Assembly (NCBI GenBank): GCA_048938855.1
Contig: JBHLLT010000001.1
Location: forward strand, 352,124-416,123
Origin: Promethearchaeota archaeon
Lineage (GTDB): Archaea; Asgardarchaeota; Lokiarchaeia; Sigyniarchaeales; SOKP01
DNA: 64,000 bases
Reading direction: 5' to 3'
Positions 1-64,000 of the stretch are shown here, piece after piece. Under the pieces are notes generated by a model. That model saw only the letters and a list, made by a program, of their open reading frames with translations. It had not been told where the DNA came from and searched no databases. The translations under genes and the position numbers were made by a program. Position 1 is the first letter of the stretch, and each line of letters begins with the position of its first letter.

Positions 1-5
1 AAGTA

Positions 6-236
6 ATGAGCAAAGAGACTAAATCAGTTGAAGGATTTCTAGCAGGAACAATATTAGCATATTTAATTGGATTGATTCTTGTGGGGCCTATTTATGCGAT
101 CATTGGAGCAATAGTTTTCTTTATAACAGATTATTTTCCAATATATACAGCAGATAATATTCTAAATCCTATATTTATTCCAATAGGTTTTCAGCTTTTT
201 ATCGTTTTATTAGGATTGCCAGTAGGATGGTTTTAA
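6..236 (+). CDS. Small hypothetical membrane protein (may be 5'-truncated by window edge)
   Basis: 76-aa ORF with 2-3 hydrophobic segments; ends 7 nt before the HAD gene. Confidence 0.55.
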   Translation: MSKETKSVEGFLAGTILAYLIGLILVGPIYAIIGAIVFFITDYFPIYTADNILNPIFIPIGFQLFIVLLGLPVGWF

Positions 237-243
237 TTTTAAA

Positions 244-1086
244 ATGCGAGCACTTATTGATGACCTGAAAGATTTACAATTGGCTATTTTTGATTTAGAT
301 GGGGTAATATACCGGGGAGAGTCATTAATCCCCAATACTGATAGGATAATTATCGAATTAAGAGAGCACTCTATTAAGGTTATTTATAATTCTAATAATT
401 CCACAGCAACTCGAAAGACTTACGTTAATAGATTGAAAAAATTCAATATAGAATGTAAAGAGTCTGATTTTTATACTAGTGCATCCATAACTTCTGCCGA
501 AATCACAAAATTAAAAGAAAAAGCTAATATATTTGTGATTGGTGAAATCGGATTAAAATCAGAATTAAAAGCTCAAGGGCATAATGTAATAGAAGAGGTT
601 TCTGATTTTAATGATATTGACTTTGTTATTGTAGGTCTTGACAGAGAATTCAATTATCAAAAATTAGCAACAGCCCAAAAATGTATTTTGGAAGGGAAAG
701 CTCAATTTTATGCAACAAATGCAGATTCTACATTACCAGTTGCTCGTGGTCTTAAACCTGGGGCTGGTGTAATGGTGAATGCACTAATGACATGTACCAA
801 TAAGGAACCAATAAAGATTTTTGGTAAACCTGAACCGTTTGGTATCAATTTGATCTTAAATGATTCTAAAATTCCTGCTAAAAATGCATGCATTTTTGGA
901 GATCGTTTGAATACTGATATAATCGCAGGTAATAGAGCGGGTATAAAAAGTATAGCTGTTTTAACAGGAGTAACTACTCTTGAAATGATTGAAGATTTAA
1001 AAGCTAGAAGTAATAAATTCCAAATTGTCGATAAAAATTTAATTCCAGATTTAGTAATTAAAAATTTAGAAGAGATTTTTAAATAA
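244..1086 (+). CDS. HAD-IIA family hydrolase (NagD-like phosphatase)
   Basis: FDLDGV motif I, ATNAD, GKPEP and GDRLNTDI motifs. Confidence 0.92.
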   Translation: MRALIDDLKDLQLAIFDLDGVIYRGESLIPNTDRIIIELREHSIKVIYNSNNSTATRKTYVNRLKKFNIECKESDFYTSASITSAEITKLKEKANIFVIGEIGLKSELKAQGHNVIEEVSDFNDIDFVIVGLDREFNYQKLATAQKCILEGKAQFYATNADSTLPVARGLKPGAGVMVNALMTCTNKEPIKIFGKPEPFGINLILNDSKIPAKNACIFGDRLNTDIIAGNRAGIKSIAVLTGVTTLEMIEDLKARSNKFQIVDKNLIPDLVIKNLEEIFK

Positions 1087-1105
1087 TAGAGTTATTAAAG
1101 CATCT

Positions 1106-1645
1106 CTATAAGAGTCCTGCTTTGATCAGCATTAAACGGCTTATTTCTTGGAAAATATCTTCCACATTTTCTCCACTTTTCGCGGAACATTCAAGATAAC
1201 CAAAAAGATTATTCTCTTTAGCCATTTCAAGTGCTTCTTCTCGAGACACAGCTCTTTTATACTCAAGATCTAGTTTGCTACCAACCATGAGAACAGGCAT
1301 TTGTTGGGTATCAGCTTTATAACCCTTTTTAAAAATTTCAATCCAATCATGAAAATTTTTAAGACTAGTATATCTTGTTATATCAAACATAAAAACCCCT
1401 CCAGCTGCACCAACTACATAGCTAGGCATAAGAAATCTAAACCTATCCTCTCCCGCAAAATCCCAGATTTGTAAACCAACTCGTTTTCCATCTATATCAA
1501 CCTTTTTTACGTGAAAATCCACACCTATTGTAAGTTGTGAATCACTCTTAAAGACCCCGGTTAAATATCGATTAATTAGGGTGGTCTTTCCTACACCTCC
1601 ATCCCCGAAAAAAACTATTTTAAACATAGCATCGCTAACAGACAT
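1106..1645 (-). CDS. Rab-like small GTPase
   Basis: G1 GDGGVGKT, TIGVDF, G3 WDFAGE, G4 SKLD, G5 CSAK; no C-terminal Cys motif. Confidence 0.93.
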   Translation of the reverse strand: MSVSDAMFKIVFFGDGGVGKTTLINRYLTGVFKSDSQLTIGVDFHVKKVDIDGKRVGLQIWDFAGEDRFRFLMPSYVVGAAGGVFMFDITRYTSLKNFHDWIEIFKKGYKADTQQMPVLMVGSKLDLEYKRAVSREEALEMAKENNLFGYLECSAKSGENVEDIFQEISRLMLIKAGLL

Positions 1646-1877
1646 TTTCTCCAGCCTATCGTTAAATTAATTATTCTTTAAAGCATCCTTCTTGAGTAAG
1701 TGAAATTTCAAATACTGGTTGGTAAAAATATTTGATATCACTTATTTAATAAATATAATAGATTAGATTTTTAAAAATAATTGTTTTTAGATACCTAATA
1801 ATCTCAAATTTAAAATTTTTTTTATAATTTGTAACAAGAAATATTATAAAAAACACAAAATTAAATCATCTTAAATT

Positions 1878-3032
1878 ATGTCTACAAGAGTTTCTATTGT
1901 AAATGTAAATGATTATGGTTCTATTCCTGAAGCCATATTTGCTGCAATAAAATTAATTGAAAACAACCTCTCGTTTGATATATCCACTTCAGAAAAAATA
2001 CTTTTAAAACCAAATTTACTTAGAGCAAGCAAAGATGCATGTTCCCAATCTAGCTTTGTTGAAGGTGTTATATTATATTTAAAAGACCAAGGTGTTTCAA
2101 TGGACAAAGTCTTTCTCGGAGATTCTCCAGGGCAGCAAGGAAAATCGGTTTCAGATATAGCTAAAGAAATTGGTATGTTGGAATTATGTGAGAAGAATGG
2201 AATTACACTAGTTGATTTTGGGAGTGAAGCACCAGAAGTAGAAATAATCGACAATGCTGTTAATATGAAAGAATATCGAGTTGCTAAAGCCGTTAAGGAA
2301 TGTGATATTCTAATAAATTTACCGAAACTAAAAAGTCATGGAGAAGCGACAATGACAGGGGCGATTAAAAATTATTGGGGCATTATTCCAGGAGGATTGA
2401 AAGCTAAATATCATTTATTAGGAAAATCTGCAGATCAATTTGGACAAGTTCTTGCCGATAATTTTTCGTGGATAGTAAAAAATAAACCAAATAGACTAAC
2501 AGTATACGATTTGCAACGGATTATGGAAGGAGCAATGGGACCTAATGCTGGGAAAATGACTAAATGGGATTTAATTCTGGTAGGTACAGACGAATTAGCA
2601 TTAGATGTAGTTGCGTTAGAAATAGGGAAACGAAAAGCAAAAATTGTTCCACATGTGAAAAGTGCTATTGAAAGAAATTTGGGAGTAGGTAGCTTAGAGA
2701 ATATAGAGGTTGTTGGATTAACTTTAGAGGAGGCAAAGAAGCTTACGCCAAAATTCAATATTCCAGGAAGAACTATGACACGTTTTATTAGTTTTATGTC
2801 CAGTCATATGGCATATAAAGTAATAAAAAGAATTCCTAATTTAATTAAAAAAAAATGTGTACAATGTGGTCAATGCGCACAAAACTGTCCTGCTGAAGCA
2901 ATTGAATTTGAAAAAGGAAAATATCCAGTTTTTCTAAGGAAAAAATGTATTAGCTGTCTATGTTGTTTTGAACTCTGTCCCGAGGATGCAATTGAAGCAA
3001 AAAGTAGGGGTTTAGCTGGATTTTTTGATTAA
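1878..3032 (+). CDS. DUF362 domain protein with C-terminal 2x[4Fe-4S] ferredoxin domain
   Basis: LLKPN, NLPKLKSH, TGAIKN motifs; CxxCxxCxxxCP twice at the C-terminus. Confidence 0.88.
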   Translation: MSTRVSIVNVNDYGSIPEAIFAAIKLIENNLSFDISTSEKILLKPNLLRASKDACSQSSFVEGVILYLKDQGVSMDKVFLGDSPGQQGKSVSDIAKEIGMLELCEKNGITLVDFGSEAPEVEIIDNAVNMKEYRVAKAVKECDILINLPKLKSHGEATMTGAIKNYWGIIPGGLKAKYHLLGKSADQFGQVLADNFSWIVKNKPNRLTVYDLQRIMEGAMGPNAGKMTKWDLILVGTDELALDVVALEIGKRKAKIVPHVKSAIERNLGVGSLENIEVVGLTLEEAKKLTPKFNIPGRTMTRFISFMSSHMAYKVIKRIPNLIKKKCVQCGQCAQNCPAEAIEFEKGKYPVFLRKKCISCLCCFELCPEDAIEAKSRGLAGFFD

Positions 3033-4444
3033 TCCTTTTTTTTCAATAATTTAGAATAATGTTCTAGAAAATAATAATTAGCTAGTCTAGTATTAATTAT
3101 AGAGTCATATTGAATAAATTCATTAGTAGAATGGGCAAAACCCCCAATACCTAACCCTCCAGTTATGAAATTCAAATTTAAATCCTTCTGAATTTTACTT
3201 AATGGAGCTGCCGCGGCACTCAATGGCCATAATTCAGTTGATACACCTATACGGTTGGCACTCTCTTTAAGACTTCTAACAAGGAGAGAATATTTTTGAA
3301 CTCTTGAACTTTCATAACCTAAATTTTTAGTAATCTCAATTTGAGATTTAGTATTTTTGGAGAAATTCTTTATCTTTTCTTTAATTTCATTAAATACTAT
3401 CTCAGTTGCTACTTGATGAGCGAACCTGATATCAATATTGCATAAAGCTTGATTAGGTACATAATTTTTTGTTCCTTGTTCTAAAAATCCTGATTTTAAA
3501 GTTGAAATGTTGAACGTAGGGTTAAAGAGGTAATTAACAAATGCTTTATAAGGATCATCTTCGATTACCTGCGTTATTCCCGCTTTTTGTTTAATGATTT
3601 CAATATCTACATTTTTTATAAGTGAATCAATAAGAGATTGTTCCTCATCTGTGAGTACATATGGTTTTTTTAAACTATCAATTTGAAATTGGTTATTTGA
3701 ATATATTGTATTAAGTAAAGAAACTAAATCAATTGCCGGATTAGGAATCATACTGCTAAAGGCTGAGTGAGGTTCTTCATTTTTTGAGGAAATCTTTATA
3801 GAAAGTGATAAGATCCCTTTATATCCTAATTTTAAAACTAGGTTTCCATTAATATCTTGTTTTGTTGCAGGATAATAAGCATCAACACAATTGCCAAAAA
3901 TTTTTCGATTAGTGCTACTTTCAAGAAATTTTAGAAGAGATGGAGAACCTTTTTCTTCCTCACCATCAAATAAAAGGAGTAAGGAAACTGGCAATTTATG
4001 TTTTTTTTTCAAGATTTTTACGATATTCAAGAAACATAATAAGGGCGTTTTAGAATTATAAGCACCTCTAGCTATAATACATTCACCTAATTTATTTAAA
4101 GGGGGAGGTAAAATCTTAAGTTCAGCTCCAAATGGACTACTTATCCACTCTTTTTCTTTGTTAACAGGCTGAGTATCATACATCATATAAATTAAGAGCT
4201 GTCTTTTTAAATCTCCCTCTACTTTAGCAACGATAATTGGACTTGTTATGCCATCATATACATTAATATTCTCCGAAATATCAGAGATATAAGAGACAAT
4301 AAAATTTTTTGCTTTTTCAATCCCTTCAGAATTAAGGGTATTGCTTGGAATTTTTAGAAATTGAATTAGTTCATGGTCAATGAAATTTTTATTAGAATTA
4401 TGTATTAAGTTGATAATCTTCTTTCCTGAGTTTGGGATTTCCAT
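3029..4444 (-). CDS. M20/M25/M40 family metallopeptidase/deacylase (variant metal ligands)
   Basis: YDTQP, ARGA, DGEEEKGS, GYKG, HS, AHSTNE motifs and dimerisation domain. Confidence 0.85.
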   Translation of the reverse strand: MEIPNSGKKIINLIHNSNKNFIDHELIQFLKIPSNTLNSEGIEKAKNFIVSYISDISENINVYDGITSPIIVAKVEGDLKRQLLIYMMYDTQPVNKEKEWISSPFGAELKILPPPLNKLGECIIARGAYNSKTPLLCFLNIVKILKKKHKLPVSLLLLFDGEEEKGSPSLLKFLESSTNRKIFGNCVDAYYPATKQDINGNLVLKLGYKGILSLSIKISSKNEEPHSAFSSMIPNPAIDLVSLLNTIYSNNQFQIDSLKKPYVLTDEEQSLIDSLIKNVDIEIIKQKAGITQVIEDDPYKAFVNYLFNPTFNISTLKSGFLEQGTKNYVPNQALCNIDIRFAHQVATEIVFNEIKEKIKNFSKNTKSQIEITKNLGYESSRVQKYSLLVRSLKESANRIGVSTELWPLSAAAAPLSKIQKDLNLNFITGGLGIGGFAHSTNEFIQYDSIINTRLANYYFLEHYSKLLKKKD

Positions 4445-4513
4445 ATATAATATAATAATTAAATAGTTTTATTTAATTGTCCATATTTATAGAAACTGAT
4501 CTAAATTAAATTT

Positions 4514-4900
4514 ATGAATAGTATGAGTCATTCTAATTTACAGAATCAAAGTGAGTTATTTCAACTAATAAATGATTTGAAAACTAACGGGAATTTGGAT
4601 GGAGCTATTTTTGCATATAGAGACGGAGGACTTATAATAGAAAGTTTAAGAAATAAGGTTAAAGGTAAAGAACTAGTATCAATGTGTGCTTCTGTTTTGG
4701 AAAGTGCCGTAGGAATAGGAGACGCTATAGGTTCTCAAAAAATTAATAAAATCATAGCGGAATTAGAAGGAAAAACAATTTTAATTTTTGAGTGTGATAC
4801 TAATACATTTCTGATATTGATTATAAACAGGGAATCTGATACATCCTATATTTTCAACAGGTTAGAGGAACTAGTTCATAAAGTGATTAAAATGTATTAA
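4514..4900 (+). CDS. Roadblock/LC7 (MglB-like) domain protein
   Basis: 128 aa; GAIFAYRDGGLII beta-hairpin, a helix, then three strands and a C-terminal helix. Confidence 0.82.
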   Translation: MNSMSHSNLQNQSELFQLINDLKTNGNLDGAIFAYRDGGLIIESLRNKVKGKELVSMCASVLESAVGIGDAIGSQKINKIIAELEGKTILIFECDTNTFLILIINRESDTSYIFNRLEELVHKVIKMY

Positions 4901-4921
4901 ACTTAAATAAAGATTCTATTT

Positions 4922-6598
4922 CTACAGGTAATTCATCCATTTGGGATCGATCTGATTAAGAGCATTCTCAATTTCTTTTCGTACATCCCAATTATCATCT
5001 CCTAATCCATTTATCAATGGTTTAATTGCGTCTTTATTCCCTATTTCACCTAAAGCTTTAATCGCAGAAATTTTTATCTTATCATCATTTTCTTTTAATA
5101 ATTGAATGAATGGTTCAATTGAATCAACATCTTTAAGTTTTCCTAATGCCATAGCGGCCCAACTTTTTATGTATACATCTTCATCATTTAAACAAGAAAT
5201 TAAAGAATCTAATGATTCTTTACTACCAGTTCTTAACAATAAACTGACTGCTGCTCTACGCGTTTTCCAATTTTGGCTATTTAATGAGCTGATCGCAAAA
5301 TCCATGACTTTTCTATTTTCAAATTTGCCTAGTGCATCGATAACAGCTTTTCTTACACTTCCATTTTCATCTTCTATTAACTTAAACAAGTGATCAATTG
5401 TATCTGGATCAGCGATTTCACCAATAATTTTGGCACAAAACATTCTAATTTGCCAAGATTTATCTGATAATCCCATTATAATCTTATTATCAACTTTATT
5501 TTCCAAAATTCTTAATAAAGACCGATAGGCCGATCCACGTAAGCTTGCAACAGTACTATTAAAAATTGACAGGAGTAAATCAATCGATTGATTGTCATTT
5601 AAAAGGCCTAATAGTTTTATAGCTTCTCTTCGCGCATTAATGTTTCTACTTTTGATTACATCGTATAGGACTTCAAATGATTTTAATTTCTTGAGAATTT
5701 TATAAAGTGCGTTTTTTGCTAGACTACGGATTTTTGTATCCTTTTCTTTTAGTAAATCCATTAATGGTTTAATTGCCTTCTTACTTCCAACATTACCTAA
5801 AACTCGAATGGCTTCCTTTTTTACTTCTAAATCAGGGTCTTTTAATAAGTCTAAAATATGCCTAACATTTTTTAATTCAATAATTCCATCTAATGCTTTA
5901 ACTGAATTTTTCCGTATTATTGGATCTTTGTCTTGTAAAAAATTAATTAAGACAGTTTCACTTTCTTTGTTTTTAATTTTTCCAAGAATTATTGGGAGCT
6001 CTCTTTTAATATAAAGATCTTCTGTGTTAACGAAATCATTAATAATTTGTAAATTTACTTTACTTCCAATTTTTACAATTGTATTCATTAACGGATTATA
6101 AATTTCGGTGTTTCTAAAATGTAGTATATTAATTAACGGTATTAGTGCTTCGCTGGCGGTAGTTTTTCCCAATTGTTCAATTACTTTTTCTTTTACTTCA
6201 AAATCGGGATCATTTAAAGCTTCAATGAAGAACGTGATGGAATTATTTAGTTGACTTTGTCCTACTATTTCTATAAGGTTTTTTTTGACTGAACCATCTT
6301 TACAGTTCTTATACTGTTCTTTTAAGAATACAATTCCTTCTTTTTGATAACAATTAGCTAAGATTGTGATTAATTTAATTCTTAATTGGGGATGTTGTTC
6401 ATTTAAGAAGATATTTTTTATATCTTGAAACCGCTTATTTTTATCGTCCTTATAATCAACTAATAGTTCTGCTGCTTTCAATTTGCTTTCAATATTTTGG
6501 GAGGAAGATAATATTGATATGAGCATTTCAACAGCTTCATCTGGTTCCATAGTTTTTAATTTTTCAACTAACTGATCACTGTTAAAACTCATTACCAA
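4922..6598 (-). CDS. HEAT-repeat (PBS-lyase-like) alpha-solenoid protein
   Basis: Many ~31-aa repeats of type LxDxDxxV(R/K)xxAxxALGxIG. Confidence 0.9.
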   Translation of the reverse strand: MVMSFNSDQLVEKLKTMEPDEAVEMLISILSSSQNIESKLKAAELLVDYKDDKNKRFQDIKNIFLNEQHPQLRIKLITILANCYQKEGIVFLKEQYKNCKDGSVKKNLIEIVGQSQLNNSITFFIEALNDPDFEVKEKVIEQLGKTTASEALIPLINILHFRNTEIYNPLMNTIVKIGSKVNLQIINDFVNTEDLYIKRELPIILGKIKNKESETVLINFLQDKDPIIRKNSVKALDGIIELKNVRHILDLLKDPDLEVKKEAIRVLGNVGSKKAIKPLMDLLKEKDTKIRSLAKNALYKILKKLKSFEVLYDVIKSRNINARREAIKLLGLLNDNQSIDLLLSIFNSTVASLRGSAYRSLLRILENKVDNKIIMGLSDKSWQIRMFCAKIIGEIADPDTIDHLFKLIEDENGSVRKAVIDALGKFENRKVMDFAISSLNSQNWKTRRAAVSLLLRTGSKESLDSLISCLNDEDVYIKSWAAMALGKLKDVDSIEPFIQLLKENDDKIKISAIKALGEIGNKDAIKPLINGLGDDNWDVRKEIENALNQIDPKWMNYL

Positions 6599-6717
6599 AA
6601 CCTGAAATTATGATAGTTTATACTGAGTATAGCAAACAATAAAATCTTTGAAATATTAATAAAAAGCTGGTTTATTTATGTTTATTCTTTCAAGTAAAAA
6701 AGATTGAAACCAGTATT

Positions 6718-7560
6718 ATGGTAAAGTATAATATTAGAAAACCAACAGATAAAGAAATTTTAAAATGTATAAATGTACTTTATTCTGCTTTTGATAGACC
6801 TCTCCCAACAAAGATAAAAGTAGAAGAAAAAATATGGAAAGCTTTAATAGAATCAGAAATTGGCACATTCCTTATCTCTGAGGAAAATGGAAAACTTTTC
6901 GGTGTTGGAGGAGTATTTTTTTTCGGGAAAGTCAGTAGTTTTGGATATATGGCTGTATTACCAGAATACAGATGTAAAGGAATAGGAACTGAGATTTTTA
7001 AAAGTTTGTTGGAGATTGCTAATCAAATGAAATGTGAAACAAATTTTCTGTATGCTTCTAAATTAGGAAAACCAATCTATCAAAAATTTGGTTTTCAAGA
7101 AAGCTTTTATGCCACAATGTATCAATTATCAAAACAGAAACCAGAATTTCAAATTCATAATTATAGAGTTAAGGAATTGAAAAAGATTCCAAAATGGATA
7201 TTAAGTCTTGATAAGCAAGCAATAGGATATGATCGTGAAAGATATTTGACGTTTAGAGTCGAATTTGGAGCGAAAATCTTGGCTGTAGAAAATGTAGGGT
7301 TTGGTTTATTAGCAAATTCGCGTTTAGGTCCATTAATAGCAACAAATCAAATTGTTGCTCAACAGATAGTTAAGAAAAGTGTAAATTTAGGTGCTGATCA
7401 TATGATAGTTACGAACCACAACTATATTCCGAAACCATTGTTCAAATCAATAAATCTAGTAGAAGAAGAAAAGAATGCTAATGTTAAGATGGTTCGAGGA
7501 AAAAAACTCTCTGAAAAATTAAGTTTATTGTATGCTATTGCTACATATGCTAAAGGGTAA
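6718..7560 (+). CDS. GNAT family N-acetyltransferase (two-domain, YitH-like)
   Basis: Motif A VLPEYRCKGIGT, GKPIYQKFGF, C-terminal RLGPLIA. Confidence 0.85.
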   Translation: MVKYNIRKPTDKEILKCINVLYSAFDRPLPTKIKVEEKIWKALIESEIGTFLISEENGKLFGVGGVFFFGKVSSFGYMAVLPEYRCKGIGTEIFKSLLEIANQMKCETNFLYASKLGKPIYQKFGFQESFYATMYQLSKQKPEFQIHNYRVKELKKIPKWILSLDKQAIGYDRERYLTFRVEFGAKILAVENVGFGLLANSRLGPLIATNQIVAQQIVKKSVNLGADHMIVTNHNYIPKPLFKSINLVEEEKNANVKMVRGKKLSEKLSLLYAIATYAKG

Positions 7561-7563
7561 AAG

Positions 7564-8070
7564 TTAATTCTTTATTGATTTTGTTCTACGAATTCGAATT
7601 TTTTTTAATGAAAGTAAATACAAAATTCCTGCAATAAATTGTAAATAGATCGCGACATATGGCCAATAATAGTTGATCCCCCAAAAAGTTGGATACCCCC
7701 TTACAACAATATAGATAACTTGTAAGCCAATTATGAGAAAGAGAGGGGTAGCAATCATAAAAATCCCTCCAATGTAATAATACATTAATTTTAATTGCTG
7801 CTGCCTTTTTTCTTTTAATAATATGAAAAAGATTAAAAAACAACTTACGAAGATAAAAATTGAAGAAATTATACCTGGAATTAAAAATTCTAATTCCAAA
7901 TCAAAGGTAAATCCAATTTCACTTGAATTTAACCCGAAAAAGAGAGTAAGACCCCAAAACCAAAAGTTGTACATATAATTAGGGCTAATATGGAAAATTA
8001 CTGGAGTGAATAATGAAATAATACCAATCATTCCGGAAGATAATGAGATTTTATTATAAACCGATTTCAT
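7564..8070 (-). CDS. Hypothetical membrane protein (~4 TM)
   Basis: 168 aa, four hydrophobic segments, basic C-terminus. Confidence 0.65.
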   Translation of the reverse strand: MKSVYNKISLSSGMIGIISLFTPVIFHISPNYMYNFWFWGLTLFFGLNSSEIGFTFDLELEFLIPGIISSIFIFVSCFLIFFILLKEKRQQQLKLMYYYIGGIFMIATPLFLIIGLQVIYIVVRGYPTFWGINYYWPYVAIYLQFIAGILYLLSLKKIRIRRTKSIKN

Positions 8071-8196
8071 ACGTTTTAACGATTTTTAATGTGAAGTTTT
8101 ATTAGATTAATTATTATAATTAATTCTATTAAAAATTGATTAAAAAGAGTATCAATCCAATAAATACAAAAAGAAAAAATAAAATAAATTAAAAAA

Positions 8197-10179
8197 TTAA
8201 CCTATTTCAACGTCTATTTTCTTACGTTCTTTAAGTAAATCGTCTACTACAGAAGGATCTGCTAGGGTTGTGACATTTCCAATATCAGTACCGGCAGCAA
8301 TCGCTTTTAAGATTCTTCGCATTATCTTACCACTTCTCGTTTTAGGTAGAGCATCAGCAAATTGTATGACATCAGGTTGGAATACTGGGCCAATCTCATT
8401 TCTTACATGCATTCTTATTTCCTTAGCTAATTTAGCTGATTTTTCAACTCCTTGCATAAGAGTTACATAGGCCCAGATAGCTTGTCCCTTGATTTTATGA
8501 GGAAAAGGAGCGACAGCGGCTTCAGCTACTTGCGGATGACTCACGAGAGCAGACTCTACTTCCATTGTTCCTATTCTATGACCGGATACTTTAATAACAT
8601 CATCAAGTCTACCTAAAATCCAATAGTAGCCATCTTCATCACGTCTAGCACCATCTCCAGTATAATAACATCCAGGATAGCGTTCTAAATAAGTAGAAAT
8701 AAACCTCTCAGTATTGCCCCAAACATCTCTTAACATACCTGGCCAAGGTTGGCCCATTGCGAAATAACCTCCTTCATTGGGTTCGGTTATTACATCACCC
8801 TCTAAGTCAAAGATGACTGGCTTAATACCTAAGAATGGCATACAACAAGAACCAGGTTTAGTTGGTGTTGCTGTTGCAATAGGAGTCATAATAAAACCCC
8901 CTGTTTCTGTTTGCCAATAAGTATCTACTATTGGGCATTTTTCTTTTCCGACTATTCTATGATACCAGGTCCAAGCCTCAGGATTAATTGGTTCTCCAAC
9001 TGTTCCTAACACTTTTAAAGAACTAAGATCATGCTTATTTACTAACTCATCACCAAACCTCATTAAAGCCCTTATAGCTGTAGGGGCAGTATAAAAGTGT
9101 GTTACTTTATGATCTTCACAAATCTGCCAAAATCTATCATTATTAGGGTAAGTCGGAACCCCTTCATACATAAGGGTAGTTGCACCATTTGCCAAAGGTC
9201 CATAAACGATATAACTATGACCGGTAATCCATCCAATGTCTGCTGTACAATACCAGATATCTCCTTCATGGTAATTAAATACAATTCTATGGGAAAAGGA
9301 TGTGTAGAGAATATAGCCTGCTGTGGTGTGTTTTACACCTTTAGGTTTTCCCGTTGTTCCACTTGTGTATAAAATAAACAATGTATCCTCAGAATCCATG
9401 ACCTCAGGTTCACATTCTTCACTCATACCATCTATGAATTCATGATACCAGATATCTCTACTAGTATGAGGAACTTCATTTCCTGATCGTTTCACAACAA
9501 TAACATGTTCTATTGTTGGAACTTCATCAATTATTTGTACAACATCAGCCATTTTTGGATAATATTTTCCTGCTCTTACAGTTTCATCACTAGTAAATAA
9601 TAGTCTTGAGTCGGAGTCGTCAACTCTATCTTTCACAGCTTCTTTAGAAAATCCTCCAAATACAATTGAATGAATGACTCCAATCCGAGCACACGCTAAC
9701 ATAATTATTGCTAATTCTGGAATCATTGGTAACCATATTGTAACTCGATCTCCTTTTTTCAAGCCAAGTTTCCTCATCCCATTTGCGACTTTATTCACTT
9801 CCCTTAAAAGTTCATTATATGTATAGGTCTTTGCTTGACGAGGTTCATCAGCTTCCCATATAATAGCTAATTTATCTCCATTCCCTGCTTTCACATGTCG
9901 ATCTAAGCAATTAAATGCTACATTTAGTTTTCCACCAACAAACCATTTTCCGGGGAATAAATCTGTTTTTTCCCATACTTTTTCATATGGTTCAATCCAA
10001 TCTAGTGATTTTGCTTGTTCTCCCCAAAATCCTTCCATATCTTCAATAGATTGTTGATAAAGCTTTTTGTATTCTTCCGAGGAAATCCCTGTTTTTACAA
10101 ATTCGGGATTCAAGTCTTTAGGATTAAAAATGCGGTTCTCGGTTAAAATACTTTCCATTTTATTGTCTTCTTCAGACAT
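8197..10179 (-). CDS. acs: AMP-forming acetyl-CoA synthetase
   Basis: YTSGTTGKPKG, DTYWQTETG, SGHRIGT and PKTRSGKIMRR (A10 lysine) motifs. Confidence 0.96.
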   Translation of the reverse strand: MSEEDNKMESILTENRIFNPKDLNPEFVKTGISSEEYKKLYQQSIEDMEGFWGEQAKSLDWIEPYEKVWEKTDLFPGKWFVGGKLNVAFNCLDRHVKAGNGDKLAIIWEADEPRQAKTYTYNELLREVNKVANGMRKLGLKKGDRVTIWLPMIPELAIIMLACARIGVIHSIVFGGFSKEAVKDRVDDSDSRLLFTSDETVRAGKYYPKMADVVQIIDEVPTIEHVIVVKRSGNEVPHTSRDIWYHEFIDGMSEECEPEVMDSEDTLFILYTSGTTGKPKGVKHTTAGYILYTSFSHRIVFNYHEGDIWYCTADIGWITGHSYIVYGPLANGATTLMYEGVPTYPNNDRFWQICEDHKVTHFYTAPTAIRALMRFGDELVNKHDLSSLKVLGTVGEPINPEAWTWYHRIVGKEKCPIVDTYWQTETGGFIMTPIATATPTKPGSCCMPFLGIKPVIFDLEGDVITEPNEGGYFAMGQPWPGMLRDVWGNTERFISTYLERYPGCYYTGDGARRDEDGYYWILGRLDDVIKVSGHRIGTMEVESALVSHPQVAEAAVAPFPHKIKGQAIWAYVTLMQGVEKSAKLAKEIRMHVRNEIGPVFQPDVIQFADALPKTRSGKIMRRILKAIAAGTDIGNVTTLADPSVVDDLLKERKKIDVEIG

Positions 10180-10588
10180 ATTACTTCACATTATTAGTTT
10201 TTTTCGTATAAGATTATATTCATTTGATATTTAACTAAATTCTATAAAAATTTTAAAGATCTCTTTCCACCCTCATCAATTTTAAAGTTTTTGGTTTAAT
10301 ATAAACAAGAGGGAAACAATTGAGAATTATTTTGTATTGCTTTTAAACATTTTATTTATAGATCAATTAAGATGAGCCTTATTACATAGGATTTAATAAT
10401 CTAGATATTTGAAAAGTTAATTTTTTATTAGAGTGGTAAATTCTAAATTTGAGAGGAAGTATAATTTTTAAACCCATTTTATTTAAACTTTCAAAAACAA
10501 TATAATATTGTTATTTTTAATTGAAGCTTATATAATAAATAATATTTGAATAAAATAACAAAAAATTTTGAGGAAGTAGATCAATTTT

Positions 10589-12478
10589 ATGACATTTGAT
10601 TGGAGGGAACAGTGGAAAGATAAGGAAATCTCAGTATCAGAAGCAATAGAGAAAATAATACCCGGGAATCGAGTTTTTATTGATTCTGGATGTGCTGAAC
10701 CGCAATTGTTAACATCAGAATTAATCAAACACTCAGAAAAGTTAATTGATACTGAAATTCTTCATTTTTTAACAATTGGCCCTGAAAAATATTTTAAGGA
10801 TAAAGCTGAAGATCTTTTTAGACATAATGCTTTTTTCATAGGAAAGACCCTACGTGAGGAAATAAATAGAGGACAAGCAGATTATACACCGATATACGCT
10901 AGTGAAATTCCTTCTTTGTTTCAATCAGGTAGAAAACATATTGATGTAGCCCTTATCCAAGTTACTCCTCCTGATCCATATGGTTTTTGTTCCTTAGGAA
11001 TTAATGTTGATATTGCAAAACCAATAGCACAATCATCTTACCTTACTATTGCAGAAATTAATCCTCAAATGCCTCGAACTTTGGGAAATAGTTTTATTCA
11101 TATGAAAGAAATAGACTATTTTGTGTATAATGACACTCCTTTGCTACAATTTTATTTTGATGAACCAGATGAAATTGCACAAAGAATAGGAAGAAATTTG
11201 GCTAATTTAATTGAAAACAAATCAACCATTCACATAGGGTTCGGCGATCTTCCCAATGCGGCTTTAAAGTATTTAGAAGATAAAAAGGATCTTGGAATGC
11301 ATTCTCATTATATTACAGATAATGTAATACCACTTATTGAAGGAGGAGTATTAACATGTCGAAAGAAAAATTTTCATCCTGAAAAAATCATAACCAGTTT
11401 TGCTCTAGGAACTAAAAAATTATACAATTTCATACAAAATAATCCTTATATAGAATTTTTTCCTTCTGATTATGTCTGTAATCCAAAGTATATTGGCATG
11501 AATAAAAATATGGTCTCAATAAATTCCGCCCGACAGATTGATTTAACAGGGCAAGTAAATGCAGCAACCGAAGGTTATCGTTTCTATTCTGGATTAGGCG
11601 AGACTATTGATTTTATGAGGGGGGCTGCATTTTCTAAAGGAGGAAAGCCTATTATAATAATCCCTTCAACATCTAGAGATGGTAAAAAATCACGTATAGT
11701 ACCTCATTTAGATGAAGGTGCTGGAATATTATTGTCTCGTGGCGATGTTCATTATGTTGTAACTGAGTGGGGTGTAGCTTACCTTCATGGTAAAACTATT
11801 CGTGAAAGAGTTCTTGAATTGATTTGTATAGCACACCCAAAATTCCGACAAACACTTTTAGATGAAGCTAAGAAATTAAATTATATTTTTTCTGATCAAA
11901 TGCTTCCGTGCGATGAAGATGGTCGAATCTGTTTATATCCCTCGGAATATGAAACAATTTTTATAACAAAAGATAAAGAAAAAATAAATATTCGCCCTGT
12001 AAAAACTACAGATGAACAAGCATTAAAAGAATTGTATTATTCTTTAAATGAAAGAGATAGGTATTTAAGATTTTTCGAATTGAGGAAGGAATTCACTCAT
12101 TCAAAAACTCAGAGTGAAGTAAATATTGATTATGACAATGTATTTTCATTAGGAGCATTTATTGGGGAAATAGGTAAAGAAGAAATGATAGGAAGCGCTA
12201 CTTATTATTTAAATCCTGAAATGAATATGGCAGAGTATAGTTTTTTGGTTAGAGAAGATTATAGGGGAAAAGGTGTTGGGACTTTTTTATACCAACATAT
12301 TATTATTATCGCCAAGGAGAAAGGTATAAAGGGATTCTATGGGAACATCCACATTCAAAATAAAGAAACAATTCGTGTTATTCATAAGGGAGGTTATACT
12401 AAGATAACTCCTCCAGATATCGGAGAAAAAGAATTGTTTTACAGAGTCTTCTTTGATAAAGAGGATGCTATTAAATAA
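10589..12478 (+). CDS. Acetyl-CoA hydrolase/4-hydroxybutyrate CoA-transferase-like domain fused to a Pat-type GNAT acetyltransferase
   Basis: N-terminal ~430 aa: DVALIQV, MPRT, DLTGQV, VVTEWG, IAHPKFR. C-terminal GNAT: YLRFF, AEYSFLV, DYRGKGVG. Confidence 0.9.
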   Translation: MTFDWREQWKDKEISVSEAIEKIIPGNRVFIDSGCAEPQLLTSELIKHSEKLIDTEILHFLTIGPEKYFKDKAEDLFRHNAFFIGKTLREEINRGQADYTPIYASEIPSLFQSGRKHIDVALIQVTPPDPYGFCSLGINVDIAKPIAQSSYLTIAEINPQMPRTLGNSFIHMKEIDYFVYNDTPLLQFYFDEPDEIAQRIGRNLANLIENKSTIHIGFGDLPNAALKYLEDKKDLGMHSHYITDNVIPLIEGGVLTCRKKNFHPEKIITSFALGTKKLYNFIQNNPYIEFFPSDYVCNPKYIGMNKNMVSINSARQIDLTGQVNAATEGYRFYSGLGETIDFMRGAAFSKGGKPIIIIPSTSRDGKKSRIVPHLDEGAGILLSRGDVHYVVTEWGVAYLHGKTIRERVLELICIAHPKFRQTLLDEAKKLNYIFSDQMLPCDEDGRICLYPSEYETIFITKDKEKINIRPVKTTDEQALKELYYSLNERDRYLRFFELRKEFTHSKTQSEVNIDYDNVFSLGAFIGEIGKEEMIGSATYYLNPEMNMAEYSFLVREDYRGKGVGTFLYQHIIIIAKEKGIKGFYGNIHIQNKETIRVIHKGGYTKITPPDIGEKELFYRVFFDKEDAIK

Positions 12479-12527
12479 ATTATCCATATTTTTATTTTTC
12501 TTCTTTAATTAATGTTCTTGTTGTTAT

Positions 12528-13322
12528 ATGAGATTTAAATTTACAGATTTTCATGTTCACACCAGACCATGGAGTACAGATGTAGCACAAGATGGCCCTA
12601 CTTTTGAAGATTATATCGAAGTAGCACAAGAGCATCAAATTAATGTCTGTTTCCTAAACCATTATGAACTTTATTATGTAGAGAACGACAAGACTAATCC
12701 ATTCTATAATGGAAAAATTAATAACTATCTTGAAGAGATCGATGTATTAAAAGAGACCTATGATTTCATACTCAGTGGATTAGAAGTTGAATATTATGAG
12801 AATAAGGAACTTAAGATAATTGAATTTATGGATGATTACAGTAAAGAATTTGATTTTATTGGGGGTTCTATTCATGAATGGATAATTGGATATCCTATTA
12901 CCACAAAATCAGGATTAGAAAGACTACTTGAAAAAATACCAATGAAAAAAATTATAGATGACTATTTTAACATAAGTACAAAAATGATTAATTCCCAAAT
13001 TTTCAAAAATATATGCCATCTTGACACTATCTTTCGCTATATTAATAATAATGAGTTCGTACCCGAAAATAATTGTGATGTATCTGATAATCGAATATTA
13101 GAATTAGGTAGATTATGCATAAAAAACAATCTACGAGTAGAAATGAATTTATCGGGATTACGATTTCCAATAAAAAGATCATTTCCTTCTATGGATGTGA
13201 TAAAAACATTAAAAAAAGAAGGGGGTAATATATTTGTGGGATCTGATTCACATTCTTTAGATTATTTTAAAGAACAAATCCCTAAAGTAATAGAAGCTTA
13301 TAGAGTAATAAATGCACATTAA
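12528..13322 (+). CDS. PHP-domain phosphatase (histidinol-phosphatase HisJ-like)
   Basis: DFHVHT, GLEVEY, GSIH, CHLD and GSDSH metal-binding motifs. Confidence 0.85.
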   Translation: MRFKFTDFHVHTRPWSTDVAQDGPTFEDYIEVAQEHQINVCFLNHYELYYVENDKTNPFYNGKINNYLEEIDVLKETYDFILSGLEVEYYENKELKIIEFMDDYSKEFDFIGGSIHEWIIGYPITTKSGLERLLEKIPMKKIIDDYFNISTKMINSQIFKNICHLDTIFRYINNNEFVPENNCDVSDNRILELGRLCIKNNLRVEMNLSGLRFPIKRSFPSMDVIKTLKKEGGNIFVGSDSHSLDYFKEQIPKVIEAYRVINAH

Positions 13323-13345
13323 ACATTTTAGGAATTAAGGTTAAT

Positions 13346-14065
13346 ATGGAATTTAAAGAATTTTCAAATAAAATTGATAAATGGGATCAAAAGATTATTT
13401 TAAAATATAATGGATTTGGTGGTAGACCATTCACTATTTTTCTTAGAATACTTTCCTTTTTTGGTCGAGAAACTCTGTGGCTTTTGTTAATCGCTTTTTA
13501 TCTATTTGTTTGGTATGATCCATTTTTATTATCTTATATATCTGCTACATTTCTTACAGGATTATTTTTAATTTTAATCATAAAATATTTAGTAAAAAGG
13601 AAAAGACCATTTGAAAGATTTGAAGAAGGAAAAATAGTGGTTTTAGAGGGAAAACCTACCTCGAGAAGCTTTCCTTCATGGCATTCTTATAATGTTACGT
13701 CACAGGGTCTATTGTTTAGCCTAATTTTTATTAAATCACCAATTATTAGTATTTTACTTCTCATACTTGTGGTGGTAGTTTCTTTTTCAAGAATTCAACT
13801 TGGTGTTCATTATCCTTCTGATGTCATATTTGGTTGCATTTTTGGTATAGCAGGATTTTTTATATCAATATTTTTAATCAGTCCTCTTATATTAAAACTA
13901 TTAACCTATCTAGAACAGTTTATACCATTTGAAATTCAATATCAAGGAATAAACTCATTATTATTCAGTAACATATGGTATATGCTACTCTCGATTAGTG
14001 TGTTTCTTGCGATTCTTGTTCTAAGTTTATATAAAAAAATTTTAGGATTATTTAAGAAATATTAG
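13346..14065 (+). CDS. PAP2-family membrane phosphatase
   Basis: KxxxxRxRP, SFPSWH and SRIQLGVHYPSDV motifs. Confidence 0.92.
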   Translation: MEFKEFSNKIDKWDQKIILKYNGFGGRPFTIFLRILSFFGRETLWLLLIAFYLFVWYDPFLLSYISATFLTGLFLILIIKYLVKRKRPFERFEEGKIVVLEGKPTSRSFPSWHSYNVTSQGLLFSLIFIKSPIISILLLILVVVVSFSRIQLGVHYPSDVIFGCIFGIAGFFISIFLISPLILKLLTYLEQFIPFEIQYQGINSLLFSNIWYMLLSISVFLAILVLSLYKKILGLFKKY

Positions 14066-14074
14066 AGAAAGAAG

Positions 14075-15322
14075 TTAAAGATTTAGACTTTTTCTCTTGC
14101 TAAATAAATCTTTTAATTCATTAAGGACATTTAAGCGAGTATTTTCTTGACGACGTGGAGCTGGTTGATTAGGGTTAGCAATTTCAATAGGGATACCACT
14201 TTGAGCAACTTGAAAAGCTCCCGATTCTATAGCTCTGAGTCGGTTATCAATATCATTGAGTTGCATTGATATACTTTCAGATAAACGTATAACTGCATTT
14301 AACGTTTCTTCTAATGTCTTACCAAGACCCTCTACTTTTCGTACCGTAGGATCGGTTAAAGAATGACCTGCACTCATCAAATTTTTTACATATTTAGCAA
14401 ATTGAGGTTCACGAGAAATGAGAGAATATATTGATGTTAAGTAGATCTCAATTTCAAAATTAATGTTTTTATCTTTTATTAGTTCATTTAGGTTATCTTT
14501 AACAAGTTCAATATTTAAGAGTATCTTTGGATCATTTTTCAAATCTGGATCATATTTGTGGAGGAATAATAATATATATGGATTTTCTTCTAATAAAGTA
14601 ATTGACTCCATGATTTTTTCAAAATATTTAAGAGATTCCTCAAACCTTTCGGGTCGTTGTACATCAATCACATATATAAGTAAATCTAACTCGACAAAAT
14701 ATTGTTCTGGATTATTTAAATACCGTTCTCGGTATTCTTCTTGCCCACCTAAATCCCAAATATATAAAGATAAAGTTTCACTCCCAAACTTCATCCGAAC
14801 AACTCCTTTGGTTGGATGAGTATCTATCAAATCACCAATACCTAAACGTCCGCCAAATTTAGATAAGAGTGAAGTTTTCCCTGCTTCATCCAATCCAACA
14901 CATAATACTTTTTGTTTAGTTGTTTCAAGTCCTTCTTTTTCTTCTTTAACACTAGTAATAAGAGAACTAATTGTTGCTGCTTTCTTAAGCTGAGTTTCCA
15001 GATTAGGATATTTTCCTTTTAATTCCTCAATTTTCTTCTGCAGATCAATGGCCAATCCAATTGAATCGTCTGTTTCTTCAATTTCAATCAAACTGCCAAA
15101 CGGATTTTCTTTATTTAATTTTGAAGCATCTCTAATAGTCGATATGTTAAATAGTTGTTTTATGATTTCGGATTCTTCTTTGTCAATAAATTTATATGAA
15201 TCAATGTGTAATTTTAAGATATCATCAATTTCTTTTAATTTATCAGTTTTAGCAAATTTAGGTTCTAGAAATTTTGAGATGACATTTATCAAGCTAGAGA
15301 CTTCAGTAGACATAGTAATCAA
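14075..15322 (-). CDS. Multidomain Arf/Rag-like small GTPase (N-terminal extension, C-terminal coiled coil); likely start ATG 15313
   Basis: G1 GLDEAGKT, G2 PTKG, G3 WDLGGQ, G4 HKYD. Confidence 0.87.
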   Translation of the reverse strand: MITMSTEVSSLINVISKFLEPKFAKTDKLKEIDDILKLHIDSYKFIDKEESEIIKQLFNISTIRDASKLNKENPFGSLIEIEETDDSIGLAIDLQKKIEELKGKYPNLETQLKKAATISSLITSVKEEKEGLETTKQKVLCVGLDEAGKTSLLSKFGGRLGIGDLIDTHPTKGVVRMKFGSETLSLYIWDLGGQEEYRERYLNNPEQYFVELDLLIYVIDVQRPERFEESLKYFEKIMESITLLEENPYILLFLHKYDPDLKNDPKILLNIELVKDNLNELIKDKNINFEIEIYLTSIYSLISREPQFAKYVKNLMSAGHSLTDPTVRKVEGLGKTLEETLNAVIRLSESISMQLNDIDNRLRAIESGAFQVAQSGIPIEIANPNQPAPRRQENTRLNVLNELKDLFSKRKSLNL

Positions 15323-15515
15323 CGATCTTTCTTTATTATTAATAGGTTGATTTAATTTTTATTCTTAATTATTACTATACTAGTTAAAAAGATAAAGATA
15401 TAAATTTTTCACAAGTTTAATTGAAATTGATCACACTTATATATTTTAGAATTTATGTAATTCTAAGAAGTTAAAATTAAAAATTCAATTACAATCCTTC
15501 AGCATCTTATAAACT

Positions 15516-16439
15516 ATGCCAGCACATTTTGAAGATGACGATTTTTTTGAAGATGGAGCAGAGGAAGGACCACCATGTTGTGATAGTCCAAAGATAAGTG
15601 AAGAAGATGGCTTCTATGTTTGTTTAAATTGTGGTTTTGTTTACTCACGTATTCTTGATGATAGTCCTCGAAGAGCTTTTACTCAGGAAGAAATTCAAAA
15701 ACGAAAAAGCAACGAGAGGGTATATAGCCCTATTGGTCCAAGAACAATTATAAGAGGTTCTAGAGATGCTAGAGGTACTCTACTTAGCCCAAAATATAAG
15801 TCAAAATTTAATCGATTAGCTAAAATTCATAGATCACTAACTACTAGCTATGAGAGAAATTTATGGATTGCTTTGCCAAATTTACAACGTTTACAAAAAA
15901 GACTTGGTATTCCAGATGCAGTAGCAGAAGATGCTCTTCGCATTTACACTCAGACAGTAAAGAAAAAGTTGACAATGGGCCGGAGTATTGACACTTTACT
16001 GTCTGCTTCGATTTTTGCAGCTTTGCGAGTACATGGTATACCCAGAACTGCCGAAGAAATTACTAAAGTTGCTCAGATTCCTAAAAAGAAAGTGATTAAA
16101 AGTTATCGCTTAATACTGATGGAAGTTTTACCTAAATTAGGTTTGAAAGTGACCCATTTTTCTAGTGAACGTTATGTGGATAAATTTAATGAAGAACTAA
16201 AGCTTTCTATGAAATGCCGAAACATTGCGGTTAAGATCATTGAAAAGGCTAGAGAGAGTGGATTTAATTCCGCTGGAAAGGATCCTAAAGGAATTGCTGC
16301 CGCTGCTATCTATATAGGCTCCAAAATTTGCAATGAAAATAGAACCCAGAAAGAAATTAGCAAGTTGGCGCGGGTTACTGAAGTCACTCTCCGAATGAGA
16401 GTAAAGGATTTACAGAAATATGCTAATATGGTCGATTAA
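15516..16439 (+). CDS. tfb: Transcription initiation factor IIB (TFB), divergent B-reader
   Basis: N-terminal Zn ribbon (CC...CLNCG), two cyclin repeats (GRS, GKDPKGIAAAAIY), TQKEISKLARVTEVTLR HTH. Confidence 0.93.
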   Translation: MPAHFEDDDFFEDGAEEGPPCCDSPKISEEDGFYVCLNCGFVYSRILDDSPRRAFTQEEIQKRKSNERVYSPIGPRTIIRGSRDARGTLLSPKYKSKFNRLAKIHRSLTTSYERNLWIALPNLQRLQKRLGIPDAVAEDALRIYTQTVKKKLTMGRSIDTLLSASIFAALRVHGIPRTAEEITKVAQIPKKKVIKSYRLILMEVLPKLGLKVTHFSSERYVDKFNEELKLSMKCRNIAVKIIEKARESGFNSAGKDPKGIAAAAIYIGSKICNENRTQKEISKLARVTEVTLRMRVKDLQKYANMVD

Positions 16440-16452
16440 AATATTAATATTC

Positions 16453-19400
16453 TTAAATTTGAATTAATACTTTTTCTTCTTCAAATAAAGGTAATAATTC
16501 TAGCATTTCTTTGATTTTTGATAGATAGTGATCAATATTATAGATTTTTATATCTATCAAAAACTCAATTAGCATAATGTAAAATGTTTCTTGAACTAAT
16601 TTTTTATTAACTCCAAGGCTATTTAAATAGGCACTTAAATTTGTTTTCACTAATTTTAAAGGTTGTCCAGTTTTTAACAGAGCTAATCCATGCAATGCCA
16701 TCATTAAGGAGCTAATTTCAAAATCTTTTATTTTAGAGAAAAATTTATTTCCCAAATTTAAATATTCTTCTGCTACTTCTTTAAATTTCTTTAATTTTAG
16801 TAGTTCTATTATAGGAGCAAAATATCTTCTCATATAGGGCCCTCGCCTTCTTAAAATTTGGTTTTGGCTTCTTTTAGCATCCCCAGCTTTTACTTGTATT
16901 TTACCCCATCTTTGATTTAAATCTATCTGTATTTTAGATTTCTCTCCAATATCTTCCCGTGATAAAATTAATTTATTTTCTTTATTCTCTTTGTATTCTT
17001 CCCCTATTAAGTCCTTCACAAATGATAATTCCTCATCAAATAACGGAAGATCTTCAGAATGTCTTATTGCGTAGTTGTATTTTTCCTCGTTTTGAGATCG
17101 TTTCAAATCAATAATATATTCAATCAATGTAACTGGAAAAGCTTCAGAAAATGATTTACCTAAACCAGATAATTTCTTTTTTGTTTCATCTATTAATTTT
17201 TTAGCATCTTCAAACTTATTTTGTTTGATAAGAATTAGACCAGCAATAGCTAAAGAAACTCCTGCTATTTTATATTTCTTGGTTAAATTTAGTCGAGTTA
17301 TTGAATTTTTATAAAGCTCAAGTGCCTCATCATATTGTTGATTTTTCAAATGAATTAAACACTCATTAAAATATCCCCTTTTTAATCCCTTTCTTTCTTT
17401 TAAGTCATTTTCTTTATCTAATCTAGCTTCCTGTGCTCGTTTTTCTATGATAGTATCTTTTTCCTTTAATTCTTCTCCTTTGCGAGCTTCAGTAGCTTTT
17501 TTAGACATAATTTCACTTTTTTCAGCTTCAAGTTTCACGATTTCTTTATGTAATTCTTTCTTATAAGCAGCTTTTTCTATTTTATCATTATAAACATGAG
17601 CAAGATGTAAATTTCCTAATTTAATATAGATCTCGGTAATCCTTTTATAAATTTTGTCAAAAGTGATCTTAGGAGTTTCCTCCTTTTCCAAATAAGCTGA
17701 AGCTAAAGTTATTACTTTCTTAACGAGCATTTCTGCTTTATCAATAACTTTCTGGGCAGAATCGTCAGAAAGAACCTCATTCTCATTTAATATCCTTAAT
17801 GCTTCAGTCTTTATAACTTTAATAAAGAGTAGAGTTATTTCTTTTGATTGATCATACAACATTTGATCTCGGTGGATTCTATTTGTTTTTTCGAAAATTT
17901 TATCCAGTCTTTTGTAGTCGGCAATATTTCTTAGTTCTTTCAATTTTTGGTCGAATTTTGGAAAAATTCTAGTTAAATATTTAGTTTTCATATCAATAGA
18001 GAGTTCTTCAAAAAACACAAAAAAAGTCTCAAACTCCATCCCCTCTAATAGCATATCCATAGAATTCGTTAGAATTTGATCTTTAATCTCTTGTTTTCCA
18101 ATAGTTTTTAGATAATCTGCTTGTTTTTTCAAGTGATTAGCCGCTTTTATGAAATTACCATCTTTTGCAAATTCATTAGCTTCTGAAATTGTCTTTGTGT
18201 TAAGCCCTATTATTATATCTTGTTCTGCTTTAGCAAAGTCTCGAATAAATTGAACTCCTTTATTAATGTAATCTTCAACTTCTCTTCTCCTTGAAGCCCT
18301 AAATTCATCTTCATAATTATCTCTAATATTGGCCAAGTTTTCTCTTATTTCTCTTGATTCTAGCTTGCCAATTAGAACAGAAGCTGTTTCAAAATTATTA
18401 TCTTCCAAACAAAGGGTGATTAAATCTTCTAAAGATGAATCTATATTTTTTTTTTTAACACTAAATGAACCCATCCACAAATTCTCAAGTTCATCAAATG
18501 ATCTTTTAGCAGCATGTTTCTTTTTATCTTTAATTTGCTGTTCTAATAGAATAATTAATAAGTCTGCAAGTTTATTAGCCAATTTTTTAATTTCATCAAA
18601 AAGATCCTCTTTTTGATATCTATTAATTGCTTTATACAATTGGTCTTTAGCTTGTTCTAATTTATTTTGACCCATTAAATGGTTTGCTTCTTCGATTATT
18701 TTCTGTGAAATTTCTTGTAAAATTTTTATTACATCTTTATGGGGTAAACTTTGGAGGATTCTGAATGCGTCTTCTACTCTACATGCTGAGATCCATGAGT
18801 TAACAGCTAGTTCAAATGCTTTATTAATAAATTGAGAATCTAATGCCTCTATACTTGCCCATTGAGCAGCCTGTTCATATTGCCTTGCAGCCTTATCATA
18901 CTCACTTTTTTTAAAAAATTGAGTCCCCTCCCATAGAATTTGATCTGCATACTTCTTTTTAAAATTACGGGATTTAATTTTATCATATTTTTCCGTCATT
19001 TCACTAGCTTGTAAATAAAGATTCAATTTTGAATATAAATAAGCTGCTTGCTCACTTATTATGAAAAGTTCTTCTTTATTATAAATATCAGCAATTTGAG
19101 CTGCTTTTCTGATAGCTTGAGCTGCATAAAAGTAGTTTTTGTTATTAAAATACACGTTAGCCATTTGAATAAAAATTGGAAATCTCATCCAAGCATTTTC
19201 TATATTTAATGGCGTATCTCCATTTATCATAGCTAAACATAAACATTGAAGAATTTGATTAAAATTTTCTGGAGCAAGATTTACAAAAGCTTCAAGATTA
19301 GGGAAATTAACCCATATATGTGTTAGTAAATCGTTAACAGTGATTGGAAGAATACCATTCTGATCATAAAAAACAATTATAGTTGGAATAGCTCTATTAT

Positions 19401-19701
19401 TTTTTTTTGAAAATATATCCGGGAGTATCATTTCAAATAATTCCAATTCTTCTTGGTTTATTGGATTTATAAAATATATTATACCATCTACCGTTTGAAT
19501 TATTTCATCTAAATCAGCTGAGACACTCATTAAACAATCTATTTCCAAATCACACATAGAATCTAAAGTTTTTACTGGTTTATACCATGAAATAAAATTC
19601 TCTTTATCTTCTCCCGGTTCACCAAAAGCTCTTGAGATATAGTAGTGAATATCATCTAGATTTGAACCAATAACTAATGTTCGGAAATAAAATATTGACA
19701 T
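16453..19701 (-). CDS. Large alpha-solenoid (TPR/SNAP-like) protein with degenerate small-GTPase-like N-terminal domain
   Basis: 1082-aa ORF; alpha/beta N-terminal ~160 aa, then helical repeats (YDKAARQYEQAA, YDEALELY). Confidence 0.7.
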   Translation of the reverse strand: MSIFYFRTLVIGSNLDDIHYYISRAFGEPGEDKENFISWYKPVKTLDSMCDLEIDCLMSVSADLDEIIQTVDGIIYFINPINQEELELFEMILPDIFSKKNNRAIPTIIVFYDQNGILPITVNDLLTHIWVNFPNLEAFVNLAPENFNQILQCLCLAMINGDTPLNIENAWMRFPIFIQMANVYFNNKNYFYAAQAIRKAAQIADIYNKEELFIISEQAAYLYSKLNLYLQASEMTEKYDKIKSRNFKKKYADQILWEGTQFFKKSEYDKAARQYEQAAQWASIEALDSQFINKAFELAVNSWISACRVEDAFRILQSLPHKDVIKILQEISQKIIEEANHLMGQNKLEQAKDQLYKAINRYQKEDLFDEIKKLANKLADLLIILLEQQIKDKKKHAAKRSFDELENLWMGSFSVKKKNIDSSLEDLITLCLEDNNFETASVLIGKLESREIRENLANIRDNYEDEFRASRRREVEDYINKGVQFIRDFAKAEQDIIIGLNTKTISEANEFAKDGNFIKAANHLKKQADYLKTIGKQEIKDQILTNSMDMLLEGMEFETFFVFFEELSIDMKTKYLTRIFPKFDQKLKELRNIADYKRLDKIFEKTNRIHRDQMLYDQSKEITLLFIKVIKTEALRILNENEVLSDDSAQKVIDKAEMLVKKVITLASAYLEKEETPKITFDKIYKRITEIYIKLGNLHLAHVYNDKIEKAAYKKELHKEIVKLEAEKSEIMSKKATEARKGEELKEKDTIIEKRAQEARLDKENDLKERKGLKRGYFNECLIHLKNQQYDEALELYKNSITRLNLTKKYKIAGVSLAIAGLILIKQNKFEDAKKLIDETKKKLSGLGKSFSEAFPVTLIEYIIDLKRSQNEEKYNYAIRHSEDLPLFDEELSFVKDLIGEEYKENKENKLILSREDIGEKSKIQIDLNQRWGKIQVKAGDAKRSQNQILRRRGPYMRRYFAPIIELLKLKKFKEVAEEYLNLGNKFFSKIKDFEISSLMMALHGLALLKTGQPLKLVKTNLSAYLNSLGVNKKLVQETFYIMLIEFLIDIKIYNIDHYLSKIKEMLELLPLFEEEKVLIQI

Positions 19702-19898
19702 TTTTTACAAAATTAACTTGAATATTTCAACTTCTATTGATTGATTAATTCAATCTTAATTTTAAAGATTTTTGAACACATAAAAATAATAGTATAAAAC
19801 ATTTGAAAACTATTTAAAAGAATAGAATTCTTTTTATAATAATTATTTGAGTTTGAGAATTTATATCTTTGTTTTAAACCATATTCGGAGATTTAACA

Positions 19899-20561
19899 TT
19901 GGATTACTTAGAGAGAAATTACCATATTATAAAGGAAAGAATGATAGAGCAAATGGAAAAAAGCCTTGAGTTAGGAAGAACACTTATAGACACTGAATTG
20001 GATATGGGTTTAATAAACTTCATAATAAAGCCCTTAGTCAAAACTTTCTATGATTATTGGGCAAAAAATGAAGCAAGATCTGGAACATTAAAACAAATTG
20101 AGATAACTTTAAATTCTGGTAAGCGACTCCTGTTAAATGGTAAAACTGAAGAGAGTTTCACAAAAATACTTGAGGAAAATTTTCCAAAATATTTAGAAGC
20201 AGATCAAACATCCCAGCAATGCTCAAAAAGTCATAAAAACTATGAAAAACTTAAACAAGTTGCTAAAGAAACGTTTAAAAATTACTTAGAAGAAGTTGTA
20301 AGATTTCTAGAAATAAAAGAGGATGTAGATAACTATGGAGATTTATGTCGTGCTGCATTTCCTTCTAAAGAAGTAGCACGAGTGAATTTAATGAAACAGT
20401 TAGAATTTACTGATAAAGGCATTAAAATTGTGGAGGAGGATATGGGAATACTAAAAATCCCAATGGGAAGGAAAATAATTGTTAAAGCTCTTAGACAAGG
20501 CTTTAATTTAACTAAAAAGGAGTTTATAGCATCAATCAATGATACTTATTATAATGACTAG
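19899..20561 (+). CDS. Hypothetical all-alpha protein, paralog A of a tandem pair
   Basis: TTG start with upstream GGAG; aligns end-to-end with the next ORF. Confidence 0.8.
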   Translation: MDYLERNYHIIKERMIEQMEKSLELGRTLIDTELDMGLINFIIKPLVKTFYDYWAKNEARSGTLKQIEITLNSGKRLLLNGKTEESFTKILEENFPKYLEADQTSQQCSKSHKNYEKLKQVAKETFKNYLEEVVRFLEIKEDVDNYGDLCRAAFPSKEVARVNLMKQLEFTDKGIKIVEEDMGILKIPMGRKIIVKALRQGFNLTKKEFIASINDTYYND

Positions 20562-20671
20562 CTAAATTATTAATTTTATAAAAGATTTTAACAGATAAGT
20601 TCAGATAATAACTAAAAATAAATGATTTAACACACAAAAATTAATTGCATTAAAGAAATTGGAGTCGAATA

Positions 20672-21331
20672 ATGGAATACTTAGAGAGAAATTACAAGAT
20701 TGTAGAAAAAAGAATGATTGAGCAAATGGAGACTAGTTTAAATTACGGTCAAGAGCTCATTGACTCTGAAGTAGATGCTGGGAGTCTTAATTTCGTTATT
20801 AAACCAATAGTAAAATCATTTTATAAATATTGGTCTGATAAGGATGCTAAAGTAGGGACATTAGCTCAAATAAAAATCACTCTTGATTCTGCAAAAGAGT
20901 TTTTAAAGAGTGGTGATGGTTCTAAGGAACAATTGAATAAAATAATTAATAGAAATTTTCCGATATATCTGAAAAACGACCAGACATATATACAATGTAA
21001 GGAAACGCATAGCAATTATAAAAAGCTAGAAGAAGTAACAAAAAAATGTTTTATTACCCAAGTAGAAGAAACCATCCTTTTTTTTAATGTAAATAACGAT
21101 GTTAAAGATTACAATGAGTTATCTAAATTAACTTATAAAACAAAAGAAAAAGCTTATGAAGCATTAAAGCGTCAACTTGATTATAATGATGAAGGAATCT
21201 CAATTGTTGAAAAAGACGATTCTATTCTGAAAGTTCCTCTAGGAAAAAACATAATTCTGAAAGTATTACGTATGGGTTTTGAAATGACGAAAGAGAAGCT
21301 AATTGAAGAACTTGATACGATATTCAATTAA
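20672..21331 (+). CDS. Hypothetical all-alpha protein, paralog B of a tandem pair
   Basis: Shares YLERNY..RMIEQME, NFxIKPxVKxFYxYW and DQTxxQCxxxHxNYxKL with the preceding ORF. Confidence 0.8.
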   Translation: MEYLERNYKIVEKRMIEQMETSLNYGQELIDSEVDAGSLNFVIKPIVKSFYKYWSDKDAKVGTLAQIKITLDSAKEFLKSGDGSKEQLNKIINRNFPIYLKNDQTYIQCKETHSNYKKLEEVTKKCFITQVEETILFFNVNNDVKDYNELSKLTYKTKEKAYEALKRQLDYNDEGISIVEKDDSILKVPLGKNIILKVLRMGFEMTKEKLIEELDTIFN

Positions 21332-21373
21332 GTTTATTTCAAACAATAAATAAAATAGAATGAAGAGGGTATT

Positions 21374-22432
21374 TTGACTGAATCTACTCATCATGAAGAG
21401 CAATATAGTCTTTTAAGACGTATTTTTTTAAATTTATTCATAATTGCTTTCATTACTATATCTTATGTCTATATTTCTGAACCTTTTGGCTCAATCTCAA
21501 CTATTTATATTAATAATCAACCGATTTCCATAAGTTTTACAATATCACTTCTGCTTTTTACATTTTTAGCTGTTTTAGCAGGTCCTATTAATGGGTTAAT
21601 CACAGGATTTTTAGGAGAATTTCTTTTTCAATTAGCGTTTTATGGAACAATTTATCTTGAATGGTGTTTAATTATCGCTTTTTATGGTTTTTTAGTTGGA
21701 ATCTATAAATATCAACCTTTAAAATATCATAAAAGAATTAACGTATTCTATAGCTTCATTGCATTACTAATTTCTTCATTTATTATTTTTTGGATAATAA
21801 TTCCTTTTCAAATTCTTTTTCATCCAGGTCAATATACCCTTGAAGACATTTTTATTAATTATGGTTTCAAATTCTTACTCAATATTCTTGTCTCAGTTTT
21901 AATTTTTATTCCAATGTTATTGTTTCTGTATGATATAGCGTTCGCTAAGGAAGAGAGAGAAATATATCAAATGTTTTTAACTCATCATCCTTTATCTGCG
22001 AGTGATCATACATTTTTTCTTAAATTTGGTAGAACAAAAATCTACTTTTGTTCAAGGTGTTCAGGAGTAATTCTTGGAGGATTGATTGCCCTTTTCACAA
22101 CATACTTATTATTTAAAATTTACCATGTTGAGTTTAGTGCAGAAATTGCTTTACTGCTTTGTATTATTCTTCCTATACCCGGATTAATAGATTGGGGAAC
22201 GCAGAGACTTTTATTAAGAAAGAGTTCTACTAAATCTAGATTATTTACTGGATTTATAATTGGTTTAGCTTTACATTTTATGAGTTATACTTATAAATAT
22301 TATTTTTACACAATGATCATTCTTACAATATATTTTTCAATATTTGGTTTGTTAGTGTATCTAGGACATAAAAAAGAAATGAGACAATTGAAAGAGGAAA
22401 TGAATGAATTATCCATTGAGCATGAGCCTTAA
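21374..22432 (+). CDS. Membrane protein: ECF S-component-like N-terminal domain fused to DUF2085-like domain
   Basis: AVLAGPINGLITGFLG (ECF-S-like); HHP...H...CSRCSGVILG and IDWGTQ...R...TG (DUF2085-like). Confidence 0.7.
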   Translation: MTESTHHEEQYSLLRRIFLNLFIIAFITISYVYISEPFGSISTIYINNQPISISFTISLLLFTFLAVLAGPINGLITGFLGEFLFQLAFYGTIYLEWCLIIAFYGFLVGIYKYQPLKYHKRINVFYSFIALLISSFIIFWIIIPFQILFHPGQYTLEDIFINYGFKFLLNILVSVLIFIPMLLFLYDIAFAKEEREIYQMFLTHHPLSASDHTFFLKFGRTKIYFCSRCSGVILGGLIALFTTYLLFKIYHVEFSAEIALLLCIILPIPGLIDWGTQRLLLRKSSTKSRLFTGFIIGLALHFMSYTYKYYFYTMIILTIYFSIFGLLVYLGHKKEMRQLKEEMNELSIEHEP

Positions 22433-22447
22433 TCTGACTTTAAAATT

Positions 22448-22954
22448 ATGCAAAATATAATATATATTCATGGTCTTGAAAGTTCAGGAAAAGCTTTCAA
22501 AGGACAAAATCTCAAAAGATGGATACCTGAATGCCTTACTCCTGATTTTGAAACCTATAATCCAAGCATTCCAATCAAGAGTCTATTAAAAATTCGAATG
22601 GAACAATTATATTCTATATTAATGGAAAAAAGTCCTTGGATAATTATTGGTTCTAGTTTCGGAGGTCTTATGGCTGTCTTGTTTACTTCTCAAAATCCTC
22701 ATAATGTGTCAAAATTAATTTTACTCGCTCCATATTTATCCTCAACTAGGTTAAATCCTAAAATTCATTCCAAATTAAAAATTCCTGTTATTGTATACCA
22801 TGGTAAACATGATAAAGTAGTTTCAGCTAATCAGTCAAAAATTGTTGCTGAAAAAATATTTTCTAATCTTAAGTACAATATAGTAGATGATGATCATTCT
22901 CTTCATACAACGTTTTTAACTTTGGATTGGAAGAATCTTATAAAAATAAATTAG
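22448..22954 (+). CDS. Alpha/beta hydrolase (YqiA/YcfP-like esterase)
   Basis: IHGLES, GSSFGG nucleophile elbow, HGKHD, DDDH. Confidence 0.88.
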   Translation: MQNIIYIHGLESSGKAFKGQNLKRWIPECLTPDFETYNPSIPIKSLLKIRMEQLYSILMEKSPWIIIGSSFGGLMAVLFTSQNPHNVSKLILLAPYLSSTRLNPKIHSKLKIPVIVYHGKHDKVVSANQSKIVAEKIFSNLKYNIVDDDHSLHTTFLTLDWKNLIKIN

Positions 22955-23068
22955 ATCTTCTCAGATCTTATTCTTATAAGTTTCAAAAATTGGACTCCAA
23001 GAATTTTAAAATCAAATCCAAATACAATTTTATTAGGAAAAAGTGCAAGAAAAATTGGATGAAAAATA

Positions 23069-23557
23069 ATGGATTGGCAAACTTTTCTCGAAAATATTGG
23101 ATTATGGTTCAACACGTTTATCGAATGGTATATAGAACAACCTTTATACGGGCAAGTACTAGTCATTATTGGTATAGTTGCCGTATTAGCTTTAACAGTA
23201 ACTCTACTTTATTATATTATTAAGGGAGTTGCATATTTAATCTATTATACAATTAAAGGGGTGTTTTACCTCCTCAAATATATTGGATATGGAATTTACA
23301 AATTATTTGAAGGTTTTTATTTTCTAGTTTCAGGGAAATCAAAACTCAAGACAAAAAAGAATGAAGAAATTACCATAGAGAATAAAAATTCAAAATACCA
23401 GCAAGTTCTTCCATTAAAATTCTGTAGTGAGTGTGGAAAAAGAATTTCAATGAGTATGAAAAATCATTTAAAGTCAAATGAAAATGTATTTTGTGTGAAT
23501 TGTGGTACAAGATTAAATAGAAAAAACGTAATGTATTCCCTTGCTGCCTCTCACTAA
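23069..23557 (+). CDS. Membrane-anchored zinc-ribbon protein
   Basis: N-terminal TM/amphipathic helices; C-terminal CSECG...CVNCG. Confidence 0.75.
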   Translation: MDWQTFLENIGLWFNTFIEWYIEQPLYGQVLVIIGIVAVLALTVTLLYYIIKGVAYLIYYTIKGVFYLLKYIGYGIYKLFEGFYFLVSGKSKLKTKKNEEITIENKNSKYQQVLPLKFCSECGKRISMSMKNHLKSNENVFCVNCGTRLNRKNVMYSLAASH

Positions 23558-23624
23558 TTACAATTTAATCCATAATATTCGAAAAAAATTAAAGTAAAAA
23601 TGAATAATTTTAATAAAGGTGTAA

Positions 23625-25274
23625 TTGAAAAGAATGACTAAAATTTTTGTCTGTCGGGAATGTGGATATGCTTTCCCTCAAGAGCTTTCTCACTTAATTG
23701 AAAGTAATATTCAAGTTTATTGTGAAAGATGTGGTTCTCCTTTTATATTGGAAGGAGTAGAATTCAAACCTGCTCCAACTCCATATATAAGGCAGAAAAA
23801 GCCATACCATACAATCCCTGAAATAAAATCATCAAGTTTAGATAAGTTTATTCAAGTTTTAAATAAAATTTCTTCTTTACCATTTTTTATTTTCTTATTC
23901 TATTTGGTAGTGGCAATAATTGTAAATTTATTTCCATTCTTTGGATTTTATAATCTATTCGATAACATTGCTCGTATTATAATTTGCTTTTTTCTAATCT
24001 CTTATGATAGAATTCATCTTAATAAAAAAATTAAAGAAAAAAATTATAATGAAATTTTTCTGGATGCTTTTTGTTGGGGAATATTAGGATGCATTATGTA
24101 TGGTCTAGGAGTAATAATTCTTATTAAAGGAATATTTATCATAATATACATACTTACATCCTCCCAAAATAAAGATTTTAAAGCCTATAATTATGGTCTA
24201 CTTGCAAAAGATTCATTAAATTATTTTTCTAATAAAGCAGGATTTATAATTATATTATATAGTTTATATGTTGCATTTTCACAGGGGATTTATCTTCCTG
24301 GGGGAGGTAGTGTTTTAATACCCTTTCCATTTGGCATCCAAATTGCCTTAGGAGTAATAAGTTATTTTATTCTTCTCATCATCGCTGTAATTATGTTACT
24401 AATTGATGGTGGAATGAAAAAACGAATAAAAGAAAAGCAAAAGTTCGCACCTATAGATGGCATTAAATTTATGATCATTGGGATTTTAGGAACAATGTTT
24501 TTTGCTGCAGGTATTTTTGTTTTACTAAAAGGAATCTTGATTCTTATCCTAAGTTTTGGAAAACCTTCAGAAAAAGCCCAAAAAATAATTGATGTTGAAA
24601 AACCAAGAATATCCGTTCCTACACCACCTATTCCACCAACTCCACCTATTCCACCTGAACCTTATAGAAAGTTAGAGGAACCTCGTATAGTAACTGCTGA
24701 AGAAAAGGATATTGAATTAAAAATTGTTAAAGAACCTGTTGAGATTCAAGAACCAGAGACTATTGAACAAGAAAAATTAGGCTTTGAACAAGAAAAAATC
24801 GAAATTGAACAAGAAAAAATGGAAGAAATACCCCCAATAGAAATCGAAGAAATACCACCAAAATTAGATAAAGAAGAAAGAGCAAAAAGAGAAGAAGAAT
24901 ACAAATTAAAGCTACATGACTCACTTCTACCTGTAAAAGATGAAAAAGATAAAAAATTAGTTAAAGAATATTTCTCAAAAATATTTGCAGTCCTCTCAAG
25001 AGATTTAAGGAAGCAAATAAATGACCTAAAGATCACGAAAAAAGAGAAGAAAGAGCTATTAGAAGAACTTGCTTTTTTAACAAATGAGGAGCAGGTTAAG
25101 TATATCGAAGCAATTGTTAATTTATATAAGGAGATACCTAAAAGATTAATAAACAGAATCCGAAAACTCCCTAATGTTAAACCAGTACACTATGATAAGA
25201 TTGTTGAAGAATTAAAATATATGGATTATGAAGAACAAGTAAGATTTGTTCAATTTTTAGAGGAAAATGCCTAA
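23625..25274 (+). CDS. Zinc ribbon + multi-TM + Pro/Glu-rich linker + helical-repeat protein
   Basis: CRECG..CERCG, ~7-8 TM, PTPPIPPTPPIPP, duplicated ELxxxxxEEQVxxx helices. Confidence 0.78.
   Translation: MKRMTKIFVCRECGYAFPQELSHLIESNIQVYCERCGSPFILEGVEFKPAPTPYIRQKKPYHTIPEIKSSSLDKFIQVLNKISSLPFFIFLFYLVVAIIVNLFPFFGFYNLFDNIARIIICFFLISYDRIHLNKKIKEKNYNEIFLDAFCWGILGCIMYGLGVIILIKGIFIIIYILTSSQNKDFKAYNYGLLAKDSLNYFSNKAGFIIILYSLYVAFSQGIYLPGGGSVLIPFPFGIQIALGVISYFILLIIAVIMLLIDGGMKKRIKEKQKFAPIDGIKFMIIGILGTMFFAAGIFVLLKGILILILSFGKPSEKAQKIIDVEKPRISVPTPPIPPTPPIPPEPYRKLEEPRIVTAEEKDIELKIVKEPVEIQEPETIEQEKLGFEQEKIEIEQEKMEEIPPIEIEEIPPKLDKEERAKREEEYKLKLHDSLLPVKDEKDKKLVKEYFSKIFAVLSRDLRKQINDLKITKKEKKELLEELAFLTNEEQVKYIEAIVNLYKEIPKRLINRIRKLPNVKPVHYDKIVEELKYMDYEEQVRFVQFLEENA
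24618..24862 (+). repeat. Intragenic short tandem repeats
   Basis: CCACCTATTCCACC x2; 21-nt unit with core TTGAACAAGAAAAA x3 (IEQEKLG/FEQEKIE/IEQEKME); EEIPP x2. Confidence 0.75.
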
Positions 25275-25276
25275 AG

Positions 25277-26173
25277 ATGTCGCTTGAAAAAAGAAGAGAA
25301 CCAAAAGGAAATAAGGAAAAGAAAAAGTTACAGGAGAGTTCATTTAGGCGCCTTGATTTTAAACCATTAGGAGAAATGAGGGAAGTAGCCTTAGAAACAG
25401 AAGTAATTAAAGAGGAAATTGTTGAAGAGCTAAGTGAGATTGAAAAAGATGTTTTAAAAATTGCAGAAGATATATTAAAACTAAAGCGATATGACACTGA
25501 ATTTGAAATTATATCGGAAGCTCAAATCCAAAAATTTCCTATAATTGAAAAATTATATGCTAAGTGTATAGCTAAACTTTCATATAAAAAGGGATATAGT
25601 AAAGAAGATATATTTCTGGCAATTCGAGGTTTAGAAGAGAAAAATTGGATTGTTACAAATGAACGACGTACCAAATTAGAGATATTAAGCAATGACAAAT
25701 TGATGAGGATACTAAATTTCATAAAAAATAACCCAGGAATACACGCACGGGATGAAAAAATCGAAGAAGAATTAAGTATAACAAGAACTCCCTTCTTAAA
25801 GCATGTTATGACACTTGAAAGGTTCGAACTAATAAGATCTAAAAAAATTGGAAAAACTCTTCACTATTTTTTAAGCGATGTACCTGAGGATTATCAAGAA
25901 TTTAAAGTAATCTTTTTAAATCCATTAATCCCTAAAATATTAGAAGAAATTTTCAAGGATGAAGAAATAACAGTAAGTAAAATTGGCGAAAATCTTGATA
26001 TTTATTCTGGAACAATTCTTTATCATATAAAAAAGTTAAAAGAACTTAATCTTATGAGAACTTTTAAAAATAAAGAAGGAAAAAAGATCTTTCTGGTTAA
26101 TTTTGAGCTATTAAAATTATATAATGATTTTTTTACTGAACCTGACTTTTCTCAACTACTAAAAGGACTTTAA
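25277..26173 (+). CDS. Multi winged-helix DNA-binding protein (ArsR-like tandem wHTH)
   Basis: RILNFIKNNPGIH...HVMTLERFELI and VSKIGENLDIYSGTILYHIKKLKELNL. Confidence 0.8.
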   Translation: MSLEKRREPKGNKEKKKLQESSFRRLDFKPLGEMREVALETEVIKEEIVEELSEIEKDVLKIAEDILKLKRYDTEFEIISEAQIQKFPIIEKLYAKCIAKLSYKKGYSKEDIFLAIRGLEEKNWIVTNERRTKLEILSNDKLMRILNFIKNNPGIHARDEKIEEELSITRTPFLKHVMTLERFELIRSKKIGKTLHYFLSDVPEDYQEFKVIFLNPLIPKILEEIFKDEEITVSKIGENLDIYSGTILYHIKKLKELNLMRTFKNKEGKKIFLVNFELLKLYNDFFTEPDFSQLLKGL

Positions 26174-26175
26174 GA

Positions 26176-27060
26176 CTAAATTAACTCCTGATTCACCTGT
26201 GGTAAAGAATTGATCAGGATTTTGATCGAATTATCGATTCCATTCTCCATATCTGGGTGAATTTCGTTTGATTTAAGTAAATCATATTTTGGATGGCCTG
26301 GCAAATCTGACACGGAAAGAATGGAACTAGTTTTTAGATTGTAGATTTTTCCTAATAAGAATAAAATTGAAGACTCCATATCAATACATTGCACGTTAAT
26401 TGAATCCAGTGCTCTTACAAAATCTAGACTCTCGCAAAATAGAGCATCGGTTGTCCATAAGTCTACTGCTTTTACTTTACCCCTTAAAAGTGATGTGTCT
26501 TTATTTAAAAGCACTTGATTTAATTTCTCATCGGGCTTTGATATAAAAATTGTTTGATTTCCCGTGAATAAGTTTTGAAATTTTCCTAATGGATTAGAAA
26601 TTGATTCAAGTTCATTCATTATAGCTGGGTATTCCCTAAAATATTGAGGACAGGTTCCATCATCGCAATAAGCCAACTTTGGTATTAATACATCTCCAAT
26701 ATTAATTGGGACAACCATATTTTCTATTCCACCACAAACATCAACTCGAATTATAATTTTTGTTTTACACCGCTTTAAAGCTTCTACTACCATAGCGCAA
26801 TTTGGTGCTCCAATTAATGAACGAATAATACTCACCTTTACATTGTTTAGCTCTCCATTATACACTCTTCCATAACTATGTTTATTTTGTAATTTCTGTA
26901 CTAATTTCTTCATCACTGTTTTAATTGCGGGAAGAATGACAATTTCATTTACGTTTGAGGGCCTTGTTTCTAAGATCATACGTACGACTTTCTCATCAAC
27001 CGAAATAAACTTTAAACCTACATTGAGCAACTCGCTTTTAATTCTATTAAACATTTTCAA
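26176..27060 (-). CDS. Nucleoside phosphorylase (PNP/UDP family 1)
   Basis: IGAP, IIRVDVCGG, WTTDA, DMESS and SVSD motifs. Confidence 0.85.
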   Translation of the reverse strand: MKMFNRIKSELLNVGLKFISVDEKVVRMILETRPSNVNEIVILPAIKTVMKKLVQKLQNKHSYGRVYNGELNNVKVSIIRSLIGAPNCAMVVEALKRCKTKIIIRVDVCGGIENMVVPINIGDVLIPKLAYCDDGTCPQYFREYPAIMNELESISNPLGKFQNLFTGNQTIFISKPDEKLNQVLLNKDTSLLRGKVKAVDLWTTDALFCESLDFVRALDSINVQCIDMESSILFLLGKIYNLKTSSILSVSDLPGHPKYDLLKSNEIHPDMENGIDNSIKILINSLPQVNQELI

Positions 27061-27230
27061 TCAGAATTTAATTTATCTTAGTAAACCAAATATGAAATTT
27101 TAATTATAATCTATAAGTATTGTACTAATTATTTACCTACTTATAATTTTAAAGAATATAATTTAATATCTTAATAAAATACATTTATTTATATATATTA
27201 GTGAGAATTTGGATTTAACGTGGTATTGCA

Positions 27231-28523
27231 ATGAATAACAGGTTTATCGTCGATAATAAAATTACAAATGAATTCGTAGAAACATATACTAAAACAACTT
27301 ACAGAATAGTAGGAGATAACAAACATTCATCAATTAAACCTTGTCATTGGCTCGAACAAAGATTAGCAACGGGAAGAGATAATCGTAATTGTTATAAAGG
27401 AGTTTTTGGAATCCAAAGTCATAGATGTTTACAAAATACACCTTCATTGCCTTTTTGTAACCACCAATGTGTTTTTTGCTGGAGAGATATTGAGACTGGA
27501 TCACTAGGAAGTGAATTTGTTGTTGAACCAGATGATCCTAAAATTCTTATTGATGAAATGTTAAGACATCATAAAGATATAATTCAAAACCATTTACCCC
27601 TAAGGCGATACCTTGATAATTATGAAATTATGATTGATATCCTCTATTATATGCTTTTAAATTCTAAAGAAACCCATAGTATAGATTCCCTCAGTAATAA
27701 TATTCATGTTTCAAAAAATAAAATTGAACGGGCAGCCACTCTTCTGAAGAACCAAGAATTCATAAAGCCATTAAAATCTTTAAGTAATCAATTTAAATTA
27801 GATCATGATATAAATTCTTGTATTAGCTCTCGAGAAGAAATAGAAAGATTAATTAATAGAGCACTAACCACTCCTGATGAAATTATGCAGGCACACATTG
27901 AAGCTCTAAGACCAAATCACGCGGCTATATCTCTTGATGGGGAACCACTTTTATATCCAAGGATATCTGAATATATTCAGGAATTTAGGAATCGTAAAAT
28001 GACCACTTTTGTTGTTACTAATGGTACATTACCAAAAAAGATTATGAGTTTAGAATCGTATCCCTCTCAACTATATATCACATTACCAGCTTCTAATGAA
28101 CAAGTCTACAAGAAAGTGTGTCGTCCTATGATAAAAAATGGTTGGGATAAGATTATGGATAGTCTTGATTCGATAGAATCCTTATCTTGTAGAACTTTAA
28201 TACGATTTACTGCAGTAAAAAATTTGAATATCAATGAAGAACTAATAAAGGAATATGCTAAAATAATTGAAAAAGCGAATCCTAATTTTTTTGAAATTAA
28301 GGGTTTCACATTACAAGCCAGAGCTTTATTGATAAAGAATAGATTGAAAAGTGTCAAGGAAGTTAGTGATTTCTTTCCAGAATATGAATTTTTAGAAAAA
28401 TATGCTCAAAAATTTGAAAAAATTAGTGGCTTTCCTTTGATTTATAGAAATAAACCAAGCAGAGATTTTCTATTTGCCGTAAATTGGGATCAAAATAAAG
28501 ATCCAAGAATTTCTAATCCTTAA
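27231..28523 (+). CDS. taw1: 4-demethylwyosine synthase Taw1/TYW1 (radical SAM) with internal insertion
   Basis: KPCHW, CYK, GIQSHRC, CNHQCVFCWR, AISLDGEP, FVVTNGT, EIKGF. Confidence 0.9.
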   Translation: MNNRFIVDNKITNEFVETYTKTTYRIVGDNKHSSIKPCHWLEQRLATGRDNRNCYKGVFGIQSHRCLQNTPSLPFCNHQCVFCWRDIETGSLGSEFVVEPDDPKILIDEMLRHHKDIIQNHLPLRRYLDNYEIMIDILYYMLLNSKETHSIDSLSNNIHVSKNKIERAATLLKNQEFIKPLKSLSNQFKLDHDINSCISSREEIERLINRALTTPDEIMQAHIEALRPNHAAISLDGEPLLYPRISEYIQEFRNRKMTTFVVTNGTLPKKIMSLESYPSQLYITLPASNEQVYKKVCRPMIKNGWDKIMDSLDSIESLSCRTLIRFTAVKNLNINEELIKEYAKIIEKANPNFFEIKGFTLQARALLIKNRLKSVKEVSDFFPEYEFLEKYAQKFEKISGFPLIYRNKPSRDFLFAVNWDQNKDPRISNP

Positions 28524-29154
28524 GATCTATGTATTTTTGAATTATTGCTTTTAATTTACCGAGATTTATTTTTTTTAAAGCCGAAAATTCTAAGTATGGT
28601 ATTATTGACTTATCTTTAGACTCATGGTCATTCAAATGGCTTAACTGTAAACCATATTCTTTTGATGTTTTAATAAATAATTCTATAATTTTTTTTTGAT
28701 CAACATTAGAGACTTTATCAATTTTGTTAATGAGAATTAAATATGGAATTTCAAATTCCTTTAAAAATTGAATCAATTCAAAACTTAATGGGATTGTTCT
28801 ATTATTTTGAATAAAATACTTTATAATCTCATCCTCAATTCTCAATATGTTTATTACTATTAACCCAAAAAAATAATCAGTAAAGTGCTTTTCAATATGA
28901 AGTACTATTTGTTTTTTAATATGTTCCCCTCTTCTTCGGCTAGATTGCCCCACATATCCAAAACCAGGAAGATCAACTATATTATAAGGTAAATTCTTTT
29001 GAGTATGAGATTTTATTAGTAAGGTACTACCTGGAATCTTACCAATTTTTCCTTTAAAATTTCTAGGATTAGGCATTAATAATTTAGTTATTGAAGATTT
29101 GCCTACATTTGAATTTCCTATAATTAATAATGATGGTTTTTTAGTCATTGTCAT
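28513..29154 (-). CDS. engB: EngB/YihA-like GTP-binding protein
   Basis: GNSNVGKS, PGST, DLPGFG, NKID, SA. Confidence 0.8.
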   Translation of the reverse strand: MTMTKKPSLLIIGNSNVGKSSITKLLMPNPRNFKGKIGKIPGSTLLIKSHTQKNLPYNIVDLPGFGYVGQSSRRRGEHIKKQIVLHIEKHFTDYFFGLIVINILRIEDEIIKYFIQNNRTIPLSFELIQFLKEFEIPYLILINKIDKVSNVDQKKIIELFIKTSKEYGLQLSHLNDHESKDKSIIPYLEFSALKKINLGKLKAIIQKYIDLKD

Positions 29155-29209
29155 TTACAAAAATCTTTAAACAATCAAGATAAAAATAACTACATTCTAC
29201 GGGAGACGC

Positions 29210-30103
29210 TTAGATATCTTTAAAAAAGTCGCCTTCCAAAAACTCTTTAAACATTTTCTTTTTCTCTTCTTCTTTTATAATAGGTCTTGTACTGATTGGT
29301 TCCCCAGCTTGCTCTAAAAGTTCTTTTAAAGTATCAACATTGACATTGATTTTAAATTTTCCATCTCTTAGAAATCTTACCACCTGTCTCTCATTCAGCG
29401 TCAATCTTAAAATATAACCTAATCCAAAATAAAATTGATGTTCAGGTATAGGATCGATTGGAGATTTACTTGTTACTTCTTTTAAAACATCGTAAAGCAA
29501 TGTTTTTGAAGCGATATTATCTTCCACATTAATGGTTAAATAATACAGAGCATGATACCATATCTTATCACGTTTATTTTTAATATATTCTAAAAATTTC
29601 TCAGTTGTTATAACTTCTTTTTTTTCAATTTTTTTCCTTTTTAATAGCTCTTGTTTAATCCTATCTTCCAACTCTTTAGATACAGCTTGATCATATTGAA
29701 TTTCACCTTCTGGTTTGGCTACTTCCTGTAATTCGTCTTGCTTTACGGATTCAATCGCTTCCTGCATTTCTCTTAATTCATCAAAATCGATTTCATCCAT
29801 ATCAGAAAAATCAGAGATCATGCTCTCCTTGATTTCTTCTTGACTCTTGATTTCTTCCACAAGTATTTCTTCAGAAATAATTTCACTGGAAATTATGCTA
29901 TCATCATGTAATTCTTCACTCTCTTTAACCTTTTCAATCGCTTCTTGTATTTCTTGAAGTTCATCAAAATCCAAATCTTCCATGTCAGAGAAATCTGTTT
30001 CAAGTGTTTTCATATCTCTAAGGTAAGCTTCCAAATCATCCTCTTCTAATTGATTTTCTTCCATAGATAAATCATCAATTTCTTCTTTTTGTTTTTCATT
30101 CAT
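29210..30103 (-). CDS. Hypothetical protein: acidic repeated N-terminus plus globular (possibly winged-helix) C-terminal domain
   Basis: DFSDMxxxDFDELxExQEAIExVK repeated twice; ordered C-terminal ~130 aa. Confidence 0.7.
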   Translation of the reverse strand: MNEKQKEEIDDLSMEENQLEEDDLEAYLRDMKTLETDFSDMEDLDFDELQEIQEAIEKVKESEELHDDSIISSEIISEEILVEEIKSQEEIKESMISDFSDMDEIDFDELREMQEAIESVKQDELQEVAKPEGEIQYDQAVSKELEDRIKQELLKRKKIEKKEVITTEKFLEYIKNKRDKIWYHALYYLTINVEDNIASKTLLYDVLKEVTSKSPIDPIPEHQFYFGLGYILRLTLNERQVVRFLRDGKFKINVNVDTLKELLEQAGEPISTRPIIKEEEKKKMFKEFLEGDFFKDI

Positions 30104-30203
30104 AATATTTGAAAATGTAATTTATAAAATTCTTGATATTTATATAATTAAAATATTGACATTCGAATAATTAAAATTGTCCTAAATATTAATAGACTTT
30201 AGT

Positions 30204-30917
30204 ATGGAAAAAATTACTTTAAGTGACTATAAGGGAATAATTTTTGATTTAGATGGTGTAATTTATGATATTACTGAAGCTATAAAGAAAGCGGTAGACG
30301 ATGGTATTGAAAAATATCAATTGGAGAATATAAATCGTGATGACGTAATGGAGGAAATTGCTCATCTAATTGAAGAGATACAAAATTATCCTGTCCCTAA
30401 AATACTCTTAAATTCCTTTGAATTACTACAAGTAAAATTCCTTGAAGGACTTAGTTTTTTCAAGAAATTACGTATCGCTATTTTCTTATTCAACCAATTC
30501 AATAAATATAAGGAGGAAGAATCAACTCTTTTTAAAGGAGTCGATAAATTAATATCAAAGTTGGCTAAAAATGTGAAACTAGCAATATTAACAAATAATA
30601 AAAGCCAATACGCAGAGGAAGTACTAGAAAAATTTAATATCTCAGAATTTTTCGATTTAATAATAGGATTTAATGATGTAACAGAAGTTAAACCTAATCC
30701 CGAAGGCATCATAAAAATTCTTGATAAATGGAATTTGAAACCTTCCGATGCCATATTTATAGGAGATATGACTACAGATGTAGATGCTGGGAAAGCTGCT
30801 AAAGTTAAAATGATATGCGTTGCAAGCGGTTTAGCTCAAAAGCAAACATTACTCGAACATAAACCGGATATCTTAGTTGACAATACTGAAAGTCTAATTG
30901 AAATTTTCAACTTCTGA
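30204..30917 (+). CDS. HAD-IA hydrolase (phosphoglycolate phosphatase-like)
   Basis: IFDLDG, LTN, KPNP, IGDMTTD motifs. Confidence 0.9.
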   Translation: MEKITLSDYKGIIFDLDGVIYDITEAIKKAVDDGIEKYQLENINRDDVMEEIAHLIEEIQNYPVPKILLNSFELLQVKFLEGLSFFKKLRIAIFLFNQFNKYKEEESTLFKGVDKLISKLAKNVKLAILTNNKSQYAEEVLEKFNISEFFDLIIGFNDVTEVKPNPEGIIKILDKWNLKPSDAIFIGDMTTDVDAGKAAKVKMICVASGLAQKQTLLEHKPDILVDNTESLIEIFNF

Positions 30918-31050
30918 ACCTATACTGTTTCTGAAAATATACTGATTTTGGTATTCTCTTCCTATTTATAACAAAAAGTTTTAGAAATGCTTAAAAGATC
31001 TTATTTTTACTATATAAAAAAGAATTATTAGAAAATATAATTCAGAGAAA

Positions 31051-31605
31051 ATGAGCAATAAAGCTTTTGGGTTTAAGATTGTTGTTGTGGGAGATGCAGC
31101 AGTTGGTAAAACTTCATTAATTAAAAGATATACAACAAATACGTTTGAAAAAGATTATATCTCTACCTTAGGGATGCAATTTTCAAGATATGAGGAAACA
31201 ATAAGCGGGATAATGGTTGAATTGTTTTTATGGGATTTAGCCGGGCAAGAATCATTTGCTACGCTACGTGATAGATTTTATAAAGGAAGTAGAGGTGCTA
31301 TTATTGTGTTTTCTCTTACTCCTGAAGAAATTGAATCTTATCATCATATTGATAATTGGTTAAGACATATAAAAGATGCTTGTGGGAATATACCAATAGT
31401 ATTATTTGGAAATAAGGCTGATTTAGTCGATCAAAATGCACTAGCATCTAGTCCTAATTATGAAACTTCAGATGTTCATGTTCAGAAATTTGCACAAGAT
31501 CGTAATATCAGTGAATATTTCAGAACAAGTGCTTTAACTGGACAAGGAGTTACAGAAGCATTTCAAACCTTAGTGAGGAAATTATATCATCGCGTAACGC
31601 GATAA
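31051..31605 (+). CDS. Rab-like small GTPase (tandem copy 1)
   Basis: GDAAVGKT, TLG, WDLAGQ, NKAD, TSAL. Confidence 0.93.
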   Translation: MSNKAFGFKIVVVGDAAVGKTSLIKRYTTNTFEKDYISTLGMQFSRYEETISGIMVELFLWDLAGQESFATLRDRFYKGSRGAIIVFSLTPEEIESYHHIDNWLRHIKDACGNIPIVLFGNKADLVDQNALASSPNYETSDVHVQKFAQDRNISEYFRTSALTGQGVTEAFQTLVRKLYHRVTR

Positions 31606-31811
31606 CAAATTCTCAAATTGCTCTTATCTTTTTATATTTAAGTTAAATCTAATTTTATATCGCCTTGTATATTGAGATAATATATTCTTTTTAATTTTAG
31701 GAGTATAGATCATTCATCGAATTAATGCTGATTAATACATTGTAAAAATTTAAAATATCTGATTTTTACTATTTAAAAAAGGAAATTAGTCATAAAGGTA
31801 GATTAAGCAAA

Positions 31812-32378
31812 ATGGCTGGTGAAGGATATGGTTTTAAAATTACCATAATAGGAGATGGCGGAGTAGGAAAAACATCCTTGATTAAAAAATATACCCAAGG
31901 AACTTTTCAGAAGGAGTACTTAGCAACATTGGGAACTCAATTTTCAAAATATGAAGAAGAAATTGACGGTGAGAAAGTTACTTTATTTCTTTGGGATATC
32001 GCAGGGCAAGATTCATTTGAAGCGTTACGTCAAAGGTTCTATACTGGTAGTAGCGGAGGAATTATCGTTTTTTCTCACGCTCCAGATCAAATTGAGAGTT
32101 ATCGTGGTGTTAATAAATGGATTAATGATCTTCAAACACATTGTGGAAACATTCCAATAGTGTTATTTGGAAATAAAGTAGACTTAGTTGATGATGGAGA
32201 ATTAGCCTCAAATCCAAATTTACCAACTTCTGATGCCATTGTTGATCAATTTGCGAAACAAAATAGATTTGTTGGATACTATAAAACGAGTGCTTTAACT
32301 GGCCAAGGAGTAACTGATGCTTTTAAAGCACTTGTAAGAAAACTGTATATGATTGCAAAAGTATCAAACTACACCTAA
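31812..32378 (+). CDS. Rab-like small GTPase (tandem copy 2)
   Basis: GDGGVGKT, TLG, WDIAGQ, NKVD, TSAL. Confidence 0.93.
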   Translation: MAGEGYGFKITIIGDGGVGKTSLIKKYTQGTFQKEYLATLGTQFSKYEEEIDGEKVTLFLWDIAGQDSFEALRQRFYTGSSGGIIVFSHAPDQIESYRGVNKWINDLQTHCGNIPIVLFGNKVDLVDDGELASNPNLPTSDAIVDQFAKQNRFVGYYKTSALTGQGVTDAFKALVRKLYMIAKVSNYT

Positions 32379-32425
32379 ATTTAGCTATAACTATAATTTT
32401 ATTAAAAAAAGTATCAAAAAAAAAA

Positions 32426-34678
32426 TTAGGTCCTTTTGTAAATAAACCTTTCCCAACTCTTCTTGGAAGGCATTTCTTCGGGCATTCCTTTTCTCTTGCG
32501 AATTTCCATAATAAGGCTCTCTTCCATGGACCCTGGTACCTTTTCAAATCCTAAAAACTCGTAACCGAAAAATGCTCTCCCTTGAGTCGAACCCCTAATG
32601 TCATCCGCTATTCCAATGGTTTCAGCGGCCGGAATCTGTCCTTGGATTCTCACGTATTCTCCTTCTGGAATTACATTTGTTATTCGCCCACGTCTTTTTG
32701 TTACTATTGTTGAGACACTTCCTTCAGTTCCTTGCGGTGATTTTACATCAATTCTTTGGATTGGCTCAAAAAGATGTGGTTTTGCGTCCAACATGGCTAA
32801 GGAAACAGCAGAGAAGAACATACCGGCAATCTGCCCATATTGCGTATGGCGTGGGTCTTCATGGATTGTCATGTCTGTAAATACTATTTTGATTCCTGTA
32901 GCTGGTTCTTTAGCAATAATACAATTCCCAACCCAATCCCTAAAAGCAGCGCTTAAATAAGATTTCACTCGGTCAAATCTTTGTAGTCCAGTTGCACCAT
33001 TCACCAAAGCACATCCTTGATATACATCAACAATACGTCTAGCTTCTTTAGCGTCCCATCCGGCTTCATCTCTGAGTATTTGAGCTCTGTCTTTTTCATT
33101 TTGTAAATCATTAACTTTTCCTGTTTCGATTAAATGTTCAGTTGTTTCATCCAATGGCTCGATATATAAAAGGATTCGATTATGTGTATTTGCCGATTTC
33201 GTATAATAATCAGGACTTTTTTCTGTAATTTTTTCTCGATAAACAATAATGGGTTCTCCAATATTAATTTGAACTTGATTATTTATCCTTTTTACTAAAA
33301 TTTCTATCTGTAATGGATCGATTCCAGATAAAATAAACTCTCCTGACTCTTCATCCCTTCTATATTCTGCTGTTGGATCTGCTTTCAGCCACTTGCTTAC
33401 AACTTCATCTAATTTATCAATTTCATGTGGATCTTTCGGTTTTATACTCCTTGAAACGACCGCTTCACACGCATAATGAATTTTTTCAAATGAAGGTAAT
33501 CTCTTTCTTTCTTCTTTATCCTTAGGTATATCATTTGTTAACATAAATGTCTCACCAGAGGGACAAATAAAACCGAATAAAGCGAAGAGATTTCCTGCAG
33601 GAATCTTAGGTATATCTAAAATATCTGTAATTTCCATAACACCCAATCTTTTCACTCTATTGCTTGAATCACTATTTATAAGATAAATTGAATCAGTCTG
33701 ATCAAAAGTTCCAGAAAAAACACGACCAATTAGTGTTGCTTGGTAATTTCTTTTAGGATCGAGAAATATTTTTGTAATCATACCGTATAGAGGTCCATTA
33801 GGATCGCTTTTTTGGAGTGACTGTCCAAGTTCAGAATTTAAATTGTGATCCCAAATATGAGGGATTCTATACTTAGAAGCCGTAATAGGATCAGGAAGAT
33901 GATCAACAATCATTCTTAACATTGGTTCATCTAAAGGTAGATTATCTCTTAACCATTGAATATCCCCTTCATTATACTTTTCAAAAACGTCTTGAGGCTT
34001 CAAGTCCTTTTCAAGTAAAATTTCATAGGTAAAACCCCATCCATGCTTCGCTGAACCAACGGCAACGGAATTTTTGGCAAAATCAATACTCCAATCCGAT
34101 CCTTCTGGCCTTACCTTTTTGATTAAATCATTCACTTCTCTTGTGATTTTATCGATTTTTGCGAATGTTTCCTGAGGACTGAGTTTTAATTCACTAATCA
34201 ATCTGTCGACTTTATTTATGAAGAGGACAGGTTTACAGTATTCTTCACCAACAGATAACCTAATATTAGTTTCTGTTTGAGTCATGACGCCTTCAAGTGC
34301 ATCCACTAATACTATAGCACCATCACTGCCTCTTAAAGCTCTTGATACTTCTCCTGTAAAACTTATATGACCAGGCGTATCATTTAGCTGAATGATGTAA
34401 GGCTCTTCATCATCAGGTTTTCTTGGGTCATTGAATGCGAGGAGGACAACACTAGTGAATATTGTTATTCCGCGCTCTTGCTCTTCATCATCACTGTCGG
34501 TCATCTGTAGTTGACCAGCATCTTCAGGCCTCATAAGTCCAGCTCTCCGCAATAAGTAATCTGTGGCAGTAGTTTTACCATGATCGATATGAGCGGTTAT
34601 ACTAAAGATTCTTTTTTTCTCATAGGAACCCTCAGTGACCAATTTTGCTATTGTCTCGGGGTTTTTCACTTTAACCAT
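32426..34678 (-). CDS. fusA: Archaeal elongation factor 2 family protein (aEF-2 or paralog) with altered diphthamide loop
   Basis: AHIDHGKTT, ERGITI, DTPGH, NKVD; domain IV/V; IRKRKG C-terminus. Confidence 0.9.
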   Translation of the reverse strand: MVKVKNPETIAKLVTEGSYEKKRIFSITAHIDHGKTTATDYLLRRAGLMRPEDAGQLQMTDSDDEEQERGITIFTSVVLLAFNDPRKPDDEEPYIIQLNDTPGHISFTGEVSRALRGSDGAIVLVDALEGVMTQTETNIRLSVGEEYCKPVLFINKVDRLISELKLSPQETFAKIDKITREVNDLIKKVRPEGSDWSIDFAKNSVAVGSAKHGWGFTYEILLEKDLKPQDVFEKYNEGDIQWLRDNLPLDEPMLRMIVDHLPDPITASKYRIPHIWDHNLNSELGQSLQKSDPNGPLYGMITKIFLDPKRNYQATLIGRVFSGTFDQTDSIYLINSDSSNRVKRLGVMEITDILDIPKIPAGNLFALFGFICPSGETFMLTNDIPKDKEERKRLPSFEKIHYACEAVVSRSIKPKDPHEIDKLDEVVSKWLKADPTAEYRRDEESGEFILSGIDPLQIEILVKRINNQVQINIGEPIIVYREKITEKSPDYYTKSANTHNRILLYIEPLDETTEHLIETGKVNDLQNEKDRAQILRDEAGWDAKEARRIVDVYQGCALVNGATGLQRFDRVKSYLSAAFRDWVGNCIIAKEPATGIKIVFTDMTIHEDPRHTQYGQIAGMFFSAVSLAMLDAKPHLFEPIQRIDVKSPQGTEGSVSTIVTKRRGRITNVIPEGEYVRIQGQIPAAETIGIADDIRGSTQGRAFFGYEFLGFEKVPGSMEESLIMEIRKRKGMPEEMPSKKSWERFIYKRT

Positions 34679-34743
34679 AATATATTCACGTTGTATTAAT
34701 TAAATTTAATTCTCATGTTATAATTGAGGAAAAGAATACAAGA

Positions 34744-34764
34744 AATCATAAAAGTTTTATGATT
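34744..34764. promoter_or_regulatory. Perfect 10-1-10 palindrome upstream of the EF-2 gene (candidate operator)
   Basis: AATCATAAAA-G-TTTTATGATT, 66-86 nt upstream of the EF-2 start. Confidence 0.4.
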
Positions 34765-34830
34765 CTAATAAAAAAATTAACTTATTCATAAATAAAATAA
34801 ATATAATGCATTCTTGGATTTTTAATAAGA

Positions 34831-36288
34831 TTAGATATACAGAGGAAGGATTATAGCTTTTAATATATTTATTGTTTTTTTTCCGGAGGAAGTAATAGCA
34901 TCAAAAGAATTTGAGCAATTGATAATTTCAAAATTGTCTGGAATCTTATTTTTTATAAATTGAGTTAAGAAATCATAGAAATTATTAAATTCTCTTGAAG
35001 TTTCTACCCATAAATAGCCGTCTTTTTCAAAATAAGATGGATTTTTTCGTTTAAAATTATTGGAATGAATTTTTTCTTCAATTGGAGGCCCCCTACGTAT
35101 ATAATTATCAGAGATGTAAGGTTTTTCACAATAGAATGCGAGATTATATTGGTTATTTTCATCTTCAAAATATGATTCAAAAATTATCTTTCCAAATCGA
35201 TCAGTATGAGAAAACTCTTTTTCACCATTAGCTTTAATACTGTCTCCTAAAGAATAGAGTTTATCTCTATTTATAGTATAGTGGATTTTATGGTCTGTAT
35301 TTAGTAATTCTAGTATGAATATTTTAGAAAGTAATGGATCTTCTTTACTTTTTAAACTAACTTCTGGAATTGGTTTAATTGTAAAAAATCCTGGGTCTGG
35401 ATTTTTTAAAAATTCACTAATTTGTTGATTGCAGTATTTATATGCTCTCTCAGATATTGATGATGCCACATTTCGATTTTTGTCTATAGGATCTATTATG
35501 ATAAGATAATCATTTTGAAAATGGACAATCTCGCTCAATTCTTTTTTACTTCTGTTATAGTAGTCTAATGGTTTTTCACATAACTCATTAAAATTCTCAA
35601 AAAGGTCTTTAAGGTTATTATAATAATAAATTAATAATTCAGCGCTATAACCTATAAAACCAACTTTACCTACTGCACTCTTATCACCATAACTATGACA
35701 AGCTTTAAAAAATTGTTTTAACAGTCGGACTTCATTTTTTTGTTGAGGCGTTAACTTAATTCTAACAAAATCACCATGCCAAGGTGATCTATCAACTGCG
35801 GTAATTGGCCCATTTTTCTTAATATATTCTAAATCTAATTCGAAATATAACACAATATCAATTTTAACTTTTTTATCTTTTGAAATGTAATCGACTGTAA
35901 CGTATGGATGTTCTGCATATAAAAGACGAGGATTATGGAATTCATCTAAAGTTAAGCTTTGAAGAATCCAATTATTACATAATGACAAAAAGTCTTTTTT
36001 TGACTCGACTTTTAATTTATTTCTACTCAAACCTTGATATTTAGATTTATAATGCTTATAATCTAATCCAATAAAATAATCAATATCAAAATCATTGCGT
36101 AATTGAGTTTGTTTAATTCCAGTCGAGCCTTGTGGTTCCATTCGCTTAAATTTTATTCCTAATTTATCAGCTCTTTTCTCTAATAATTTCCTTAGTTTCT
36201 CAGTTATTCCATTTATTAATTCCAGTTCTTCATTTGTTGGAATTATTCTGCTTAAAACTTCTTCAAAAATTTCATTGATTGAATTCAT
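34831..36288 (-). CDS. cca: Archaeal class I CCA-adding enzyme (tRNA nucleotidyltransferase)
   Basis: GS..K.T.L..DFDID, YAEHPY, TAVDRSPWH, GFIGYSAELL, IDPIDKNRNVAS. Confidence 0.92.
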   Translation of the reverse strand: MNSINEIFEEVLSRIIPTNEELELINGITEKLRKLLEKRADKLGIKFKRMEPQGSTGIKQTQLRNDFDIDYFIGLDYKHYKSKYQGLSRNKLKVESKKDFLSLCNNWILQSLTLDEFHNPRLLYAEHPYVTVDYISKDKKVKIDIVLYFELDLEYIKKNGPITAVDRSPWHGDFVRIKLTPQQKNEVRLLKQFFKACHSYGDKSAVGKVGFIGYSAELLIYYYNNLKDLFENFNELCEKPLDYYNRSKKELSEIVHFQNDYLIIIDPIDKNRNVASSISERAYKYCNQQISEFLKNPDPGFFTIKPIPEVSLKSKEDPLLSKIFILELLNTDHKIHYTINRDKLYSLGDSIKANGEKEFSHTDRFGKIIFESYFEDENNQYNLAFYCEKPYISDNYIRRGPPIEEKIHSNNFKRKNPSYFEKDGYLWVETSREFNNFYDFLTQFIKNKIPDNFEIINCSNSFDAITSSGKKTINILKAIILPLYI

Positions 36289-36395
36289 TTAATTAATATG
36301 ATTACAGTAAATTAATATTATTAATTCTTTTTTTCTATTGAATTTTAATTTTAATTTGTAAGGAATCTCGTTTAAGAGATTAATATATGAAAATA

Positions 36396-38198
36396 CTACA
36401 TGCCCCACCAAGGATGCGTTGTCTTACGCATTAAAGTAATAAATTCTCTAAGAGCCTGTTTTTGATCTGTGGTTAATTCATCAATAAATTTTCCCATTAG
36501 TTGCCTTACATGAGATTCAGGAACTAAAACAAATAAGGTTTCATCTTTTTCTAAATCTCGCCCAATTTCGATACCACGAATAGAAATAGCTACTTCTGAA
36601 TCTTTAGGTGCTTTATCTAGTGTCTGTCCTTTATCTTGGATTTGATGTACTCTTCTAACTCGTTTGCCTTTATCAGTAATTAATTGAACTTTTGGATATA
36701 AAGTCCCTGCTTCGACGTAAACTCCAAAAACAGCAGGATCTGAATTTCGAAATATAAATTCAGGAAACATTTTAATTTTAGCGGGTAAAATCAGCTCACT
36801 TAAACCTTTTGCGGTATCTTCTGCTTTTCTAGTTTCTGCATATTCTATATAATCCTCTAATAATCGATAGATTACATTATTAGTGAAGATCCTGATGTTA
36901 TCCTTAATAGCTTGTTCATTGGCTTCAGGTAAAATGGGTACATTAAAACCTAGTACTGTTGCAGAATATGGATCCAACTGTTTTACTATATTTGCATTAA
37001 TAATATCTTCTTTCTTTATCGGACCTACATCAGCTATGCTAATTTTTACTCCATTTTTAGTAAAATGATTTTCAAGAGCTTCAAGAGAACCTAAAGTATC
37101 CGCTTTTAATACGACCCCAGCTTTCTCAGTTTTTATCCTAATACTTTCTACTTCAGATTCAATTTCGCTATAGATTTGATCTTCTTCAGAGGGATCCATT
37201 ATTCCTCTAAACGGAGAACCGGCTACCACATCTTCGATATTTGGAGCAAGAATTTTAATACCCGCAGCGGCACTTATAGTATCAACAGAATCAAATTTTT
37301 GTCTTGGATCTCGAATTTCATCTAAAGGCTTTGGTATTAGTAATGCTCTTACTTTAGATTTAATAGGTTTTTCTAAACCACCAACAATAAACTCGTCCCC
37401 TTTATTAATAAGTCCGTCATAAATAAGAACATCCATAGTTTTTCCCTGACCCTTTTCTTTCTTAACTTCTAATACAACTCCTTTAGCGGATCCTTCAGAA
37501 TACTTAAGATTTGTAGTTAAATATTGTTGAACTAATCCCATCAAAATCATGAGAAGTGTCGATATTCCTTCACCTGTTTTTCCACTTGTTGGTACTATTG
37601 CTATTTTTTTAGTAAAATCTTTTATTTTATCATAGCGATCAATTCCCTTAAAACCCTCTTCTAAAAAGTTACCTACAATCTGTAATAGCTTTTCATCTAA
37701 AAAATCTTTTACATGCGGCTTTTGAAAATTATAGGAATCAAGAAAATCAGCATCTGTTTTTGATTTCCATCCTGAAATTCTATCTATCTTATTTGCTGCA
37801 ATTACAAATGGTGTTTTCCTTTCTCGTAGTATCCTAACAGATTCCCAAGTTATTGGCATTGTCCCCGCTGTAACATCTATTACTAGAATTGCTATATCAG
37901 CTACAGCACCGCCTCTTTTTCTCAGATTTAGAAAGGCTGCGTGGCCTGGAGTATCTACAACTAAAATACCAGGAAGTTTAATTTCTTTTTCAGCAAATTC
38001 TTGTTTAGATTTTTTCAAAAATTCTCTGATATCTTTAGTTGGGAAATAAGAAGCACCTATATGTTGTGTAATTCCTGCAGCTTCTCTTTGCTGTACTACT
38101 GTACCTCTTATATAATCTAGGATAGTCGTTTTACCATGGTCAATATGACCAAGTATACACACAATCGGTGCTCTAATTATTTTGTTTTCTTCAGTCAT
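36396..38198 (-). CDS. infB: Translation initiation factor aIF5B/IF-2
   Basis: GHIDHGKT, GITQHIGA, DTPGH, NKID, KADTLGSLEAL, FRNSDPA. Confidence 0.96.
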   Translation of the reverse strand: MTEENKIIRAPIVCILGHIDHGKTTILDYIRGTVVQQREAAGITQHIGASYFPTKDIREFLKKSKQEFAEKEIKLPGILVVDTPGHAAFLNLRKRGGAVADIAILVIDVTAGTMPITWESVRILRERKTPFVIAANKIDRISGWKSKTDADFLDSYNFQKPHVKDFLDEKLLQIVGNFLEEGFKGIDRYDKIKDFTKKIAIVPTSGKTGEGISTLLMILMGLVQQYLTTNLKYSEGSAKGVVLEVKKEKGQGKTMDVLIYDGLINKGDEFIVGGLEKPIKSKVRALLIPKPLDEIRDPRQKFDSVDTISAAAGIKILAPNIEDVVAGSPFRGIMDPSEEDQIYSEIESEVESIRIKTEKAGVVLKADTLGSLEALENHFTKNGVKISIADVGPIKKEDIINANIVKQLDPYSATVLGFNVPILPEANEQAIKDNIRIFTNNVIYRLLEDYIEYAETRKAEDTAKGLSELILPAKIKMFPEFIFRNSDPAVFGVYVEAGTLYPKVQLITDKGKRVRRVHQIQDKGQTLDKAPKDSEVAISIRGIEIGRDLEKDETLFVLVPESHVRQLMGKFIDELTTDQKQALREFITLMRKTTHPWWGM

Positions 38199-38317
38199 TT
38201 TAAATCACAAATCTAATTTGATGATTTCGAAAAAACTTTCACTTATAATAAAATTATTTTCTATAAGTTTAGAATTTTATTTTAAAACTTTAAAAAAAAT
38301 CTAAGACATTTGAAATA

Positions 38318-41191
38318 TTAATTCTTATTGAGGTATGGTTTTAAATATTGCGCAGTAAAAGAATGACTTTTTTTAACAATTTCTTCAGGAGATCCCATTA
38401 CCACAATATTACCTCCTTTCTCACCGCCTTCAGGACCCAGATCAATAATATAATCTGTAGATTTTATTATATCCATATTGTGTTCAATTATAATTACTGT
38501 ATTACCTTTATCAACTAATTTTTGAAGAACTTTAAGTAAATAATTAATATCGAAAGAACTTAATCCTGTTGTAGGCTCATCTAAGATATAAAGAGTATTT
38601 CCTGTACTCGTTTTTCTTAATTCTCTAGCGATTTTTAACCGTTGGGACTCTCCCCCACTTAGAGTGGTGGAAGATTGACCTAATTCTAAATAACCTAAGC
38701 CTACATCTACCACTGTTTTTATAGTACGTTTTAAATTCGGAATTTTGTCAAAAAATTCTAAAGCTTGATGAAAGGTCATCTTAAGAACATCATAAATTGA
38801 TTTGCTATGATATTTAATTTCTAAAGTTTCAGCATTGTATCTTTTACCCTTACATAAATCACATTTTATATAAACGTCCGGCAAAAAATACATTTCTTTT
38901 AGGATATATCCTGTTCCCTTGCACTTTTTGCAATGCCCAGAGGTAGTATTAAAACTAAATCTTCCTTTATTATAACCTCGTTCTTTAGCTTCCGGTAATC
39001 CAGCAAAAATTTCCCTGATATAATCAAGCGCTTTTGTATAAGTAGCAGGGACTGACCGTGGAGTTCTTCCGATAGGAGATTGGTCAATATTAATAATTTT
39101 ATCTATTTTTTCATATCCTTTTATTTTATCAAATTTACCTTCGGTAACTTTGGAACTCCTAGTATTTATTAAATTATGAAGTCCATTATGTAAACAATCA
39201 ATTATAAGGCTAGTTTTCCCCGCTCCTGAAACTCCAGTTATACAAGTGAAAATCCCTAACGGTATTTTAACATCAATGCCTTTTAAATTATTTTCTTTAG
39301 CCCCTAATACTTCAATGAACTCATTATTTACCTTTCGTCTAATTTTTGGCAGAACAATTTTTCTTTTTCCTGATAAATATTCTCCTGTTAATGATTTCGA
39401 ATTAAGTATTTCTTCAATAGGCCCTTCAGCAACGATTTCACCTCCATTTTCTCCTGCTAATGGCCCTAAATCTATTATATGATCGGCACTGCGCATTATT
39501 GCTTCATCATGTTCAACTACTATTACTGTATTTCCTAAATCCCTTAACTTTTTTAACATATCAATAAGACGATTAATATCTCTTTGATGAAGTCCTATAC
39601 TAGGTTCATCTAAAACATACAATACTCCTACTAAACTAGAACCTAATTGAGTAGCTAATCTAATTCTCTCAGCTTCTCCTACAGAGAGAGTATCTGAACG
39701 ACGGTTTAATGAAATATAATCTAAACCAACATTTTCAAGAAAAGATAATCTGTTAAATATCTCTTTTAATACTTCTTTAACTATTATCTTTTCAGTTTCA
39801 TTTAATTTAAGTTCTTTAAAAAATTTTAAAGAATCTTTTACTGAGTGTGCTGTTATTTGTGCTATATTGAGATTATTAACTGTTACTGCTAAACTTTCAG
39901 GTTTTAATCTTTGACCATTGCATTGTGGGCAATTTATTCTATTCATAAAACTTTCATAAACATCACGAGCCCATTCAGAACGAGTTTCCATATATCTTCT
40001 ATGCAGGATTGGAATTATACCCTCAAAAGGTCTCACAACTTGCCAAGAAGATTTGAATTCACCATTATAGTTTTTGTATCCATTATTTTCGCTTTTAAAA
40101 TGAAAATCAATTGATTCATTTTCAGAACCAAATAATATTTTTTGTAATTTTTTGGGGTCGATATCCTTGATTGGCGTTTTGTCAGTGTCAAATCCATAAT
40201 GTTTTGCAACTTGAACTATTGTTTGCCATGAATAACCATTGTCAGAACCAAATCCAGGAATGTCTCTAATTGGAGTTTCTTGGATTGGAATATCCATATC
40301 ATTTCCTAATAGCAAACCATAATCAAATTCCATAACTGTTCCTAATCCACTACAATATTTACAACTGCCATGTGGAATGTTAAAAGAAAACATTTTATGA
40401 TCCAATGGAGGAAATGATATCCCACAATCTATACAAGCAAGATGTTCAGAATATATCTGCTCCTTCTCTTCTAATACTTCAACAATTACAAGTCCATCAG
40501 TTAACTTTAACGAAGTTTCGACAGAGTCGGCTAATCTAGATTTAATATCCTTATTCATAACTAATCTATCAATAATAACGTTGATATTATGTTTTACATT
40601 TTTTTCCATTGAGATTTCTTCATCTAAAGTATATTGAATACCATCAACTTCCACTCGTAGATATCCTTGTCTCTTTAAATCTTCTAGAAGCTCTTTATAT
40701 TCTCCCTTTCTGTCTCTTATCACAGGTGCTTTAATAATAAATTTTTGACTTTCCTTGACAGTATCTAAGACTTGTTGGATTATTTGTTGAGGAGTTTGAG
40801 GTTTAATCTCTTTTCCACAATTAGGACAATGTGGAATTCCAATGTTAGCAAATAATAACCTATAGTAATCATAAATCTCAGTTACAGTGCCAACTGTACT
40901 TCTTGGGTTTTTTGATAAGGGTTTTTGCTCAATTGCTATTGCGGGAGATAATCCTTCTATAGAATCTACATCAGGCTTATCCATTTCACCTAAAAATTGT
41001 CTAGCATAACTAGATAATGATTCTAGAAATCTTCGCTGACCCTCAGCATATAATGTATCCATTGCTAGACTACTTTTTCCACTACCACTGATACCTGTAA
41101 TAACCACCAACTTATTTCGTGGAATTACAACATCAATGTTCTTTAAATTATTCTGCCTTGCTCCTTTTATTATTATTGAATTTTCAGTCAT
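38318..41191 (-). CDS. uvrA: Excinuclease ABC subunit A
   Basis: GARQNNLKN, two Walker A sites (GISGSGKS, GVSGAGKT), Zn modules, LSGGESQR. Confidence 0.97.
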   Translation of the reverse strand: MTENSIIIKGARQNNLKNIDVVIPRNKLVVITGISGSGKSSLAMDTLYAEGQRRFLESLSSYARQFLGEMDKPDVDSIEGLSPAIAIEQKPLSKNPRSTVGTVTEIYDYYRLLFANIGIPHCPNCGKEIKPQTPQQIIQQVLDTVKESQKFIIKAPVIRDRKGEYKELLEDLKRQGYLRVEVDGIQYTLDEEISMEKNVKHNINVIIDRLVMNKDIKSRLADSVETSLKLTDGLVIVEVLEEKEQIYSEHLACIDCGISFPPLDHKMFSFNIPHGSCKYCSGLGTVMEFDYGLLLGNDMDIPIQETPIRDIPGFGSDNGYSWQTIVQVAKHYGFDTDKTPIKDIDPKKLQKILFGSENESIDFHFKSENNGYKNYNGEFKSSWQVVRPFEGIIPILHRRYMETRSEWARDVYESFMNRINCPQCNGQRLKPESLAVTVNNLNIAQITAHSVKDSLKFFKELKLNETEKIIVKEVLKEIFNRLSFLENVGLDYISLNRRSDTLSVGEAERIRLATQLGSSLVGVLYVLDEPSIGLHQRDINRLIDMLKKLRDLGNTVIVVEHDEAIMRSADHIIDLGPLAGENGGEIVAEGPIEEILNSKSLTGEYLSGKRKIVLPKIRRKVNNEFIEVLGAKENNLKGIDVKIPLGIFTCITGVSGAGKTSLIIDCLHNGLHNLINTRSSKVTEGKFDKIKGYEKIDKIINIDQSPIGRTPRSVPATYTKALDYIREIFAGLPEAKERGYNKGRFSFNTTSGHCKKCKGTGYILKEMYFLPDVYIKCDLCKGKRYNAETLEIKYHSKSIYDVLKMTFHQALEFFDKIPNLKRTIKTVVDVGLGYLELGQSSTTLSGGESQRLKIARELRKTSTGNTLYILDEPTTGLSSFDINYLLKVLQKLVDKGNTVIIIEHNMDIIKSTDYIIDLGPEGGEKGGNIVVMGSPEEIVKKSHSFTAQYLKPYLNKN

Positions 41192-41230
41192 TCTATACTA
41201 CGATTTTCAATTAAAAGTATTAGAAAAAAT

Positions 41231-43243
41231 TCACGCTTTTATTTTATTTGTTTGTTTTATTTCCTTAATTTTGTCCCTTAAATAAGCAGCATCTTCAAAT
41301 CTTAACTCTTTAGCTGCCATGAACATTTTATCCTCCAAATATTGAATAACTATATCAATATCTCCTTCTGCTCTTAACCGATTTATTTTATCTTTAACTG
41401 TTTGTTTTAGTTTCTTCACTTCTTTGTCTTTAAATTCTTGTTCTTCTGAAAGAGATTGTAAGATATTCTTCTTAATTGTCTGAGGTGTGATATTATGTTC
41501 TTCATTATATTTAATCTGTTTATTTCTTCTTCTATTAGTCTCATCTATTGCTGCTCTCATTGATGGCGAAATCCTATCTGCATATAATATCGCTTTTCCA
41601 TCAACATTTCTGGAAGCTCTACCGATGGTTTGTATTAATGATCGAGTGTCTCTTAAAAATCCCAGCTTATCTGCATCAAGAATGGCAACTAATTGAACTT
41701 CAGGCAAGTCAAGCCCCTCTCTCAAAAGATTAATTCCTACGAGGACATCAAATGTACCGTCTCTCAATTGACGTAAGATCTCAAATCTTTCAACAGTATC
41801 CACTTCTGAATGTAAATATGTTATTTTCAATCCTAATTCATTGTAATATTCAGCGATATCTTCAGACATTCTTTTAGTAAGAGTGGTTATAAGAGTCCTT
41901 CCGTTGTTCTTTATGACTTTTCTAACCTCACCTAACAAATCATCTATTTGATTTTTAGCAGGCCTTATCTCCACTTTCGGATCAACAAGACCAGTTGGTC
42001 GAATAATTTGTTCGGCAGAAATACCCCCACTTCTTTCTAACTCATAATCTCCGGGAGTTGCACTCATAAAAATTATGGTATCAATTTTCTTCTCCCATTC
42101 TTCAAATGTAAGAGGTCTATTATCATACGCACTTGGTAATCGCCATCCATAATCTACAAGGTTTTTCTTACGTGACCGATCTCCCCCAATCATTCCATGA
42201 ATTTGCGGAATTGTAATATGGGATTCATCCACAACTATTAGGAATTCATCTGGAAAATAATCCATTAAAGTCATCGGAGGTGTCCCAGGAGGTCTTCCAT
42301 CCAAGGGTCTAGAATAATTCTCTACACCTTTACACCATCCCATCTCTTTCATCATTTCCATATCAAATTTAACTCTCCTCTCGATTCTTTGAGCTTCAGC
42401 ATACTTTTTCTGATCTTTGAAGAATTTTACACGATCTTCCAGTTCCTCACTTATTAAATCAAGTGCTTTTATCTTATTTTCATCAGGAATGATGAAATGC
42501 GTTGCAGGGAATACTCTATAATTCGGAACCTTATTGATTGGACTATTTGTCAATGGATGAATTTCGGTAATAGATTCAATTTCATCCCCAAATAAAGAAA
42601 TCCTAACTCCATTATTCAAATACGCTGGATATATATCAACAATATCTCCTTTAACTCTTACAATTCCAGGTTTAAATTCAATTTCATTCCGTTCATAATT
42701 CATTTTTACCAATTTCTTTAAAATTTCAGATCGCTTAATTTTTAAACCGGTTTCAACATAGAGGGCTATCTTTTCCCAGAGATCAGGGTTTCCAAGTCCA
42801 TAAATACACGATACAGTTGCAACAACTATTACATCTCTTCGAGTTCTGACAGCATGAGCAGCAGCAAGTCTCAATCGTTCAATTTCTTCATTAACATTAA
42901 AATCTTTTTCTATATATAATCCTGAAATTGGCATATATGCTTCTGGTTGGTAATAATCATAATAAGATACAAAATAATGGACTGCATTTTGAGGAAATAA
43001 CTCTTTGAGTTCATTATATAACTGAGCAGCTAATGTTTTATTCGGTGCCATTACTAACGTCGGTTTTTGAATTTCCTGAATAATATTTGCTATTGAAAAA
43101 GTTTTTCCTGTCCCAGTTGCTCCTAATAAGGTTTGAAATTGTTTCCCATCCTTTATGTTCTTTGCAAGTGCGGAGATTGCTGAAGGTTGATCCCCTGCAG
43201 GTTTGAACTCTGTGTGTAATTTAAAACCAACGCTCATAAACAA
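41231..43243 (-). CDS. uvrB: Excinuclease ABC subunit B
   Basis: GATGTGKT, YYDYYQPEAY, DESH, GINLLREGLDLPEV, C-terminal UVR domain. Confidence 0.97.
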   Translation of the reverse strand: MFMSVGFKLHTEFKPAGDQPSAISALAKNIKDGKQFQTLLGATGTGKTFSIANIIQEIQKPTLVMAPNKTLAAQLYNELKELFPQNAVHYFVSYYDYYQPEAYMPISGLYIEKDFNVNEEIERLRLAAAHAVRTRRDVIVVATVSCIYGLGNPDLWEKIALYVETGLKIKRSEILKKLVKMNYERNEIEFKPGIVRVKGDIVDIYPAYLNNGVRISLFGDEIESITEIHPLTNSPINKVPNYRVFPATHFIIPDENKIKALDLISEELEDRVKFFKDQKKYAEAQRIERRVKFDMEMMKEMGWCKGVENYSRPLDGRPPGTPPMTLMDYFPDEFLIVVDESHITIPQIHGMIGGDRSRKKNLVDYGWRLPSAYDNRPLTFEEWEKKIDTIIFMSATPGDYELERSGGISAEQIIRPTGLVDPKVEIRPAKNQIDDLLGEVRKVIKNNGRTLITTLTKRMSEDIAEYYNELGLKITYLHSEVDTVERFEILRQLRDGTFDVLVGINLLREGLDLPEVQLVAILDADKLGFLRDTRSLIQTIGRASRNVDGKAILYADRISPSMRAAIDETNRRRNKQIKYNEEHNITPQTIKKNILQSLSEEQEFKDKEVKKLKQTVKDKINRLRAEGDIDIVIQYLEDKMFMAAKELRFEDAAYLRDKIKEIKQTNKIKA

Positions 43244-43380
43244 TAAACAAATTTTTATAAATAAATTATAAATTAACTTATGCGAATATATATAAGATAA
43301 GTCTATAGATATTCTAATGAAACATTATCTTATGATTTTTACTAAAAATAGAAAAGGTAAAAAATAGAAAAAGTTAATAT

Positions 43381-46300
43381 CTATGATATCACTGTTTCTT
43401 GGTGAATATCCTCTGCTCCTTCTATAGTACGGACTAAAAATTCTAAAATGTCGTTAACATTAATAATTCCAAGTCTGGATTCGATTGTAGCCATACTAAT
43501 TGTTAATTCTATCGTACTACCACTTGCAATTTCATACCCATTGTCCGATGTAAATGCATTTGCAGAAAAGTATGTGTTATTAATATAAACTGAATCAACA
43601 GTAACATTGAAATCTCCATTATTTTCAATTAAAATGGTCACATCTCCTGAATCAGACGCAGATGTACCTCCATCATTAATATTTATATTATAATATTCGG
43701 AATCTACGAAAGCAGTAAGAGTTTCGTTTGTCTCTGCTAAGGAAGTTGTTGTGACTCTAATATTACACTCATCTGACTTATTTATCATTAAGTCTGGAAT
43801 ATCAAATGTTACAATCGCGCATTCTTGTATATCTAAAGAGGAATCTCCATAAATATAATCAGTATTATTCACTAATGTGTTATTTACATAAATATCACTT
43901 AAAGTAACTGGTTGATTTCCCGTATTTTTAATTAATAGTTTTCCGGTTTCATTTGCATAAATAATGGATGAACTAACACCTTGCACATTTTTCAGTATTT
44001 TAATACTTGGTTCATCTTTAATAGTCTGTATGTATCCGATATCAGAAGCGACAGTGCCGAATTCTCCAAAAGCCCCAGTGATACATACTAATATATCTTC
44101 ATTTTCTTCTCCAGTTAGTCCATATTTCGCATCACCAGGATCATTTGTGTCAACATTTATTACAATTACATCTTCTTCATTACTTTCTAGGTTTAGAAAT
44201 CCACTCCTTGTATGGAAATCATCGCTGTCAACTTCGATCAGTGATTCTTTTAAATATACAGAATCTAAACCAAATATGATATCGCCAGTATTTTTTACAT
44301 ATATATTCAACTCAATAGTACCATTATCATATGTATAAGCTACAGATTTGTTGAAATCAATTGGTATTTGTTTCCTATAATTTGTGCTAAGCATCGCTAA
44401 TTCTTCAGGCGATGCAATCCGATCTGGTCTTAAAATTGATAATGAATAGTCTTCTGTATTTGATGTAAACAGTATTTCGTCAAATATATTATTTGGAGTT
44501 GCTACCCCTATTTTATTATATTCTTTGATAGGGAAGAAGTCTATTGTGGCATCTTCTATTTTGACAAAAGCTTTATCACTAGGCGCAAGAGTAGGAGATC
44601 CACTCAGATATGTTACTTTTTCTGGATCAATCCTATTTTCCACAGTATCACTATTAGCATAAAATCTATCTAATACTACAATTGATTCTCCTGTATTTTC
44701 TACCTCAAGGTATAGATCAACGGTAGAAGGATCTTTTTGAATAACTATGCTATTTTCTTTATTGATTTTAATTTCTCCTTCTTGTGCTTCTCTAACAAAG
44801 AAATTGCTTGTACTGTTGGAAAACGAATAATCCCTATTGAATAATGCCTGTGATTGAGCGTCTACATCAATTGTAACAACATCATCTATTTGAAAATTTG
44901 CATCTGTAGTATTAACCCAAACAAGTGCTTCAGAACCTGGTTCAACATAATTATCCGCTATGAAAAAATCATAATTTGTTTTATTAATAGCGACGTTTTT
45001 TATGTATAATTCTTTTTTACCTGTATTTATGAGTTTGAATGTAGCATATCCTTTATCAGTAACCCTTGGATTTTTTATAACAAAACTGGAATCCAATATT
45101 GTATAATCCACTCTATACAATTTTACCAAATGGGCATGAGAAAAATATGTAGGGATAAATATCATGGAATCATATAATCCATTCTCTGGGATATGATCAG
45201 ACCATAGATCTCCATCATTATCTCGCCTATTAGTAATTACATTTACATAATTTTGCTCAAAATAGTTTAATGTATCCTGAGTACCGGATGTTTTTTCACC
45301 TCCAAATAAAAGGTGAATCAATTGACTGTTAAACCATGCATCCTTCATGGCCCCTGTAGTTTGATTTATATAATCATTCATATCAAAAACAGCATTATCA
45401 GCCCAGTTATCTTCTTCCCAGCCGAACTGTTTATATTTTTCATAATTATCGTTACAAATCTGGACCATCCAAGTCCACTTACCCTCATCTCCGCCCAAAT
45501 TATTAATCAGATAACCCCAGTATACTAAAACATAATCAGCATGTAATCTTCGCAATGCCTTAAGGCTATATCGCTCATTGGTTTGCATCAACGCCATTCC
45601 AGTTAAACCTATTCGAGTTGAGTTTTTGGTAGCATTATCATTCACGGTTGTTACGTTACCTATAGGAGTGAGCCAATAACCATAATCCCACCACGATACT
45701 ACCACATTTGTCCCTTTAAGATTAGTTCTCATCCATGTTAAGCTTTCTTCCCAATCGTGAAGTTGCCCTCCAGGTGCAATTTGAGCAAATGACATTTGTG
45801 TTATTGCTATATTTGTGGTATGAGCCACCTGGGCATATAATAAAACTCCTACAAGAAGGTAAACAACTAACACTTCAGAACTTCCTAAAGTTCCTTTTAG
45901 TTGTCTTTTTCTTTTTCTGCTAATACCAACTTTTCTTTCTCCAATGAAACTCCCAAAAATTTTTAATACGCTAGCTAAACCATAGGCTCCTGCTAATGAT
46001 GCTGCTGGAGCAAAAATCAGTATGATACGAATCATACTACCTGTAAAATAGTACATTAAAATAATGAAGACGATAACAAAAATATCAGCAGCATTTAATC
46101 TTTTAAAACAAAAATAAATACCCAACGGTACAAGAATCAATGGAATTAATGTATTATAATAAAATACAGCCCAATTACTAGGCATTTGTTCTGCTACTGA
46201 AGCTACAAGGCTAACATCTTCTCGAAAAAGCGGATTAAGAATTGTCCAAAATCGTGAACCAAATCCAAAAGGTAATATATGAGGCGCAACCCAAAGAATT

Positions 46301-47268
46301 ACGGCAAAAATTAGAACAGTAGGAATTGCTCCCCATTTTATCGTATTTATTAATCGATAATAAAAATTTGGATGTTCAGTCCTTTTGGTATGTATGATAT
46401 GGAATATAAGTAAAATAATAGTGAAGAAAAAAATACCACCAATATCTAGATCTGTAAATAAACTTCCAGGATTAAACCTTTTATATAAAGCAAAAATCAA
46501 TAAACCAGTTCCTTGAACTCCGGCGTAAGATATTAAAACATTTTCGCTATATTTATTTGTTAATATTAAGATAATGCTTATTATAGGAATTACTAAATAA
46601 ACAAACTGATATCCACCCCAACTTAAAGAGAGATATCCTAAAAATATACCAGCAATAACGGAATGTGAAAACCTGCCCGTTCTTAAAGCTTTTAAGAAAA
46701 ATAAAAATATCATTAATGTAGCAAAAACACCAATAGTTTCATTATCAAAAAATCCCGCGGTAGTCCGTTGTAAATATCCAGGATTGAAAGCTAAAAAGAA
46801 TGCTGCAAATAGTCCAGTCGCCCGATTGTTCACTTCTTTGCCTAAAAAATATATCACTAATACAGTTAATCCTCCCATAAATGCTGGAAAATAGAAACAT
46901 ACATCATACATTGAAATATTGAATCCAAAGAAATTAAAGATTTTATGGAAAATAACTACTGTAAATGTTAATCCGGGTCGTAAACCACCTCTAAAATGAC
47001 CCTGAGGAAACCAACTTTTATAGTCAACCCAATGGAAATATTGATACATTGTATGTGTATCTAAATATTCGGCATTATACCACTGAATCCAAGGATCGAA
47101 AGCTTTAATCAGAGTAATATCTCTTATGAGGGGGCTTAATCTAACGATTATGGCTAAAACTACTATTAGAAATATTGCTGTAAAGAATAAGATATTTCTT
47201 GTTTTTATTGATACCGAAGTTTTGATTCGATCTCGGAAGTTTCTAAGTGAAGTGCCGATTTTAGCCAT
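43381..47268 (-). CDS. aglB: Oligosaccharyltransferase AglB/STT3 with long C-terminal beta-sandwich extension
   Basis: FDP, GFFDNE, SVAEQ, WWDYG and DEGK motifs; ~13 TM. Confidence 0.93.
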   Translation of the reverse strand: MAKIGTSLRNFRDRIKTSVSIKTRNILFFTAIFLIVVLAIIVRLSPLIRDITLIKAFDPWIQWYNAEYLDTHTMYQYFHWVDYKSWFPQGHFRGGLRPGLTFTVVIFHKIFNFFGFNISMYDVCFYFPAFMGGLTVLVIYFLGKEVNNRATGLFAAFFLAFNPGYLQRTTAGFFDNETIGVFATLMIFLFFLKALRTGRFSHSVIAGIFLGYLSLSWGGYQFVYLVIPIISIILILTNKYSENVLISYAGVQGTGLLIFALYKRFNPGSLFTDLDIGGIFFFTIILLIFHIIHTKRTEHPNFYYRLINTIKWGAIPTVLIFAVILWVAPHILPFGFGSRFWTILNPLFREDVSLVASVAEQMPSNWAVFYYNTLIPLILVPLGIYFCFKRLNAADIFVIVFIILMYYFTGSMIRIILIFAPAASLAGAYGLASVLKIFGSFIGERKVGISRKRKRQLKGTLGSSEVLVVYLLVGVLLYAQVAHTTNIAITQMSFAQIAPGGQLHDWEESLTWMRTNLKGTNVVVSWWDYGYWLTPIGNVTTVNDNATKNSTRIGLTGMALMQTNERYSLKALRRLHADYVLVYWGYLINNLGGDEGKWTWMVQICNDNYEKYKQFGWEEDNWADNAVFDMNDYINQTTGAMKDAWFNSQLIHLLFGGEKTSGTQDTLNYFEQNYVNVITNRRDNDGDLWSDHIPENGLYDSMIFIPTYFSHAHLVKLYRVDYTILDSSFVIKNPRVTDKGYATFKLINTGKKELYIKNVAINKTNYDFFIADNYVEPGSEALVWVNTTDANFQIDDVVTIDVDAQSQALFNRDYSFSNSTSNFFVREAQEGEIKINKENSIVIQKDPSTVDLYLEVENTGESIVVLDRFYANSDTVENRIDPEKVTYLSGSPTLAPSDKAFVKIEDATIDFFPIKEYNKIGVATPNNIFDEILFTSNTEDYSLSILRPDRIASPEELAMLSTNYRKQIPIDFNKSVAYTYDNGTIELNIYVKNTGDIIFGLDSVYLKESLIEVDSDDFHTRSGFLNLESNEEDVIVINVDTNDPGDAKYGLTGEENEDILVCITGAFGEFGTVASDIGYIQTIKDEPSIKILKNVQGVSSSIIYANETGKLLIKNTGNQPVTLSDIYVNNTLVNNTDYIYGDSSLDIQECAIVTFDIPDLMINKSDECNIRVTTTSLAETNETLTAFVDSEYYNININDGGTSASDSGDVTILIENNGDFNVTVDSVYINNTYFSANAFTSDNGYEIASGSTIELTISMATIESRLGIINVNDILEFLVRTIEGAEDIHQETVIS

Positions 47269-47399
47269 AATTTCTCAATCTGACTTAATAATACTCATAA
47301 TTAAATTTTGTTTATAAAAAAAATCCTTAAGATTAAAATGTTTTTCTTTATTCCAACATTTTGTAAAGATCAAAATGCTTAAAATATAGATAACAAAAA

Positions 47400-48278
47400 G
47401 TGAAATATTTTGATAGAAAAAGATTATATAAGATGTTAAATTCTAAGTTTCTTTTCAAAATCTATTATATTGGAACAAATGAATATTTTGGATCCCAAAG
47501 ACAACCGAATTTAAAGACAATTGAAGAATGCATATTAAACGCTTTAATAAGTAAAGGTTACATCCAAGATACTGAAAAATCCAAGTTTGAGTTTGCAAGT
47601 AGAACAGATAGATATGTCTCTGCTAGGGGAGCTTGTTTTACGTGCATAACAGAAAGGGAACCAACTCTTATGGAAATTAATACTGCTTTACCTAAAGAGA
47701 TTGGAATTTGGGCTTATTCAGAAGTACCAATGGAGTTTATTTCTAGATTTGGAGCAATTTTGCGCCATTATGTATATATAGTACCTTACCCTATTTCCTA
47801 TTTTAAAAAAACGTCAGGAATTGATATAGATCTAATGAAAAAGGCTTGTAAAGATTTAGAAGGCAACCATGATTTTGAAAATTTTTCGAAAAAAGAAGAT
47901 GATAAGATAGTTACTATAAGAGATATGAATTTAGTAAGCTTATCAATATACGATGGGTATCTTGTCTTTCAATTTAAAAGTAGAGCATTTTTAAGACAGC
48001 AAGTTAGAAGAATGGTTAAAAAAGTTTTAGAATTAGGAATAAATGAAATATCTTATAAGGAGTTTTTAGATCTGTTTGATGTATCAAATAAATTCTCTTA
48101 TCAACCTGCTGATCCACAGGGATTGATTTTATGGGACATAAAATTTAATGAGAATATTGATTTTATTGTAGACCCAAAATCTAAAGAACGAATGGATAAC
48201 TATTTCATTAAGAAAAAATTAGATTATAATCTAAAATATCATTTATTCAGAGCTTTGCAACAAAACGATTTTAGCTAA
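47400..48278 (+). CDS. truA: tRNA pseudouridine(38-40) synthase TruA
   Basis: GSQRQP, ASRTDRYVSA, GNHDFENF, FLRQQVR. Confidence 0.9.
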   Translation: MKYFDRKRLYKMLNSKFLFKIYYIGTNEYFGSQRQPNLKTIEECILNALISKGYIQDTEKSKFEFASRTDRYVSARGACFTCITEREPTLMEINTALPKEIGIWAYSEVPMEFISRFGAILRHYVYIVPYPISYFKKTSGIDIDLMKKACKDLEGNHDFENFSKKEDDKIVTIRDMNLVSLSIYDGYLVFQFKSRAFLRQQVRRMVKKVLELGINEISYKEFLDLFDVSNKFSYQPADPQGLILWDIKFNENIDFIVDPKSKERMDNYFIKKKLDYNLKYHLFRALQQNDFS

Positions 48279-49214
48279 TAATGCTTGAAGTTGAATTTCC
48301 TCAGTTCCCCCTTGGCTCAGTCGATATTCAAATTCCGCTAACAATTTCAAAATCTCAATTTTCATATCTTCTGGAATATTTAAATCGTAAATTTCTCGAT
48401 ATATATTTTTAATGATATTTTGCCCAGAAAGTCCATACTCTTTAATTAATTCATTCAAAAGTTTAATAGACAGTTGTAGTTGGGCTTCTAATGCAGTGTT
48501 CAAAATTTCTTTTATTTTTTCAGGAGGAACTTCTCCTGCAACACGAAATACAATATCTTGATCAATTTTTTTGGAAATTGTGCCGCAAGATTGTAAATAA
48601 TTTATTGCTCTTCTACAATCACCTCGAGAAACATTAACAATGGCATTTAATCCTCCAGAGGTAAAGGTAATATTTTCTTGTTTAGCTACATATTTTACTC
48701 TTAACTTTATATCTTCATTATTTAAAGATGCAAATCTGAACACTACACATCTTGATTGTATTGGTGGTATGATTTTATTAGAATAATTACATATCAAAAT
48801 CATTCGACAATTCTTTGTATATTTCTCCATTGTTCTCCTTAAAGCTTGTTGAGCGGGAGCTGTCATATTATCAGCTTCATCAAGAATTAGTACTTTGAAT
48901 GTGATATCTGTAGGCGGTCGTGCTCGAGCAAAATCTTTTATATAAGTCCTAATTACATCAATTCCACGGGCATCACTCGCATTTAGTTCTAAATATGTCT
49001 TATTTACAGCCATTTTTCTTTCATACAATTCTCTTACCATTGCCAATGCGGATGTAGTTTTTCCGGTTCCTGCAGGTCCAGCAAAAATGAGATGGGGCAT
49101 TGATTTGTCAAGTACAAATTGCTTTAAACGTCTGATTATTCCCTTTTGATTTACAATATCATCCAGCACTCTTGGTCGATATTTCTCAACCCATGGTCTA
49201 TTCTCAAAAGACAT
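48243..49214 (-). CDS. rfcS: Replication factor C small subunit
   Basis: PWVEKYRP, GPAGTGKT, ELNASD, LDEAD, IQSRC. Confidence 0.96.
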   Translation of the reverse strand: MSFENRPWVEKYRPRVLDDIVNQKGIIRRLKQFVLDKSMPHLIFAGPAGTGKTTSALAMVRELYERKMAVNKTYLELNASDARGIDVIRTYIKDFARARPPTDITFKVLILDEADNMTAPAQQALRRTMEKYTKNCRMILICNYSNKIIPPIQSRCVVFRFASLNNEDIKLRVKYVAKQENITFTSGGLNAIVNVSRGDCRRAINYLQSCGTISKKIDQDIVFRVAGEVPPEKIKEILNTALEAQLQLSIKLLNELIKEYGLSGQNIIKNIYREIYDLNIPEDMKIEILKLLAEFEYRLSQGGTEEIQLQALLAKIVLLQSSE

Positions 49215-49315
49215 ACTTTTTAGATATACTTTAAATTTTATATTATTATCTTAAGAATTAAATTTTCTTAATTCTTTATTAATATTCATATCTATAAAAA
49301 AACAATGAGATATGT

Positions 49316-50620
49316 ATGACTGATTTTAAAATAACCAAAATTAAGGCAAGATGGATTTTAGATTCTCGGGGAAATCCAACTGTAGAATCTGATGTTTTTG
49401 CTGGAAAGCAATTTTCAAGAGCCGCTGTTCCTTCGGGAGCATCTACCGGTCTGTTAGAAGCATTGGAATTACGGGACGGAGGAAAAGATTTCTTGGGAAA
49501 ACATGTACTAAAAGCAGTTAACAATGTAAATGAAACATTGGGCAAAAAATTAATTGGATTTGATGTTAGAGAGCAGGATATAATAGATGCAGAAATGATC
49601 TCGCTTGATGGTACAGAAAATAAGAGTAATTTGGGTGCTAATGCAATATTATCAGTTTCATTAGCGACAGCTAGATTAGCTGCCCAACTATCTGACGTAC
49701 CTTTATTTGAATACCTTTATAAGCTAGCATATAATAAAACCAGAAATGATTTCTTGCTTCCAATTCCTTGTTGTAATATCATAAATGGAGGTGAACATGC
49801 AGGTAATAACCTATCAGTTCAAGAGTTTATGGTTTTACCGGTAGGAGCTAATTCCTTTTCTCAGGCAATACAAAATGTAGCTGAAGTATATCAAACTTTA
49901 AAGAAATTGTTACTTAAGGAGTATGGACCATCTTCAATCAATGTTGGAGATGAAGGGGGATTTGCGCCAAATTTAAAACTGACATCCGAAGCTGTAGATA
50001 TAATTATTGAAGCAATTGAAACCGCAGGATTTTTAATGGGCACTGATTTTGTCTTGGGTATGGATGCTGCTGCTAGTGAATTTTTTGAAGAAGATTTTTA
50101 TAATATTGATGGTAGAAGGCTCTCTAAAGATGAATTATTAGAATATTATATGGAGTTAATCCGTGAATATCCTTTCAAATCAATTGAGGATCCTTTTGAC
50201 GAAGAAGACTTTGGGAGCTTTGCAAAGATCTCAGCAAAAGTCGATAATTCTATTCAAATTGTTGATGATGATATAACCGTAACTAATATTAAGATTTTAG
50301 AGAAGGCCATTAATCAAAAAGCTGGAAATGCTTTATTACTTAAAGTAAATCAAATAGGTTCTTTAACTGAAGCCATTAAGGCCGCAAAAATGTCTTTTAA
50401 TAATGGTTTTAATGTTATGGTTTCTCATCGTTCTGGTGAAACAGAAGATACTTTCATCGCAGATTTAGCAGTTGGACTATGTACAGGTCAAATGAAGAGT
50501 GGCGCTACTTGTCGCTCAGAACGAACCTGCAAGTTTAATCAATTACTCAGAATTGAAGAAATGTTAGGAGAAAATGCGAAATTTCCCAAAAAATTAGATT
50601 CTTGGAAAAGCTTCATATAA
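49316..50620 (+). CDS. eno: Enolase
   Basis: DSRGNPTVE, VPSGASTG, GDEGGFAP, LKVNQIG, SHRSGETED. Confidence 0.97.
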   Translation: MTDFKITKIKARWILDSRGNPTVESDVFAGKQFSRAAVPSGASTGLLEALELRDGGKDFLGKHVLKAVNNVNETLGKKLIGFDVREQDIIDAEMISLDGTENKSNLGANAILSVSLATARLAAQLSDVPLFEYLYKLAYNKTRNDFLLPIPCCNIINGGEHAGNNLSVQEFMVLPVGANSFSQAIQNVAEVYQTLKKLLLKEYGPSSINVGDEGGFAPNLKLTSEAVDIIIEAIETAGFLMGTDFVLGMDAAASEFFEEDFYNIDGRRLSKDELLEYYMELIREYPFKSIEDPFDEEDFGSFAKISAKVDNSIQIVDDDITVTNIKILEKAINQKAGNALLLKVNQIGSLTEAIKAAKMSFNNGFNVMVSHRSGETEDTFIADLAVGLCTGQMKSGATCRSERTCKFNQLLRIEEMLGENAKFPKKLDSWKSFI

Positions 50621-50622
50621 CT

Positions 50623-51288
50623 TTAATAATCAAAATCCTTGTTATTTTTTTTTAAAAACCGGTATACATCAACATTAATTTGCTTAAGCTTTTTTTTGTG
50701 GAATGGAAATGTTCTTTCTAAAACCATATTGAAAGGAAGAACATTATCAATTTTCCAGTTATATTGGTTTATATAATTTGAAATAAATTTGTGGACTTTT
50801 GGATTTCTTAGATGAATTGAATAGACAACATCTGAAAAATCAAATGATTTACCTAGAAAGATTCTATCTGCAAAACTCTTTTGAACTCCAAAAGGAGGAT
50901 TCATAATTGTTGTTATTTTCATATCAATTGGTAAAAATCTTCTTGATATCTCAAAATATTCAATATCTGCACATATAGGAAATATGACATGATTTAACCC
51001 TAAAGATAATACATTTCTTCTTAAAGTATTTAAAGCAAGTATATCAATATCAACACTTAATACGAAATTTGCTTTAAGAAAAGCACTAGCTATTGACAAT
51101 CTTCCAGTTCCAGCACCTAGATCAATTATAAAAGCGTTATTAATATCATTATATTCAAAACCTGCATAATAAATTATATCTACAGCACAATTTGCATCGA
51201 TACAATACTGTTCTAATTTAATTTTAGGAGTAATGAAAGATTCGGTTTTCTGTATAATAGAGATTAATTCTTTTTTGCTAAATTTCAT
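50623..51288 (-). CDS. METTL5-like N6-adenine RNA methyltransferase
   Basis: PKIKLEQY, DLGAGTG, MNPPFG, VYSIH. Confidence 0.9.
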   Translation of the reverse strand: MKFSKKELISIIQKTESFITPKIKLEQYCIDANCAVDIIYYAGFEYNDINNAFIIDLGAGTGRLSIASAFLKANFVLSVDIDILALNTLRRNVLSLGLNHVIFPICADIEYFEISRRFLPIDMKITTIMNPPFGVQKSFADRIFLGKSFDFSDVVYSIHLRNPKVHKFISNYINQYNWKIDNVLPFNMVLERTFPFHKKKLKQINVDVYRFLKKNNKDFDY

Positions 51289-51390
51289 CCAAAAAAATGT
51301 TTGCTCTTTTAAAATTAATACATTAAATTTATTTATCTTATTTAATAATATTTACTTAAATTAGAAAGAGTTTGAGAAATTAAAAAACTA

Positions 51391-52002
51391 TTGCTGATAA
51401 TATTGAGTAAGAAATCCCTAAAAGATGGAGAGATAGTTTTAACCGGGGAAAAACTTGGAGTAGTCGAGGAATTCCTCCCTGATAAACAATCTACATTCAC
51501 TAAAGATGGTAAAATCTTTGCAAGTAAATCAGGTATGATTAGTATTAACGAAAAAGAAAGGAAAATTGAAATTAGTACACATCAAGAAAAAGATCGAAAA
51601 GTCGTAAAAATCGGAGATATAGTCATTGGCTCAATTCTTTTTTTACGTCAATATTCTGTTGGAATAAATTTTTATACAATTAATAAAAAGATACATTTTA
51701 ATTCAAGTTATTTTGGTAATATACATGTCTCACAGATTTCAGATAGATATGTAGAAAAAATTAGTGATGCTTTTCAAATAACGGATATTGTAAGAGCTCG
51801 TGTAATAGAGCAAGATTATAATGAATATAAATTAAGTACAGCTGGTAAGGATTTAGGTGTTATTTATGCAGATTGTGTAATCTGTGGAGATCCGCTTCAA
51901 AAAATAGGTCACAATAAATTAAAATGTGATCGTTGTGGTAATGTGGAAAGTAGAAAAATTGCTGAGGATTATGGAAATGTGAGAAATAATCTACGGTTCT
52001 AA
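51391..52002 (+). CDS. csl4: Exosome RNA-binding subunit Csl4
   Basis: GEKLGVVEEF, S1 domain (IHVSQ, DIVRARV), DLGVI, Zn ribbon, ESRKIA. Confidence 0.92.
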   Translation: MLIILSKKSLKDGEIVLTGEKLGVVEEFLPDKQSTFTKDGKIFASKSGMISINEKERKIEISTHQEKDRKVVKIGDIVIGSILFLRQYSVGINFYTINKKIHFNSSYFGNIHVSQISDRYVEKISDAFQITDIVRARVIEQDYNEYKLSTAGKDLGVIYADCVICGDPLQKIGHNKLKCDRCGNVESRKIAEDYGNVRNNLRF

Positions 52003-52039
52003 TATTTTTCTTAATACAAAATTTGTAAGGGTTTATCAA

Positions 52040-52258
52040 GTGAGAAAGTTAGGAAAAAAGGTCATTCATTTTTATAATAACAGCGGTTCATTGGAGAACA
52101 CTATTAAATTTCTTGAAAATGTTCAAAAAAAAGTTAATTATTTAAATTTGAACGTTTCTGTTGAAGGAAAAAGCATTAAAGTAACGCTTTTTGGTTCAAG
52201 GGATCTTCAACATTTAGCAACTGAAAGATTAAAAGATTTAGCAAATCAATTTTTGTAA
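52040..52258 (+). CDS. Small protein resembling the N-terminal domain of DUF2067
   Basis: 72-aa alpha/beta pattern (..VEGKSIKVTLFGS..); lies between csl4 and rpoL, where I recall DUF2067 in TACK genomes. Confidence 0.55.
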   Translation: MRKLGKKVIHFYNNSGSLENTIKFLENVQKKVNYLNLNVSVEGKSIKVTLFGSRDLQHLATERLKDLANQFL

Positions 52259-52320
52259 AATCTTTTAAAAACCATAAAAAATTTATTTTATTTTAAATAC
52301 TTTTTATTAAGTCCTTATCG

Positions 52321-52839
52321 TTGGGAGTAATAATAATGGCAAAAAAAAAAGTACCAAAAAAAGAAGAGGATACCGAAGAAGATCTAGATGAATTTATGGA
52401 AGAATTATTAGAAGACGAGGAAGTTGAGAGTGTTTACCCTAAAGTAGAAGATAAAAAAGAAGTAAAATCAGTTCCTCCTCCAGATGAAGAGATTATTGAA
52501 GAAGGAGAAGAAGAAGAATTTGAATTAGAAGAAGAACCATTATTTCCAGATTATAAATATCTTAATCTAAGCTTAAATAAGGGCAAAGGTGAAAATGATT
52601 ACGAATTAATTGTTGAGGGACAATCCCATGGATTTTGTAATATCCTTGTAAAACATTTATTAAATATTGAGGGTGTAAATATTGCTGCCTATAAAGCAAC
52701 TAATATATTCCCTGCACAAATTTTCATACGCCTTGAAAATTCTAAAAATTATAAAATTAAAGATATTTTACATAAAGGTATTGAATCATTGAGAGAAGAA
52801 GTTCTCGAAACTCAAAAAATATTTAAAAAGCTTACTTAA
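52321..52839 (+). CDS. rpoL: RNA polymerase subunit L (Rpo11)-like with acidic N-terminal extension; likely start ATG 52336
   Basis: ELIVEGQSHGFCNILVKHLL..GV..AAY matches the Rpo11 core; csl4-rpoL-DUF99 synteny. Confidence 0.78.
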   Translation: MGVIIMAKKKVPKKEEDTEEDLDEFMEELLEDEEVESVYPKVEDKKEVKSVPPPDEEIIEEGEEEEFELEEEPLFPDYKYLNLSLNKGKGENDYELIVEGQSHGFCNILVKHLLNIEGVNIAAYKATNIFPAQIFIRLENSKNYKIKDILHKGIESLREEVLETQKIFKKLT

Positions 52840-52896
52840 CACATTTTTCTCTTTTTTATGAAAACTTTATAAGAGGTTTTAATTCAACTTATCATA

Positions 52897-53349
52897 ATGG
52901 ATTACGAGTTTTTAATTTCAGATTTAACCCTTAATAAAACACAAAAAGCTATCGGAACTGATAAAGGGTTGGCAAAAATTGGAGATGCAATTATCAATTT
53001 ATCCTATTCAGTAGCAAAGTCTATATATTTAACGAAAAATAATCTGAGCCATAAAGTGATTCGAACTGGAAAAAAAGTAAGTAAAAATGTTTTAGAAACA
53101 GCATTAAAAAATGCCAATATGAAAAGCTTTGCAAGAACAAGAGCTGATGCTCACGATCTTGCAGATACAGTTGAAGCGATAGTGGCATATGTGTGGTTTA
53201 TCAATAAAATGTCTGTAAAAGAGATTATAAATTTCTTGGCTGATAATCTCTCAGGAGATCTTCTTAATAGGGCTGAGGAGATTAAAAATGCTACAGTTGC
53301 ATTTACTAATCTATTAAATCATATTAAACAATTTCTACCCAATAATTAG
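52897..53349 (+). CDS. Archaeal RNase III-like (mini) domain protein
   Basis: DKGLAKIGDAIINLSYS and ADTVEAIVAY signatures. Confidence 0.75.
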   Translation: MDYEFLISDLTLNKTQKAIGTDKGLAKIGDAIINLSYSVAKSIYLTKNNLSHKVIRTGKKVSKNVLETALKNANMKSFARTRADAHDLADTVEAIVAYVWFINKMSVKEIINFLADNLSGDLLNRAEEIKNATVAFTNLLNHIKQFLPNN

Positions 53350-53356
53350 TAAGACT

Positions 53357-53917
53357 ATGAAAGAAAATCCTATTGTAATTGGAATAGATGATGCAACCTT
53401 TGAATTAAAGACAATTGCAAAAACTACTCAGTTAATTGGTGTTGTATGTCAAGGAATTAGACCTGTTAGCGTTTTTCGAACAGAAATTGAAATTGATGGA
53501 CAAAATGCAACTGAAAAGCTAATAGAATTAGTAACAAATAACGATAAACATGTTCAATTTATATTAACTCATAGTATTACTTTCGGAGGATTTAACCTAA
53601 TTAATTTAAACAAGATTTATAATGAAGTAGGGAAACCAATAATTGCCGTTAATGAACGAAATGTTGATATCGATTTAGTAATAAAAACTATCAAACAGAA
53701 ATTTCCAATTAGATTTAAACAAAAAATTCAAAACATTATTGATGCAGGAAATTTATTTCATACTCAAATTGAGACTGCGGGAGGTATATCAGATATTTAT
53801 TTCCACTCTAAAGGAATTGAAAATGATAAAGTAGAATCACTGTTGCAAAAGGTCTGTATTGACTCTAAATTACCAGAGTGTGTCCGACTTGCTCATTTAA
53901 TAGGAAAAATATTTTAA
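53357..53917 (+). CDS. DUF99 family protein (endonuclease V-like)
   Basis: IGIDDA, DGQNAT, ITFGGFN, LPECVRLAHLI. Confidence 0.85.
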   Translation: MKENPIVIGIDDATFELKTIAKTTQLIGVVCQGIRPVSVFRTEIEIDGQNATEKLIELVTNNDKHVQFILTHSITFGGFNLINLNKIYNEVGKPIIAVNERNVDIDLVIKTIKQKFPIRFKQKIQNIIDAGNLFHTQIETAGGISDIYFHSKGIENDKVESLLQKVCIDSKLPECVRLAHLIGKIF

Positions 53918-53935
53918 GAACTACTTTTAAATCTT

Positions 53936-54409
53936 CTATTTTGACTCAATCTCGTATTCTAAAATATCTCGTATTCTGTCTCTTAAATCCAACCTAATAG
54001 CAGACATACCATAAGTACGTATGCCTAATTTTTTCTGGACTTTTTTTGCAGTCAAAGCATCTGGAAGATCTTGTTTATTAGCAATTGCTATGATTTTGGT
54101 ATCGAGATATCGTGAAAATTTCTTGTAGATCTCTTTAGTTTCTTTAATATTATCTTCTGTGGAATCACAGACTAAAACTGCTAATCCTGCTCCTCTTAAA
54201 AAATCCTGCCACATGAATCTAAACCGTTCTTGTCCTCCAAAATCCCATATATTGACTTTTTTTCCATTTAAAATTGAATCTTCTATTTCTAAACCTACTG
54301 TTGGGTTTCTCTCCTTTGATATTTCACGACCTTGAAGTAAGTTTAACAAAGATGACTTTCCAACACTACTTAACCCAAAAATACAAATTTTTGTTTTAGT
54401 CGAAAGAAC
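53936..54409 (-). CDS. Arf-like small GTPase; frame extends upstream of the tracked TTG (54349) to include the P-loop, start codon non-canonical or uncertain
   Basis: Upstream in-frame KICIFGLSSVGKSS (G1); PTVG, WDFGGQ, NKQD, SA; in-frame TGA at 54416-54418. Confidence 0.85.
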   Translation of the reverse strand, partial: VLSTKTKICIFGLSSVGKSSLLNLLQGREISKERNPTVGLEIEDSILNGKKVNIWDFGGQERFRFMWQDFLRGAGLAVLVCDSTEDNIKETKEIYKKFSRYLDTKIIAIANKQDLPDALTAKKVQKKLGIRTYGMSAIRLDLRDRIRDILEYEIESK

Positions 54410-54614
54410 CTTAAATCAACCTTTTCTAAATACAACCTATTAAGAAGAAAAGGCAAATAATTCTTCAAAAAAGAAAATATCATTCATGTATCATGGGAGT
54501 ATTCTAATAAAACATAAAGTTAAATAAAAACTAGCTTGATTTAAATGAATTAGTATCAAAAAAATATTCAAGTAAAAATAAGAATTTAAGAAAAAATTTC
54601 AAATATAGTAAGAT

Positions 54615-55916
54615 TTATGCTCCTGGTACAATATCTTTAACTATACCCACAGCGACGGTTCTGCCCATATCGCGTACAGCAAATCGACCCATCTCAGGAA
54701 TATCCTCATATTTTTCAAGACACATTTTCTTAATTGGTGTTAACTCAACGATAGCAGACTCGTTCTTTTTCAGAAACTTTGGTGAATCTTCAATCACTGC
54801 TCCAGTCTTCTGATCTAACTTCTTAACTAAAGCAGAGAATCTTGCAGCTACTTGTGCTGTATGTGCATGAATAACTGGAGTATATCCTTGTGCAACTGCA
54901 GTAGGATGCCAAATAACAATAATTTGTCCCGTCCATTTTCCCTTTGGTGTTATTACTGTTGGTGGATCTTTAGGATGTCCTAAACAATCACCCCGACTTG
55001 CATCTTCCATTGTAATACCTCGAATACTAAATCCAACATTGTCTCCTGGGATAGCTTGTGGAATCTCCTCATGATGCATTTCAATTGATCGAATTTCTCC
55101 TTTAAATCCAGTAGGCATAATTATTATTTGATCGCCTTTCTTCAAAATTCCAGTTTCTACTCTTCCAACGGGTACGACTCCAGTACCTTTAATTCTATAA
55201 GCATCTTGGATAGGAAGTCTTAAAGGTTTACCAGTTGGCTTTTCAGGAAGTGTAAACTCATCAATGGCATCAATCAATGTTGGTCCATCATACCAGGGCA
55301 TTTTATCACTTTTCTTTGAGAGATTTTCCATTTGCATGCCACTTGTAGGAATGAATTTCACGCCCTTAAAGCCTATACTCTTAAGTAAGTCTCCTACTGA
55401 TTCTTTGCATTCATTAAATCGATCTTCTGAGTAATCATAGATATCTGCTTTATTGACAGCAACTACTATCTGTTTGATCCCCAGAGTTTGTGCTAAATAC
55501 GCATGTTCACGAGTTTGTCCATTAGCAGCGATGCCAACTTCCATTTCCCCTTTTTTACCAGAAACAACAAGAATAGCAGCATCAGCCTGGCTGGCGCCGG
55601 TTATCATATTCTTGACAAAATCTGCATGACCAGGCGCATCGATGATAGTAAAGTATTTTGTCTTGGTTTCGAACTTTCTAAATGCCAAATCAATGGTAAT
55701 CCCCCTTTGTCGTTCCTCTTTTAGTCTGTCAAAGACAAAAGCATATGACCAAGAATCTCTGTCGTATTCCTTTGCGAGTTTTTCCAATTCACGGGCTTCT
55801 CTGTCAGTTACAGCTCCAGTTTCAATGAGCATTGCGCCCATCATAGTACTCTTACCGTGATCAATGTGTCCGATTATAACCAAATTCAGGTGGTCTTTAT
55901 CAGCCATTTTCATCAA
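54615..55916 (-). CDS. tuf: Elongation factor 1-alpha (aEF-1A)
   Basis: GHIDHGKST, RGITID, DAPGH, NKAD, GRFAVRDMGRTVAVG. Confidence 0.97.
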   Translation of the reverse strand: MMKMADKDHLNLVIIGHIDHGKSTMMGAMLIETGAVTDREARELEKLAKEYDRDSWSYAFVFDRLKEERQRGITIDLAFRKFETKTKYFTIIDAPGHADFVKNMITGASQADAAILVVSGKKGEMEVGIAANGQTREHAYLAQTLGIKQIVVAVNKADIYDYSEDRFNECKESVGDLLKSIGFKGVKFIPTSGMQMENLSKKSDKMPWYDGPTLIDAIDEFTLPEKPTGKPLRLPIQDAYRIKGTGVVPVGRVETGILKKGDQIIIMPTGFKGEIRSIEMHHEEIPQAIPGDNVGFSIRGITMEDASRGDCLGHPKDPPTVITPKGKWTGQIIVIWHPTAVAQGYTPVIHAHTAQVAARFSALVKKLDQKTGAVIEDSPKFLKKNESAIVELTPIKKMCLEKYEDIPEMGRFAVRDMGRTVAVGIVKDIVPGA

Positions 55917-56109
55917 TTTCCTTTATTTTTTTTGATTTAATTATTCTGAATATAATATTAAATATTAAAATTATTTTTATTAGATGTTAATTGTAAATGT
56001 TGTTGAATTTATATTTTTTACTATATTACCGCAGAATTATCGAGTATTAAATTAATGTATTGACTAAATATCGATCCTTAGATTAACACTATATAAAAAG
56101 GCAAATAAA

Positions 56110-56240
56110 TAGGTAAAACCCGAAATTGGACTTCGGATGTAGTTCAAAAATTCAAACTATAAATTTATTCAATTCTATATTGAATACAATTTTGGACTTT
56201 TGAATCAAATAAGAAATTTAAGTAAGACGAAATTTACCTA
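56110..56240. other. Nested inverted repeats in the tuf/aor intergenic region (possible structured RNA leader or operator array)
   Basis: TAGGTAAA/TTTACCTA closing arms; CCGAA/TTCGG hairpin; TTCAAAAATTCAAA/TTTGGACTTTTGAA enclosing TATTCAAT/ATTGAATA. Confidence 0.35.
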
Positions 56241-56278
56241 AATAACATATCAATTTAATTCTAGTAAAGGAGTTTCAA

Positions 56279-58144
56279 ATGGTTAATGGATATACGGGAA
56301 ATATACTCCGCGTAGATTTGACAAATAAAGAAATCTCAATTGAGAATCCTGATGAAATTTTTTACCGTCGATATATTGGTGGTGAAGGTTTTGTAGCCTA
56401 TTATCTTTTACAAGAAGTTTCAAGAGGGATCGACCCATTAGGACCAGAGAATAAATTAATCTTTGCTACGGGCCCTTTAACGGGATATGCAATTCCAGGA
56501 ACCGGTAGAAATAGTGTAGGGGCAAAATCCCCTTTAACGGGTGGCTTTGGTGAAGCTGAGGTTGGAGGTCACTGGGGGGCTGAATTAAAACATGCAGGTT
56601 TTGATGCGATAATAGTTGAAGGAAAAGCAAAAAGTCCGGTGTATTTATGGATAAAGGATGGAGTGGCAGAAATAAAGGATGCTAGTCATCTTTGGGGTAA
56701 GGTTACTGGAGAAGTAGAGTCAATTATTAAAAATGAGTTGGGGGATGAATTAATCCGTGTTGCTCAAATTGGACCAGGAGGAGAACGATTAGTGCGTTAT
56801 GCTTGTGTTATTAATGATCTTAGAAATGCTGCTGGTCGAACTGGTATGGGAGCTGTTATGGGTTCTAAAAATTTAAAAGCGATAGCAGTTAGAGGTCATA
56901 AGAGACTAGAAGTCAAGAATAAAGAAAAGTTAAGGGAAAAAATTAAAGAATTCAATGAATTAGCTTATAAACCTGTTAGAGGATATTTTGAATATGGTAC
57001 TGGAGGGGGTATTATGGAACCATTTGCTAAGTCTGGAAATCTTCCAACGCGAAATTTTCGGGATGGTAATTTTTCTGGTGCAAGGCGTTTAGATCCTGGT
57101 ATTATGAAAGAAGAAATTGGACTTAAGATGGAAGCATGTTATGCTTGTTCAATTCGGTGTAAAAAAATAGTAGATATTAAGGAACCATGGACAGTTGATC
57201 CAATTTATGGGGGTCCCGAATATGAATCGATTGCAGCGTTTGGCTCTAATTGTGGTGTGGATGATATAAAAGCAGTTTGTAAAGCTAATGAGATTTGTAA
57301 TCAATATTCTTTAGATACGATTTCTGTAGGAGTTTCTGTTGGATTTGCAATGGAGTGTTATGAGAAGGGGATCTTATCTGATAAAGATACAGATGGGTTA
57401 AAGCTTAATTTTGGAAATGCTGAAGCTATGGTTAAGATGGTTGAAAAAATAGCTAAACGTGAAGGATTAGGCGATATTTTAGCTGAAGGTGTCAAAAAAG
57501 TTGCTGAAAAATTTGGTAATGGTGCAAATAAATTTGCTATGCATGTAAAAGGGCAAGAAATTCCAATGCATGAACCTCGTTTAAAACAGGGATTAGGAAT
57601 CGGTTATACAATTTCTCCGACGGGAGCAGAACACATGGCAAATTTACATGATACTTCAATTGCGAGTGAACGAGCAATAGAATCTCATAAAGCAATTGGA
57701 ATTTTAGAACCTCTTGAGCTAAATGATCTAGGAGAAAAGAAGATTAAAGCATTGGTATATTATAGTAATTGGCGCAATCTATACAATGCTTTATTAATAT
57801 GCTATTTCTTGCCTTGGGATTATGTTGATGCGCCTGAAATCTTAGCAGCGGTAACGGGGTGGTATACTTCAACTTGGGAATTAATGAAAGTAGGAGAGAG
57901 GATAATAACTATGGCAAGAGCATTTAATATTAGGGAAGGACTTACAAAAGAAGATGATTGGTTACCAGAAAGATTTTTCGAACCTCATACATCAGGAGCT
58001 CTCGCGGAGACTTTTATTAAACCGGATGAACTTAAAAATGGGATAGTTACTTATTATAAAATGATGGGATGGAATGAAGCCGGAAAGCCTACAAAATCAA
58101 AATTAGCAGAATTGGATATAGGATGGGTTTCTCAATATCTATAA
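56279..58144 (+). CDS. aor: Tungsten-containing aldehyde:ferredoxin oxidoreductase family protein
   Basis: ILRVDL, KSPLTGG, GRTGMGAVMGSKNLKA, CxxCxxxC, GPEYE, LDTIS, HVKG, EDDWLPERF; AAGGAG SD upstream. Confidence 0.93.
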   Translation: MVNGYTGNILRVDLTNKEISIENPDEIFYRRYIGGEGFVAYYLLQEVSRGIDPLGPENKLIFATGPLTGYAIPGTGRNSVGAKSPLTGGFGEAEVGGHWGAELKHAGFDAIIVEGKAKSPVYLWIKDGVAEIKDASHLWGKVTGEVESIIKNELGDELIRVAQIGPGGERLVRYACVINDLRNAAGRTGMGAVMGSKNLKAIAVRGHKRLEVKNKEKLREKIKEFNELAYKPVRGYFEYGTGGGIMEPFAKSGNLPTRNFRDGNFSGARRLDPGIMKEEIGLKMEACYACSIRCKKIVDIKEPWTVDPIYGGPEYESIAAFGSNCGVDDIKAVCKANEICNQYSLDTISVGVSVGFAMECYEKGILSDKDTDGLKLNFGNAEAMVKMVEKIAKREGLGDILAEGVKKVAEKFGNGANKFAMHVKGQEIPMHEPRLKQGLGIGYTISPTGAEHMANLHDTSIASERAIESHKAIGILEPLELNDLGEKKIKALVYYSNWRNLYNALLICYFLPWDYVDAPEILAAVTGWYTSTWELMKVGERIITMARAFNIREGLTKEDDWLPERFFEPHTSGALAETFIKPDELKNGIVTYYKMMGWNEAGKPTKSKLAELDIGWVSQYL

Positions 58145-58169
58145 GTTTTTTTATAAGTAACAAACGATT

Positions 58170-58640
58170 TCAATCTTCATCTGTATTTGCATTTTCTAAA
58201 TCTTCAGCATAATGTCCTTTTATGTCCTCATACAATTCTCTTTTATTATCTTTTAATAGTTTAAAGATTTCTTCCACATCCTTTCGAAAATTAACTTTTT
58301 TTCCCTCAGAATCAGTAATTTCAATAATAACTTTATTTTGTAAAAATTTTTTAAAAACTAAATCAATATCATAGATATTTACATGAGTTTCTTTAAAAAA
58401 ATCTAATAGATGATGCAAATAAAGAGCTTTAATATAACCTTTCTTATCTTTGTACTTTTCACAGAAATATTTGAGTTGTTGTGAAATGATGCTCTCATCA
58501 TCATCTTCAGGTTCTATATTATCTTCTTTATAAAGAGCCCAATCAAAACCATAATCTAAAGCTCTATTTACTAAATCAGCTACATTCTTGCGAATACCTG
58601 CCTTTTCAGCCCATTTTGTATGAATAAACCAATTTGGTAT
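58170..58640 (-). CDS. Hypothetical protein, possible metal-dependent hydrolase; likely ATA start (tracked TTG at 58418 is internal)
   Basis: Open frame from ATA 58640: (M)PNWFIHTKWAEKAGI...ALD...YLHHLLD; preceded by in-frame TGA TGA AAA. Confidence 0.65.
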   Translation of the reverse strand: MPNWFIHTKWAEKAGIRKNVADLVNRALDYGFDWALYKEDNIEPEDDDESIISQQLKYFCEKYKDKKGYIKALYLHHLLDFFKETHVNIYDIDLVFKKFLQNKVIIEITDSEGKKVNFRKDVEEIFKLLKDNKRELYEDIKGHYAEDLENANTDED

Positions 58641-58759
58641 TTTTCATCAACCTTAGTCTGATTTTTATGTGAAAGATAAAAAAAATAAAAAATTATAGTT
58701 CGTTATTACAAATAATAATTTTAAAAAATTAAATAATAAACAATAACCTTATCAAAACA

Positions 58760-59581
58760 ATGGTAAAAAGTAAAACAAAGTTTCCACATGAAGGAGAATT
58801 TGTGGTTGCTAAAGTAACAGAGGTTCAAAATCAATATGTTTATGTTGATTTAATAGATTATGATGGATTAGATCATGAATCTAACGCACGTGGTATGATT
58901 CACATATCAGAAATTAGTTCTAGATGGATTAAAAATATACGTAATTATGTAAGAATTGGTCAAAGAGTTGTTTTACGAGTATTAAGAGTAGATGTGGATA
59001 AAGGGCATGTAGATTTATCATTGCGCAGGGTTAATTCTGCTCAAAAAGAAAATCGAATAAAAGAATGGAAATATGCACTCAAATTTGAAAATTTATTACA
59101 ATTTCTTATTGAGTCCGAAGGAATTAATATGACACTTGATGAAGTTTATGATCTAATAGGATTTCCAATCTTAGAAATGTTTGAAACACACCAAGAAGCT
59201 ATTGAAACTTTAAAAGAAAGTGGTGAAGAAATTTTGTCAGATTTACCAGGGATAACAGATGATATTAAGGAAAATCTGTTAAAAATTATTGATGAAAATG
59301 TAAGTATATCGACAGTAAGTATATCTGGTAAGGTTAAACTTTCATTTACTTCAGAAAATGGCATAGATTATATTAAAGAATCCCTCTTGGACGCATTAAA
59401 AGTAATAGAACAAAAGAAAACAAGAAATATTAATATTAATTACATTGCTGCCCCTTTTTATCGATTAGAAGTTGTCTCAAAAGACTACTTGGATGCTGAA
59501 AATATCTTGTCTACTGCTCTCGAAGTCATTGAACATAAAGCTAATGAATACAAAGGATCTTTTGAATTTATTAGAGATTAA
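58760..59581 (+). CDS. eif2a: Translation initiation factor aIF2 subunit alpha
   Basis: S1 domain (GMIHISEISSRWIKNIR, GHVDLSLRRV), KEWK, YIAAPFYR. Confidence 0.95.
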   Translation: MVKSKTKFPHEGEFVVAKVTEVQNQYVYVDLIDYDGLDHESNARGMIHISEISSRWIKNIRNYVRIGQRVVLRVLRVDVDKGHVDLSLRRVNSAQKENRIKEWKYALKFENLLQFLIESEGINMTLDEVYDLIGFPILEMFETHQEAIETLKESGEEILSDLPGITDDIKENLLKIIDENVSISTVSISGKVKLSFTSENGIDYIKESLLDALKVIEQKKTRNININYIAAPFYRLEVVSKDYLDAENILSTALEVIEHKANEYKGSFEFIRD

Positions 59582-59589
59582 TATATAAA

Positions 59590-59790
59590 ATGTTGATTTT
59601 TCTCATGACAAAATACCTTCTAAAATGCAAAGACTGTAATAAATATGGACTACATAATTCCGAATTAAAGTGCCGTTATTGTGGAGGGCAATTAGTAAAT
59701 CCAAGACCTCCTAAATTTTCTTTAATTGATAAGTATGGAAAATATCGATTGAAATATTTTAAAGAAGAGTTTGATAAGAAGTTCAAGTAA
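59590..59790 (+). CDS. nop10: H/ACA RNP protein Nop10 (likely start ATG 59605)
   Basis: CKDC..CRYCGG, PPKFSLIDKYGKYR; follows aIF2-alpha. Confidence 0.9.
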   Translation: MLIFLMTKYLLKCKDCNKYGLHNSELKCRYCGGQLVNPRPPKFSLIDKYGKYRLKYFKEEFDKKFK

Positions 59791-59792
59791 CG

Positions 59793-60458
59793 TTAGTTAA
59801 TTTCTATTTTTTCGGCAAATTTTTCAAATATGAGAATTTTTGCATTTTTTTGAGGGAGATGTGCTATATCTTCTACTTGAAATGGGCCATAGTTAACAAG
59901 ATCAATACCTACTAAAGGAGGGGTATCCTTTAAGAATCTTACTAAAATATAATCAATTTCTTCTTCACTTCTCTCTTTTTTAGAGTCAAGAATTTTAGTA
60001 GGTATTTCATCCTTCGAAATTGGAGTTTCTTCAAATGCAGCCTTAATTTTCTCTCTCACTTCATTCAAGTTTAGGGTTTTAATTTCATCCTCTTCATAGA
60101 GAGAAATTGCTTTTACTTTTTTATAACCCTTAATAGAACTTACCAAATTTTCATAAAGTAACTTCTCTGCTTCAATTACACTGTCCAAATTGATTTCTTT
60201 AAGTGCTAAGGCGAAGTTTATTATTTTAAGTTCTCTAATCTTCAAAAAATCTTTAAACAGATAATTCATATTCTCTTTATATGATTTTATTAGCTGATCT
60301 TTTAGATCATCTTTTATTTCTTCGTGATAATTGTTTATAAAATCCAAATTCTTTTTATATTCATTGAATTCTTTTTGATTTAACTCAGTTAACTTAGTAT
60401 TCTGAAATTCTTTAAGCCAATGCTGGTAAAGTTTTTCGTAATCTTTTTGTAATTCCAT
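59793..60458 (-). CDS. gins51: GINS complex subunit Gins51 (Gins15)
   Basis: A-domain (LTEL, IRELKII, EKLLY) plus B-domain LVRFLKDTPPLVGIDLVNYGPF; downstream of priS. Confidence 0.88.
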   Translation of the reverse strand: MELQKDYEKLYQHWLKEFQNTKLTELNQKEFNEYKKNLDFINNYHEEIKDDLKDQLIKSYKENMNYLFKDFLKIRELKIINFALALKEINLDSVIEAEKLLYENLVSSIKGYKKVKAISLYEEDEIKTLNLNEVREKIKAAFEETPISKDEIPTKILDSKKERSEEEIDYILVRFLKDTPPLVGIDLVNYGPFQVEDIAHLPQKNAKILIFEKFAEKIEIN

Positions 60459-60518
60459 AAATTTCGAATTTTTCAGTTTGATATAATAAGAAGGTGTTCT
60501 AAGTTTAAAATTGTTGAG

Positions 60519-61799
60519 TTAGATAGATTTAGCAACCCCTTTACATAACAAAAATATAGCAATATGATGAGGAACTTCAATCTTTTCTCCAATTTTATAT
60601 GGCCCATATGTTTCACCTTTAATTATTGTTGCTGGTACAATTGGTTCGGTTATTTCTAGCTTTTGAATCGTTTGAACCTTGCTTAAAAAAACAATCGGAT
60701 CTAATTTCTCGGTTTGTTCATCTAAAGGATTAAATAGATCAAGTTCATCAACCAATATCTCTTGAACCTTAAATCCTGTACTACCATGTAAGGATCCGGG
60801 ATATCTTATCAGCCTATGGATATCTATTGAAACAGGTGCATCAAGTTTAATTCCAATCTCTTTAACTATTGCCTCTAAAAACTTATACCACATATTAAGA
60901 TTCGAACTCACGAGAGTCCAATTGTTATTCTCATCTTTCCTAATAGTGGACAATAATTGATCCTTATAATTTACTAAATTTTCTATAAATTTTAGAGATA
61001 AATTATATACATTTTTATTTGATAATAACGATTCGATTGCTAAATTAGGCATATTTAATATTTCTTCAATTTTACTTATTATTTTTTGAGACCATCCTAA
61101 AGTTTGTTTAGATAATCCAAAAACGTTTCCTCCAATCTCTCGTAAACCTAGAATTTCAAATGATATATTTTCTCCTGTAAGATAATCTACAATTTCCCTC
61201 CTTTCATCACTCGATAAGGATCTAAGGTCCGCATCTTCAACTTTTAAATGGTATCCTCTATGCCCAGAAAATGCTATCCGTATGTTTTCAATATCAATAT
61301 TAAAATCGTTTAGTAAGAAATCATTGATCTTCATTATTTCTCTCTTAGCAATATTTAAACATTTTTCACAGATCCATGTTAATTTCTTCAATTTTGATTT
61401 TCCGCAATCTGGACATTTTTCCACCATTCCGTTTCCGTTTTTTCCACATTCTTTACAATACCAAAAATCATGTTCATTCTTACATGGTGTATAAAAATGA
61501 TCTACGTCAATATCGACAATGAAATCACAACCGAGGTAGTCTTTATGTTCCATGTTTTGAATTTCTGGTTTTGAGTAGAGAGAACCACTTGCGTAAACAT
61601 GTCTAGGCCCATTATTGGTTAATTCTATTAAAAGTTGGTCAAATTTTGAATAACCTATATGTCTTATCATCCTTATCTGTTGATCCCAAGGAATAAAACC
61701 AAATTCTCGTTGCTTAAAAGAATTGACTTTTGGTATTTTGGTTTTATTTTCGTTATAAAATTCTTTGAATTGACGCTGTAAGTAATTTAGATCATTCAT
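60519..61799 (-). CDS. priS: DNA primase small (catalytic) subunit; likely start ATG 61799 overlapping the priL stop
   Basis: REFGF, DIDVDH, FSGHRGYH, DIHRLIRYPGSLH; Cys-rich Zn region. Confidence 0.93.
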   Translation of the reverse strand: MNDLNYLQRQFKEFYNENKTKIPKVNSFKQREFGFIPWDQQIRMIRHIGYSKFDQLLIELTNNGPRHVYASGSLYSKPEIQNMEHKDYLGCDFIVDIDVDHFYTPCKNEHDFWYCKECGKNGNGMVEKCPDCGKSKLKKLTWICEKCLNIAKREIMKINDFLLNDFNIDIENIRIAFSGHRGYHLKVEDADLRSLSSDERREIVDYLTGENISFEILGLREIGGNVFGLSKQTLGWSQKIISKIEEILNMPNLAIESLLSNKNVYNLSLKFIENLVNYKDQLLSTIRKDENNNWTLVSSNLNMWYKFLEAIVKEIGIKLDAPVSIDIHRLIRYPGSLHGSTGFKVQEILVDELDLFNPLDEQTEKLDPIVFLSKVQTIQKLEITEPIVPATIIKGETYGPYKIGEKIEVPHHIAIFLLCKGVAKSI

Positions 61800-63036
61800 T
61801 TTCTTCTTGAAATTGTTTTTTAGTATTTTTTTCTTCTTTAGATTCACGGTATTGTCTAACTCTGACATACTGTACAGGATTAGAAATAAATTTTTGCTCT
61901 TCTTGCATTTTTGAATAATATCCCTCTACACATATTTTTAATTTGTCTTGATTTGCTAAACACAAATCATAAGATTTCAAAGATTTGCAGGAATATGGGA
62001 TATATCCTTTTTTAATAGCATATTTTACTTGATAAGTCGTTTTTTCCCTGTCAAAATCGGGTAATGTTGAAAATACATCGATTATTTCTTCTTCACTATA
62101 ATTAAGTGCATTTAGGAACCATAAAATATACAATCGTTCAGTATGAATCAAATTGCGTCCTTCTTTCGCTTTAGAAAGAATTTCTTGCACACAAGGCGGA
62201 AATAATTTTCGGCTTCCCTTTTCTTTTTCAAACTCAATATCTAATCTAGTTTTAAATTCATCTTTCTTTTTTTCCCATAGAGTAGTGATCTCATCAAATA
62301 TTTCTTTAAAACTAGAAATTTTCAATAACTTCTCCTTTAGGATTTTGATATTAGCAAGATTTCTATCTTTTTCTGATAAGATTTTCGTTCTTACATGTTC
62401 TTGTATTAATCTATTAAGGTTTTCTGGTCTCAAATATACGTAACCACCCAATAGAGCATTATTAATTAATTTACGATATTCATCTTTCAGCTTTGATGCA
62501 AGTTTAATGTAATCTATATATGAAATTTTGAAATTAGTTGAATGAATTTCTTGTAAATCTTTTACTGTCTTCTTTTTATATATTGTAGGTTGTGCTTCAT
62601 AAAGAATTTTATAATCCAAATCTTTATAAATGAAGTCTAAGATGAAATCATTTTCTTTATTCAATTGATTGTAAGTTGCTTTTGAATAGAGGTTAGCAAC
62701 TCGATTTGAAATTGATTTATTATCTAAAACATAAAGTAAAATTCGTAGAATTATATAGAGATCAATATTAAGATCGTCTTCAATACCTTCTGGTATAGTT
62801 TCAATATTATCGAAAGCAGCGAGGAAGATATTCAAGGTTTTAGCTCTCAGAATATCAATTTCATCAGATGAAAAAATTTCTTTGATGAAATCTGCAGCAT
62901 CTCCAAATGAATCATCAGCTTCAATTTCTTGGTTTAAAGTCCCTTCTTCGTTAACATTTGATTTTGCTCTATTGTAGTATTTATCTTTAGATGGGAGCCA
63001 AGGGTATCGTTTTATTATATCGAAAATATTACTCAT
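61792..63036 (-). CDS. priL: DNA primase large subunit
   Basis: YPW, LINNALLGGYVY, FPPC, PDFD...YQV, PYSC, C...NP Fe-S domain. Confidence 0.9.
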   Translation of the reverse strand: MSNIFDIIKRYPWLPSKDKYYNRAKSNVNEEGTLNQEIEADDSFGDAADFIKEIFSSDEIDILRAKTLNIFLAAFDNIETIPEGIEDDLNIDLYIILRILLYVLDNKSISNRVANLYSKATYNQLNKENDFILDFIYKDLDYKILYEAQPTIYKKKTVKDLQEIHSTNFKISYIDYIKLASKLKDEYRKLINNALLGGYVYLRPENLNRLIQEHVRTKILSEKDRNLANIKILKEKLLKISSFKEIFDEITTLWEKKKDEFKTRLDIEFEKEKGSRKLFPPCVQEILSKAKEGRNLIHTERLYILWFLNALNYSEEEIIDVFSTLPDFDREKTTYQVKYAIKKGYIPYSCKSLKSYDLCLANQDKLKICVEGYYSKMQEEQKFISNPVQYVRVRQYRESKEEKNTKKQFQEENE

Positions 63037-63185
63037 TATCTAAAATTTCTCTGCTTTGTTTATAAAATGATTTGGTGTTTTAAACCATTAATAGATTAAG
63101 AGTAGATTAATTTACTGATAATTTTAATAAATCTATTAACAAACTAATAAATCATAAAGGGGGAAAGTTCCGACTATAATCATTT

Positions 63186-64000
63186 TCATGTTGAATGATG
63201 TTTTATCTTGAGTGCGTCATATCCTAATTTGTTGAATTGACACTCTTTTATACAAACCGAGCAGCCATGATTCTCTACAAAATAAGGAAAGCATTTTTCG
63301 GTTTCTATATGGCTTATTAATCCATTGTTTTGTTCAATTGAAACGGTTTTTATTGCTGATGTAGGACATTTACTGATACATACTCCGCATTTTTTACACC
63401 AATCTTCAATCCAGCTATGAGGGTTATCAATTGAGTAGGGTAAATTCTCAATAGATGTAAATACCGTAGCTATCCGCATCCTAGGGCCATATTTAGGGGT
63501 AATTATCATTCCATGACGTCCCTGCCATCCTAAGCCAGCGATTTTTGCGATTGGAGGAGTGAGTACTGCACCACCTAAAGGATGTATTGGATGCGCTCCG
63601 AATCCATTTTTTCTTAGATAATTTGCGATCTTATTCGTAGCTATTCCAAGATCCCTATATGTACGATGAACCTCATGAAAAGTGTCGTAACTTGGTGCCT
63701 TATCTATTTTCTCCTTATTCATTTCCATTATTAAAACGATACAATTTTTGTATAAGATGTCTTTATTTTGAAAAATATATTTTGGAGGTAGCTCACAATA
63801 CCCAATCATCCCAATTCCCAATGACATAATGAATTCCTGTAATTTTTGAAGTTCATGATTTGATATTGTGGTTTTTGGATTTGAAGGATTTTTATCAATC
63901 TCCTTAAATCCTTTTAAAATTCCTCTTATACTTCCAATTAAAACAGGCAGAATCTTGAATCTGAAGAATTTAGTAGGTTTTCCCTCTTCAATACGTTTAA
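63186..64000 (-). CDS. Reductive dehalogenase/epoxyqueuosine reductase (QueG)-like Fe-S protein, 5'-truncated by window edge
   Basis: AGLGWQGRHG..ITPKYGPRMR, CKKCGVCISKCP, C..CSVCIKEC; frame stays open from 63827 to the window end. Confidence 0.8.
   Translation of the reverse strand, partial: KRIEEGKPTKFFRFKILPVLIGSIRGILKGFKEIDKNPSNPKTTISNHELQKLQEFIMSLGIGMIGYCELPPKYIFQNKDILYKNCIVLIMEMNKEKIDKAPSYDTFHEVHRTYRDLGIATNKIANYLRKNGFGAHPIHPLGGAVLTPPIAKIAGLGWQGRHGMIITPKYGPRMRIATVFTSIENLPYSIDNPHSWIEDWCKKCGVCISKCPTSAIKTVSIEQNNGLISHIETEKCFPYFVENHGCSVCIKECQFNKLGYDALKIKHHST

Follow-up and report, generated by a model that had tools for sequence, protein, structure and literature searches.

Control of acetyl-CoA synthetase (Acs) by lysine acetylation is the textbook bacterial example of post-translational regulation in metabolism. 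Salmonella enterica Pat and E. coli PatZ/YfiQ (structures 9IT0 and 9ISQ; partner, the CobB sirtuin) represent the type I enzymes, in which a C-terminal GNAT domain with a catalytic Glu (E809), a P-loop and a Y-x-RFF motif follows a large N-terminal domain that descends from a CoA-thioester enzyme but has lost the catalytic residue. Acs is their paradigm substrate, and the lysine of its PX4GK motif is the residue acetylated by Pat enzymes in other organisms (PMC8556138, PMC12184503). In type I and II Pats the sensing of acetyl-CoA falls to catalytically dead CoA-ligase domains (PMC8556138, PMC12184503). The type III Pats (MtPat/MsPat of Mycobacterium with cAMP, the actinobacterial ACT-GNAT proteins, MxKat of Myxococcus with NADP+) carry classical small-molecule-binding sensors instead. 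In Bacillus subtilis, the gene for the Acs-inactivating GNAT AcuA, in acuABC, is divergent from acsA (PMC13121692, PMC11255334). AcuA is a single-domain GNAT found in complex with AcsA; AcuB serves as the sensor in trans, and the operon-encoded AcuC removes the acetyl group. A regulatory domain derived from a CoA-transferase is absent from the recognised lysine acetyltransferase (KAT) architectures, types I-V (PMC8556138, PMC12184503).

Here we describe a locus encoding such a domain, in a 64,000-nt stretch of a Promethearchaeota (Asgard) contig, hereafter the window. Its relevant features are the following:

8197..10179, minus strand: acs, AMP-forming acetyl-CoA synthetase, 660 aa (NF001208, TIGR02188, Pfam)
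8326..8328, minus strand: codon of Lys618, the A10 catalytic lysine in the motif PKTRSGK (PX4GK), read in translation
10180..10588, no strand: divergent acs/fusion spacer, 409 bp (alignment of 16 orthologous intergenic regions)
10589-12478, plus strand: fusion gene, divergent from acs; 4-hydroxybutyrate-CoA-transferase fold plus Pat-type GNAT, 629 aa
10589..11878, plus strand: N-terminal domain of the fusion, residues 1-430, class I CoA-transferase fold with a rebuilt catalytic centre (PF02550, PF13336, phmmer, AF2, Foldseek)
11879..12475, plus strand: linker and Pat-type GNAT, residues 431-629 (PF00583 3e-11, phmmer)
12528-13322, plus strand: HisJ-like PHP phosphoesterase, co-oriented, 3' of the fusion gene (TIGR01856 87.5 bits, slightly under the 90.2 cut-off)
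13346-14065, plus strand: PAP2 phosphatase, co-oriented, after the PHP gene (PF01569)

The neighbour of the fusion gene encodes a bona fide Acs, which exceeds the cut-offs of NF001208 (983 bits) and TIGR02188 (950 bits; cut-off 725), has the Pfam domains ACAS_N, AMP-binding and AMP-binding_C, and retains the PX4GK lysine K618. It is the single true Acs of the genome, where a search for a second copy above 30% identity returned none. The original prediction of a divergent pair with a spacer of ~410 bp and an Acs keeping its A10 lysine was therefore accurate. Most likely, the fusion protein switches Acs off by lysine acetylation.

Alignment of the 16 orthologous spacers reveals two conserved blocks, at ~10342-10350 (TTTAAACAT) and at ~10477-10508 (TTTATTTAAACTTTCAAAAACAATATAATA), the latter ~80 nt upstream of the fusion ATG. 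They are separated by a ~130-nt lineage-specific insertion and may be promoter elements. On the other side, the gaps between fusion and PHP gene and between PHP and PAP2 genes are 49 and 23 nt, and the order fusion-PHP-PAP2 is kept in most of 20 orthologous loci; the two phosphatase-type proteins may belong to the fusion/acs system.

In the GNAT (PF00583, residues ~466-603), all motifs named in the original prediction are intact: RYLRFF at 491-496, AEYSFLV with the catalytic Glu549 (nt 12233-12235) and the P-loop RGKGVG at 559-564. As in Pat and PatZ, the domain is C-terminal and combines this P-loop with the Y-x-RFF segment, and phmmer aligns A808-E809-F810 of PatZ with A548-E549-Y550 of the fusion, making Glu549 the equivalent of E809. 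All 9 Asgard fusions compared have this Glu, as do 75 of 80 distant ones. Among solved structures, the best phmmer matches are protein acetyltransferases (SlPatA 4nxy 3e-15, EcPatZ 9it0 4e-14, SsPat 3f8k 6e-8, MtPat 4orf 7e-6); a phosphinothricin acetyltransferase-like protein matches more weakly than SlPatA (3e-6). By this comparison, the GNAT is of Pat type. Its best NCBIfam match is mycobacterial Pat NF058543, but with 45.7 bits against a cut-off of 460 the fusion is not a member of that family. Membership in type I/II Pats (PatZ, SlPatA) was considered and rejected, as there is no ADP/NDP-forming acyl-CoA synthetase homology: Pfam gives CoA-transferase families only, and CoA-transferases are the best Foldseek matches. 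Where the tetrameric PatZ has a homolog of ADP-forming acyl-CoA synthetases (~700 aa), the fusion has an unrelated class I CoA-transferase fold (~430 aa). Moreover, patZ, unlike the fusion gene, is not normally head-to-head with acs. Compared with AcuA, the fusion has its candidate sensor within the same polypeptide, and the acs/fusion locus contains no deacetylase gene. In the whole genome, the only Pat-type GNATs are those of two fusions, the second being an intact-site paralog located away from acs. Three SIR2 (sirtuin) loci score above cut-off in the genome and none in the window; one of these sirtuin genes adjoins an acyl-CoA ligase gene.

The N-terminal domain matches PF02550 (2e-30) and PF13336 (2e-59) over residues 11-427, with no other family in residues 1-430. 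Against solved 4-hydroxybutyrate CoA-transferases phmmer reaches 5e-117 (9vag), and identity to the class I enzymes AbfT of C. aminobutyricum (3GK7), RipA of Y. pestis and AarC of A. aceti is 37-41% over ~430 residues. The AF2 model of the fusion is confident (pTM 0.88; pLDDT 91 for the N-domain) and consistent with a fixed two-domain arrangement, and the best Foldseek matches of its N-domain are CoA-transferases (TM 0.93-0.95 to 3gk7/2oas). In contrast to these enzymes, the fusion lacks the Glu nucleophile, the internal-oxyanion Asn and the Gly-Gln of the external loop, and it has the extra C-terminal GNAT. For comparison, we call the clade of the 629-aa fusion type A (44 sequences, 8 genera) and set it against 68 intact domains, which were chosen for Glu at 240 and Gly-Gln at 338-339 and are thus 100% there by selection. 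The differing residues, all on the plus strand, are:

11231..11233: His215, in place of the conserved Gln of TLQxGIG (Q in 85% of 68 intact domains; H in 44/44 type A)
11306..11308: His240, in place of the catalytic Glu nucleophile (E in 68/68 intact domains, by selection; type A H 41/44, Y 3/44)
11477..11479: Cys297, in place of the conserved Asn of DYVN(D)P (N in 97% of intact domains; C in 44/44 type A)
11600..11605: Glu338-Thr339, in place of Gly-Gln of the GxGGQxDF loop (type A: 338 E 36/44, D 8/44; 339 T 42/44)

The segment DLGMHSHY aligns in phmmer over DLGVHTEM of solved 4-hydroxybutyrate CoA-transferases, so His240 occupies the former position of the catalytic Glu; likewise, the loop SGLGETIDF aligns over their SGFGGQLDF. 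Both alterations had been predicted. The same alignments also show His at position 215. A canonical class I CoA-transferase (4HB-CoA-transferase/AarC/Ach1) was rejected as an identity for this domain: the fold is present, but the catalytic Glu of (D/N)LG(I/V)H(S/T)E has given way to H or Y in each of the 44 orthologs, and scores fall far below the equivalog cut-offs (TIGR03948 252 bits vs 674.8; other NCBIfam equivalog models far lower). At the same time, type A retains 78 of 83 positions conserved in intact homologs, the only differences being the catalytic-centre set Q215H, E240H/Y, N297C, G338E/D and Q339T, and its N-domain is conserved between genomes to the same degree as that of the intact paralog. 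The type-A N-domain is without its nucleophile yet under strong constraint. The idea of a dead CoA-transferase domain thus stands as regards the lost nucleophile; a lesion consisting of Glu-to-His alone does not, since five concerted replacements are fixed.

These replacements could also mean that the active site has been rewired, the carboxylate having moved from 240 to 338 or Cys297 and His forming a new nucleophile pair. In that case acyl-CoA would still be processed by the N-domain, acting as transferase or Ach1-like hydrolase, and the protein would be a bifunctional overflow device that drains acetyl-CoA and acetylates Acs. We regard this as unlikely. It draws on the chemically reactive nature of the five fixed residues (H, H/Y, C, E/D, T) in 44/44 sequences, and on their probable location. 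Going by motif spacing, from which the AarC numbering was derived, His215 would correspond to Gln267, Cys297 to Asn347 and Glu338 to Gly388 of AarC. Asn347 and Gly388 are the internal and external oxyanion holes, respectively, and the AarC equivalents all lie within ~4 A of the CoA sulfur/acyl position (PMC4876117). However, the external oxyanion hole depends on the backbone of a Gly, strictly invariant throughout the superfamily (PMC4876117), where type A has Glu/Asp, and position 240 accepts His or Tyr as well as, in the sister sequence P0123, Phe. An acid at 338 occurs only in rows without Glu240 (13 rows in 3 lineages, against 0/61 rows with Glu240), which would suit a relocated carboxylate, but with only three events of origin a covariation test cannot reach significance. 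Furthermore, the residue sets of other Glu-less fusions are unrelated, a pattern better explained by loss of function than by a single new mechanism.

The fixed His/His/Cys/acid set could nevertheless mean new chemistry rather than binding alone. More specifically, we give a small chance to the speculation that the cluster of His215, His240, Cys297 and Glu(Asp)338, at the CoA-sulfur position of class I CoA-transferases, is a newly evolved metal- or thiol-based site, which either distinguishes CoA-SH and acyl-CoA, by coordinating the thiolate or by forming a mixed disulfide between Cys297 and CoA, or performs new acyl-transfer chemistry. If so, Acs acetylation would be gated by CoA/acyl-CoA or redox state, and the fusion would represent a sixth class of regulated lysine acetyltransferases, different in mechanism from the others and present in the archaea most closely related to eukaryotes.

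The opposite possibility is that the N-domain senses no ligand and is only a scaffold for dimerisation or Acs docking, with regulation, if any, exerted through the acetyl-CoA affinity of the GNAT and transcription from the shared spacer. 4-Hydroxybutyrate CoA-transferases are oligomeric, which would suit such a role, and the catalytic pentad differs widely from fusion to fusion, as expected if cleft chemistry were irrelevant. In addition, the regulatory domain of PatZ contributes to the form of the substrate pocket and brings about oligomerisation (PMC12184503). Yet the type-A pentad is not drifting but fixed across 8 genera, and the 78 other conserved positions, including the rest of the cleft, are kept, which argues that the pocket is still in use. 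A pure scaffold is therefore quite improbable in our judgement.

Gene order and phyletic pattern support a tie between the fusion protein and acs. The same head-to-head pair recurs in 40 of the 41 informative orthologous type-A loci, from 8 genera, so that the arrangement is not due to chance; in some loci it has survived the insertion of 2-6 kb of other genes. The 40 loci are not independent events, because the linkage in family f1, within which a fusion-PHP-PAP2-Arf block is conserved, is partly inherited synteny. In f9, a separately branching Asgard family with Glu-intact fusions, linkage is found in 16/16 loci, with an acetate permease (SatP/YaaH) or MFS transporter between fusion and acs and an H+-PPase alongside. 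Glu-intact, acs-linked fusions are also present in a third family, and one f18 locus has the two genes convergent, ~100 nt apart. In a broad sample, acs lies within 8 kb of the fusion in 13 of 80 loci, in phyla including Planctomycetota, Chloroflexota, Armatimonadota, Actinomycetota, Kiritimatiellota, Thermoplasmatota and others, against a chance of finding acs in a 16-kb interval that we estimate ourselves at <1%; the remaining 67 have none. The intact paralog and the f2 and f24 fusions are not acs-linked. Among Asgard families, full-length fusions occur in 6 of 11 that bear acs and in 0 of 19 that do not; five acs-bearing families have no fusion. Genus g2, of the same family as the source genome, has neither gene. 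The original prediction had asked whether Glu loss co-occurs with acs linkage; as Glu-intact fusions share the linkage, in f9, in the third family and among the 13 loci of the broad sample, Glu loss does not define it and a dead domain is not required for the association with acs. The Glu-intact fusions may be true bifunctional enzymes, and those that are acs-linked may well be catalytic, a point in favour of the rewired site discussed above.

Proximity to acs might instead reflect shared acetate/acetyl-CoA metabolism or inherited synteny, the GNAT acting on another protein (an acyl-CoA ligase, a chromatin protein) or on a small molecule. The genome encodes ~15 further AMP-forming ligases, most of the distant fusions are without acs linkage, and Pat enzymes are multi-substrate (PMC12184503). 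Against this, linkage to acs has arisen repeatedly, with varied orientations and spacings, in lineages and phyla that branch separately, the fusion is nested in acs-bearing lineages, both genes are missing together in g2, and the similarity to Pat GNATs is far above that to small-molecule GNATs (3e-15 vs 3e-6). We find a target other than Acs very unlikely, and Acs is presumed to be the acetylation target.

The reading that we favour, with moderate confidence, is that the fusion is an Acs-directed Pat-type N-epsilon-lysine acetyltransferase whose regulatory module is a CoA-transferase fold past canonical CoA transfer. We infer ligand binding, allostery, Acs as substrate and a sirtuin partner as follows. 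The former active-site cleft of the N-domain, lined by His215, His240, Cys297 and Glu338, would still bind CoA or acyl-CoA, and the ligand state of the domain would be relayed to the tightly packed GNAT, comparable to the activation of PatZ by acetyl-CoA on its dead ADP-forming synthetase domain. The GNAT, with Glu549 as the general base and RGKGVG as the P-loop, would then acetylate Lys618 of the divergently encoded Acs and block adenylation at high acetyl-CoA or low free CoA, and one of the three genomic sirtuins would undo the modification.

The architecture is covered by none of the papers and KAT classifications consulted, but it is not new to sequence databases. It has a PGAP name and occurs in >20 bacterial and archaeal phyla, in line with the earlier remark that similar fusions exist in bacteria, as well as in most genomes of several Asgard families. 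The fusion family would add a KAT class with a CoA-transferase-derived regulatory domain. It would also offer a natural series for the evolution of a sensor from an enzyme, including members that keep the Glu, many others that have degenerated in differing ways, and a single clade in which five residues were rebuilt in concert and became fixed. For Asgard physiology, in which acetate/acyl-CoA metabolism is central to models of syntrophy, it points to regulated acetate activation.

Divergent orientation of acs and of a gene for a CoA-transferase/GNAT fusion across about 410 bp, with the acetylatable lysine kept in Acs, had been proposed from the sequence, and the features listed here bear this out. 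The measured gap is 409 bp.

8197-10179, minus strand: acs, AMP-forming acetyl-CoA synthetase of 660 aa, with ACAS_N, AMP-binding and AMP-binding_C domains; NF001208 (983 bits) and TIGR02188 (950 bits) are both above cut-off
8326-8328, minus strand: Lys618 of Acs, in the PX4GK motif PKTRSGK, located by translation
10589-12478, plus strand: the fusion (P0001), 629 aa, with acetyl-CoA hydrolase/transferase N and C domains at residues 11-427 and a GNAT domain at residues ~466-603

The layout mirrors the divergent one of Bacillus acsA/acuABC. In this Asgard archaeon the neighboring genes include those for Arf/Rag-like GTPases, HEAT-repeat proteins and TFIIB, and the close homologs are labeled Loki-, Prometh- or Hod-archaeota. 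Within the intergenic region, TTTAAACAT and TTTATTTATAATTTCAAAAACA are contiguous in most orthologs and are split in the window by an insertion of ~130 nt (10350-10477), which is flanked by repeated CATTTTATTTA. One other locus (L017) shares this insertion and another (L013) carries a different insertion at the same spot; this may represent a small mobile insertion or a hotspot. Downstream of acs there are a second GNAT gene (6718-7560, plus strand; 280 aa, Acetyltransf_7/1 plus a C-terminal Acetyltransf_18) and a 168-aa ORF (7564-8070, minus strand) with no Pfam or NCBIfam match; neither was found at 20 orthologous loci of other genomes. The fusion gene is followed at 12528-14065 (plus strand) by a HisJ-like PHP phosphoesterase (87.5 bits versus a cut-off of 90.2) and then a PAP2 phosphatase, with gaps of 49 and 23 nt. 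Since this gene order is conserved across the family, the three genes may form an operon.

Comparison with solved structures supports the view that the GNAT domain is intact and Pat-type. The best matches of residues 431-629 are the GNAT domain of S. lividans PatA (4NXY, E 3e-15), residues 701-863 of E. coli PatZ (9IT0, E 4e-14), Sulfolobus Pat (3F8K, E 6e-8) and M. tuberculosis Pat (4ORF, E 7e-6). A548-E549-Y550 of the fusion is the aligned partner of A808-E809-F810 in PatZ, where E809 is the proposed catalytic residue (PMC12184503), and the P-loop is kept as RGKGVG (residues 559-564). The Glu549 equivalent does not vary among nine diverse Asgard fusions and is found in 75 of 80 distant ones.

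A phmmer search of the PDB matches residues 4-436 of the fusion to 4-hydroxybutyrate CoA-transferases of known structure, at E-values as low as 5e-117. In these alignments DLGMHSHY lies over DLGVHTEM and SGLGETIDF over SGFGGQLDF; therefore His240 (nt 11306-11308) does stand in the place of the catalytic Glu, as first read. Against the butyryl-CoA:acetate CoA-transferase equivalog the fusion scores 252 bits, with the cut-off at 675. The fusion and its orthologs, in which the catalytic center is rebuilt, are here called type A, and the intact-site fusion paralog of the same genome type B. When 44 type-A orthologs were compared with 68 homologous intact-site domains, 83 positions were conserved in at least 85% of the intact set; of these, 78 are retained in type A and exactly five are changed, each change being essentially fixed: Q215H, E240H (Y in 3), N297C, G338E (D in 8) and Q339T. 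The final alignment, with 43 type-A orthologs, shows H-H/Y-C-E/D at positions 215/240/297/338 in every one of them, and T339 in all but two. The equivalence of the changed positions to the motifs of 4-hydroxybutyrate CoA-transferases is directly visible in the phmmer alignments. They correspond to Gln267, Glu294, Asn347 and Gly388/389 of AarC (numbering inferred from motif spacing and the phmmer aligned ranges), all within a few angstroms of the CoA sulfur/acyl position (PMC4876117).

This domain is not decaying. Its between-genome identity is 76-90% in type A versus 77-89% for its counterpart in the intact paralog (the G104 pair, distorted by a domain split, is left out), and the AlphaFold2 model of the fusion (mean pLDDT 91.3, pTM 0.88) superposes on 3GK7 and 2OAS with TM 0.93-0.95. 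With 78 of 83 positions kept, conservation equal to that of the paralog and a confident fold, it follows that most of the cleft, as well as the fold, has been retained and that the catalytic apparatus was replaced as a set. Most simply, the rebuilt pocket would be a CoA/acyl-CoA binding site; in PatZ, acetyl-CoA on the dead synthetase domain activates the GNAT domain (PMC12184503). One rival explanation is a purely structural N-domain.

Another rival explanation is that the site is rewired but active, with a carboxylate relocated to position 338. A 90-row tree implies at least 12 losses of the Glu and three origins of an acidic residue at 338: one in type A plus P0123, one in P0142 and one in P0188. 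All 13 rows with this acid lack Glu240, as against none of the 61 rows that have Glu240, but the covariation comprises three events and is short of significance; the pattern keeps the relocated-carboxylate caveat alive without establishing it. The other Glu-less fusions have unrelated residue sets. Among fusion representatives 33/49 keep the Glu, versus 42/57 among stand-alone proteins, and 13/49 versus 32/57 keep the full set QENGQ at positions 215, 240, 297, 338 and 339, which gives weak support to the possibility that fusions as a class relaxed the nucleophile. Among stand-alone CoA-transferase-family proteins of ~420-440 aa without a GNAT, there is also a subfamily in which Gly replaces the catalytic Glu (P0212, P0223, P0234, P0239, P0241, P0245, P0252, P0259, P0266 and P0269). 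Most of these also have His for Asn, giving QGHGQ and variants.

It was also considered that loss of the Glu may co-occur with acs linkage. This check fails, as can be seen from the following comparison of Asgard families.

Linkage of fusion genes to acs and state of the catalytic site (f1 is the family of the window genome)
Type A, f1: site rebuilt; acs in 40/41 informative loci, always head-to-head, gaps 0.2-5.8 kb
Type B, f1: site intact; acs in 0/12 within 6 kb
f2: Glu kept; acs in 0/3
f24: Glu kept; acs in 0/4
f20: site altered; acs in 0/1
f9: Glu kept (DLGIHTEM, SGIGGQVDF); acs in 16/16 informative loci, 1-3 kb upstream, divergent
f18: site intact; one locus, acs convergent, ~100 nt away

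Because the Glu-intact fusions of f9 and f18 are acs-linked, linkage is not tied to Glu loss. In type A, one locus has no acs within 7 kb and three more have too little flank to judge; in some genera type A and acs are separated by inserted unrelated genes, among them those for DUF4386, a ferredoxin-like protein and a CAAX protease. Beside this linkage stands the rival explanation that the GNAT domain acts on a substrate other than Acs. In f9 the genes between fusion and acs encode a SatP/YaaH acetate permease, or an MFS transporter and an ARPP-1 protein, and an H+-pyrophosphatase gene lies on the other side of the fusion; together these form an apparent acetate-utilization island (L052:1995-10880; L050:3538-12780). 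One f9 genus has two tandem fusion genes beside acs, 46% and 43% identical to the window protein (L110:1226-5025, L118:7004-10836), which represent an independent duplication of the fusion.

A search of 301 genomes of the phylum gave matches in 173. In f1, 63/68 genomes have matches, usually type A (70-92% identity) together with type B (~50%); families f2, f9, f18, f20 and f24 have fusions at 40-50% identity, and the matches in f3 and f21 are weak (E ~1e-25), those in f21 being GNAT-only ORFs. A maximum-likelihood tree, built quickly from 90 sequences, recovers type A as a clade (SH-aLRT 100) whose sister is the metagenomic P0123, with Phe at 240. Type A nests with type B and the f2 proteins in a group supported at 98, and f9 is a separate clade. 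This nesting indicates that type A arose by duplication within the window's order and then rebuilt its site. A search for acs (E<=1e-150) in that set of 301 genomes finds it in 11 families. Full-length fusions occur in 6/11 acs-bearing families versus 0/19 families without acs (Fisher p = 0.0008, descriptive only because families are not independent). Five acs-bearing families have no fusion, and the dependence is therefore one-way. Within f1, four genomes of genus g2 (89-100% complete) have neither fusion nor acs, and one g4 genome without the fusion is also without a true acs. Some Asgard acs matches contain 1-2 in-frame TAG/TAA stops or run 10-20 residues over the expected length (for example, G144:C2:88609-90639, G216:C51:53539-55548, and matches in G138, G273 and G282).

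Similar fusions had been said to exist in bacteria, and they do. The ESM Atlas holds many fusion clusters, mostly bacterial, one automatically named 'bifunctional acetyl-CoA hydrolase/transferase family protein/GNAT family N-acetyltransferase'. A representative library gives 1,737 matches at E<=1e-30, stand-alone CoA-transferases counted in; at 50% identity, its top 150 matches include no fewer than 80 fusion clusters, some of 960-1013 aa. A scan of one genome per species found full-length fusions at 80 loci spanning more than 20 phyla, including Planctomycetota, Chloroflexota, Myxococcota, Thermodesulfobacteriota, Verrucomicrobiota and Fibrobacterota, as well as Thermoplasmatota, Methanobacteriota, Thermoproteota, and Thor- and Hod-archaeota. 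The search pattern, from an alignment of 7 sequences, contained the intact H-T-E motif, so these 80 loci are biased to Glu-intact forms and unfit for comparing linkage between intact and degenerate sites. At 13/80 loci there is an acs (>=49% identity) no more than 8 kb away, with no constant orientation; the chance rate is estimated by us at <1% (16-kb window, 3-6 Mb genome, 1-2 acs copies; no empirical control). Eight of these 13 have EENGQ at the five positions, as in f9. Fusions P0126, P0127 (Myxococcales, RJO65015.1), P0160, P0173 and P0200 are 955-1067 aa long, with an extra N- or C-terminal region of ~330-400 aa.

The window's own assembly (3.95 Mb, 97% complete) contains one true acs, ~15 other AMP-forming ligases, three sirtuin genes and only two Pat-type GNATs, both of them CoA-transferase fusions. 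The second, type B (C49:262867-264672), is 51% identical to type A, keeps DLGVHSEV and SGIGGQVDF, and lies beside HhH-GPD and TatD genes rather than acs. The genome also encodes a 431-aa stand-alone CoA-transferase whose site is intact. On the same contig as type B, ~110 kb apart, one sirtuin gene adjoins the gene of an AMP-forming acyl-CoA ligase 26% identical to Acs (G000:C49:375255-378367; L005/L078), which suggests that ligases other than Acs are also subject to reversible acylation in this organism.

A literature search found no paper on the CoA-transferase/GNAT fusion architecture, and of the five KAT types given in a 2021 review and a 2025 PatZ paper, none has a CoA-transferase domain (PMC8556138, PMC12184503). 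The architecture is already named in databases; the results obtained here on the fusion are the failed correlation of Glu loss with linkage, the intact paralog, the placement of type A in the tree, the acs linkage in multiple phyla and the nesting within acs-bearing families. The best-supported reading is that the fusion is an Acs-directed Pat-type lysine acetyltransferase with a CoA-transferase-fold regulatory domain and that, in type A, this domain is a pseudoenzyme whose rebuilt pocket is conserved. In such a system the N-domain pocket would bind CoA or acyl-CoA, its ligand state would gate acetylation of Acs K618 by the GNAT domain, analogously to PatZ, and a sirtuin may reverse that acetylation.
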